Below are positions 1 through 64,000 of a stretch of 64,000 nt of DNA, piece by piece (the first letter of the stretch is position 1; the number at the start of each line of letters is the position of its first letter). This DNA is from Camelus dromedarius (taxonomy: Eukaryota): positions 24,244,001 through 24,308,000 of the forward strand of contig NC_087436.1 in assembly GCF_036321535.1 (NCBI RefSeq). The letters are read 5' to 3'. Position numbers and translations under genes: made by a program. The notes beneath the pieces were generated by a model, which made no database searches, was not told the origin of the DNA, and saw only the letters and a list, made by a program, of their open reading frames with translations.

Positions 1-199
1 ATTCTACTCAGCTGAAAACCTTAAAGAATGGGCAGAATTTGCTCAGTTGGTAATAGAGGAAAGACATTTCAGCAAGAGTGAGAAGTATGAAAAAAGGCTT
101 GGCATGGGAAAGCACTGGGAATGTTTGCAGAGCTGTGAACAACCCAGTGGTTGACTTGTCGGTTCATAGATTAATGGAAAGCAGATTTCCAGGGTTGGT

Positions 200-250
200 T
201 TTTTTTTTTCAATTATATATTTTATTGAAGTGTGGTTGATTTACAGTGTT
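200..250 (-). mobile_element. Very short L1 3' terminus with poly(A)
   Basis: T-run then ttttattgaagtgtggttgatttacagtgtt; same motif at 36780 and 59862. Confidence 0.6.
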
Positions 251-599
251 TCCAGTTTTTTAATTACGATGTGCTGATGCTCCACTTGGGAAAGACACTG
301 TACAACAATGAAAGTGGCCCTTTCTTTTGTCTTTGAATGGCAGTATTTTCAACAAGCTGCCAGTGTGGCCCTCTTGACCACACAATTAGTAACGCTAACC
401 CTGAAATTTTCATGAGCAATGATGAAAGAGCACACAAGACTCAATATTAATACAGATTAATATAAGCCTATTTTTGTCAGAAAGTCTCATTTACATGTTT
501 GAAAGACAGAAGTCTCAATATTTCATGATAGTTTCTTCTCCTAACAGGAGAAAGCTCAAAATTGTTTTTTCTAAAGCATCTCTAGGGGAATATCACTCA

Positions 600-955
600 A
601 CATTAAAAAGGAATTAACCATTGACACATGCAGCAACACAGATGATTCTCAACATCATTATGCTGAGTAAAAGAAACCAGATTAAAAAAAGTAAATACTG
701 TATGATGATCTCTTTTATATCAAACTCTAGAAACTGCAAACTAATCTATAGATACAGGAAGCTGAGATTGGGGCTGGGCAGGGTAGGAGGGAAGGATTAC
801 AGAAGGGCATGAGAAAACTTTCTGGAGTGATGGGTGTGTTCACTACTTTGTGGTGATGATTTCATGGCCGTGTACATGTATCAGTTGTACATATTAAATA
901 TGACTTTACTGTTTACTGTATGTAAATTATACCTCAATAAAACTGTTTTTAAAAC
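600..955 (+). mobile_element. Old L1M 3' end fragment
   Basis: aacatcattatgctgagtaaaagaaaccag...tatgtaaattatacctcaataaa typical L1M 3' UTR. Confidence 0.7.
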
Positions 956-1205
956 ATAACACTTCCCTTTGAGGACCATCAACTTCATCTTTTATACTAT
1001 TTTATGTCACATCTGAGTAAAAGATTATGTGATGTTTAAATAAGATCAGTGTGTGTGTGTTTTAATTTCTGGACCAGATAAGATAATCATGGCAAAAAAG
1101 ACAAAAGCACTTATATGACTAGGTATAAACTATTATAGTTAAATGAGTAAGTACCTTGCATAAGGTAGAATGGTCTACAATATCTTATTTCTATAGATTG
1201 AAACT

Positions 1206-1338
1206 GCTTTATTAGGGAATACTTTATTAGCTTTATTAGGGAATACTAGGGAATACTTAAATTCCCTAGTATTAATATAAATTAATAAATTAATACTTTA
1301 TTAGCTTTATTAGGGAATACTAGGGAATACTTAAATTC
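1206..1338. repeat. Complex direct/inverted micro-duplication
   Basis: 47-bp block 1218-1264 = 1292-1338, with inverted 12-mer 1262-1273. Confidence 0.9.
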
Positions 1339-1848
1339 AGAATACAAGTAGATAATGGAATAAATAGTCCTGTTACTACCTCATGTAATAATGTAAAAAC
1401 AGACTATTCACTGACAGAAAAAATTTAATTTTATTAACCTTCTTCATTTCGACATAAACTGTAGAGATGGCATCGCCATGTAGTTGTTGAATACTGGGTA
1501 TATTGTTGAAACATTCCTGACAGTGTTCAATTTCTCTTTTATGCAGCTATTCAAGGAACATACAGAAGGCCCAAACCAAGTAAATTTCCTTCCTAAAGGT
1601 GTGCATGTGACTGTCACAGTGAGCCTTATGCTGTCCCCATGAATACAAGCCTCAACCCAGGCAGGCGATTGTGTATCCTCTGACTACCTCATGCTCAAGG
1701 CTCTCCCGTATCACACACACAAACTATAAGTAAAACAGTAAATAAAACAGCCAACCAACTTGATCCCTGCCCTGTGGGGATTAGTCTAGTCAGGGCCACA
1801 AACTGGGTATTTCAATACAACGTAGTGGGTGCTATGAGAGCAGAAGTA

Positions 1849-2331
1849 CAAGCAGACCTGGCTTCAGTGTGCTTTGCTTTATTGTGCTGTGCAGAAATTA
1901 TGTTTCCAATTGAAGGTTCATGGCAGCCCTGCGTCAAGCAAGTCTATTGATGCCATTTTTCAAAGCATTTGCTCATTTTGTGTCTGTGTGTCACATTTTG
2001 GTAATTCTCCCAATATTTCAAACTTCATTACTATTATATTTGTTATGCTGATCTGTGACCACTGATCTCTAACATTACTATTGTAAAAAGATTATGAGTC
2101 GCTGAAGGCTCAGATGATTAGCATATTTTAGCAATAAAGTATCTTAAACGTATGTACATTGCTTTTTTAGACATAATGCTATTGTACATTTAACAGACTA
2201 CAGTATAGTGTAAGCATAACTTTTATATCCACTGGGACACCAACGAAATGTGTGTGACTTGCTTTATTGTGATATTTGCCTTATTGCAGTTATCTGGGAC
2301 CAAACCTGCAGTGCTTGTGAAGTCTGCCCCA
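1849..2331 (+). mobile_element. Internally deleted Tigger1-type (TcMar) DNA transposon
   Basis: Both Tigger1-like ends (caagcagacct...ttgaaggttcatggcagccctgcgtcaagcaagtctat; ...gctgaaggctcagatgat...gaagtctgcc), flanked by TA. Confidence 0.8.
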
Positions 2332-2769
2332 TATAGACACTGTGTTAGTTCAAAAGAGCACCAAGAGCAGTTGGGGGTTTAGGGAAGACAAGTGGGAAGA
2401 AGTTTATCATAAAATGAAAGCACTGAGTAAGAGGAAAAAAGTGATGAAATAATGAGGTTAAAGAGGTAAGGAAAGATGAGATTCTGCAGTGGCCTGTAAA
2501 CTATTTTATTCTAGAAGCAGTGGGAAGCTCTTTTGAAGGATTCTAAGCCAAGGAATTAGATTTGTGTTTTAGAAATAATATTATGATTGCAGCATGGGGG
2601 AAAGACTAATTTAGGCAAGATATGATGATACTAATTACTGAATGATAAAAATTAATGATGAAGACAGACATGCCCATAGAGTGGAAGGAAGATGAGCACA
2701 GAAAACTGAGAAGGACCAGCTAAGGATACTCCCTGCCTTCTCACTCCACCTCAGACAGGCAGAACTTAC

Positions 2770-2980
2770 TGTTGCTCCCTTGGGCTCCCACTGTTTTCCA
2801 TGTATGCACCTATCAAGGCACCCCTCACTTGTCATTGCATGTATTTATCTTTGTTCCTCCTTCTACTAAACTGTAAGGGTCTTAAGGCAAAGGCCATGTC
2901 ATGTTCATCACTGGATTCCCAGAACCCAGCACAGTGCATGGCAGATACTCTTTAATAGACTTTTATGAAATAATTAATGA
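2770..2980 (+). mobile_element. L2 3' fragment
   Basis: actaaactgtaagggtcttaaggcaaaggccatgtc...cccagcacagtgcatggcagata. Confidence 0.6.
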
Positions 2981-5900
2981 TGAGATAATTTTTATTAAAG
3001 TATTTTTTGTCTTTGGCATTTGTACAAGGTTATATTACACCCATGATGTAGTAAGACTCAGAAAAGTTAAGTAAACTGCCTGAGAAGCTTCCAGCATTAT
3101 TCAGACCCAAGTCTGTATGAGTCCATGCTTTTCCCACTATATCCCTCCAAAGACTGGTGAATGAAATCTACCTTTTTCAAAAGTGGGGAAAATAGGGATT
3201 GTGTCTTATATAAAACAGATACTGATCCTTATACTAAAGAGGGTGCAGTCCTATAGAGAAAGTCCTTGGGTTCTGTCTTCCAGCACGTCTGCTACATGCC
3301 TGTCAGAGTGTGGCAAATCAATGGCTGCTTGTTTAAACCGTAAGGCAGTCCAGCAGCAACTAGGCCACACTAACACACTCAGCATTCTGCACAGCAGCCC
3401 CTGCAAGGATCCAGCAATTATCACCACACCATGGATTTATAAACCCTTCCACAAAGATAAGGTCAAACACTGCCTGGGACCCTCAGTTCAACAGTTTTGT
3501 TCATAACAACTAGGCAAAAAGCTGAGAAACTAGTTTCATCCAACCTTTTCATTCCTGGTCACTGCTCAGAAGGCAGCCTCCCACCCATCCATCAGATCGC
3601 TTTTATTTCTTGTCTCCAAACTGCCATGTACCTGACAGCATGCCCTCGTGACCGCTCGTCCCCACCTTTCCCACAAAATCCTCCCTTAGCCTTTTCCAGC
3701 CTGGTTCCACTTGGCAACCAATTCCACTATAAATAAATTCATCTATGCCCTCAGCTTTTTTCATGAATATGTCTTCTATTTCCTCAACCTCTTTCTCAAA
3801 GATACAGCTTCCTTTGCAGTTTCCTCAAACTATATGTACCACAAGGCTCAGAACTGGTATTGCCCATTTTTGTCCCAAAGCCTCTTCTAGAGCATTTCAC
3901 TCTCCTATGAAAACTTCCATTCCTTTTAAGTCATTCCATCTCCTTTTGGCACCCGATAGCTTGCTTTTTCCCCAATATCCATTAACGTCCACATCATTCT
4001 CCACAATAACATTACACCTAGATCATGTTATTCCTTTAAACCTCAATTCATTTCATCATTTCCTAGGAGATTTCAATATTCGTGTGGATGGTCTGACCCA
4101 AACAGCACAGTTCCAGGGCCACTTCAACCTCCTTCCCTGGGTCATACTCTGTTTTGTTATAGAGTACTTCTGAGTGATTTCAGTACCCTTCTCCTTCCAT
4201 GCATAGTACCTCTGATCCAGTCTCATTAAGACCTTCATTCTTGTAATACTGCCTTTCTTCCAGTCTATTCTTGGTCCCACTTCCTTCCATACCTGGCCTG
4301 GATCTCTTAATTTGTCATATGATCTATTCTCTCACTAGTGCTTTCAACCTCCCTCCACAGTTTTCCTTCCCTGGTATCTGTCTTTCAACTCGCAATTCTA
4401 GAACAGTGCTATATTCTGCCAGGCACTAGGCACCAACACCCTCAACCCTCTTCCCTTCATCCTTGTCTTTCTCCTCTATGCATCACTCAACTCACAATTC
4501 TGGGTCAATCCAATAGGCCATTCAACTGAGGTACTAGAAATAATCATAAAACCACTGTATTTTCATGATTTCCAAACTCAATATGACGGTTAACACTGTT
4601 CATTAATGCTTCTGTCTTTAGTCAGTTGTCCGTTCCAAACCATCTCCATTTTTTTCTGGACCCCCCAACCTAATCTTTTAACCCTTCCTACTTCACAAAT
4701 AACATGAGCTTTTCCTTTCTACTTCATAAAAAATACTGAGACCATCTAATATAAACCTCTCTTCTCACAGCTAGAACTTTATTTATACCATTCTCTTACT
4801 TCCTTCTCGTTTCTGAGAAAAGGTATCTTTTCAAGGCCCACCTTTCCTGTCTCCTTTGGGATCTGACTCCATCAATTTTCTCCCTTCTTCTCTATAGGTT
4901 CCTTCATTCTAATTACAGTCATGCTGAAGTCTCTCAAATATTGTATCTCTTTTTACCCTTTTATTTCCTTGTGGTTTCTGCCCTCCCATCTTTCCTTTCC
5001 ATCTCATTTAAAGCTTTTCAAAAAAGTGGAATTCTCTTGAAGTCTGTCTTCACCTCCCATACACTGATCAGCTTCCCTGGCTTCAATTTTCACTACTCTG
5101 TGGAAATTGATTTTTCTAAATTTATGAAGGACTCCCTAATTGCAAAATCTCATAAACCTTAGAATTTGTGAGTTTATGATCATTTTCAATAATGGTAATT
5201 TTTCCCTCCTTTTACTCAGGAAGAGTCACTCTTTGGCCTGCAATATAACACAGTAGTTGGGTGAAAGGTAAGTACAGAATAGACCCTATTATCTTGGCTT
5301 CTAATTATAATACTTCAGCAAGACAGCATGGCAATCTCTAATAATCAATACCTCTCTAACATACAGCTCTTGGCCACTTTACTACGGTCATCTTATCCAC
5401 CGAAGTGGTTTCTTTTGCAGGACACTGTATTTTACTTAAGGGATAAAGGATAGTAGTTTCTAATTCACAGAATTAGTAAATGATCTTAAGACAGTTATTT
5501 TTACCCTGTTAAAAATCCACTTACCCACTGTAAAAGGAAATCCACACTCCAGCCTAACAGGGGATTATTGGGGGAAAAAGGTAAGTCTGAAATATAAAGC
5601 AGGGTCAGCATAAAATATGTTGTACATATCAAAGGGCTAAAGAAATACTGTGTAAAAATGCACAGTTTGGAAAATATCCATTTTTTAATTTCAACAATTC
5701 TTTCTTCTAAGGCAATTCTAAATAGCACAAGGCATTTAATTTCGGTAATATAGGCAAAATAATGTGATCCAGGAACATAGTGTATTAGTTTGCCTTTAAA
5801 TGAAAACCTCAGTTCAAGTTCCTGCTCTAACATCTGCAGTTTTGTGAACCTGAACACCCAGCTGATAATGGTAGAAGCAACACAGGGAGAGACATACACG

Positions 5901-6467
5901 GGTTCTTCGACCCAGCTCTCTGCTACTAGGTGGGTACCGTCAGAAAGTCATGTAACATTTTTGAGATGTTCATCTGTAAAGGAGGGGTAATAATACCTAT
6001 GTATGAGCACTTTGGAAATTACAAAGGACAATAATGGTTTAGGCATTACTGGAGCCTCTTTTCCCCCTGAAAATATATGTTACACCTTCTGGGAATCCTC
6101 CTACCTACTTTTGATTTTCTCATCTCTCTTGATAAATCAGTAAAAGTACCCTTAACCTTATGGGAGAGTATAGGAAACAAAGAAGCATTTGTTTCCACTA
6201 TAGATAGTTTTCCTACTTTCTGAGTGAATTAGTATATCTTTGTCCCACTTTTTCAGTGGGGAATAAAAAATTGTATGTATCTATTTAACTTTATAAAAGT
6301 ATCCCACATAGACCCAAAGTCAACAAAATACCCAATATTAACATTTTGCCATATTTATCTCAAACATGTTTTTTAAGAAATAAAAATTATAGACCACCTA
6401 TGTGCCTCTCCCTCCTTTAAAGAGAAACACTGTCCTGAATTTTTTGTTTATAATTCCCAAACTTTTT

Positions 6468-6595
6468 GGGGGAAGGGGGTGGTATTTAGGTTTATTTATT
6501 TATATTTATTTATTTTTAACAGAGGTACTAGGGAATGAACCCAGGACCTTGTGCATGCTAAGCATGAGCTCCACCACTGAGCTATAACTCTTCTG
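6468..6595 (-). mobile_element. tRNA-derived SINE (camelid Vic-1-like)
   Basis: Reverse of gtatagctcagtggtggagc...gcttagcatgcacaaggtcctgggttca..ctagtacctc..aataaacctaaatacc. Confidence 0.85.
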
Positions 6596-7179
6596 CACCA
6601 AACTCGTTTTTAAACATGTGCTTTATGTGAATATATCCATAAACCAACTTAGTATTGTTTACTTTTAGTAAATGAATATTGCCAATTGCCCTCATAATGA
6701 TTATGCCAATTTATACTCCCCAAGGCAGTACACCTGAGAGTTCCTATGTTGTTTTTCAACATCTTAGCCAACATTTGATATTCAGATTTCTAAGATCTTA
6801 CCAACCTGATAAATGTAAATTATAGTATCTTTATTTTGACCCTGCAGACCACAAGTCACCTCTCTTCTAAGTTTCAGACCCAAATGCCTAGCTGCCTACT
6901 ACACATCTTATGGTACTTACATGCCTAAAATTCATATCTGAAAAGACCTCTTCTCCCTCAATTTCTTCTTCCCAGTTCTTTACTGTTTAATGATACCGTT
7001 AAAGACAATGCCAAACACTGGGCATCACTGCTAACTCTTCTTACTCCTCCATGCACTGCTCCCTTCCCTCCAACACAGCCAGCTGACCCAGGTGCTACCC
7101 TCTTAGCCTCTTGTATCCTTGCTCTCCTCTCCATACTTAACTGCTCTTGTCCTTACCACTTCTCATCCGATGTTACAAT

Positions 7180-7400
7180 GATTAGAAACAAGCACTTTGG
7201 AGTTAGACATACTTGGTTTAAATGCAGATTTTTATCACATATAAGCTATGTGACCATGGGAAAATTACAGTCTTCAAGTTTTCTGTTAAATGGTAACAAT
7301 ATCTACCTTATATGGTTTTTTCAAGGATTAAAGAGCTGATGGGTACAAAATGTTTACATTGCCTGGCACATAGTAAGAGCTCAGTGAGTGATATCTACTA
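7180..7400 (+). mobile_element. MIR SINE
   Basis: agcactttggagttagacatacttggttta...gctatgtgaccatgggaaa...gcctggcacatagtaagagctca. Confidence 0.65.
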
Positions 7401-9468
7401 TTCATTAGCTCAACTTGAGTCTTCTGATTAGTCTTGGTGCCTCCCATCTTGCTCCCATTTCCATCACATTACTAGCAGAATTCTCTCAAATTCTTGTCAT
7501 CCTTCCCTAATTCGTCAATAAGTGACCTCTGCTTACACAAAGCCAAATTTAGTCTTTCAGTAGATCATCTAAGTCTCTCTTTAATATGAGTCCCAGCCTC
7601 ATCTCCCAGATTCTATTCACATTATTTTACATACAGTTCCTGAATACATTATCTTCTTTCATGTATCTGTGCCTTTAGGCACATGCCATCTTTAGTCTGT
7701 GTAGGAAATGCATCTTTATCTTTCCAAACCCAACTGAGGATTCTGTTAAGCTTTTCCTAGTCCATCTAAATAGAAATGAATAGTGACTCAGAGGTTTATA
7801 TATTGCTGCTGCAATCATTTCTTGATTTGCCTGTCTCCTTCACTAGCCTGTGAAAACTGAGAGCAAGGACTACATCATATATTCCTAATATGAAACATAG
7901 TTCCTGGAGGTGGCAAGCATTCAATAACTACTGAATGGATGGAAGGAAGGACATGCATCATAATGAAATCATCACCACAGAGTAGTGAAGGAAGAACACT
8001 GGGACTGGCCTTATTTCATATCTTCCAAATAACTTTAAACAGCAGCATCAAGAAATCTGCCAAGCTCACTAACACGAGTAAAAGTTTCCATGAATGTCAA
8101 AATGAAGGAGGATGCAGGTATTGCAGATGGTTTTATCTACTGTGTGAAAAGGCAAAACAGTGTAAAGTGCTAGCACATGTAAAATACTAGGGGGGAAAAA
8201 TCACAATTTGAGCTTTTAGTGTCTAGGAAAAGATTATAAACTACTTTCTGAGTATGCTGGCTCAATGTGCCAAAGGAGACAAGACATTCAAGTAGAACAC
8301 TGCTCGATTAAGCAAAGCGAAGTGAAAACAGCTAAGAACATCCTCTGCAAATACTGATATTTATAATGAATGCTTACTATGTGTCAGTCTTTGTGGTAAT
8401 CCCTTTAGATACAGTATGTTATTTAATCCTTCCAACAACTATATGAACTAGAAATTCTCAGTATTTTGCCCAAGGTACCGAGCCAGGATTTAAACTTGGA
8501 TCTGTCTGATCTAAGGGCTTATGTTTTTAACTACATCATACTACTGTTATGTCAAGCCACAAAATGTTCATGCCAGAAATTTGGCATCTAGTCACAAGGA
8601 TCAGAGAAAAGTAGCTAAAGCATAAAGTAAGCCTTTCACTTGAAGAGATTAAAACAATTTTGACCTTCCAGTTTGCAAAGGTGAAGGAAAATCATCCACG
8701 TCCATGTACTCAAGAATGGCATATTAGTATCAACCAGACTCTTTTATCAAAATCTCTGGCTGTTAAGAACAAACTAGATAGACTTGAGGGTTAATCTATA
8801 AAACAATTCCTATTTTATTAAAGAAAAATACTAGGTTGAATAAATTTGGAGGGTCAATCCAGAATGTTATTTTAACAGATCTCATAAAGCAGGTTTTCAT
8901 TTCATATATGATTCTGTAGCACGTAAATCTCCTTTCCAGGTTCTATACTAACAAGTCAACATTTGGTTTGAATTGTCTGTCCTAGACTCAGGGTTCCTAT
9001 CACATCTTAGATTTGTAATACCAATTCACTCATTTATAGAAAAATGTAGTCCTTTAGGGAGAAAAAAATATGTATTTGATTGGAGGTTAGATATGTCTAT
9101 TTGGAGTGTATGAATTTTCAGGGAGTAATACCTACCACCTATCCTTGAAAAGCCTGCTGACTCAGAACGCGTCCATTCAAAAACTCAACCATCTACCCAA
9201 AGCAGTTATATTCTAAAAGTTGCTTCAATGAAGCCAAATTACCATGACATCTAATAAAACTATGCAGAGGTATTTTTTTTTCTTTCAATACCAGCATCTC
9301 AGGTAGTAGAGCAGCAGCATGATTTAAGTAGAGAAAAAGCATGGACTTCAAAAATAACCAGAAAGCTCCTGACAGAAAGTTCAATACAAATTCTTCCACT
9401 TAATGTAAGATAGGGGAAAGTTAATCTTTTTGCACTTACATAGTTGCTTGCCCCTTCCTCAAAAAGGA

Positions 9469-9680
9469 CAGTGGTTCTCAACTTTAGATGCACCTCAGAA
9501 TCACTGTGGGGTGGGGGTGGGGGGGCAGGGACAGGGAGGGAAGTAGGGGAGGAAAACAAGTGGGAGAAGAAGGAAGGCCAATGTCCAGGACTGACTCCGG
9601 ATAATTTAAGCCAGAATTTTTGCAGGTGGGCCTGGACAGTGAAGTTTGCGTTTTTAAGTAGTACCCGTGGGATTCTAACA
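9469..9680 (+). mobile_element. MER5-like hAT-Charlie element with internal G-rich tract
   Basis: cagtggttctcaactttagatgcacctcagaatcac start; ...gtgggcctgga...gtttttaagtagtacccgtgggattcta. Confidence 0.6.
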
Positions 9681-11959
9681 TACAATTAGGATTAAGTTTA
9701 TGACTTAAAAAGATCCAATTGCCAATTCTAAGTAGAGGAGATCAGTTGTGGACCACAGCTATTAGTTGTGATGAACACTGGCTACATATAGATCACGTCT
9801 CTAGAAATAACCACTGCAGGTCCCCACCTTACTTGTAATGATTATTAAATACAGATACTAGGCTACAGAAAACAGAGCCTCACAGGTAAGTGCCTTGTAT
9901 GTTACCAGTCCCCTTATATGCTCTTTGAAAGATAAAACAACTACTGAGTGACAATGTTTGCAGTAACTTAATTCCACTGGACATGATTGTTACCTGGGTG
10001 GTTGGTTGCTAAAGACATGAAGGATGAGTAGATTCACTGCCAACTAATGCCACAGTGAACAGGCAACTGAGAAAGTTAGAGGATGGTCCGCCAGTCATCT
10101 GCTTCCTACAAGGCCAGCCACAACCATTCCTCTGAAAAACTATAGGAAAAAAACCAAAAATTAGATGAGAGAGATTCAATCAACATAAATAAAGTATCTG
10201 TGGTATTTTGAGGAAATTCCTTAAGACCAACAGAGAGAGACAAGGGGAAGAAAAATGGGAATACTCTAATAAATCAATAGACAAGGGATAAAAAATTCAT
10301 GAGCCTTTGTAGGTGACCTGAAAGTTAATAGTACTTTACTGCTGTTTTCTACAATCTGTAGGGCATTACTGATACTCACAGCAAATGCAGCAAGGATTTG
10401 AGTATCTACTATGTACTGCCCTAGTTACTATACCTTTTAGTATAATGTACACAGTGTAAATCCTCAAGATTTCATACATCAGATTAGAAATGGATTTACA
10501 TGTGTCTGAATCAACGCAGTAATCATTTAACTGATTACAATATGACACTGTAATTAGATATTTCTCTAAAATAAAAGCATCCTAGCAGGTCAATGAAAAA
10601 TGCTATGTGAAATGGAATGACTGAAATAATGGAAGCTATTGAAATAAAATTTTAGGTTATAAAAAAATTTACAAGTGAAGCAGCTGGCTTATTCTTAGGT
10701 CCTTTTCAATGAGCATCTGAGCAAATAAGGTTAATAGTACAGCAATACTATCTGAATGTTTCTGAATACTTCCAATACCGTTATTAAATTTAGCTTAGAA
10801 AAAACTACTAAGTTAATGAAGGGAAGAATTAGTATTTAGTATTCCATTCCATTCCAATTAGTATTTAGTTTAGAACTTAAAGAAGAAAAGGGAAGGATCT
10901 GGGAGACAGGTTTATTATTCACTTCTTTAAATGTTCCTCTTTTCATTTTAAAAAATCTCAACCAGCAGTTAAGACTACTTGGGGGCAAATAGTACTTCAA
11001 AAGAAAAGATGGGAAGTGGTAGCTAACTTAGATACTCACTAACAATTAAGAAACATCAGAGTTTTAGAATACTTTAGAAAACCCAGTACCTAGACCAGTT
11101 GTAATGAGGCATCAAGGTACTAGACAATGGATTTGATAAACTTGCAGATCAAAGTAAACAAGTAGCAAGTTTATAAAAGCTCAGTGTTATGAAACGATGG
11201 TAAATTGTAAAGATAGCCATAGAATGGTATGGAGAGAGGCTTCTTGTTTGTCAGACAATGCATAGGTAAGTATATATAGAAGGCAAATTTAATTACTAAC
11301 TGAGAGCAAGCCATGGGATCCAGAATACTTTCCAAAAATCTCTCCACTCCTATGTTGTATCTAAATGAGAAGATAATTTGTACTTATTGAGGCCAAGTTA
11401 AAGATTTAGCCAACAGGAGAAATTACATCACAAATAGGAAATTTCCCATCATATATTCATCACCATCAATTTTTTTTTCAGTTAGGAAGAACCATACCAC
11501 TTGTATGAAATAATACCGACACTTAAAATGGACACAAAGTCCTCATATTTTAAAAAGAGCCCTGAGGATTAAAATTCCAAGCCTATCTATATTTGACAAT
11601 TTAATAAAAGTTCTAATTTAAATAGTACCAGTTTTTCTTTCTTCTGGCTACAATCCCACGATGGCATCAAATCAAAGGCAATTACATAAATCCAGAGGTT
11701 GGAAATCTTTAGACCCTCTTTCCTACAACACGTTGCTTCCCTTTCCTTCTATATATTTTTACATCACTGTAAGAGGGGGTATGTCTTTATGGAGGTAGCA
11801 CTGTTAAATAGGCTGTATAACATAGAGTATGTAACAGATAATCTTCTGCTTTATCAAAATTAAGTATTCTTTTCTCCAGAAACTCCTGCACACTACTAAT
11901 ACTTCTATTTCAACATCATTGTGTAGAATGCATATTGAAAGGTGAAGGTGCAATAGAGT

Positions 11960-14900
11960 TGTAACTTTAAAAAAAAGTTTTATTGCTACAAATTGAGATT
12001 TCTAACCATCAAAAAATGAAATAAAACCTAAGGTTTCAGCCCCATATTGGGCCAGCATATAGCCATTTCATGGGACCGTTTTTAATTTAGGTTTGGCAGT
12101 GGATTTAGCAAAGTTTAGATAACAACAGAATGGTATCAAGAAACCCTGCCTGTAACTTAAAAGAATGGAGCATGAGCTAGAACAGGAAGAATACCTTCCA
12201 CCTGAAAGGTCTTTCTTCGAATTTCAAAATTTAAGGCTAGTAATTACTAAGAGAAGTATATACATATCTTGTAAGAAAATCCAACACTTCACTTTTAACC
12301 ATTTTCCAAACAGATGCTATATATGGCAACTGATACATTCCTAGAAATGGTGCAGAAGAGAAGAGTCAGCCCTGAATTTATCACAACCTACCTGAATCTA
12401 GACCACACTTCTCTGGCCTCTTCTTACAATCACAGCTTTCATTTCACAGCTCTAACAGCAATATACCATGGAGTACAAACAACACTGAAAAACAAGGGCT
12501 TGACAAAACCCACAGAAAAGCTATTCACTAATATCGGGACTACTTTTACTCATGCTATTATAGATCACACTTTATTCTTGTGCATAATAAATAGATACAG
12601 AAAAAAATGTTGAAAATGTTAGGATTCAATTATCTAATTAAAGCTGAGGAAACTAACCTAGTCAGATTTTAGTTTTTAAATGAGAAATGACAAGAGTAGT
12701 AAATATAAAGAAAAACAAAAAGAACTTTACTTTCCTATGTTCATACAGGTCAAGGGACCCTTTCTTCTCAAAAGGGTTGATAACACCAGTTCTTAGCAAT
12801 AAACATAAGGCACTTGTTTAGATTACAACATCACTGCATTTTCCCCCCAAGTTGTTTTTCTAACCCTGTTTTTTCCCACAGTATCATTTGGAATAGAGTG
12901 AATGAGGCAAATGTGAGATGATCCAGTTGGTACCACTCAGAGCAAGACAGTACAGTACAATGTTTTAGGGGTGATCTCTGGACATAAAATGAACCCTTGT
13001 CAATGTCCTCTGATACCAAACAATGTATCCACTATCAAGTAAACCTGAAAGAAAATAAAATATTTATTTAATAGTTCCAGTAAAATTGGGTTGGAATACA
13101 ATATACAGGTTAGGAATTTAGCTCCTCATGGGTGGCATCTGCATCAATTCTGAGTACTTCTGAATATTCATTCTAAGACAATCTACATCATTTGAACATT
13201 GCCAAGACAAATATATGAATTTCATTTCAATATACAGTAGAGTTTAAACATAATTCACACATACACCCCTATTATATGGCTGGTGCCTCCTCCAAACACC
13301 TCATTAGTGGCAGAGGTAGCACTAGTGTTCTTTACCAACAATAAGAACTTCAGTTGCCACTCATAGGAGAAGTTGAAAAGAAGTTTTTGTTTTTGTTTTT
13401 GCCATCTGTTAAGATGTTCCTGAGACAGGGCCAGTTAATAAAACATAACAAAGCACTGGAGTTCAGTTTGTACTTCTCTTTACATCACTAAATTGTTAGA
13501 CTGGGATGTGGAATGCAGGTCATGTACTATGAAAGGTTGAGTTTAGCACAACTGTTCAGTCAGTAAAAGGATCAGGTCTCCTGAAAATTCCCTTTAGAAT
13601 ATACTTTCTATAAACTAAAAGTACCACAAAAAGGTCAATTATATACAATCAATTCATTTTACTTAATCTCCTTATCTGATGAGATCTTAAAAATACAATG
13701 AGAATACTGAGCCTCTGGCTAGTTCTTGGTGTAGAGGCTTAACATTTTAAGGCTCATTTTCTCAATCAAAATAGCAGTTCTTAGTTTTCCTTTCAGATTA
13801 CAAACTCTATTCATAGTACCTGCTGCCATCCTAGCCCTCAATGAAATCTTAATGCAGGAACAGCACTACACTTGCATTATGGCATTTCCCTGACACCAGC
13901 ATTTAGCCCATTCTAAAAAGCTCCCATCTGCACTAGCACATTACATTGCCTCTGGCTTGCACCTCTGTTTCCACCTGTGTATTTTCACAGAAGCCCAACA
14001 CATAGTAGTTGAAATATTCACACAACTGTTTTTCAAAACAATTTATTGCATCATATTTGGTACCTTATGTTTGACAACAAAAAGGAAATTACATCTGTAA
14101 CTGCAGGAAAAAGAAGCTGGTCTGTTATTGAAAAAAAAAAAATCTTGGGCCCTTTAAAAATTACAAAGTCTTGGGCTTGCCTGAAACAACTGAGCAAGAA
14201 ATATATTCTTAGAAATGTAGGGCTTCAAGTATTACAAACCTGTGACACTGTGGAAAAATTCCAGAGGTATCTAAACTGCAGCACTTTTTTTTCTGCATAT
14301 CATGAACAAGGCCTGCTGAGGTTTTTAACTATTAGTCTCTTGATCAGTCATAGAATGGTTGTCAGGAGTTCTGCTCTTTAACTTCAAGCCATAGTAGATT
14401 TTCTTTTTTCACTCTTGGGTGAAAAAATTCATGCTTGCTAATTAGTTGGTGCCACATCACAGTGCATTTGGTTCTTGCATTACAGTTTTAACAAGTTTGG
14501 CCAAAACAATGCTGAAAGGTTTGCATTGTTATTTTAGTTCTTCAAGTTTTAGTTAAAATTGAGATTGTTCCAACTGGTTCCTTCAGTTAAAAACTGTGGT
14601 ACAAGAACACCAAACTGATCATGTACAGTGAATTTTGGAAACACAACAAGCGTACTGAACACCCTCTAGGTTTCTTATAATTCTGCTTGGTATCTATATG
14701 TCCCAGCTGCTACAACGTCAAGCATCTGTTGTAGGTTTCTCTGTAAATAGTGATTCACATTGCATACTTCCTATGGTCAGAATCAACCCCGTAACAAAAT
14801 CAGTCAGATGCTAAAGCCCCAACAACTCTTTGTGCTCAGTGAAAGAATCCAGTGCTAAAACAGCATTTATGCTGTCTGAGATATAGTAAAATCTCACAAG

Positions 14901-15259
14901 ACAAATTTAAAGTAATATTTCTGCCACACACCTGCTTTGTTAGCTTTAACAGCCTCCAGATTTTATATAAATTAGTTTAAAAACATGGGTGGGTAGGTAG
15001 GAATAGGATAAGGTATCTTTTTTTAACCTCTCAATTTTAGCAGCTTTTAATTTTTTAAGAAACTGAACCTATATCCTGTAATATGTTAGATATTTTATAT
15101 ATACTTTTTCAGCAGGATAAAAACGTAAAACACTATTTGAAGGCAAGAACATTTACTCTTCTCATTCTGTGTAAGTTAGAGCAATGCAGCAGGTGCGTGA
15201 CAAAAATATTATACACTAGATATGGTCCAAAGTCATTCCATTTGCTTGTTTAATGATGT
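11960..15259 (-). other. NAA15: NAA15 3' UTR (distal end approximate)
   Basis: AT-rich stretch after the stop with no obvious repeats; minus-strand AATAAA at 14042-14047, 13063-13068, 12571-12576 and 11979-11984. Confidence 0.6.
11979..11984 (-). terminator. Candidate distal polyadenylation signal AATAAA
   Basis: tttatt on + strand, about 3.3 kb after the stop, similar to the recalled length of the human UTR. Confidence 0.5.
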
Positions 15260-15460
<201 letters not shown>

Positions 15461-16750
15461 CTAAAGAAAGAAAAAAGGTCATGTTATAACTTGTCAAAAA
15501 AAAAAAAAGATTTTCCTGTGAATTTATTAGACATTTCATTATCAACAGATTGCAAAAATAAGAGGCAAATGTACATATTAAAGATACACAAAAGCACTTA
15601 CTCTATGTGTTCCATTAGAATTAGTTTCTTCAGAACTGAAGAGTTTACACAAAAGAATGGATGTATAAATATGGCCAGGACTAAGATGGGGCAAGCAAGG
15701 TATGTAGAGTGCTACATTTAAAGACACTCCCTCTCGGTAAGTGCCCATCAGCAACCTTGCCTCACAGCCTAGCTGGCCCTGTGTATAGATGTTGAAATTT
15801 GCATGCTAATGTCAATTACTACACTTAAGCCTTTGAATTTTAAAGACTTTGAATTTTTTGAATTACTACACTTAAGCCTTTGAATTTACAGCCAGTCTGC
15901 AAAACTGTTTTTCAACCATGTATTCAAATTAAAGAGAATCTTAAGGTATGTCCAATGACTAGGCAGGAAAGGGTATACACAAGGGTCAAACACAAAGGGT
16001 ATACATACAAGAAGTAGTTGCTCATGAAAATCGATAATTCTTTCAACCAAACCCTTAAGTAGGTTTAGTTATATTTTTAAATGATTCATACTGACTTGCA
16101 TTTCTCATGTTTTCTTTCTTCATCTTTACACTTGGAAAATACTACATAGTTTCCAGATATATAAATACCCCACAAACTGCCAGTCAGTCTAGAAAGGTTC
16201 TAATCTAAATGCTGCAGTAAATGGAATCCAAGAAGTAAAAATTTTCTTGCTTGAAGTTCTTTTCTTCATTTGCTTTTAAAAGAATATACTAAACTGTCTT
16301 TCAGTAAGCGCTTTCTGATCTGGCCTATTATCACACAAAGTGGTCTTTGTTTTCTGTCTAAACTAGAATCTGTATCCTGGTAAATACATCTTAAATGTCA
16401 GAATTGTCACTGAGACCACTGCTTGCTCAGAAATGTATAAATATGAATTGAAATCTAAACTTAACTGTGGAATGTGTAGATTTTACTAAAATATATTTGT
16501 AACAAATTATTCAAAACAATTACTCTGTTAAACTAAATGTGAAACTAGTTATTGAATGCCAAGTAGCCTGTTGTACATGTGTGCACAATATACAATCCTA
16601 CATAAATTTAAGATAAGCTAAGTTTCTGACATAGATTCATAAATGGTTTAGAGACTAGCACACATAAACAACAAAAAAATATTTGGTGAAAATTATTCTC
16701 TTGGTGAAAAGAGAAACAAAAAATGGTCAGGTACCCTTACAAAGAAATTA

Positions 16751-16891
<141 letters not shown>

Positions 16892-17087
16892 TTATTTCAA
16901 AGTAAAAACAGCATCTTATCTTCTATCCATTCAAACATAAAATGCAAGGTGTCGTGTGCACACACAGTGTGAAAATGATTAAGGCAAGAGAGACCTTGAA
17001 GAAATGCAAATAGTCTAATAATATTTGTCCTTGTGTAGTAGGACCATGGAGAGTTTTCTTTTCTTCTCTAAATAAGCATAATCTAGG

Positions 17088-17129
17088 GGTGAAGGGAATA
17101 CGTGTGTGCGTGTGTGGTGAAGGGAATAC

Positions 17130-17161
<32 letters not shown>
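17088..17161 (+). repeat. 2x ggtgaagggaatacgtgtgtg followed by compound (TG)n(AG)n
   Basis: Direct reading. Confidence 0.85.
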
Positions 17162-17762
17162 TGGGGGGTAGCGGTAGGGGAGATACCCAACCTTAACAGT
17201 ATGAGCCAAAAAACTGAATTCAGAATTCCACAAAGTTGCTGAGCTTCTTAGCTAGGTATTTTAAAAGCATTATCCATGTGGTCTCACCCAGTCCAGACTC
17301 TGGCTCTCTAGCACAGACCCTTGCCAGATGATCCTCACTCATGAGGTGTTTTTAGGTGTTTATTACTGCCAATTACAAGCTTGACATCTTATAAAAGCAT
17401 GAAAAATGAAAGATGATGGTTGCAACCCAGTAAATTTTAAGAGCATGTTGTTGAGAGAAAGAAAATAAATAGAAAGCTCCTCTTTCGTATGTAACAGATA
17501 GCTAAATTCAGCTATACTTGCTTCTTTGTAATGCCTATGCAGAACCAGGAGAAACTATTTGCCTTGATTTATAGTCACAATTTTATCTAAGAAATTTAAA
17601 AATGTATAGGAAGCATATTTAAGCTGCCTATTTCCATGAGATTAAAATGTGACATATACACATTGCTTCTTCCATTCAAAAAATGTGTAACCTTGTCATT
17701 GATTCATCAAATAAAAACTAGTTGTTTCAGAGGCTAAGGTAAGGGTGAAACAAAGCGAATAC

Positions 17763-17909
17763 CTGATAATCTGTGTGGCAATGAATCAGAATTCCTTTTC
17801 AGAAAAGTTTCATTAAAATTCTTTGGATTCGTTGCTCCAAAAAGACGATTCATTTCTTGTTTTAATACTGTTCTAACTGTATCAGGTAAATCTTTACTTT
17901 CACACACTG
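17763..17909 (-). CDS. NAA15: NAA15 exon 18 ([49 protein letters not shown]); alternative start 17906
   Basis: ttcag|CAG|TG tandem acceptor; G|gtattc donor; 147 or 144 nt. Confidence 0.95.
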
Positions 17910-20900
17910 CTGAACAAATTAAAAATAAACTCTATTAGTAGCTGGATACTCTGAAAGTCTGTAAGAGTTAAAAAATTATCTACTTGATGAGTCCAATGAA
18001 ACAAAACTATATACAAAGACTAGAAAAACCTACTGACAATTCAACATTTAAAGAAGAGCTTACCTATATAAATTTGAAGAATGTGTATCAGCAGAATAAT
18101 CTAATAATTTTCTAAAGGCTAGCAAAGACATTTCACTGAAAGATGATTCATTTCCAGAAAAGAATTCTACACTGAAAGCAATATAGATGATGAAAGATAG
18201 AGTTTCACAATCTTCTAAGCCCCTAGCAGCTGCCCCCCTCAATTTTAAAGGGACTTTCTAAAGCAGGGGCTTTGATGGCACCTACCTGGTGAATAGTGTC
18301 ACAGCAAATATGTAGTACTGAAGACAACAGAATTTTCCTTGTCCTCTCCATCTTCTTCTATACCCAAGTAAGGCATTACAAATTTATCATTTAAAAAAAA
18401 ATGACTGACTTCATTGACCTTATTTTCAGGGGTTATGTGAATTGAACAATCACTATATAATATACTCCAAAGGAACACCAAAGTATTTTCCTGAAATGAA
18501 TACACTGTAGTCTTCGTATTTCCAGGCACTGGGATTTGGAGATGGAAAGTTGTTTCCCAATCTCTCTAGATTGAATCATAGTTAAGTTTTGTTTCATTAT
18601 TATTTGGGTATAGAGAGACAGTCTGGAGCTTTGAGCCAGACAGACCTGGGTATGAATCTAGGCTTGGACAAATCATAACCTCTCTTGATCTGTAAAACTG
18701 AGGTGATACTTAACCTGGAAGGATCACAGTAAAGAAAAGCTATGTGTAAAAGAGCTAATTATACGATTAGCTAATTATACAATATATTCCATATATTGTA
18801 GTTACTGTTTCTGTTGTAGGATTTAAAACATAGATTTTCTTTATAGTTAGGAATTACTGTTGTGCCTTTCAAACTTTGACGACAACCAAGTATCTTATAC
18901 TGTAATGAACATGTATCCTATATACATAACTCATTATGTGTAGTAAAAGTTTCACAGAACACTGACCCTTACTCCGTGCAACACATGCTGGTGTCTTCTA
19001 CTTTATTCTATTTCTATTTTAGGTTTTCAAATACTGGTAAAGACCCAGTAAATTGCTTTCACTGCCTCACTAATGGATCACTACCTTGTTTAAAAAAACA
19101 CTGAACTCTTAAATAGTAAACATACAAGGAAACTATTCTGCACATAATTTAGCAACTGAGTAATTGATATGATCTTTGCTGAACAGCATTTCTTCCATCA
19201 TTCTATAGAAGTCAATAGTTGAAATAACTTAGCTACTAGTTAAAGAATTTAGCTTAACCTCCATTATGGCTGTACTTTCAACTGGATTTGGCAATTAATC
19301 AATATTTGTCTTTTAGGGAGGAGGGAACGCATGAGTGCAGAGAATGGGAAGAAAAGTTGTTTAAATAGGTTAAAGCCAATTACAATGAACATAGATGTCA
19401 ACAGAAGTCATCTATAAAATATGTTATTTCTCTGGGACTCATTGCTTTGCTTGAAATGCTTTTAGGATACTTTATATGCAGACAGGAAAGTAACTGTGTA
19501 GTTTACATTATAGTTGGAAACCCCCTTTATGTTTTTCATTACTTTCATTAACTTGTTTTCCTCAAATTAAACAATCTCGAGAAATAAAAACTGCTGTTTA
19601 AAAAAAGCCCATATAATTAAAAACAAATATATAAATATGTATCTTTTGTGTTTGAAATGTGTAAAGAGGAAATATTTAAATAACTCCCAACATTGACTAA
19701 TAGGTATTCCAAAAACATTTCCTTACTAATTCACAAACTGTGGCCAACTCAGTTTTCTCCCCTAAATCATGTAGACTGGAACCATAATTTCCAGAAAGAT
19801 ATTAATTACAATCAATCAATCCTACTGCAGTAAAATTAAGAGTGTCCTATGGAACTTTGTATAGTGAAATCTTACCTACACCTTTAAGGAAAGGAACAAC
19901 CTCAAATTAGATAACCTTCTATACTAAAGACTAATTGTGTGTGTGTGTGTGTGCGCGCGGGGGTGTTAATCTAAAAATCCTCTGAAAGTGATTAAAAAAA
20001 AAAAAAAAACAACTATTGAGGTCTCAAGAAAGTAAAAAAAAAGACTATTTTATCTTCCATGACATAATAATAAGTTCTGTGGATGAATCAAGAAAAAATA
20101 ATAACTGGTTGGGAGGAGGGGAATAAAATATTTTCTAAGGAGTTTTTGATTTGAGTCCTCAGAGATTCTAAAATTAAAATAATGTTTAATTCATCCTATT
20201 AGCTTATTAACAGATTGAATAAATTCAGTAATCACAACAGTTAAAAGCCACACTGAAGAGGGGGCCTGATTCTTAGCAAAAGGAGTTTCCCTGGGTTCTC
20301 AGGCTGGCTGACACTTTGTTAATAGCTTGGGTAGAAAATGTTCAAATTTTGTGTGAGGTAATGATTAGTCACACCTAGGTTATGGCACAACCTACAAAAA
20401 GATTACCACTCAAACTGGCCAAATAAATAAAACAGTATTAATTAAGCAAGGTTTCGGGGGGAGAGATACGTAAGTACAAAAGAAAAGTAATTTGCAGATA
20501 AAAGGAAGAAATGAGTTTGTACAAATGAGAGGAAAAACGATGCAAGATTCATTGTAGATAAAGGTGACCAAATAATAACTAAGCTCCTATCTTTTACTTA
20601 GCACTGACCAGAAATATAATTTAAATAGCTTTAAGTCCTACAACTTAAAAAAAAAAAAAAAAGTGAAAACCTTGAAAACAGTAGTATCACCCTTCTAATC
20701 AAAAAGTAGGGAGGAGGCATCCTATACAGTAAATGACCTCATGTAGCAATTATTATTTACACTGGTAGTATAACAACATTCTGGAGATTTGGAAGGTACC
20801 CATAACCATGCTAAAATGAATAAACATTCACTTAGAGAAGCTTCTACAGCTGACTTTTTTTAAAGTGTAGAGGCGTTTTTTCCTCCATACTTCTTTGTAA

Positions 20901-21072
20901 AGCAGTTACTACAATGTAACTTAACACCACAAATGTGTTCCTGAAAAGTTACTTCAAAGTCAAAACTTTCTTTAAAGTACCAAATACATTAATTAAAGTG
21001 GGGTATAGTAACAAAGATGCCCCTATTTTGTGTTTCTGTAGTTTTACAAATGTCTTTATAGTATACACACCT

Positions 21073-21770
21073 GTGTTTTAGTTTCTGGTGTAGAGCATAG
21101 TGATTCAGTTATACATACATATATATGTGTGTGTGTGTATACATACATATATACTTTTTCATTATAGGTTATTGTAAGAAATTGAATGTAGTTCCCCGTG
21201 CTATACAGTAGAACCTTGTCTGTTTTACATATAGTAGTTTGTATCTGCTAATCCCAAACTCCTAATTTATCCTGACCTTCTTCCCCTTTGGTAACCGTAA
21301 GTTTGTTTTCTATGTCTGTGAGTCTATTTCTATTTTGTAAGTAAGTCCATTTATATCATTTTTTAAGACTCTACATGTAAGTGATATTATATGATATTTG
21401 TCTTTCTCTTTTTGACTTATTTCACTTAGTATGGTAATCTCCATGTTGCTGCAAAAGGGATTACTCCATTCTTTTTTATGACTAAGTAATATTCCACAGT
21501 GAATGAGTGAGTGAATGTGTGTATCTTCTGGATATCATCTTTATCCAGTCATCTGTCAATGGACATTTAGGGTGCTTCCATGTCTTGGCTATCGTAAATA
21601 GTGTTGCTATGAACACAGGGGTGTGCGTTTCTCCGAATTAGACTTTCCTCCGGATATATGCCCACGACTGGGATTGCTGGATCATATGGTAATTCTGTTT
21701 TTTAGTCTCTTAAGGAATCTCTATACTGTTTTCCATAGTGGCTGTACCAAATTATACTTCCACCAACAGT
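21073..21770 (-). mobile_element. L1 3' end (ORF2 C-terminus + 3' UTR)
   Basis: gtgattcagttatacata...ctgggattgctggatcatatggtaattct...ccatagtggctgtacc; flanking tacacacct repeat. Confidence 0.85.
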
Positions 21771-23434
21771 ACACACCTATTCTTAACAGAGGTAATTAAC
21801 AGTCTACCCAAGTTCTTGAAGGCTTTTAAAAGAGACAGAGCATCTTTATCACTATAAATTATCACTCCTTTCATTGCCTAAATTTAGTCAAAATGAGGAT
21901 CACTTTGTAAATCTCTTCCTGACAATGATATCAGCTGAACACCTGGCACAATGGGCACAGCTAACATTTAACTCCAATCAGTAACTCTAACTTTTATGTC
22001 AGGATCATTCTGCTTTTTTTCTTTTAAAGTTCATGACCATTTTATTTTCTGAAACAGCTGTTGCAAGAAAATAGTCATATGTTCATCAATCTATATACTT
22101 ATTACAAACAAATACATCTAAATATCACTTTTAATTTATATTTCAAAGGAAAGTCTCCAACTCTGTAAGATGTATACATATTATTTTATATTATCTTTCG
22201 GAAAGAACTGATTGTATAAAAACAAAGTATGTATATTGAAAGTATATCCTAACTGATAATAAATTAAGACTATTATTTCTATTCTTAATTTTCTGATTCA
22301 TGATTTCAAAGTTTTTTTTAATACAAAAAGAGACTAAAAGGAAGAAACTTCTTCATTTTCTCTAAATACAGCAATTCTTTCTTCTACTTTCCATTATGTG
22401 GTTATAATATTTATTACTTTCAGAATTTTTTAAATTGAGGGAAAATTTTTCTTGTGTCTGTAACCAGGAATCACTTTTTTAATAAACATAAATTTAATTT
22501 AAATAAGGCTTTAATTTTTTCTTAGAAGTCAAACCAATGTTCTTAACTGGGACAATGTAGCATTTTTCAAAAGAATGACTGGGATGCTTGGTTTAATTTC
22601 ATTATTTTTATATAATGTATAAATTAATATGGGGCTGAGTATATAGCAATGGGATAGCTAATTTAATTGTACTTCCAAATTCTGCAGATTGTTCTATTAA
22701 AGATTCAACTTCTCCTTATCCAGTCACTTAAAAATCAAAACAAAAACAACACTACTAAACTACAGGGGTACTTTATTCTAAATTTAAAGCTCTTGTAGTA
22801 GAAAGAACAATATGAAAACCTGGGCTCTCATCCCTGCTTCATTACTAGTTATTGATGTTATCTTGAATAAGCAATCTAACCTGTTAGGGACTCAGATTTC
22901 TCAACTATAAAACAAGAGATAATTAGCATAAAATTTGACCTTTCATTCTTTAAAATCTTGCAGTTTTACATCACATTAAAACTAATGTACAGATCTTACT
23001 GTCAATATATTTGAAAAGTACAATGATTGTTTTAAAGTTCTTTTTAAACTACATCAAATAACAAAAATTCTGACTCACATAATTGTGCTAAAAACAGATA
23101 AACAAGTGGATAACTTACCAATTTCAAAGAGATCCTTCAATATTAGAACAATTTACTAAGAAGTTCTACATAATGAAATACAATTCAAAACTTCAATTTA
23201 CTAACTTTTTAGAAACAGAAACAAAGGTGATTCTCAAATATATGGACTGAACAATTCTATGTCAAAATGAGATAACATTTAGAACTTTAAAATAAAGACC
23301 TTTATTACAAAGAAAAGAACTCTGCTTTTCCCCTTAGCCAATTTAATCACAACAGCTTTAAAATGATTGAGTTTATGATAACCTTGTACAAATCACTTGT
23401 ACAGTCACTATCAACTACTGTAATCAGATACTTA

Positions 23435-23584
<150 letters not shown>

Positions 23585-24945
23585 TCATCATTTGATAAAA
23601 AAGAGACGCCCTCTTTTGGAGGACTAAGATCTTACAAACAGAAAAACTAATTTAGAGTCAATCACATCTGAACTAACATGACTGAAGGAAGTGATTTCCT
23701 CAGATAAGCAACATTAGCTAATATTTTCCATACAACATTAAGAAAAGAAGTTTTAAGTATAAAAATTTTAGATAGCATTCAACATTATTTGAACTAATGC
23801 CATATAAACAAAAAAACTGAAGCCATTTCATTTCCTAACCTCCTTTAGTCAAAATAAACAAATTTTCCCCATAACTTAGAAAACGTCATTGTTTATACTT
23901 GAAACTATTTCCTTTCTTGCATTTTGTGACATGTGAAATGGTTTCCCTTTTATCTGACTGCTCCTGTCCTGTCAATCCCTGGTTCCTCTTTCTCCTCAAA
24001 AGGTAGAGTGTTCACTAAGGTTATGTTTTCAGTCATTTTCTAATCTTTCTCTACGTTATCTCCCCACCCCAAACCGTTTCCCAAGCTTCAATAGTGTCTC
24101 CACCTGGAATAGAAACCTGCACCCGAAAACTCACTACACTTCCAAGTCTCATCCATAACTACCTCTTTGTTAAGATTTCCCTAATCTGGTACAATTCTCC
24201 AAATATCAAAATTCAAACCCCCAGGCTCCTCTGATAATTCCTTTTCCCTTGTCCCAGCACTAAAATTGCTGCCATGCCCTTTGTCATTACCCATTTCACA
24301 CTGTTGCAATGGATTCCAAGTTCTGGAGAGTGCTTCAAAGGTTAGTACACAGCCAAAAAGTCAACTGAATGGAATTTGGACTGCCCTTCCCTGCTTTAAG
24401 CAGAACAGCTTTTGTATTTTATACCTTAGGGTTACACGCAAGAATATTTGTTTTTTTAAAAGAGAATTGTATTAAAAGTTAAAATTACTGGAGTATTTAT
24501 TAAACTAATTTTCCAAATTATAATATAATCATTGTAGAAAATACAAAATATGGACGATAATATTTTAATCACTCAAATTTCACCAACAGATCATCTCTTT
24601 TATCTTTTGATCTATTTTCTTCCCAGCTACTTTTGTATTTTACATACCCATATAAATATCTTAATAAATGTTAAGATCAAACTATAGTTAGTTTGAATCT
24701 CATTTTGAAACAATGTTATATAGCACCCTTTCCCCAACACTATTAATTACTTTTGATAAACATGATTTTTTAATGGATACTTTTTACAGGTATCATTTTA
24801 TTTTTTTAGTAGGACAGTGACACTGTGTGAAACAGTAACTTTCTGTCAGATATTACTAACCAGTTTCTATGTATCACCTCAGTGATAAACTCTTTTTTTT
24901 CAATGAACCATTTGAATTAATCAATTCAATACCATAAATCTTTAA

Positions 24946-25082
24946 TCTTTACCTGGCCCAGGTAATACAGACGACATCAAAATTATTTATATACGCTTGT
25001 GTTTTCTTAACGGCTCTTTACCTGGCCCAGGTAATACAGACAACATCAAAATTATTTATATACGCTTGTGTTTTCTTAATGG
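24946..25082 (+). repeat. Tandem duplication, 69-bp period, 2 copies
   Basis: 24946-25013 versus 25015-25082, two mismatches. Confidence 0.95.
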
Positions 25083-25430
25083 ATACTCTTCCCTTCTATG
25101 CATCTTTTCTTTTAGAAATATGATCCATTCTTCAAGATACACCTCAAACATCACATCTTCTATTTATAACAATGGCTAATAGCTGACACTTATCTAATGC
25201 TTACTGTGTACCAGACACTATTCTAAGCTCTATATTTATTAACTAAATTTTATCCACACATGTACATGATAATTACTATATCTGACCTTAATCCTAGTTA
25301 TATACTGTACATCTATTTTTGATTCTAATATCCTAGAAGAGGTAACTGTATCTTTCTACTTTCCCCAAAATTTTGTACATAGCAGGCATTTCTGTAAGGA
25401 AGCTGCATTGGCATTTGCCAAAATATCCTA

Positions 25431-25625
<195 letters not shown>

Positions 25626-27135
25626 CTAACAAAAATAAAAGATATTATACAAATGGAAACAAGGTTTTCAGGGGATGTAAATTACTCTTTCTACTAAAAA
25701 CACTTTTTTAAATCACTTACCAATCACCCAAAAATACTTTCATATTTTACCCTCCCATTATCTAAAGGGATTCTGAACTCCTCACTGGTTTTTAACCATA
25801 GAGATTATACATTATCTAAAGTAAAGAAGATAAAATAGAACCAGGAAAAGAAAGTAAGAGAAACAGGTAAGATAGCCAAGGGGGAAAAAAGGCAGGGGGA
25901 TGTGAAACAGGATGAAAAGGGGTAAGAACTGTAAAGAACATTAAAGAATGAGTGAATGCTGAGTATGACCAAGCTCTTTAAACAAGTACAATATTCATTC
26001 TCTGTTGCTTTGCTCCACTACAAATTCTATAGAAATCCTTATTTATTCAAATGCCACACTATTGGTGAGATAGCATTTGAAAAGATTTACATTTATAGAA
26101 CTGTCTCTACCACTCTTTATTAAGTATATAAATGTATTAATTAATTACATACTTGTAATCATTACTGGGCAAGTGTAATGTTTACTACATAATTGTGCTA
26201 CTGTCCTACTCCTAGACTGAGTATTGAGACAAAACTATTCTCTGTAGACTGGCGTGAAGGTAAGAAACAATACTATGTTTGTCACAAGAGCACTGAACAT
26301 CTGAGTCCTGTATTTGCCTTCTCTCACCATAGAGGCAGTAACAGTTAACCCTCGTGGAACTCAAGATACCCTACATCTGTCCAATGTGTCTTGGCCAGTA
26401 CAGTAACTGGTTTTGCCAACACATATTCTAGCCAAAGAAATTATTTCACAGCATTTAAAAACAAAAACAAACAAACAAACCAAGTTAAGCAATGGGTGGT
26501 ATCTATAGGATTTACCTTGTTCTAGTATGTAAAGCAGCTAGTATTATTCTCAAGGATACATGCTCTAAACCAGAAATCAATATATGGCAATATCACTCTA
26601 ATAGCTGGAGATATCAAGAGACAGAGAAGAAACAGGGTTCTCATAAGTATGCCTTTCTCATACATTTGTAAATACTTTGCTTCTTATTCCCATGACTCTA
26701 TGTTCTACTGAGTTGGAATTTGTGGTATACAGGGGAGAAATGGTTATCAGGGGAAGGTTAGAGAACTGGAAACTGAAATTGCCACCCAGCTCTATCAAGC
26801 TTTTCATTTCTCAAGAGGTAGAAACTGAAATGAGGATTGACTAGGATAATTTATTATAGGGAGATATAGCTGGTATTAATAAAATGGAAACAAAAAGGAA
26901 TACTGGGACGCTGAAGCAATACCAGCATTACACTTACTGAAATTAAGTATTTGAACTTGGAAAGAGAAAAGAGAGAAATTAATTCTGTTTGCAATTCTAA
27001 TAAAAACATATGCTATGCCCCACCTCCCCAACCCTTGAGATCTGGAACTCCTGTCCCCATATGTTTCTGTGTGCCCCTCATAGGTAAGATTTTGTCAAGC
27101 TAAATCTAAGTGTTTAAAGTATATGTACATAACCA

Positions 27136-27254
27136 GAGGAAGGTATAGCTCAGTGGTAGAGCACATGCTTAGCATGCACAAGTTCCTGGGTTCAATCCCT
27201 AGCACCTCCATTAAAAAATAAACCTAATCACCACCACCCCCCACCAAATATATG
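27136..27254 (+). mobile_element. tRNA-derived SINE with 14-bp TSD
   Basis: A box tagctcagtgg, B box ggttcaatcc; TSD tatgtacataacca 27122-27135/27255-27268. Confidence 0.9.
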
Positions 27255-28248
27255 TATGTACATAACCACAATAAAGCTAACTACATTCTACATTTACATA
27301 TACAAAATGCAGTACTGGGTTATATAAACAAAAACATAAATAGGGATGAGGTTCTACAATCAGTGCTTAAAGAGTAAAAAAAAAAAAAAAAAAAAAAATC
27401 AAAACTACCCTTGAAAATCTCTGAAGTTGTAAAGACAGACAAGTAGATATAGATGTGAATATATACTATCTTTAGTTTACATTATGTGTATGAAAACCAT
27501 ATACATAAGTACCAAAATCACAATCATTGTAGTAAGATAATCATACTATGAGAGGCACACAAGAACCGAGATGGACTAATAAACAAATGGCAGTCACACC
27601 TTTCCCGTCTCAAACTCAGGTGGGGTCTTATGTTCACCTAGAGTGGAGTACTGAAGAGTACTGGATGTAATTGCCAGCATTAAGCATACTCTTTTCTGTC
27701 TCTCTCTCTCAAAAAAAAAAGTAATACATCCGGTCACGAAGATTTAAAGGTACCTAAGTTAAACAGATGTAGAGTAGAACTGCATTGTGTTGATGAGCAA
27801 TTTAAGACATTTACAAAGGCATTTTTTAATTATGCAACTTTAAAATTTATAAACTGACCTGATATCTAATCTGAGTGTTAAAAATATGTTGTATAAGAGT
27901 ATATCTCCCTATACTCCCAACATAGCAACAAAAAGTTTAAAACTATTAAACACTATACAGACAGTTAATTACCCTTGGTAAGGAACACGTGTGTGCAAAA
28001 GAGGAAGAAAAATGCAGTTGAGATGAATGCAGACTGAAGACAAGGAGTTACATAGGATAGATCACATAGGAGAGAACTCCTCCTAAGTTGGAGAAACAAG
28101 CAATACAGATTCCACCAAGCCTTCAGATTTATACTCAGTTAACTCAGTATTAAACTCACTAACTAAACCTCTTCCTATTTTCCTTCTCTGTTTCTTAATT
28201 AGAATAACTGCTAACTTAACAATGCTTTCATATTATTTAAATTATCCT

Positions 28249-28379
28249 TGTTTAGCATGCACGAGGTCCTGGGTTCAATCCCTAGTACCTCCATTAAATA
28301 AAATAAGTAAACCTAATTAGCTCCCTTCCACCAAGAAAAAACAAAGCACAAGTCTAAGATTAAAAAAAAATTTTTTTAA

Positions 28380-28422
<43 letters not shown>
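28249..28422 (+). mobile_element. 5'-truncated tRNA-derived SINE with (AAAT)n tail
   Basis: ttagcatgcacgaggtcctgggttcaatcc; TSD taaattatcct 28238-28248/28423-28433. Confidence 0.88.
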
Positions 28423-28423
<1 letters not shown>

Positions 28424-30233
28424 AAATTATCCTGAACTGATGAACTAAATTCACCATTTATCACATGGAAGAATGCCGAAATACAGAATCACAAAAAAAA
28501 GGAACTATGGACTCTAGATCCAGAATTGGCAGGCAGTTTTTTAAATAGTTTATAATGCCACTCCTGGTTACGACAGCTTGGTATAATTTGGCATTGCCAC
28601 CACATGGGATACGGGATATGGGTGAGTGTGAATGCTATTAGATAGGAGCAACTTAGAGGCAGTTATCCTAGGAAGAGAAGGGTGATGTACCTAACAGGTA
28701 AGAATGGTATATAGTGAATAGCAGTCCATGACACTGGGTGTCTTCCACTAGGCTCCTCCCAAATAAAGCAGTCAGAAGCACTGTCTGTAGGCATGATTGT
28801 ACAACCGTTCAGCTACAAATAATTAGACTTCAACTTGACATATGGCAATAAAGCAGCCATTATAGGCTAGACACAATGAAAACATGGTAATATATAAGGA
28901 GAACTGGTACAAGAATTCTGCTCAATGGGATACTCCTTACTAGACTGTGACTAAAACCAAACCTCTCTAAGAACTCTAATGCAAGATATGAAGCGTTGTA
29001 AGAAAAAAGTCATTAAGTCAAGTCATGGGACAGAGAGAAAGCAAGTGGAAAGGATGATGGTGGCAGTCAGTGACAGTGGTAAAAGTGGTAATAGGAAAGA
29101 AAAAAAAAGTCATAAAGATGGAAAAGGTGATATTATCCCTGAGTAATTTTTGCAATTTTCCATGAGGCCTGAAAGGTCAATTTTCTATGCTTCTTCACAT
29201 CCCTGTATATTCTTCCAATAAACTCCCAACAATAAAAAGGTATTTGTTCCTGAAAAGTACACAATTATTTGTCAATATATCTTTGTGAAATCCAACATTT
29301 CTCTACAGTTCTTACCAATAACAATACTGCTATGAGACATTACTGTCCATCTGCTCTGGTGTAATTCCAAAAATATTTTCTAACTCTATTCATTGGGCAT
29401 TATAACTTCCCTTAATTATAAAGCAGTAAATGATTTTGAATTTTGAATTTTTGAATTGAGTTACTACTGAGGCTAAAACTGAACTCTACGACAAGGTGTT
29501 TATTACTATATTGTTTTAACCTAGTAAATTATGCAATTATTTTCACATGAAGTAGGAGGATGTCAAAGGCCAGAAGAAAAGTGCTTATGTTATTAATCAA
29601 AATGATTCATGTGATAATAAACACCTTGATTTCAACTTAACACTTTAAAATGGCAGGTAAGATTTTGGCTTGGGGGAAAAATACTTACGGATTTTTAAGA
29701 CATTAGGTCAAACAGCAAGTACAATAAAGAAATACTGTAAACTGACAACATGGCTAAGTGTGAGAGATGCACACTTAGAACTCACAAGCTCAATTTAGGC
29801 TAGATACAAAAACTTGAATGTTACCGTGCGTAACAGACACTATATTCTTTACACGTATTTTCTCTAGTCCTAACATCTCTGCCCGGTAGAGATTTTTTCT
29901 AGTCCCATTTTATAGTTAAGAAAATCATCAGAGAGGTTAGACAAAGTGTCCAAGATACACAGTGAAGTGTAAGAGCTAATATGTGGACCCAGATCAGAAT
30001 GACTCAAAAGCCAAAACCTTCCACTGTATCATACTAGATAACTCTGGATTAGAATCACTATTTCAAGTTTTAAATGTGAAAAAAAAGAAAGAAAGAGAGA
30101 GAGAGAAGGAAAGAGAGAGAGAATACTAACATTTAAAATGACTTTTTACTCTAAAATCTATGATCGAGTTAGCTGAATAAGACCATATAAAATGACAATA
30201 TCCTGTCATGGAATTTTTTACTCAACTGTGCTA

Positions 30234-30503
<270 letters not shown>

Positions 30504-33017
30504 TTACTGTGTAATATTTCCATACAAACTCCCATGAAAAATATTTCATGTTACCCATGTTCATGTGCCTATGTGTACCTTGCCTTTTAACAGTGCTACA
30601 TTTGACAGAAAAACACTGTAACATCTTCAAAAAAAAATTTTTAAACCTGGTGGAGACCTGCTATGGCAACAGCAAAGCACAAAAGCATGAGTTCCTGCAA
30701 TTCCAGTAATATAACAAGCTACTTCATACCTCTACAGCATTATATACTATGCTTTCTCTTAGTCGTGCCTTTTCTAATCTTGTTGAACAGTGCTGCCACA
30801 TGCCTCAGATATTCTGCTCGTCACAGTACTTTGTTTATACATCTGTCTTCTCACTTAGACTGTGAGTTTCTTGCTAGGAAAGACCTTGTCTTACCCATAA
30901 CCTCTGTATTCTCTAGGCCTAGCAACATACCAAACCACACAGAAAACACTCAAATATTTGCTGATGGAATAATGGGTAACTATATGGTAAATTTAAAATT
31001 TGACATTAAAAATTAACAATATCCCTTGAGCTGAGAAAAATGCTGTAACAAAGTGGAAAATCTGTACTGTTTAGACTTAGAGCAATAAATCTGAAAGCTG
31101 TATGTTCAATCAATATTTATTTGGAAAATATCTGTTAATAATGAGAAATGAAAATAGTCATTCTAACACTGTGGTGATTTTAAAACATACCCACAAATTC
31201 TTCCCTTCCAAAGTAAAGCCTATTTACCCTACCCTTAAACGTGGATTATACTTACTGACTCATTTCTAACTAATAAAATATGGCAGAAATGAAAAGTATA
31301 GGACATCCAAGATTAGGACATAAAAGCACTGTGGATTTCTCCTTGCTTTCCCCTGGATCACTCAGAGGAAGCCAGCTATCATGTTGTGAAGAAACCCAAA
31401 CCACCTTATGGGAAGACCCATGTGGCCAACAACAGGCCTCTGGCCTTGAGATTAAGCCATCATGGAAGCAGATTCTCCAACCTAGGTCAATCCTTCAGGT
31501 GCCTTGGCTGACATCTTGACTTCAACCTCCTGACAGAGACTGTCTTTCCAATCATACAGTTCGGTGATTTCTGAGTTCCTGGCCCACAGTAACTCTAGGA
31601 AATAAATGTTTGTATAAAGCCGCAAAGTGTAAGTAATTTGTTATGCAGCAACAGATAACCAACATACATTTTGATGCCTGAAAGTGGGGTGCTGCTGCAA
31701 TAAAAACCTAACATGGGGGAATGGCTCTGAAACCAGATTGGCAAAAGGTGGAAACCTTGGAGAAGAGCATTAATGGAGGCTTAAAGAGCCTCAGACTATT
31801 AAGAGATATATAGATTTTGAAGAGGCTGCAAGTGAGGGCTTAAAGTAAAGTGAGGAACACGTTATAGTTACGTAGAGGCAGACAGCTTAGCATCGCTTAT
31901 AAAATGTACCAAAGAACTGGGCCATCCAGCTAGGGGGATTTCCAGGCCAAAAGGAAGGGGTGGGAGTTCAAAGGTGGAACCTCATTCCTCTTGCTGCTTG
32001 TAGTTAAAAATGCAAGAGAAAGAAACTAAAGGAAGGAGGAGAGACTTGACCGTTTTGAAAATTCTCAGCCTCTCCAGAAATGGCTGCCAAGCAAAGATCA
32101 AATCCAGAGCGTTGCCAGGAAAACATGTCAAATGGGAAAGTGGAGAGTTTGGCTTTAAAATCTTTTGTTAGGACTCAGACTCAGAAAGATGGTGCCTCAG
32201 TGACTAGTCAAACAAAAAGCTCTCTTAAAAATTTTAAGGGTGTGACTCACAGATCCTCTCAATCAGACAAAAGACCTTTTAAGAAACTTAGAAATATTTG
32301 TCCTCTCACCAAAAGCTCAAGGTAGACAAGGATATCTGTGCATGTGAATTCAATAAGATTCACAAAAGAGCCATAAAATTCTAAAGAGAATTATAATGGC
32401 AGACACATAGCAAACCTGGAATGAAAGTAGCAGAGACAGTAGGAAATGAAAAGAAGCCTTTAGACCCCCCAAATTTTTGGAAGCAGATTAAAAAACTACT
32501 TAGCAGCAAACAAATGCTAACTTTCAAGAAAAAAGGATGATTCAGAAGTGGAACCAAGAACCCAGAGGACAGAGCCAAGAGCCATAAAGAATTATTTCTA
32601 GGTCTCGAGTCCTCATCAAAGAACTGCTAACCTGTACCCAACTGGACTTGAGAATGGAAATGAACCAGTAACTCCTGTGTGCCTCCAGTCTCTCCTCACC
32701 ACCCTTTTTTGAAAAAGAACATCTACAGTGGGTGCCCTTTTCCACTCTGACCACTTTATACTGAATAAGTAAATTGTCTCTTTGGTTCACAGATTTCGTA
32801 ACAAGAACTCTACTTGAAGAGCTATATTACGAACCATATTCAAGAAATTCGTTAGTACCTGCACCTCATTTATAAAACACTCTGGATTTTGAGCTAATGC
32901 TGTAATAGGATGAGACTTTTGGAGGCCTTGGGAGGGGCAGGTATATTTTGCATGAAAGAATAATGGAAGTTATTTGTGTCCAGAATGCAGAACATGGCAG
33001 TTAAAAATGAGTCTTTG

Positions 33018-33147
33018 GTTGAGGTCTATCCCGATGGGGCTTTTTCCGGAGACCTGCATTGTTGGAAATGCCTCATAGAGTAACTATGTGGTTTCCTTTA
33101 CTCACAGAACTACATGTTAGATCTGTGGAAAGAACTACAAGACAGAG
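33018..33147 (+). ncRNA. SNORA18: SNORA18 (ACA18) H/ACA snoRNA retrocopy
   Basis: GTTGAGGTCTATCCCGATGGGGCTTTT...CCTCATAGAGTAACT...CTTTACTCACAG...GTTAGATCTGTGG...ACAAGACAG matches recalled SNORA18; H box AGAGTA 33077-33082; ACA box 33142-33144; 130 nt. Confidence 0.85.
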
Positions 33148-33631
33148 CTGCTAAATAAGCTATGAAAAACCTAACAGTCAGACTTTTTTATCTTAGGTAT
33201 TGGCAATGATCAGTACTGTTCTAGGGTGTGATAAGCTTAGGAGTAAATGAACTTAATGCATATTTAGAGGGTGTCTGAAATTCAGAACCAGGCAGATCAA
33301 TCTTCCCTGACCCCAAATATGTAATAGTCCTGTAGTAAATTGCTTGAGAAAATTGGATCCCAAAGATTACAGGTGAGTTGTTTCTGAAGTGTGCTCATGT
33401 TCCACTGGAAATCAAAGAAGCCCAACTAAAAGAATTATGGGCTGACTGACAACTGTTGATTGACCAAAAATTATTGAAAGGGCTGCCTTGAAGATTATAT
33501 GACTCAGACATTCGAGGAACTAAGGGTTGATGGGCAATGGAAAGAATCAGAACATGTGTGAAATTCTTAAAAAATTTATTTACTTAAATTATGTTACACA
33601 ATAAAAAAAAACTCTTTACAAAAAAAAAAAA
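33018..33631 (+). pseudogene. snoRNA retroposon: SNORA18 + intron remainder + probable spliced host (TAF1D) non-coding exons + poly(A)
   Basis: CTAAC 33171-33175, pyrimidine tract and AG 33195-33196, AATAAA 33600-33605, A12 33620-33631, TSD agtctttg 33010-33017/33631-33638, TT|AAAA at 33001. Confidence 0.8.
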
Positions 33632-33724
33632 GTCTTTGATTCCCCTCCCCTACTCAAGTATAGGTTATACCTAGTGACCCACTTCTATCAATTAGAATGA
33701 GAAAGAAGTGATGAGGTGTTCCGT

Positions 33725-33905
33725 TAAGAGAACATTAAAGGTGCTGTGAGAGTATAAAATGAGAGCCTTTAGAGTCTGAAAATTTGAGAAGCAGATTTTA
33801 AAACTACTTAGCTGCAAACAGATGCTAACTTTCAAGATAAAAAAAGGATGATTCAGAAGGTAGAACCAAGAACCTGGAGGACAGAGCCAGAGGAAAATTC
33901 TACTT
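33725..33905 (+). mobile_element. Second MaLR internal fragment similar to 32410-32600
   Basis: aagcagatt..aaactacttagc.gcaaaca.atgctaactttcaaga..aaaaggatgattcagaag..gaaccaagaac...gaggacagagcca shared by both. Confidence 0.7.
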
Positions 33906-34030
33906 TGCTAGAGTGTGGGTCGGTGTATATGTATGTGTATGCATGTATATATGTGTATACACAGAAAATAACATCTGAATCTAGAAAACTCTACCCAGCC
34001 AAACTAACATACAAATTAGAAGGCAAAATA

Positions 34031-34160
34031 GGGGGAACGATATAGCTCAAGTGGTAGAGCACATGCTTAGTGTACACAAGGTCCTGGGTTCAATCCCCAG
34101 CACCACCTCCAAAAATAAAACAAATAAGTAAACCTAATTACCCACCCTGCTCAAAAAAAC
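34031..34160 (+). mobile_element. tRNA-derived SINE
   Basis: tatagctcaagtggtagagcacatgcttag...ggtcctgggttcaatcccc. Confidence 0.88.
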
Positions 34161-34337
34161 ATTGTACACCTAGAAAATTGAACATTTCACAGGGATACCC
34201 TTTGAAAAGAGGTAATCTTTGGGTAGGAGAAAACTGAAAAGGGATTTTCACATTTGCTAGGTATTTTTCTGAGTTGTTTCAACTCTGTACAGTGATAGTT
34301 AATTGTGTATTATTTGCATAATCTGAAGAAGTGGGAT

Positions 34338-36037
34338 GAGGATATTACACTTAACATATATGCACCCAATATATGAGCACCTAAATATATAAAGCAAATA
34401 CTAACAGACATAAAGGGAGAAACTGATGGGAACATATAGTAGGAGATGTTAACACCTCATTAACATCATTAGACTGATCTTCCAGACAGAAAATCAATAA
34501 GGCAACAGAGATACTAAATGGCACAACCGAACAATTGGACTTGGTTGATATTTTTAGGACATTACATTCTCCAAAAAACAAAACATATATTCTTTTCAGG
34601 TGTGCATGGAACATTCTCTAGAATAGATCATACACTTGGGCACAAAGGAAGCCTCAACAAATTTAAGAGGATAGAAATTATTTCAAGCATCTTTTCTGAC
34701 CACAATGCTGTGAAACTAGAAACCAACCACAGAAAAACAAAGGAGAAAAAAAAACTGCATGAAAAGTAAACAACATGCTATTAAAAAACCAATGGGTCAA
34801 CAATGAAATCAAAGAAGAAACTAAAAAATACTTTGAGACGAATGACAATGAAAACACAATCACACAAAATCTATGGGATGCAGCAAAAGCAGTCCTAAGA
34901 GGGAAGTTCATAGTGATATAGGCCTTCCTCAAAAAACAAGAACAATCTCAAGTAAACAACCTAACCTATCACTTAAAAGAATTAGGAAAAGAAGAGCAAA
35001 CCAAACCTAAAGTCAGCAGAAAGAAGGAAATAATAAAGATCAGGGAGGAAATAAAGAAAATAGAGATTAAAAAAAAAAAAGAAAAAACTCAATTAAACCA
35101 AGAACTGCTTTTTTGAAAGAGTGAACAAAATTGACAATGGCCAGGCTCACTAAGAAGAAAAGAGAAAGAGCACAAATAAACAAAATAAGACAGGAAAATG
35201 GAGAAATTATAACCAATACTACAGAAATATAAAAAACTGTAAGAGAACACTATGAACAACTATATGAGAACAAACTGGACAACTCAGAAGAAATGGACAA
35301 GTTTCTGGAAACCTACAGCCCACCAAGACTGAATCAAGAAGAAACAAAGCACATGGAACAGACCAATAACTAGAAATTAGATGGAATCAGCAATAAAAAA
35401 AACCTCCCTACAAACAAAAGTCTAGGACCAAACAGCTTCACTGGGGAATTCTAACACACATACAGAGAAGAACTCATACTGATCATTCCCAAACTCTTCC
35501 AAAAGACTGAAAAGAAGGGAATACTTCCAAACTCATTCTATGAAGCCAAATCAATGTGATACACCACATCAACAAAAGAAAGGACAAAAATCACATGGCC
35601 ATTGCAACAAATGCAGAAAAAGCATTTGATAAAATTCAATACCCATTTATGATTAAAAAAAAAAAAAACTCTTACCAAAATGGGTATAGAGGGAACATAT
35701 CTCAACATAATAAAAGCTATTTATGACAAACCCACAGCCAGCATAATACTCAATGATGAAAAACTGAAAGCCTCCCCACTAAAATCTGGAACAAGACAAG
35801 GATGCCCACTCTCACCACTTATATTCAACATCGTTTTGGAAGTCCTAGCCACAGCAATCAGGCAAGAAAAAGAAATAAAAAGGGATCCAAATTGGAAGAG
35901 AAGAGGTAAAATTGTCACTATATGCTGATGACATGATACTATATATAAAAAACCCTAAAAGCTCCACACAAAAACTACTAGTGCTAATAAAACAATTTGT
36001 CAAGGTAGATACAGGATTAACATACAGAAATCAGTTG
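34338..36037 (+). mobile_element. Decayed L1 ORF2 fragment (endonuclease to RT)
   Basis: ORF track [32 protein letters not shown] codons at 35921-35932; frameshifts and stops. Confidence 0.93.
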
Positions 36038-36763
36038 AAGAAGAGGTTTAAGACAGGAGGAATAACAGGAAGGTAAACAAGAGAAGCCAGGGGATCACAG
36101 CTTCTCACTGTAGATTCTCACTGGCATTTTCTTTCTAGGTGAAGAAGCAACAATAGGTAGACAGAGATTCAAGTAAAATCTGTGCAAGGGCTTCAGTGTG
36201 TGTCCTTAGAAACTTCTAAACTGTTCTTAGGCAGTAAGAAAAATTTAATTAAAAAGTAACAAAAGAATCTAAAGGTCTTTAGCAGGAGGAAGGATACAGA
36301 AAATAACCAACCATAACCTCAGAAGAGGAATAAACTCAGGACTGAAGAAAAAAATCTGACATATTTTTCATGCCCCAAAGCCTATAACATTTTTGCTATG
36401 AATAAGTCACAAAATATGTGGACAAACAATTAACTTTTATCTTTCTGCATGCCTGGGTCACTTTTATTCTGAGATCCTTTCCCAAATAATTATATAAGGA
36501 AGATTTCTCCCTACACATTCTGATACCTTGCCATAAAAATGGCATGTAAAAAACTGGTCAAACGATAAGTCACTGAGCAATTTTACTGGTTTAATTCTAA
36601 GCTGAGTTCCCCCCAACCCCCTTGTCTGAAGGTGACTGACAGCAATGACTAAATTAGTCATGCTGCTAATTTACCTCCAATGGTTAATTTAGCACATCAG
36701 AAATATCTTTTCTCTTGACATAAAGAAAAAAAGACAATGAAATGTGCACTAAGCTGAGTTTTA

Positions 36764-36901
36764 TCTTATTTTATTTTTCATTGAAGTATAGTTGATTTAC
36801 AATGTTATTTTTTGCTATACAGCATAAAGATTCAGTTATACATATATATTCTTTTTCATATTTTATCAGTATAGGTTATTACAAGATATTGAAAATAGTT
36901 C
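36764..36901 (-). mobile_element. Short L1 3' terminus with 15-bp TSD
   Basis: attgaagtatagttgatttacaatgtt; TSD ctaagctgagtttta 36749-36763/36902-36916. Confidence 0.85.
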
Positions 36902-37041
36902 CTAAGCTGAGTTTTAATGTTTAAGCAATACTTATCTTTTAGTAGGTTAATTATAAATTACTATTAAGAGGAAAAAATAACTAGAAAAACTGATGGCCAA
37001 CACTAATGTAAGGTTCAAACACTAATATAAAATTAGCAGTT

Positions 37042-38325
37042 TAACTGGACAGCCACATGTAAAAGAATGAAATTAGAACATTCTCTAACACCATATACAA
37101 AAATAAACTCAAAATGGATTAAAGACCTAAATGTAAGATTGGATACTCTAAAACTCCCAGAGGAAAATATAGGCAGAACACTCTTTGACATAAACTGCAA
37201 CAAATAAACAAATGGGACCTAATTAAACTTAAAAGCTTTTGCACAGAAAAGGAAACCATAAACAAAATGAAGAGATAATGTATGGAATGGGAGAAAATAT
37301 TTGCAAACAATGAGACCAACAAAGGATTAATTTCCAAAATACACAAGTAGCTCATAATGCTTAATATCAAAAAAACCCAACCAACCAAGGAGGGAGGATA
37401 CAGCTCAAGATAGAGCACATGCTTAGCATGCACAAGGTCTTGGGTTCAATCCCCAGTACCTCCATTAAAATAAACAAACAAACCAATTAACACAATCCCC
37501 CCCCAAATTTTTTTTAAATTTTTTAAATCTACAAATAATAAATGCTGGAGAGGATGTGGAGAAAAGGGAACCCTCCCACACTGCTGGTGGGAATATAAAC
37601 TGGTGCAGCTACTAAGGAAAACAATGGAGATTCCTTAAAAGACTAAAAATAGAATTACCATACAATCCAGTGATCTCACTCCTGGGCATAATATGGAGAA
37701 AACTAACAAAAAGACATGTGCACCCCAATGTTCATAGCTGTACTGTTCACAATAGCCAAGACATGAAAGCAACCTAAATGTCCATCAACAGATAAATGAA
37801 TAAAAAAGATGTGGTATATATATATATAATGAAACATTACTCAGCCATAAAAAAAAAATGAAAAAAATGCTATCTGCAGCAGCATGAATGGACCTTCAGA
37901 TTATCATATAAGTGAAGTAAGACACAGAAAGACAAATATTGTATGATTAAATTAAATTAAAATTCCACATGTGGAATTTTAGGGAAAAAAAATAAAGGAA
38001 CTTATTTACAAAAAGAAAGACTCACAGACATAGCAAACAAACTATGGTTACCAAAGGGGAAGGTGGGGCAGATAAATTAGGAATCTGGGATTAACATATA
38101 CACACTACTAAATATAAAATAAACAATAAAGACCTACTGTGTAGCATGAAGAACTATACTCGATATTTTATAATAACCTATAATGGAAAATAATCCAAAA
38201 AAGAAACTACATCTACATATACATACACACATATATGTATATGTATAACTGAATCACTCTGCTTTACACCTGAAACTAATAAAACATTGTAAATCAACTG
38301 TATCTTAGTAAAAAAACATGTTTTA
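37042..38325 (+). mobile_element. 5'-truncated L1 (ORF2 3' part + 3' UTR) with nested SINE
   Basis: aactggacagccacatgtaaaagaatgaaa...caaaatggattaaagac...cctgaaactaat..cattgtaaatcaact; flanking tagcagtt repeat. Confidence 0.9.
37389..37505 (+). mobile_element. tRNA-derived SINE nested in L1
   Basis: gatacagctcaagatagagcacatgcttagcatgcacaaggtcttgggttcaatcccc. Confidence 0.85.
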
Positions 38326-38582
38326 AGTAGCAGTTCACAGCATTGTAGTTAACAATTTATAGTATTGGGTAAATTAGATATTACATGTAAAATTCATGAA
38401 ATTCAACTCGTTAAAAGCTAATGACCAGTTAGTTAAATTCTTGCTTAACGTTTTAAAGAGTAACATAAACAGTATTTTTCTTTTGTTGCTTAGAGAAATT
38501 CATAAAATGGCCATCACCATTTTCTAAAGCATGTATAACATCTTCCTACAAGGTGCTTAATAAAAAGCTCAGGAAAAATCTA

Positions 38583-38858
<276 letters not shown>

Positions 38859-39586
38859 CTAACAAAATTATCTTTTTTATTATACTGAAGTATAGCAATA
38901 GCAAAGAAAACTACAAAAATCAAAGCCTTGGAATTACTTGTGTACTAGCCATGAAAAAATTAGTAAAATTTGAAAATATTAAAAATTACAGTAATTCAAT
39001 ATAAATATTTTTCATTTCAAATAAACAAATAAAATTGGCCATCACCTAGCACAGTATATGGCATACATCAGGCATTGAATTATTTGTTGAATGAAAGGAA
39101 AACAAAACGCTTTAAGATATATGTGTGTATGTGTGTGTGCGTGTGTTTATTTATTCCTTCCTTCCTTCATCATACTTAAATAAAGCTATCATGACAAACC
39201 TATCAGAATTTATTAACATACATAATGGTGCAGTACAGTAGATTTACACATTTAACATTCAGTTTTATATTTAGAACAATCTGCAGATGATTACAAATAT
39301 GCGGTATTTGGTAATTTTTTTGAGAATACAAATCTGAATTCTATGCAATGTAATGCTAGTAGGTGGCAGAGTAATCAATTAGCAGGTAAATCAAGCAACA
39401 GAAACTAACACATTTCAACTAAACTCAGGGGTTCACGACTTGGTGGTAGAAAAAGCAAGAAATGACGCAAATTATTTTTATATATAAAAAACACAAAAAA
39501 TGAAAGACAACTAGTCGTGACAAAAATGAACCAAAAGTGAAGAGGACTAGGAAAAGAATAAATTTCTCAGAAAATGAGGAATTACA

Positions 39587-39735
39587 GGGGGTGGTACAGC
39601 TCAAGTGGTAGAGTGCATGCTCAGCATGCAGGAGGTCCTGGGTTCAATCCCCAGTACTTCATCTAAAAATAAATAAATAAATAGAGCTAATTACTAACCC
39701 CTCCAAATAAAATAAAATCTTTGGGAAAAAAAAAA
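39587..39735 (+). mobile_element. tRNA-derived SINE with 18-bp TSD
   Basis: TSD agaaaatgaggaattaca 39569-39586/39736-39753. Confidence 0.9.
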
Positions 39736-40180
39736 AGAAAATGAGGAATTACATACATTACAGAAATACTGTAAAAAAGCTTCAAAGCTCAAATCTAATA
39801 TATATCAAGGGTATATGGCACCACCAATCAACCCCACAACAAACAGGTTTCTAGGATAACTAATAAGCTTTGTATGCATTAATGAAGAAGGGGCAACAAT
39901 TAGAAAGAAACATGGAAAAATCAATGAAAACATAGCTAAAATACAAACTTTCCATTAAGTTTTCCACATGAATTCTGCCAGAAAGAGGAGACAATACGGA
40001 AGTCGTTGAATATAACTCTATATTTCCATTTTATAAAATTTGAAAAATGTGAATACGATTTTTAGAAATAATTTTCTGTGCATTATAAAGTGGGAGAAAA
40101 GAAAAAAATTACAGAATATTCCCAAAATCTTCAACATATAACAGAATGAAATGAGAAATTCTTATGTATGGAGTACTTAC

Positions 40181-40309
40181 TCTTTCAATCTCATGACATT
40201 TCTTAAGTGCTTCACCAAATTTATTCATTGCCTTATAAGCTTGGGCACATTCTGTCTGGAACCACATGCATTGCATTTCATTCAAATTTTCAACTGCTGA
40301 TGTTCCTTC
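40181..40309 (-). CDS. NAA15: NAA15 exon 13 ([43 protein letters not shown])
   Basis: ctag|GAA, AGA|gtaagt; 129 nt. Confidence 0.96.
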
Positions 40310-40703
40310 CTAGATGAAAAGCACACACATTCAAGACAATTTCTTACCAAATACACTATTCCACCATAGGATTTAAGAAGGAAAGATGGTCAACTGGTTT
40401 GAATTCTTTCAAAATAGTTTTCTATTTTTTTAAACCATTCTCAGAGTAAGAGGGAAGAGTTAATATGTGAAAGAAATTAGAATTGTATTTCTAAAACAAT
40501 GTTAAAGTACCCTTGTAAATGATTAATCAAAAAAGGTCTACATAATTGGTGTTAGAGAGTAACATAAGAAATAGGACACTAGCCATAACAGATAATTAAC
40601 AGTAGTTCCCTTTACCCCTAAAACGGTCAACTAAACGTATATCAATATAAATCAAACTTAAAAAACCCAATGTATAACCATATAAGAAGAAAATGATGTT
40701 TTA

Positions 40704-41009
<306 letters not shown>

Positions 41010-42134
41010 CTAACATTAACAGGGCACAAAAGCACAATAAATCAGTCAGTACACAGATTTTACTATGCAGGTAGCTAGTTTCTTGTTCATAAATCACTAA
41101 AACACAAATGGAAGAAAAGGTAATCTTCAATTTCTTACAATCATAATCAATGTAGATGCATACATTCTATTGCAATATTAAGTTCTGATACCTTTGTATC
41201 ATGTAGAATATAAGCTCTCTGATAGTAAAGACTTGTTTTGAAAATTTTGTCTACTATTGTAATCTTACTGACTACACATACAACACTGCCTGGCATATAG
41301 TGAATACTCAAAAGTCATGGCTGAATCAAAGAATAAATAACAATCAAAATCTTTAAGTCAGAACAACATAATTCAATGAGAAAAGGATGGCCAAATTTCT
41401 ACTCTAAAGGAACCATGGAAACATTATGATTAGGACCACTAGCGGACATTTCACAATGATCTTCATTCTAATTCATCTATCTGGTCGATTTGGCAAAGCC
41501 ACAAAACTAATAAGAATTACCTGGCTTTTAGAAAGTGCTTTTAAAACATTACTTAATTTCAATATTTTTGGTAAATAAATTATTGGTTTACAATCTCTTC
41601 CCTGAGAGCTTTTATTACTAAACTGTATTTGTATTAAGACAGAAAAGAGCTAATTTTATTTTAAGATGATGTTAGAACATATGACTAGATTTTCAAGCAG
41701 GACCCAGGAGTTGAAAAGGCAACAGAAACAGTATGCAGAATTCACAGTAGAATCTTCAGTTTCATTTTATTAAGATTACCAGATACTGACATAGGATCAC
41801 ACTGAAATGTTAACAGAAACAAACATTTCACAGCAAATATAATTACTTTTATCTATACGCTTGGTACTTAAAACCAAGAAAATAACCAGATATGTGTGTA
41901 TCTGTGAATGTATGAGAATATATAGTATGAATAACCATAGATATGAATAACCATCTGTATTTATGCATGTATGTGTTCGCATATATATAGCTATAGATGA
42001 ATGAGCTAATCAGCATGACCAGAACATGTCTAAAAGTAATCAGAGTGAGAAATATACTATATTTGTTATTCCATATTTTGTGAGGTATAAAATATGTCAT
42101 TTTTCTTACAGCAGCTTGAATCTAGAACATTTTA

Positions 42135-42404
<270 letters not shown>

Positions 42405-43884
42405 TCACTATATGTATTAAGAGAGTATCCACCTCAAAATGGCTCTATTTTTATTAATAAGGAAAGTAGTTCAAACCACGTTATTTATGCATCTAGTTAT
42501 GAAACTACCTTTAAATTTATAAGCTCTTTGGAAGGGCCCACACTTTCTACTCTGTATCATTATAACTCCTACCACAATGCCTTGCATAGTAAGAATGTCA
42601 TAGAATAAACAGGGCAGATAAATGAGATCAAAGCTCTAACAAATTACCTAAAAAGAAAACTGGGTGGGGCAGGGGGTGGACAAGCTGTACTAGAACATGA
42701 GAGTATACTGATCACAATGTTACGTATAAAGGGAAAAAATAAGAATAAAGAGAAAATTTCCATCAATGTGAGGTTAAAGAAAAGAAAAAGAAAAAGAAAA
42801 AAGAAAGGCTTGACTGCTTAATTGGGTTTCTAGCTAATGTACTATGCATAAATATATCTGATGTGGTTATTTTGAATTTTGATGATTATAAGATTCTTAA
42901 TATATTTTAATATTCTTACTATGTCTTAATATTATGCTGAATATGCAACAATGCATAATTTAGGTTAAATAAAAAGATAACAAAAAATTAGGTAAGTAAA
43001 AACGCTTATTCTGTATTTTAGTTCATAATTTAGATTTTTATATACTCATAAAAAAATGTGTAAGTTAAATATACAACCCACACATTAAAAATGCTTTTGT
43101 AATATAAATTTCTAAAATCTAAGAACTGTTATTTGCTTTCAAAGAAAGCAACAGATTGCTTATTTTTATCCTAGTAGAAGTAGGATGGCTCAGTGGACAA
43201 ACAATAGGAGTGGAACTCACCAACTCCCGATCTGATAGATCTGCAACTAAAGTGCTGCATATTCTTGGGCATGTCATTGAACCTCTTCCACATTTGTAAA
43301 ATATGTAGGAAAATGCTGATAATCAAAGGAACATCATGATGATTAACCAATGAAACCATGGTAACGCCTTCTAAAAAGAACTATTAAAATTCATCTGAGA
43401 CCTAAAAACAGTGATCAACTCAATAGCAATAAGCACCCCAGGTCCCATACTGGGCTTTCCCACTGTACAAACCAGGGCTCCTTGGGAAAAACAACTGATT
43501 ACAGGTCTGCTATGGGCAGTATACAAGGTGAACTGGAATATTTTGTCATACCAAACTACTAGGAAGCTATCAACTACTACCCTGGTATGTGAAGGCTGAA
43601 ACCATTTAAAATTGCAGTGATTTAAAATATTAAATATGTTTAAATCCATGAATTCACAGTAATACTTTTAAAACTTGTATTGATCATCTTTGAAGGACGC
43701 TGCTAAACCAGTTCATTACTTTAAAAGCTGGTAAAAAACAACAAAAAAGTAGGAGGTAGGGGAGAAAAAGCCACATTTATTTTGCTTTTCCTATACAAAC
43801 TGAAATACTAGATAAACAGATAGTAAATATATCTTTTAAGATAATAAAAAAATGAATGACAGAATACTACTGGTCTATAATTCT

Positions 43885-43997
43885 TTCTTGGGGGGGTAAT
43901 TAGGTTTATTTATTTATTTTTAGAGGAGGTACTGGGGATTGAATCCAAGACCTCTTGCACACTAAGCATGCACTCTACCACTTGAGCTTTCCCTCCT
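43885..43997 (-). mobile_element. tRNA-derived SINE
   Basis: gtaattaggtttattt...ggaggtactggggattgaatcc...ctctaccacttgagct. Confidence 0.85.
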
Positions 43998-44150
43998 GTC
44001 TACTAGTTTGTAACTCTTAACAGTTCCCAAGATATGAAACAAACACTTCCTGTCTTATCAAAGAACACACCCATGATATAATCTTGCTCATCCCTCTTTG
44101 TCTTTAAAACAAACAAACAAAAAAATCAAATCTCATCAAGCCTATAGTCA

Positions 44151-44347
44151 GACCTGTCCATTAAGAGTCTCCACAATGATGAAATGTTCTGGATCTGCCT
44201 TGTCCAATATGGTAGGCATTAGATGTACAAAGCTATTGAGCAGCACTTGAAATGTAGCTACTGCAAATGAGGAACTGATCTTTTTATTTAATTTAAAAAA
44301 TTTTAACAGCTATTTGTGGCTAATGGCTACCATACTAAACAGCACAG
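44151..44347. mobile_element. MER3-like hAT-Charlie element
   Basis: ctgtccatt...tgtccaatatggtaggcattag...ttgagcagcacttgaaatgtagcta...gtggctaatggctaccatactaaacagcacag. Confidence 0.7.
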
Positions 44348-45116
44348 ATCTACATCCAACTACCAATTTATAACAAATTCAGGACAGAGAAATAACATGT
44401 GAAGCAACACCATGTGGGGGTTATTCAGCAAAATCTAGACTGTAGAAAAAACTCAAGAAAAATAATCTGATTTCTTTAGTAAATAAACTGCAGGAAGAAG
44501 ATAAGATAGCGGGAAAACCTATAGATTTATAAAAAAAAAAAAAAGAGTTAAGAGATGTATCAACCAAATTCAAGTATAGATTTCATCTGGATCTTCATTC
44601 AAATAAACTTCAAAAACAAAGAGAAAAAGTGACGTTTCTAAGATACTTGGAAATCTAAGTATGGACTTTTTTTCTTCGATATTAAGAACATATTAATGTT
44701 CAGTTATGGTGATAACATTATGGTTGTGACCTTTAGAATATTAAACATTCATGGATGAAACAATGCAATGTTTGGGATTTGCTTCAGAATAACACAGGAA
44801 CAGAGGGAAGCAGGTAAGAATATAGGTGAAGTAAGTTTGGCCATGAGTTAAAAATTACTGAAGTTGAGTGATGGGTTAATGGAAGGTCATTATATTATTA
44901 ATTTAGTTTTGAAGATGCTTTAAATTTTATATAAAATTTTCTTCAATAAGCTACTGTTTTACCTTTTTACCAAGTATTTTCACACAATGTGCAGATGAAT
45001 GCATATTCCTCTTAAAAGGAAAAAAAGTTTAAATACTAAGCTTACTGCCTAAATAATGAACACCATTGATCTTCTGATTAAGAATTTCATATATTTAGAC
45101 TTCCAAGGTGTTTTTA

Positions 45117-45212
<96 letters not shown>

Positions 45213-45250
45213 CTAGAGTACAAACACACAAGCACAGTTTAATTAAAAAT

Positions 45251-45305
<55 letters not shown>
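45251..45305 (+). repeat. (AGAT)n microsatellite, about 13 units, ~40 nt upstream of the exon 10 acceptor
   Basis: Direct reading. Confidence 0.95.
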
Positions 45306-47124
45306 CTATGCTTGTTCAAAACGTGTTATTTACTATTACAGGGCTAAATAAACATTCCATCACACTGTCTTTCTCTCTCTCTCACACACACACACACATA
45401 TACACACCCTTCTATAAATTTCTTAATCTATGGATAAAAATTTAAAAGGAAGTAAACCATACATTTTTGAAGGTATGTTTTCAGACATAATTTTCTAGCA
45501 AAAAATTACTGGCAACTCTTTCCCTGCTATAAAATAAAGCATCAAGCAGAACTAGAAACCAGGAAAAGGCTGGACAAAGAGAGGTAATGTTAGGGATGAT
45601 TTCTATCTTGGTTCATTCTTATCTCAATTCATATAAACAACACCCACAGTTAACATCTGCACTTCCAGAATCAAGAATTAAATGCATTTGCACTTTAGGA
45701 ATCAAGAATTATCAAATACTGAAAAGAAATTCTACAAATAGATGATAGCATCAACTCTCTATTTCATAATCCAGGGGAATGCACTAGTAAAACTGAAACA
45801 TGCAACAGTGGGTGGGTTTCTGAGATCCAGGAGATTAAGTGGCTGTCCAGGTTCTGGTTTCTCCTGACTCATGACTATACTACTTGCTCCTGGCTTTGTA
45901 AGAGATCTGTGAATACTTTTAATTTATTAATTCCCTTCTTTGCTTAATCCATCTATAATGAATTTGTTACTATAGAAGCTCTCTTAAGTGACCTCAACTT
46001 AACTGACTCAACAGATTAACACCAGCTCTCTCCATTACATCAGAAAACTCTGGGGACTGAATGGTCACAGCCAGGTTATTCTGGTGCGCCCATGTTCTTC
46101 TGCTCCCACAAGTTGAGCTACATGCTTACTAAGAGTTTTGTTTTCCCAAACCTGTTTGAATTAGTTGCATTCATTATCATCATTGCAGAATTTAATTAAT
46201 TATGTAAACTTAAGAAATGAGAACAAAGAGAAAGAACTGTTTCTATAAGTTGAATACTGTGGGAAGATTCAAAACTAAATTAGATATTTTTTAACAATTT
46301 AGGTTTAAATAAGACAACCATAAAGGGGAAAGTCACAATAACACATGTGATTCTAAAATCAAGACTCCTTCACAATGATCAAGTTCTCACTCTACCAAAA
46401 CTAGAAGTAACACACCACATTTTATCAATGTGATTTAAGCAAGAAAAAAAAGGTGAAATAGTCATCAGTAAAGCCCATACCTTGGGCCTCTCAACAAAAG
46501 ACTGGCAAAAAAGTACACTTTATGTGCTTTAGGTTAAATCTTTAGCATGTTTAATCTGTCCCATCTTTCTGATTCTTCACTGTAACTGAGGTTTCTTTTT
46601 TAATCCAACCAACATTTCTTGCTACCACTGTACTTGTGAACAAAATAATCTAAATTAAATCAAAACACCGTTTAACAAGTATTTTGAATATTATAATACA
46701 TAGCTTAAAGAGTAAGCTGACTTACTGAGGTAGCAAATAAACTCTTACAACAGAGTTTTTTTCTACCAAATAAAGGAGAAAGATTACTAAGCTAAAACCT
46801 AGTGCAAAAAGACAAACCACCAAAAACGATTTCTGGCTTTCACCATCAGCAGGGACTAGACAAAATACTTTAGAAATCACTACCTTACCAACTTTTCATA
46901 CCTATACTGACTCGTTAAAAAGTATACACCAGGAACAAAAGAGACAAATAAGCAGTAAGTTACTTAGCTAAAGAGAGAAGAGGATGAAAAGCAAATAAAA
47001 GGCACAGAACGATTTAAACTGCAAGCTAGGAAGAACTGCTACCATTCACAAAGTGTGTATGTACTAAGTGCATAGGTAACCAAGAACCAATTATTCCAAA
47101 TAGTGAGCAAGAAAATGATAGTCA

Positions 47125-47289
<165 letters not shown>

Positions 47290-47414
47290 TTACATTTACC
47301 CAGACAACTCTAATAATGCATACATTAAAATTTTAATATGCATACTCATGTATTTAAAACCAAGGAAAGAAACTATATCATAACATCATTTTCATTCCTT
47401 TGTAGTTACTTTCA

Positions 47415-47582
<168 letters not shown>

Positions 47583-48666
47583 TCATTTTAGAATATTTCC
47601 TTCAAATATTTTCGTATTTTAAATACCTGTAATCATACAACAGACATAATTTTCTTTACTCTGTTCTGGTTCACGTAGCCTTTCAAAATCTGAGGACTCC
47701 TTTACTTTAGTTCTGAGAAAGGATTACTTGTGTTTCCAAATAGGACTTCTCCACTATTCTCTTCAGCCTCTGCTTCTCTAACTCTCTCCTTTGATTTATT
47801 CTGGAGCTTCTGGATCTATGCTCCACCTCCGTTTCTCCATATTTCTTTTATATTTTCTTTAAGTCTCAGTTGAGAGCTTTCCTTCTTCTATCGATCTTCC
47901 ACTTCACTAATTTTTCCTCAGCTGTGGCCTCTCTTCTATTTAATCTATTAAGATCTTATGTCACATCAATAAGTAAGTTTTTCATTTCCCAGATTCCTAA
48001 TTGGTACTTTCTCGTAACTATTCACATTTCATTCCCTCTCTTCATTGTAGAGTCCTCTATCACCTCTACTCTTGGGCTTGCTGGCACTGATCACCGTGCC
48101 TGTGTTGGTGTTCCTATGGAGTATGATATTCTTTGTTATGAGGTTTCCCCTGCATTTATCAATATACTAGGAATAGCTCGCTATCAGTCTTGGAGGAAAC
48201 ACTGCTTCAAATCAGATCTTCCTGGCTGAGGACCCTGCCCTTTTGTAGATGATATGTTTCTGGACTTGTCCTCACAAGCGGGCCCATTCTTGGAAGACAA
48301 TGGTTGGGGAGAAGAGAGTCTCCGCACCCAAGTTTATTTGAATCCATCTTCCCACAAAGGAAACGACGCTGCTGTTTCGGCTTGGCTACGTTCTGGCAGG
48401 CCACTCTGCTATAGTCACCGGTTACCACAGAAGTTATGCTTGCTTCTTTCCTTTAGGGAGACATCTCTATTTCTGTCAGTGAAAATTTCCCTTTCATGTG
48501 TTTGATGCTGCCATACCTTTAAGAATTTTTAAAAGTTGCTTCTAAAATTATTTTCCCAACTATTTCTATGAGTTTGTAGAAGACAGGTTTCAGAAAATGC
48601 CCAGTCTGCCATATTAAATGGAAGTTTGCAAATGTACATTTGTATTCAGATTTTGAACCAATTCTT

Positions 48667-48787
48667 TTCTTTTTTTTTGGGGGCTGGGGTGGGGCACGGT
48701 CATTAGGTTTATTTATTTATTTATTTGATGGAGTTACTGGGGACTGAACCCAGGACCTCTACCACTGAGCTACACCCTCCCCGCCAT
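48667..48787 (-). mobile_element. tRNA-derived SINE with internal deletion
   Basis: gaacccaggacctctaccactgagcta lacks the central gcatgctaagcatgc segment; TSD accaattctt 48657-48666/48788-48797. Confidence 0.85.
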
Positions 48788-48886
48788 ACCAATTCTTAAC
48801 CGTTATTTTTCTAGTTACACTTTTCAATGAATTAACAAAATATATATTAACAAAAGAAGCAATTAAAGATTAGAAAGGAAGTTTTA

Positions 48887-49102
<216 letters not shown>

Positions 49103-50147
49103 TCAAATATTGGGAAGTAGGTAGATTCTGCATCCTCCTGAGTTCTCAGTTCCCTTCAACAAAACTACTGACCACGTAATTCTATTGTCTCTCCTTTTTA
49201 AAGTTCTTATTTAGAAATGCCATCCTCCTCATGTCCTCTATTTATTCAAGTACTTGTCTAACTCTACGCTACTTTCTCAAATGCACTGAACAGAGTCATC
49301 ATCTACTACTCAATTATTTCTAGTAATGTATGGACAATTTCAACATCCAAATTAATGACCCAATCCAATATCCTAACCTTATGATCCCTTAATCAATTAT
49401 ACAATGATTCTGCTCTAGCAGTCCATAATCATGGCCACATTCTCTCTTCCAGCTACTGGTTTTCTCTCTTTTCCAACTACCAAACAGGCACCTTGCTTTA
49501 AGCTTAACGGTCTTGATTTTCTTCTTGTCTCACTAATCCTCCCCTTCAACCTTAGAAAAAAACATTCCCTTTTCTTCAGGCCTTTCAGCAACCTGTAGAC
49601 TCACTGCTTATCTTGTCTGGACTGCATGACCAATCCCATCCCTAAGTGACATTAGCAGCCCCAAATATCAAAATCAGTCTCAAAACCTAGGCCCCCTTGC
49701 TAATCAATTTTGAGGCCTGTATCATCCCAATTATTTGCCTGATCGTTACCTTTTCACAAATGAATGGACTGAGGAATTGGTTTCACTAGAAACAGATGAG
49801 CTCCAAACTCACCCAAGCTTCAAGCACTGGTCAGGAATCCTTTCCTTAATGGCCTCCCATTCACCAAAGATACTATTTTCAAATGAGGACTTCACTCTTG
49901 CACCCTTTTATCTCATCAAATAATAAAAATGAACACCTACTGAGGGTGCCAGTGACTTTTAAATGTTTCACATGCATTAATTAATTCAATTCTCAAAGCT
50001 CTATCAGACAGGTTACTATTACTTTCGTCATTTTAAAGCAGAGAACTTAAACTTGTCAAGGATCTTTCAAATAGTTAATTGTTAGAGTTGGGATTTGAAC
50101 CCAAGCAATATGCCTAAATGAGCGCATATTCTTAATGTCTATACCCT

Positions 50148-50354
50148 GAGTGGTTCTCAACCAGGGGCATTTTTGCCATCTAGGTGACATTTAGCAAAAT
50201 CTGGAGACATTTTCGGTGTCACAGTAAGTGGAATGAGGTGGTATCTGATAGGTAGAAGCTACCAATGCTGCTAAACATTATGTAACATGTAAGAGACTTC
50301 CACCTCCAACATCTCCATCCTAAAATGTCAACAGTACCAAAGTTGACAGCCTGC
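50148..50354 (+). mobile_element. MER20 DNA transposon
   Basis: gtggttctcaaccaggggcatttttgcc...tctggagacattttcggtgtcac...aatgctgctaaacat...aaatgtcaacagtaccaaagttga. Confidence 0.8.
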
Positions 50355-51692
50355 TCTACATTAACCAAAAGCCTAGTTCACTAAAAACATAAAAACTATT
50401 CTGTAACTTTTCTCCCCTATGTAACATTCATCCATTTTTCCTTCCCTTAATCTCCATCCACCTTTCCCTTGCAGAAGGAACTGGTGGTATAGGAATTAAC
50501 AATGAAACTATCTGCCTAACTATGTCCACTCACCTACTCCAGAAGTTCCTAAATTATCCTGACCATCCACCAATCAATGGTCTTTATTACTGGAATGTCC
50601 AACAATTGATGATTCTACTATCTTAGTTCACTTTTATTCTCTTTACATACCCTGTCCCCAATACCTGACTCACTGTAGGTATTCAATACATATTTTGTAG
50701 AATGAACAGATGGCTGTTTCCTATTTCACTGAATCAACTAGAAGAGAGCTCTCAAATACTCACTAGGTCTACATACCTACTTGCCCATATACTCTACCAT
50801 CTCTCACTACTGTGGATGAACTATTCATGTTGTTATCTAAGACTAACCCTTCAACTTATCCTCTAGATCACATCCTCTCCACTGTACTGAATATTCTGTC
50901 CCTACTAGATCATTATCAAGTGAGCATAAGCACATGCTGTAAAAAACCTTCTTTTGATCCTGTAACCATTCCACTCACCACCACCTTGTATGTGCTTTCT
51001 ACACAGCAAAATTACTCGTATGAGTCATTTATGCATGCCATTACCAATTCTTCTACTTATTTAAATCTACTTGACCTGTTTGGGTTTTACTACCTTCCTT
51101 CCAAATGTTCAGAAAGTCCTTCTGTTAAGGTCACCAGTGACTTTCAAATTGCTAAAATCTATGGGTCAGTTCTGAGTCATCAGCTTGATTTGTCATTCTT
51201 CCTCACTAATAAAGTTATTAAAAGAATAAAATAAAACAATGAACTTGAGTATTTTGAACAATGTCACATATTTCCATAAAAAAACTGAGGCCCAGGTCTT
51301 GCCCTTCATCATATAGCTGGTTAATAGTCAATGCTAGAACTCAAACTAGGTTTTTCAATCTTGTGATCTTTCCATTAAGTCAGAAATCTATTCCTTTAGA
51401 ACGAATAGACCGCTATGGGATGATTAACTCAAATGAAAGAGGATTATGGATCTATACTTCACAAATGAGATCCAAGTGCCTTAAACTTCCATTTTTTCTT
51501 GCTAGTAGCATTATCCTCTGCTGAAAAGTTCACCTGGCAAGAAAAGGCTATATCCACTATGTACACAGATACCATGTTTTTCCAGTATTCAACTTCAAGG
51601 GGAGACAAAGAAATATGAAACCAGCAAACTCCAGTTGCCTGGTCTAACAGAGGCAAAGCAACATCTCAGAAGGCAATTCTTGGAAAGCACTT

Positions 51693-51958
51693 TTTTAAAA
51701 ATTCATTTTCACATTCTTTTTCACCATAAGTTACTACAAGATACTGAGTGAACTTATTGTTTATCTATTTTATATATATTAGTTAGTATCTGCAAATCTC
51801 GATCTCCCAATTTATCCCTTCCCACCCCATCCCCTACCCCAGCAACCATAAGTTTGTTTTCTATGTCTGTGAGTCTGTTTCTATTTTGTAAATAAGTTTG
51901 TCTTTTTTTTAAGATTCTACATATAAATGATATCATATAGTATTTTCCTTTCTCTTTA
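51693..51958 (-). mobile_element. L1 3' UTR fragment
   Basis: ccataagtttgttttctatgtctgtgagtctgtttct; flanks gaaagcactt/gaaagtactt. Confidence 0.8.
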
Positions 51959-52639
51959 GAAAGTACTTAGATTTTCAATTACTTGTTATTTTTCTTTCAT
52001 TTTCCATAATCAGTTCCTCAACTTTTAAAACTATGAAGACTCCTTTTTCTCAGTCCTCTAATAAACGGCAGTACTAGAGATCTTTATTTCAGGATGTGCT
52101 ATCCTATCACAATCACACAAATAAGCCCCGATCTCTGGTTTCAATTCATGTTCTTTCTATGTATCAGAAAGCACTCAGATAAACTATAAAGAACCCTAGG
52201 AGTGCGCCATATGCACGTTAGTGAAGACTGATTTATCAATATATATTATTGGCAATAAAGAAATTTGGTATACACATTCAGTTTTGCTAATAAGCAGTTT
52301 TAAGACCTTAATCCTGTCTTATAGAATTGAGCAACTGCCTCCTATGTTCTAGTCAAACCCTATAATATTTTCAGATCAAAGATACTTTAAAGAAAAAATA
52401 TTTTACTGAGTCACTTCATTACACAATTTATTGTTCACAATTATTTTTCCCATATCAACAATAACCATTGTTAAATGTATATTTTCCCATATTACAAATT
52501 ATTTGAAGTACATGAGTAAGAAATAGATTTTTATTTCTTAAAATAAAACAGTTGTATAATATACAACTATCAGCAGCAACTAGATTTTTCAGTCTTGCTC
52601 TTTGTCATAATTAAATAACAGAATAAATGACATTCTTTA

Positions 52640-52810
<171 letters not shown>

Positions 52811-52929
52811 CTATATATGGATATAAGGAATACTAACAGTAAGAATTTTGTTTTCATATTAGAAAATTGTTTACATGCTTGAACATATACAAGAAGTCAA
52901 AGGATAATATATGATTGATAAAACTCATT

Positions 52930-53960
52930 TTTAAACAATTCCTAAATACCTGTCTAGGGAGCAACTAAGTAAATAATGACAATATTAACTTACAATCCAC
53001 TGAATAAAGTAAGAATCCATAAGCTCTTACATATAATAAACAAACAGGGGAGAAAGGAAGGCTCTTAAGAGTAGACTGTCAAATAATAAATCTGAAAGGA
53101 ATAAGACAAAATCACCATTTAGCAACTATCATAGGAACACTTGTTTCAGGCAAGAATCATAATAGAAGGCTAAAACTAGTGATGAAAAGTTTGGTGAGGA
53201 ACAGCCTACTTAAGTCTCAAATTGTTTATTAAATACAAAGGGAAAATATAACAAGTTTATTGTGTAGAAACCTGGCAGACACCACCTTAAGCAAGTAATC
53301 AAATGAAAAAAACACCATGTGGCTCTTAATGTGGTGGAATGAGAAGGGTTCAACATCACCTCTGCAGTTTCCTGCCAAAAATGCTTAACAATATCTAATA
53401 ATGAGGAAACATCAAACAAATCCAAACTGATGGACATTCTACAAAAGTACTGCCATGACTCCTCAAAAATATCAATGTCATGAAATACAAAGAAAGCCTT
53501 TGAAACTTTCAGTTTAAAAGATGAAGAGAAGTGATAACTAAATGAAAGGCATGATTCTAAACTGAATCCCGAAAGTGAAAAGAAAATCCTAGAAAGGATA
53601 TAAACAGGACAATTAGTAAATTTTGAATATGGGCTGTGGATTAGATAGTAACAGTCTATCAAAGTTAAATTTCCTAATTTTTTGATAATCTATATAGCAC
53701 TATCTATAAAGTTGACTACTGTAGTTATTCTTAGGAAATATCACACTGAAGCATTCAGAAGTTAAAGAGCATGGTGTCTACAATTATTCTGAAACATCTT
53801 TGGAAAAAATTTAAATGGATAAGTTAGATATAGAGATCATAAAGTAAATGTATCAAATATTAACAATTAGTTAATGTGAGTGAACTTCTACATGGAGTTC
53901 TTTGTACTATTCTTGCAACTCTTCTGTAAGTTTGAAACTGTTTCAAAATAAAAAGTTAGC
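52930..53960 (+). mobile_element. Old L1MC-like 3' fragment
   Basis: gaaacctggcagacaccaccttaagcaagtaatc...ctttgtactattcttgcaactcttctgtaagtttgaaa..tttcaaaataaaaagtt. Confidence 0.7.
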
Positions 53961-54007
53961 AATGTATACTTTTTCTTTCAGTTATACCAAGAATCAGACC
54001 TAGTCTA

Positions 54008-54205
<198 letters not shown>

Positions 54206-54467
54206 CTAAATAAATGCTCCTTAAAGAGATCAGGCTAATTTAACATATATACACATATGCATACACACATAAATATATATACATTTTTTTCTGAATTAAC
54301 TCAATCCTATGCAGTAATCCAACTCTTTCTCATAGTAAAATAATTCATTTAAAAATATGATTCCCCAATCACTACTGGGGGAAGGAGGCAAGACTCAACT
54401 AAATTCTTTTAAAAAATGGAAAATTTTGTTATCAGAAAGTACTCACAAAAAGTTTTAAATATTTTCA

Positions 54468-54671
<204 letters not shown>

Positions 54672-55215
54672 TTAAGGATACAACCTATAAGTCAAGAAAT
54701 AGTATCCCAATAATATTCCCCAGGAAACTCAGAAAACTATAGCTATTTATAAAATTACAAGCTTAAAAAGAGAATATAAAGATAGAAGGCAGTTTAATAC
54801 AGTGCAAAGAGCACAGCTTTTCAAGCCAGAGAAAACAGGCCTAGCCTGTCTTGTTAGTTTTGTGACCTTAAACAAGTGAACGCTGTCCTATTAGGTTTCT
54901 TCAAATATAAAATATAAATAGAAAGTCTATACATCAAAGCATAGCAGTTTGGTGACAAAATGGAATAACATACATAAACTGCTCACTGGCACAAAACAAA
55001 TACTCGATAAATATTAAGAATTATCTTTATCTTTAAAAGGAAAAAGAGGGAGGACATGGGTATCCATGATATGTAATTATTTTAAATCCTGTGTGTTTTC
55101 TTTTCTTCAGCTAACAAGGTCCTTAGGACAGACCCTCAGTGCAGTATAAAGTTCCTAAAAATCAAACTCAACCACATAAAAAATAAAAATATTCACTCAT
55201 TTAAATAATAATTAT

Positions 55216-55335
55216 CGGGGGTGGGTATAGCTCAGTGATAAGAGCACACTCAGCAAGGATAAGGTCTTGGGTTCAATACTGACCTCAGTACCTCCATTTA
55301 AAAAAAATCTTAAATAAATTAAATCCTAATTATTA
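55216..55335 (+). mobile_element. tRNA-derived SINE (diverged)
   Basis: gggtgggtatagctcagtgataagagc...aaggtcttgggttcaat. Confidence 0.8.
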
Positions 55336-56211
55336 AAATTTCTTAATAATTAGGGTGCAGGTGACCAAAATGGATAGTCTCCTGCATTCAAAGAACTTAA
55401 AGTCTAGTAAGGGACACAGATAAGTAAGTAAAATTATAGCGGGTTGTAAAATATGCTACAAAGGGAGGAAATATGTAAACAATCCCACTCCCCTAATACA
55501 GGTCATTTTCACTTTACATCTTGATTACTTTAACAGTAACCCATCCTCCTGCCTTCAGTCTCTCTGCTTTTATTCTCACCTGCAAGAGTAACCATCCTAA
55601 AACACACATAATCAAAAGAAAAAACGTCTACAGCCCTTTCCAGAAATTTGCAATGTTTCTCCCTCAGATTAGGTTCAAACTTTTCAATCTAACAACTTTT
55701 ACACCAGGAATCCTCAACAGAGTTAGTAAATACAGAATGTCTAGGGTGGCATGTATAAGTGAAACTACATATTTAATATTATGAACTGTATTCAAAAAAT
55801 AATGTTTTCATAATGCAAGAGACAAATTAAAGCTTAATGAAATCTCCTCAGTTGGTTAGAACATGGTTTTAAAAAGCCTGAGACATACTACCCTTCCTAA
55901 TCTGGCCCCCATCATTTATCTTCCCATCCAACCTCCCTCACCATTTCAACCACCAATACTGAGCACTGCAACACCTTTTAACTGCCTCTAATCTTCACCT
56001 CCTAAAAGATCTATCTTCTAGGAGTTTAATATTGATAAAATTTAAAGAAATTTACGTTCATCAAGAGGAACCCAATTAAATAAAGCATAGCAAATACATA
56101 CAGAACCCACGCCAACATTAGAAATGAAGAAAAGATACCTGACAACAGTCTCATTAATTAATCCTTTGCTTACCTTTTTAGCTTCTCGTTATTCCCAACT
56201 CATTCACTTCT

Positions 56212-56361
56212 TTTTTTTCTTTCTTTTTTTTTAACATTTTTTTTCTTGGTTGGGGGGAGGTAATTAGGTTTATTTATTCATTTAATGGAAATACTGGGGG
56301 TTGAACCCAGGACTTCATGCATGCTAGGCATGCACTCTACCACTGAGCTATACCCTTCCCT
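56212..56361 (-). mobile_element. tRNA-derived SINE with 17-bp TSD inside the U12 intron
   Basis: TSD ccaactcattcacttct 56195-56211/56362-56378. Confidence 0.9.
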
Positions 56362-57178
56362 CCAACTCATTCACTTCTGCTTTACTAGACTAGAGATAAT
56401 TTTGAATAAGCTATGATGTTTTATGTAATACCCAGAAGTGTTTGGTATAAGTTTCTAACAAGTATATTCCTTTACTAGACTATATAAAATTTCCTTGAGA
56501 GCAAAATCCGTATCTTTTCTTAGTCTGTACTTAGTCTGTCTCAGGGGCCTGGTAAACACTTGAAAAATTTGCTAAGTGTTTCAACACTTAAAATTGTGTT
56601 AGCCCACAAAACAGGTAAAGAAACATTTGTCAAAAAAACTATTTAAAAGATAGTAACCCACAGTTTCTTCTCTGTCTTCCCTCAGATATTTGTACTTGTT
56701 CCTACTCTCACATACCGCTTAATAAAGTAAAATTTACTTATGAGCATTATCAGGGACTATGTTAAACATAATTAAATCTTTACACCACCACAGTGAGGTG
56801 GGTATGATTATCCTCATTTTACACATGAGGAAACTAAACCCTAAGACTATAGTTAGAAAGAACTTGAGCTGGGATTCAAATCTAAGTGAAGCATACTCCA
56901 AAGCCTATGCTCTTCGTAGGTACACTATATTGCCTAATACTCCTTATTGTATACCCCTCTGCAAACTTGTATGATGAAATCTACATGATACCTCTTCTTT
57001 TTAAGTGTGGAAAGAGCTTTCATAGAGATTTTAAAAGGCAAGTCCCATTTATCTGTAAATAGATATATGTTAGAATATAGTAGGTATATTTAAAAGGTTC
57101 CTGAATGAAGGTAGTTGCCATTATTCAATTTAAGAATCACCTTCTCTGGAGTTACATGGTAAGAGGGATCTAAAACTA

Positions 57179-57403
<225 letters not shown>

Positions 57404-59257
57404 TTAAAGATAATCAACAACAACAAAGAGAACCATAATCTCAAAGACAAATGTTACATTATCCTAAGTATTAAAACTTCAATGAGTTTACTGGGAAATT
57501 ATCCAGGGTTTTTTAGGATTAAAGTATTTTAAAAATTGATAAATGAAGTACACACATATTTCTAGATTGGAGGCCTCCCTATATTTTTTTTAGATAAAAA
57601 GATATAAAAATGCATGAACATCTGATAATGCATATGCTAACAATATGCAATGACTCTTCTACTGTTCTTTGGGGATGTTCCACAGGATGATCTTATTAAA
57701 TCACTCCTTTAAAGTTTGAAAAATTTTATCTCCAAACAGATTTATCTCTGCGAATGTAACTTAATAAAGATTACACTCATTGTTCAATAATTAAAATGTA
57801 CACATAAATTAACCACATTTCTGATTTTCATAAACTTATTTTTATATGATTCTTTGGGATTACTATTAAATATACAAGTAAAAGAAGATGTCAGACACCT
57901 ATCATTCACAATCAACAGATTAAAAGAGAGCTGAGAGAAATATTAAGTTTTCAGAAAGGAAAAACAGTATTCCTAATTTTATAATGTATATCTTACGAGG
58001 CACAAATGAATACAAAATATTCATTATGATTTATTTGCCTAGCTTGTAGGACTACAATTTATAATTTATAGAAAAATTAATTAGGAATAAAAGATAAAGA
58101 TTAAAGATACTATCCTGAGGAAGAGTCAACATTTATAGTAAAATACAAAGAAATGGAAGCAAAAAAGAAGGGAAAAAATTATGTACAAATCATTATAAAT
58201 CACGGATAATTTGAAGGAAAAGTAAGCAAACAAACGAAATATATTTGGCAAGTAGCAAATCACTATAGTAAGTAAGCCTTTGTTGTTAAACAGGTAAAAT
58301 GTATTTTGGCAAGTTTTATTAAACAACTTAAAGTGTCTTAGTTAATGAAAACCCAGGTGGTCATTTAGTTTAAGACAAACCATAATTTATATACTCTTAA
58401 AAATACTTTCAATTAAATTATGACATTTCATATGCAACCTGATTTCAGATATGTTAAAATACAAGGGGAAATTGTATTATAGAAACAACGAAATTTGGTA
58501 CTCTGCTTTACTGAGAGAAACTATGGTGACTACACTATTAAAAGCTATATTACCATTATGCATACTTTGGAAATGAATATAAAACAACCTAATAGCCAAC
58601 TGGCCAACAAAAATATTTCTTACCAAGGAAAAGGAGAAAAATTTAAATATTTTTATTCCCACTGTTTTCCATTTTCAAATAACTATATTATAGTGAAAGA
58701 ATAGAAACAAGAGTAAAGAAAACTACCAGAGAACTATTACTCTCTCCCTTTTCAATACTAAGAGAACATTATCAAATTAATTACCAAAGAGCCATGTTTC
58801 CTAACTACACAAATCAGACCAGGGAAAGCTTATTTTTCCTTTGTCTCTTCACAAGTTTAGCTACACACTCTGCCCTTAGTCTACAAACATCTTACCATCC
58901 AATATTCTATCATCACACAGGTAAAAACCTATGTAAACTTTCAGAACATTATAATATATAAATCGTATCTTAAACATGACTGTCTTGAAAAACTAATGAA
59001 GATACAATGCTAAATAAAAAGATGCTGGTTCATGAGCAAAGGACCAAACGGACACTTTCTGAATAAGCTTATTTTAAGGAGTAAAATTTCTCTACTTTGA
59101 TCAAAGTTCTAAAGTAAAATTTTCTTCTAAAATCTTAACATAAACTTGTTTATTAAACTTAAATAAGCATATTTGTTCTACTACATTCTTTTGCCTTTCC
59201 TAGGGTGCTAATATGCAAACCAGGAATAAATCAGAACTCAAGTAGAATGAGTTATCA

Positions 59258-59536
<279 letters not shown>

Positions 59537-59857
59537 TCAAAACAAACAAAAAAACCCTTTAGTTTAGCAAGAAATGCAAACAATTTTAAATTCAGTGCTA
59601 AATTCTTGATTCTGTTAAATGCAACAAAATGATCACATGTTACTTCCATATTCCCCTAAATGCAACTAAAATGTCAGGAAAACAAACAAAAACCCACAAA
59701 AGGTTCAAATACAGAAAGTAAAAAAGCAAGACAAAGGGACAGAATGTACATTAGAGAAAACAAGAAAACCATTAGCTCACTCCAAAAGGTCCAACAAGTG
59801 TTAATATGTGAAAATTGAAAAACATAAAGATGTAGAAGTTACACTTTATAAATTTCA

Positions 59858-60263
59858 TTTTTTATTGAAATGCAGTTGATTTACAATGTTAGTTTCAGGT
59901 GTACAGCAAAGTGATTCAGTTATACATATACATACATATATTTTTTCTTTTCAGATTCCTTTCCATTATGTTATTACAAGAATTGAATATAGTTCTCTGT
60001 GCTATATACTAGGTCCTTGTTGTTTATTTTATATATAGTAATGAGTATCTGTTAATCTCAAACTCCTAATTTATCCCTCTCCCACCCTTTCCCCTTTGGA
60101 AACCAGTTTGTTTTCTATGTCCATGAGTCTGTTTGTGGTTTGTAAATAGAATTTATATCATTTTTCTTTAGATTCCACATATAAGTGGTATCATATGATG
60201 TTTGTCTTTCTCTGTCTGACTTACTGCACTGAATATAATAATCTCTAGGTTCACCCATGTTGC
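59858..60263 (-). mobile_element. L1 3' UTR segment, antisense
   Basis: ttttattgaaatgcagttgatttacaatgttagtttcaggtgtacagc...ctaggttcacccatgttgc. Confidence 0.88.
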
Positions 60264-61826
60264 TTTCAGTCAAGAGGATGGAAAAAGGTATTCCATGCAA
60301 AAGGAAATCAAAAGAAAGCCAAGTCACAATACTTGTATCAGACAAAATAAACTTTAAAATAAAAACTGTTACAAGAGACAAAGAAGGACACTGCATAATG
60401 ATCAAGGGATCAAACCAAGAAGATATAACAATTATAAATATGTATGTACCCAATATAGGTGCACATCAATATATAAAGCAAATATTAATAGACATAAAAG
60501 AAGAAACTGACAGTAACACAGTAACAGTGGGAGACTTTAACATTCCACTTATATTGATGGACAGATCATCCAGACAGAAAGTCAACAAGGAAAAGCAGAC
60601 CTTAAAAGGACACATCAGACCAGATGGACTTAATTGGTATTTATAGAGCAGTCCATCCGAAAGCAGCAGAGTACACATTCTTCTCAAGTGTACATGGAAC
60701 ATTCTCCAGGATAGATCACATGTTGGTTCACAAGGCAAGCCTTGATAAATTTAAGAAAACTGAAATCATATCAAGCATCTTTTCTGACCACAAGGCTATG
60801 AGATTACAAATGAATTACAAGACAAAAAGTGCAAAACCACAAACAAGCAGAGGCTAAACAATATGCTACTCAACAACCAATGGGTCACTGAAGAAATTAA
60901 AAAACAGAGACAAATGAAAAACGAAAACACAACGATCCAAAACCTATGGGATGCAGCAAAAGCGGTTCTAAGAGGGAAGTTTATAGTGATACAAGCTTAC
61001 CTCAGGAAATAAGAAGAATCTCAAATAAACAACCTAATCTCACACTAAAGCAATACAGAAGAAAAGAAATCATAAAGACTAGAGCAGAAATAAATGAAAT
61101 AGACACTAAAAAAAAAAAAATAGAAAGGATCAATGAAACTAAAAGCTGGTTCTTTGAAAAGATAAACGAAAGTGATAAACCTTTAGCCAGATTCATCAAG
61201 GAAAAAAAGGGAAAGGGCCTAAATTAATAAAACCAGAAATGAAAAAGGAAAAGTTAAAACCGACATCACAGAAATACATAGCATCATAAGAGGCTACTAT
61301 GAGCGACTATACACTAACAAAACGGACAACCTAGAAGAAACAGACAATTTTTTAGAAAGGTACAATCTCCCAAGACTGAATCAAGAAGAAACAGAAAATA
61401 TAAACAGACCAATCACCAACACTAAAATTGAAACAGTAAGCAAAAAACTTCCAACAAACAAAAGTCTAGGACCAGATGGCTTCATGGGGGAATTCTACCA
61501 AAAATTTAGACAAGAGTCAATACCTATCCTTCTGAAACTATTCCAAAAAATGGCAAAGGGAAAAACACTTCCAAATTCATTTTATGAGGCCACCACCACC
61601 CTAATACCAAAACCAGACAAAGATATCACAAAAAAGAAGAAAATTACAGGCCAATATCACTTAGGAATACAGATGCAAAAACCCTCAACAAAATATTAGC
61701 AAATCATATCCAACAATACATTAAAAAGGCCATACACCATGATCAAGTGGGATTCATCCCAGAGATGCAAAGATTTTTCAATATCCACTAATCAATGTGA
61801 TACACCACATTAACAAATTGAAGAAA
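60264..61826 (+). mobile_element. L1 ORF2 5' half (endonuclease to start of RT), decayed
   Basis: ORF track [48 protein letters not shown]. Confidence 0.93.
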
Positions 61827-64000
61827 AGAAGTTATATTTAAAAATTACATTTTCTCTCTCAAGCCACAAGGGACAAACAACTGCATGCAAATTTAATGAA
61901 GGGGAAGAAAAAAGAACCACAGTAAGGCACATCATAAGGAAAGTTCAAAGCCTGGAAATTGAGGTCCTTAAAAACTTCCAGAGGAAAAACAAAGTCACAT
62001 AAAAAGGATCTGTAATCAGAACAGTACTAAATTTAATTCCAAAGTTAACAATGGAATATTGCTGAAAGCAATAACTATATACAGCCTTCAAAATTCAGAA
62101 TTCCTTACTTAGCAAAATTTTCAATGAAGTATATGAGTAAAATGACATTTTAAAGCTTCTCAGAAAGCTAAAATTTTATCTCTCCACACTCTTCCTTAGG
62201 AAGCTACTAAAAGGACTCAAAACAAACAAAAAAAGACAACATGGGACTTAGTAAATAAGTAATCTAATGCAGAAAAAAGGACTGGAGAATAACCACTTCA
62301 AAATGAAAGAGGATGCTGAAGGCCCTGGAATAGGTCTTTTACAAGGGCAAAAATGGAACCGTTGTACTTAATATGGAAAATATTATTTATAAGCCCATGA
62401 CAGAAATAAAAGCACATCTGGGGAAAATGAGCAATAAGTCTATAGAAAACCAGGCAAGTGAATAAGTAAAGACAGGAGAAGGCTTATATGAATGTATGGT
62501 TCAGTATAATATTTAGCTCAACAATAAGTAATACATATATAATTATAAAAATGTAAATATTTAGTACTGGTTTATCAAAATATTGTGATATAACTATAAT
62601 GAGAAAATGAGGAAAAGACAAATGCGTAAATGTGTGAATAATGAAGTTCTAAGCCTTCAGTTTCCATAACTGAAAGTCAACAAAAGTCTAAAAGTCATTT
62701 ATCAAGAAATAGTATTACTAAGCAATAGGAAAGCAAATACCAGAGAAAATGGCTAGAAGGACTGAAGATGCTTGACTCTGGAGTAGGAAGGTAGGGAAGG
62801 GGAAAGTTGACAAACTTTTTCCCATTATAAACCTTTTAGTACTATTTGACTTTTTAAGTACCAACATGTGCTTTCGTAACAATTATTATTTATAAAGTAT
62901 TGAATTCATTACATTAAAAAAAACCCCGCATCTTAAAGCTATGATGATCTATGCCAGAATTCACTATCATGTGTTTAAACAAATTTTACTCAACTTTTGA
63001 AACAATACATTCAAAATCTGGGAGGGATAGTTAATGTAAACAATAACAAAAATCATAGTAGAAAAATGTGTAGAAACAAAACAGGAAGTCTAAAATTTTA
63101 CATTCAGCATCAAGAAATCAATTGCTTAAGCCCAATGGTACAGTCAACTACAAAGCTGTTCTATAATCTATTATGTACTTACCATCTCTGCTTTGATGTT
63201 CACATCTCAAACCTAATATACTATCCAAAATACAAATGATTTATTCTTCAGAATCTATTCTTCACCATGTGTTCACCGTCTCAGCAGATGCCCTTCCTTA
63301 ACTCGCTCTCACTCAGATGATGAAGCAAAAAATCTAATTATCCTCCATGCTTTTCTTCCCTCACACTTCCATTCTCTGGTAGATCCATCAATTCGTTTCT
63401 CTGCAATAGCTTCCTAACTCTCTGCCCCACAAAAATCAACAGGCAAATTGATCTGGGGATAAAGAGGGAAGCGGTATCTTGGGAGCTATCATTAATCATA
63501 TTCAGCCAAGGAAACATAAGGCTAAGCGACTAAGTTAAGTGTTCCTATTTACTCAGCAGAAAGCCTAAAAATAATGGTTTTCTTACAATAATTTAAATAA
63601 CAATAAGCACTAAAGGAAGCAATGATGTAAAGACTAGGCTACTTAAAAGGAACCCTCTTGACCTGTCACTGTTTTCCAGGAACTACATAAATACAGAGAA
63701 CAGTTTGAGTGCACTGTTCTTAAAACCCTCAATTAGCTTTCAAAAAATTTATTTCTCTAAAAATACAGCAAGGGAACTTCCGCTTTGGGCCATAATGGAG
63801 TAACTGAGGCTGAACTTGTCCTTCCACCATAAACAAGAAAACTGGACAAAATGTATGAAACAACTATTGTCAGACATTGGACAAGAGGCAGCATAGAACT
63901 GTGAAACATGGGGGTGGGGGAGACATGATTAAGTTTAGAAATGTCACTGCTTTATAGATCACAGCACAGGGAGAAGGATCTAACTCTGAGCACAACAGTC

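Follow-up and report, generated by a model that had tools for sequence, protein, structure and literature searches.

The locus considered here raises the question of how a complete copy of the H/ACA snoRNA SNORA18, followed by intron sequence and a polyadenylated tail, came to lie in an intron of another gene, and what form of RNA served as its template. The window, by which is meant the whole stretch of 64,000 nucleotides of camel DNA that was analyzed, holds the copy on the plus strand, and the exons of the gene that surrounds it, which encode a NatA auxiliary subunit (PF12569), lie on the minus strand, so that the copy is intronic and antisense. Within the copy, full-length SNORA18 is followed by a 49-nt remainder of the host intron, seven spliced exons, AATAAA, A12 and the TSD, as laid out below.

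33001..33007, plus strand: L1 endonuclease-type target TT/AAAAA (TT 33001-33002, A-run 33003-33007), from the sequence; it fits the ttAAAA target consensus reported for snoRTs (Weber 2006, PMC1687206)
33003..33017, plus strand: 5' TSD AAAAATGAGTCTTTG, with the exact core AGTCTTTG at 33010-33017, from the sequence, a repeat search and a scripted TSD search
33018..33147, plus strand: SNORA18 H/ACA copy, nt 1 to end, with H box AGAGTA and ACA box, from Rfam RF00425
33148..33196, plus strand: rest of the host intron down to its 3' end; the branch-like CTAAC occupies 33171-33175, the pyrimidine tract 33183-33194 and the unused acceptor AG 33195-33196; contiguous with SNORA18 in the parental intron
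33197..33240, plus strand: TAF1D downstream exon A, 44 nt, from spliced mapping; parental donor GTAAGT
33241..33269, plus strand: exon B, 29 nt (34 nt in the present parent); the removed intron before it carries SNORD5
33270..33325, plus strand: exon C, 56 nt; the removed intron before it carries SNORA8
33326..33372, plus strand: exon D, 47 nt; the removed intron before it carries SNORA1
33373..33439, plus strand: exon E, 67 nt (62 nt in the parent); the removed intron before it carries SNORD6 (Rfam name snoZ40), and the parental donor of exon E is of the GC-AG type
33440..33480, plus strand: exon F, 41 nt; the removed intron before it carries SNORA32
33481..33619, plus strand: terminal exon G, which includes AATAAA (33600-33605) and stops where the parental transcript is cleaved, ...TTTAC/A; the removed intron before it carries SNORA25
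33620..33631, plus strand: poly(A) A12, from the sequence; the first A is perhaps templated and the last perhaps belongs to the TSD
33624..33638, plus strand: 3' TSD, with the exact core AGTCTTTG at 33631-33638, from the sequence, a repeat search and a scripted TSD search; the 15-nt extended form overlaps the A-run

The features that the first-pass annotation had described from the letters alone (SNORA18 with its H and ACA boxes, an intron tail of about 49 nt, AATAAA, A12, the TSDs and the L1-type site) were all found where it had placed them. The identification as SNORA18 is borne out by a full-length match to the Rfam model on the plus strand (RF00425, 33018-33147, model positions 1-132, 129.6 bits where the gathering score is 70, E 4e-23), in which model position 1 falls on 33018, immediately 3' of the TSD, leaving at most 2 nt of parental upstream sequence. 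Compared with the parent, the 5' hairpin has 4 substitutions that produce mispairs in the Rfam alignment, and the 3' hairpin is identical. The TSD is exact only over 8 nt, since the 15-nt form (33003-33017 against 33624-33638) needs two mismatches, and the repeat search returned an 18-nt pair spanning it (33003-33020 and 33624-33641, 83%). No further snoRNA scored in the tail of the copy in the Rfam search.

The parent of the copy is the TAF1D gene, which we take to be the gene also named MGC5306, on contig C12 of the same genome, where Pfam TAF1D is matched in two upstream exons of the same strand (E 2e-56 and 1e-33) and the snoRNAs follow one another on one strand in the order SNORA40, SNORA18, SNORD5, SNORA8, SNORA1, SNORD6 (snoZ40), SNORA32, SNORA25. 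The host gene and the snoRNA order named in the first-pass annotation are therefore those actually present. In the parent nothing intervenes between SNORA18, the intron remainder and exon A, and an intron precedes each of the six further exons. Seven colinear blocks downstream of the parental SNORA18 account for the tail of the copy; five of their junctions are of the GT-AG and one of the GC-AG type, the last block reaches as far as the AATAAA and cleavage site of the parent, and each of the six removed introns has canonical splice sites in the parent and holds a single snoRNA. The tail thus consists of spliced exons and not of contiguous genomic DNA, as had been supposed when none of the downstream snoRNAs was recognized in it. 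The Rfam E-value, taken together with seven colinear blocks that fall on one locus at canonical splice sites, excludes a chance origin of the match.

The intron remainder after SNORA18 measures 49 nt in the copy and 47 nt in the parent, and in the copy the ACA box is followed by an AG that the parent does not have. Because all six further copies inspected read ACAGAG at this point, this AG is ancestral, and its absence is a loss in the parent. The AG that ends the intron remainder is a genuine 3' splice site, which the template left unused as had been proposed: in three retrocopies that start at SNORA40 (including L006 and L038) the intron has been spliced exactly there, so it is a working acceptor.

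The copy starts at the 5' end of a snoRNA, retains the whole of the intron remainder, continues into processed exons and carries the tail, the TSD and the target site that characterize a Type-3 snoRT. It is almost certainly a TAF1D-derived SNORA18 Type-3 snoRT that occupies positions 33018-33631 and was inserted by L1 through target-primed reverse transcription at TT/AAAAA.

The element is not alone in the genome. The tail of about 420 nt had been taken for unique sequence, which it is not, since a search of the same genome gave at least 44 match rows for the whole 602-nt unit, and what had been read as a single germline fossil is one of at least about 29 independent copies. The counts given here are lower bounds, and they derive from 44 further loci that were fetched and inspected, comprising 38 SNORA18 type-3, 3 SNORA18 type-2 and 3 SNORA40 type-3 copies. 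Clustering by flanks groups the 38 SNORA18 type-3 loci into 28 events, to which the copy in the window adds one, and 3 of these 29 events (L039, L041 and L043) are poorly aligned. A single RNA form was retrocopied again and again through a long period, in at least about 29 independent events. The structure of the type-2 copies L044-L046 was taken from BLAST and inspection of the sequences, because lenient local alignment over-extends on them; L044 stops directly past CTAAC and L045 at the AG of the 3' splice site.

The junctions within the family also vary. A form of the C/D junction that is 5 nt shorter occurs in at least six loci and matches an upstream GTAAT donor, either through alternative use of that donor or through an evolutionary shift of donor. 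A recurrent difference of 4-5 nt at the E/F junction was likewise considered as an alternative donor and rejected, as the sequences show a deletion inside exon F in the parent lineage; the GCAA extension expected of a downstream GT donor at this junction is found in L036 only.

The reading that survives best against a snoRNA-ended template is that the copy is a 5'-truncated processed pseudogene of a TAF1D mRNA that had retained the intron, the reverse transcriptase having halted at the 5' boundary of the snoRNA structure, with no snoRNA-ended RNA involved. Truncation at the 5' end is common in copies made by L1, human TAF1D isoforms that retain introns containing H/ACA snoRNAs are named in a preprint (bioRxiv 10.1101/2021.01.21.427585), and 13 of the 29 SNORA18 type-3 events counted do begin deeper than nt 3 of the snoRNA, at nt 10-89 where the start can be mapped (L037 is unmapped). 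These deeper starts are compatible with 5' truncation, and the 5' end of the family is thus not uniform. The other 16 events, however, start at nt 1-3, and in all 19 loci with such a start (17 type-3 and 2 type-2) no more than 2 contiguous nt of parental upstream intron are present, a precision that is repeated at two other snoRNAs of the same host, with all three SNORA40 copies starting at most 3 nt from SNORA40 nt 1 and the type-3 SNORA1 copies L059 and L061 at most 1 nt from SNORA1 nt 1. Moreover, a reverse transcriptase arrested by RNA structure should stop on the hairpin's 3' side and not at its last 5' nucleotide. Finally, the genome has a single retrocopy of the TAF1D coding region, which implies that full-length TAF1D mRNAs are seldom copied. 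Truncation of an ordinary mRNA copy is accordingly a very improbable account of the element.

Less probable still is that the copy is of the second generation, its template having been an earlier master retrocopy or an L1 3' transduction and not the TAF1D gene. This reading might draw on ten loci (L011, L016-L019, L030-L033 and L035) which start at nt 13 immediately behind an L1 3' end, and for which L1 3' transduction or template switching was considered; both flanks are common within groups and the junction is identical, so these loci are segmental duplicates of one insertion, and the L1-based explanations were rejected. Flank clustering identifies L007 and L008 as segmental duplicates in the same way. 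The copy in the window is also roughly equidistant from L002 (544/562 identical positions) and from the parent (572/590), which could be cited for this reading too, but neither of the two copies can have been the template of the other, since L002 is 5'-truncated at nt 29 and has a longer 3' end than the copy in the window. Nothing from another locus lies between the TSDs of the window copy, which has both of the deletions, in exons A and F, that the parent acquired. The same two deletions are present in L002, L003 and L006, which with the window copy are the youngest; the exon A deletion is seen in L005, and older copies have neither. Judged from its 3.1% mismatch to the parent and a neutral substitution rate, the insertion in the window may, as a rough guess, be younger than about 15 million years. 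At least three cleavage sites have been used among the copies, all of them colinear with the parental genomic DNA. The sequences thus indicate that the retrocopies were templated by the parent gene and not by one another.

That the element arose by segmental DNA duplication of part of TAF1D, as the duplicated copies described above (L007/L008 and the group of ten loci) could suggest, or that it is a live SNORA18 gene, as the two hairpins, the H and ACA boxes and the score of its snoRNA portion could suggest, is so improbable as to be negligible, because the copy is intronless, ends in poly(A) with a TSD, has flanks that match no other copy and carries mispairing substitutions in its 5' hairpin, and because the surrounding gene cannot serve it as a host, the two being on opposite strands, so that its SNORA18 could not be processed from the NatA-auxiliary-subunit pre-mRNA. 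The antisense position makes it probable that the copy is inert.

The template was almost certainly an RNA of the TAF1D gene that began at the mature 5' end of SNORA18. The 47-49 nt that lead from SNORA18 to the 3' splice site were still present in it, the six snoRNA-bearing introns farther downstream had been correctly spliced out, and its 3' end had been formed by cleavage and polyadenylation at the usual TAF1D site. The 5' end probably arose because an assembled H/ACA snoRNP kept 5'-to-3' exonucleases from trimming any further a transcript that had been cleaved or had retained its intron, and the L1 proteins would have acted on the product in trans. The distance of 47 nt from SNORA18 to the 3' splice site is the shortest among the H/ACA snoRNAs of this host, the others lying at 70-289 nt, and the branch-like CTAAC starts about 24 nt past SNORA18. 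A wider proposal, which is plausible but in which our confidence falls somewhat short of even, is that for tens of millions of years until recently the SNORA18 intron of TAF1D gave rise to an abundant germline RNA that was capped by the SNORA18 snoRNP, kept the 47-nt remainder, and was otherwise spliced and polyadenylated (SPA-like, and possibly cytoplasmic and dyskerin-bound); that L1 copied this RNA rather than the mRNA, giving at least about 29 events against one coding-region retrocopy; that the dominance of SNORA18 here, compared with that of ACA40 in human, reflects a lineage-specific weakening of the splicing of the intron; and that the RNA is still produced today.

For annotation, the appropriate label for the element in the window is SNORA18 type-3 snoRT rather than snoRNA gene, and the at least about 38 other SNORA18-like Rfam matches in the genome are mostly fossils of the same kind. 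Taken as a whole, the family preserves a single non-canonical form of transcript in a fossil record of unusual density, with precise 5' ends at three snoRNAs of one host; it further records ends near the branch point and at the 3' splice site (type-2), differences in donors and microheterogeneity of the poly(A) site, and it allows changes in the parent gene to be dated. It favors the view that RNAs of snoRNA host genes which bear a snoRNP cap and a poly(A) tail live long enough to meet the L1 machinery, and it makes the SNORA18 intron of TAF1D a promising site at which to seek such an RNA. No new mechanism is revealed, and the element is a real but ordinary member of a class described in 2006.

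Retrogenes of human ACA40 and ACA18 derived from MGC5306 have been reported, those of ACA18 being the four designated ACA18b-e (Luo and Li, NAR 2007, PMC1802619). As given in that report, ACA40 dominates in human, with 13 copies against 4 of ACA18, whereas in the camel genome it is SNORA18 that dominates, with at least 38 extra Rfam matches against at least 3 for SNORA40. In a literature search no paper came up that lists a family of SNORA18 type-3 copies for any mammal other than human, which does not prove that none exists. A human sno-lncRNA of TAF1D bounded by SNORA18 and SNORD5 is described by Zhang et al. (2014, BMC Genomics, PMC4234469), and it resembles the template proposed here in coming from the same locus, in having the SNORA18 5' end and in running past the same intron remainder; as described, however, it ends at SNORD5 and is unpolyadenylated, whereas the template was spliced beyond SNORD5 and polyadenylated. 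A closer likeness in overall form is to the SPA, or 5' snoRNA-ended polyadenylated, RNAs, which as reported also combine a 5' end defined by a snoRNP with a normal poly(A) 3' end, and which have been observed in human cells, while the RNA proposed here is known from DNA fossils alone. The architecture of the copy in the window is itself already known, being that of the Type-3 snoRTs defined in mammals, with U70/RPL10 as prototype, for which a snoRNA-ended origin was proposed (Weber 2006, PLoS Genet, PMC1687206). As described there, these share with the present element the matured 5' end of the snoRNA, the entire intron remainder, processed host exons, poly(A), a TSD and the ttAAAA target; the main text of that paper makes no mention of 'ACA18', though it may be listed elsewhere in it. 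The U70/RPL10 element differs in that it involves two exons, where the SNORA18/TAF1D copy has seven and has lost six snoRNA-bearing introns. For human RPL10, 30 of 42 pseudogenes are reported as snoRNA-started (PMC1687206), so that for RPL10 in human, as for TAF1D here, the snoRNA-started form is the main route of retrocopying.

The element at 33018-33631 on the plus strand carries, in order, the snoRNA, the intron-like stretch, the polyadenylation signal and the A12 run, between the direct repeats, that the first-pass annotation had described for 33010-33638:

33010-33017 and 33631-33638: direct repeat AGTCTTTG, the target-site duplication (TSD)
33018-33147, plus strand: full-length SNORA18 (Rfam, 129.6 bits against a gathering score of 70, E 4e-23, model positions 1-132)
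33148-33196: 49-nt stretch after SNORA18, containing CTAAC (33171-33175), then a pyrimidine run, then AG (33195-33196)
33600-33605: AATAAA
33620-33631: A12

About 423 nt of further sequence lie between the AG and the poly(A), and since no snoRNA besides SNORA18 scores in the tail (Rfam), the description is confirmed on all of these points. A repeat search (family D3) gives a longer, 15-nt form of the TSD (AAAAATGAGTCTTTG versus AAAAAAAAGTCTTTG), and the TT directly before the 5' copy creates an L1-type target, TT/AAAAA.

The window is part of contig C1 in an assembly of 2.3 Gb, and a search of the same genome with 33018-33619 produced at least 44 match rows, one of which, on contig C12, covers only query positions 1-224, at 96%; the 30 kb around this match were then examined. 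Eight snoRNAs are found there on one strand by Rfam, in the order SNORA40, SNORA18, SNORD5, SNORA8, SNORA1, snoZ40 (Rfam's name for SNORD6), SNORA32 and SNORA25, and upstream of them on the same strand are two open frames that match Pfam TAF1D (PF15333; E 2e-56 and 1e-33). The locus is therefore the TAF1D host gene, as the first-pass annotation had named it, and we take this gene to be the same as MGC5306. A separate feature of the locus is a pair of C/D-box matches, snoU2_19 and snoU2-30 (106.5 and 92 bits), at 570-916 (+) of the fetched parental sequence, L013, on the strand opposite to TAF1D and about 6 kb past its poly(A) site, which presumably represents a SCARNA9-like unit such as adjoins human TAF1D.

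When the window element is placed on C12 by BLAST and a junction search, it falls into seven colinear blocks, the first comprising SNORA18, the intron remainder and exon A without interruption, and the others exons B to G. Of the six splice junctions, five are GT-AG and the other is GC-AG; every intron taken out carries a single snoRNA from the downstream six, and the final block stops where the parental gene has its AATAAA and cleavage site. The tail thus consists of host exons lying downstream of the parental SNORA18 and spliced free of six introns, and a source in contiguous read-through DNA is ruled out by the same mapping.

The AG at 33195-33196, left unused in the window copy, is a real splice site, because it is used in copies that start further upstream. 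Three loci (L006, L034 and L038) have SNORA40 in place of SNORA18, with 5' ends no more than 3 nt from SNORA40 nt 1, followed by the SNORA40 intron remainder and an exon of 38 nt. This exon is joined to exon A exactly at that AG in L006 and L038, while in L034 an insertion disturbs the junction region. The branch region and 3' end of the SNORA18 intron are marked jointly by three SNORA18 type-2 copies, which end just past CTAAC, with A21 and then the TSD CAGCATGGT behind it (L044), exactly at the AG, with poly(A) next (L045), or close to the 3' splice site (L046).

The window element is one of a family and not a lone fossil. Besides the window copy and the parent, 44 loci were examined (38 from the genome search with 33018-33619 and six from the Rfam SNORA18 search), comprising 38 SNORA18 type-3 copies (snoRNA, intron remainder, spliced host exons and poly(A)), the three type-2 copies and the three SNORA40 type-3 copies. 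Flank comparison identifies L007 and L008 as duplicates and ten loci as descendants of one insertion beside an L1 3' end, so that merging by flanks leaves at least 28 independent SNORA18 type-3 events, or at least 29 with the window copy, three of which (L039, L041 and L043) align poorly. Starts at SNORA18 nt 1-3 are found in 16 of the 29 events, and the remainder start at nt 10-89 where mappable (L037 is not), which fits 5' truncation. All 19 loci starting at nt 1-3 (17 type-3 and two type-2) were checked, and in each the parental upstream intron is represented by 2 contiguous nt at most. Among copies that reach a given junction both sides are joined in nearly all, and a TSD was recognised by script in 13 of the 29 events.

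The ten-locus group is one old insertion, starting at nt 13 immediately after an L1 3' end, that has been spread by segmental duplication to at least ten places (L011 and L016-L019 on C5 twice, C35, C33 and C31; L030-L033 and L035 on C98, C35 twice, C11 and C22), most of them a few Mb or less from contig ends; identity is 90-100% inside each of its two groups and about 80% between them. Three independent type-3 insertions (L020, L027 and this group) start at nt 12-13, where the upper stem of the SNORA18 5' hairpin has its base; this is a recurrent secondary 5' end.

These copies derive repeatedly from the TAF1D gene. At least three cleavage sites occur among them (after TTTACA, TTTACACTT or CTTTTTGTAG), all colinear with parental genomic DNA, and the type-3 loci match the spliced parent at 81.5 to 97.5% gap-free identity (window copy 96.9%, 572/590). 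Older copies have 7 nt more in exon A and 5 nt more in exon F, both absent from the parent, the window copy, L002, L003 and L006, while L005 has the exon A deletion; the parental gene was therefore altered as time went on, and the copies record its state at various dates. Neither the window copy nor L002 can have templated the other, since 5' truncation makes L002 begin only at nt 29 and, of the two, the window copy is the shorter at its 3' end. After the ACA box, the parental SNORA18 (L013 9823-9952, minus) reads ACAGCT, whereas the window copy and six further printed copies read ACAGAG; the loss of 2 nt at the SNORA18 3' edge therefore took place in the parent itself, later than the youngest copies.

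Rfam searches for the six host H/ACA snoRNAs, in which about 50 candidates were scored each, give lower bounds that include the parent: at least 39 matches for SNORA18 (32 above the cut-off), at least 10 for SNORA25, at least 5 for SNORA1, at least 4 for SNORA40, and at least 1 each for SNORA8 and SNORA32. Among the matches listed, SNORA1 has three type-3 copies and one type-2 copy, and eight of the nine non-parental SNORA25 loci are type-1 or type-2, the ninth (L056) having no alignment to the parental region. The SNORA1 type-2 copy (L059, G000:C5:34760257-34760392) scores 161.4 bits, against 159.8 for the parental SNORA1, and has 115 nt of parental intron after the snoRNA, then poly(A) and a TSD of 16 nt. 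Elsewhere in the genome the TAF1D coding domain turns up in a single place, full of stops (all 14 candidates scored). Given these counts and this lone copy, the main retrocopied product of TAF1D was snoRNA-started RNA, above all the SNORA18-started form. The distance from snoRNA to 3' splice site is 47 nt for SNORA18, the shortest among the six host H/ACA snoRNAs (others 70-289 nt), and it may be speculated that this spacing underlies its retrocopying success.

The surroundings of the element, which are AT-rich (GC about 0.30-0.44), include four minus-strand stop-to-stop frames that match Pfam NatA_aux_su (PF12569) in order, as well as a SNORA19 copy and an RVT_1 fragment:

42132-42404, minus strand: NatA_aux_su frame, above gathering score
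40701-41009, minus strand: NatA_aux_su frame, above gathering score
38580-38858, minus strand: NatA_aux_su frame, above gathering score
36620-36749 (flanks 36600-36790), minus strand: SNORA19 copy, type-1 snoRNA retroposon (Rfam, 115.5 bits)
35653-35928: RVT_1 fragment, L1 reverse transcriptase (Pfam)
30231-30503, minus strand: NatA_aux_su frame, 27.9 bits, under gathering score

These frames are exons of a NAA15/NAA16-like NatA-auxiliary-subunit gene (30231-42404, minus), and because they lie on either side, the SNORA18 element is antisense within an intron of about 8 kb, between the 38580-38858 and 30231-30503 exons, which holds two snoRNA retroposons and the L1 fragment. The SNORA19 copy, inserted immediately behind an L1 3' end, has the 11-nt TSD AACTCAGCTTA on both sides and, in place of poly(A), a G-rich tail (GGGGGTTGGGGGG); being in sense orientation in the intron, it could in principle be processed. 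SNORA19 has eight matches in the genome, the best of which, a pair on contig C8 separated by 1 kb, is probably its parent.

The interpretation of the window element as a retrocopy of a SNORA18-started, spliced and polyadenylated TAF1D-derived RNA is thus judged right, and the finding is real, but the kind of element is already known. Its features are exactly those that define Type-3 snoRNA retroposons in Weber 2006 (PMC1687206), where their proposed origin is endonucleolytic cleavage of the pre-mRNA and trimming to the snoRNA, with normal downstream splicing and polyadenylation. Luo and Li (PMC1802619) describe human ACA40 retrogenes from MGC5306 that contain exons and list four human ACA18 retrogenes, and RNAs of the form inferred for the template of the window copy are documented in human cells. 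Compared with these systems, the SNORA18/TAF1D member is new, as is the unusually large family of copies in this genome.
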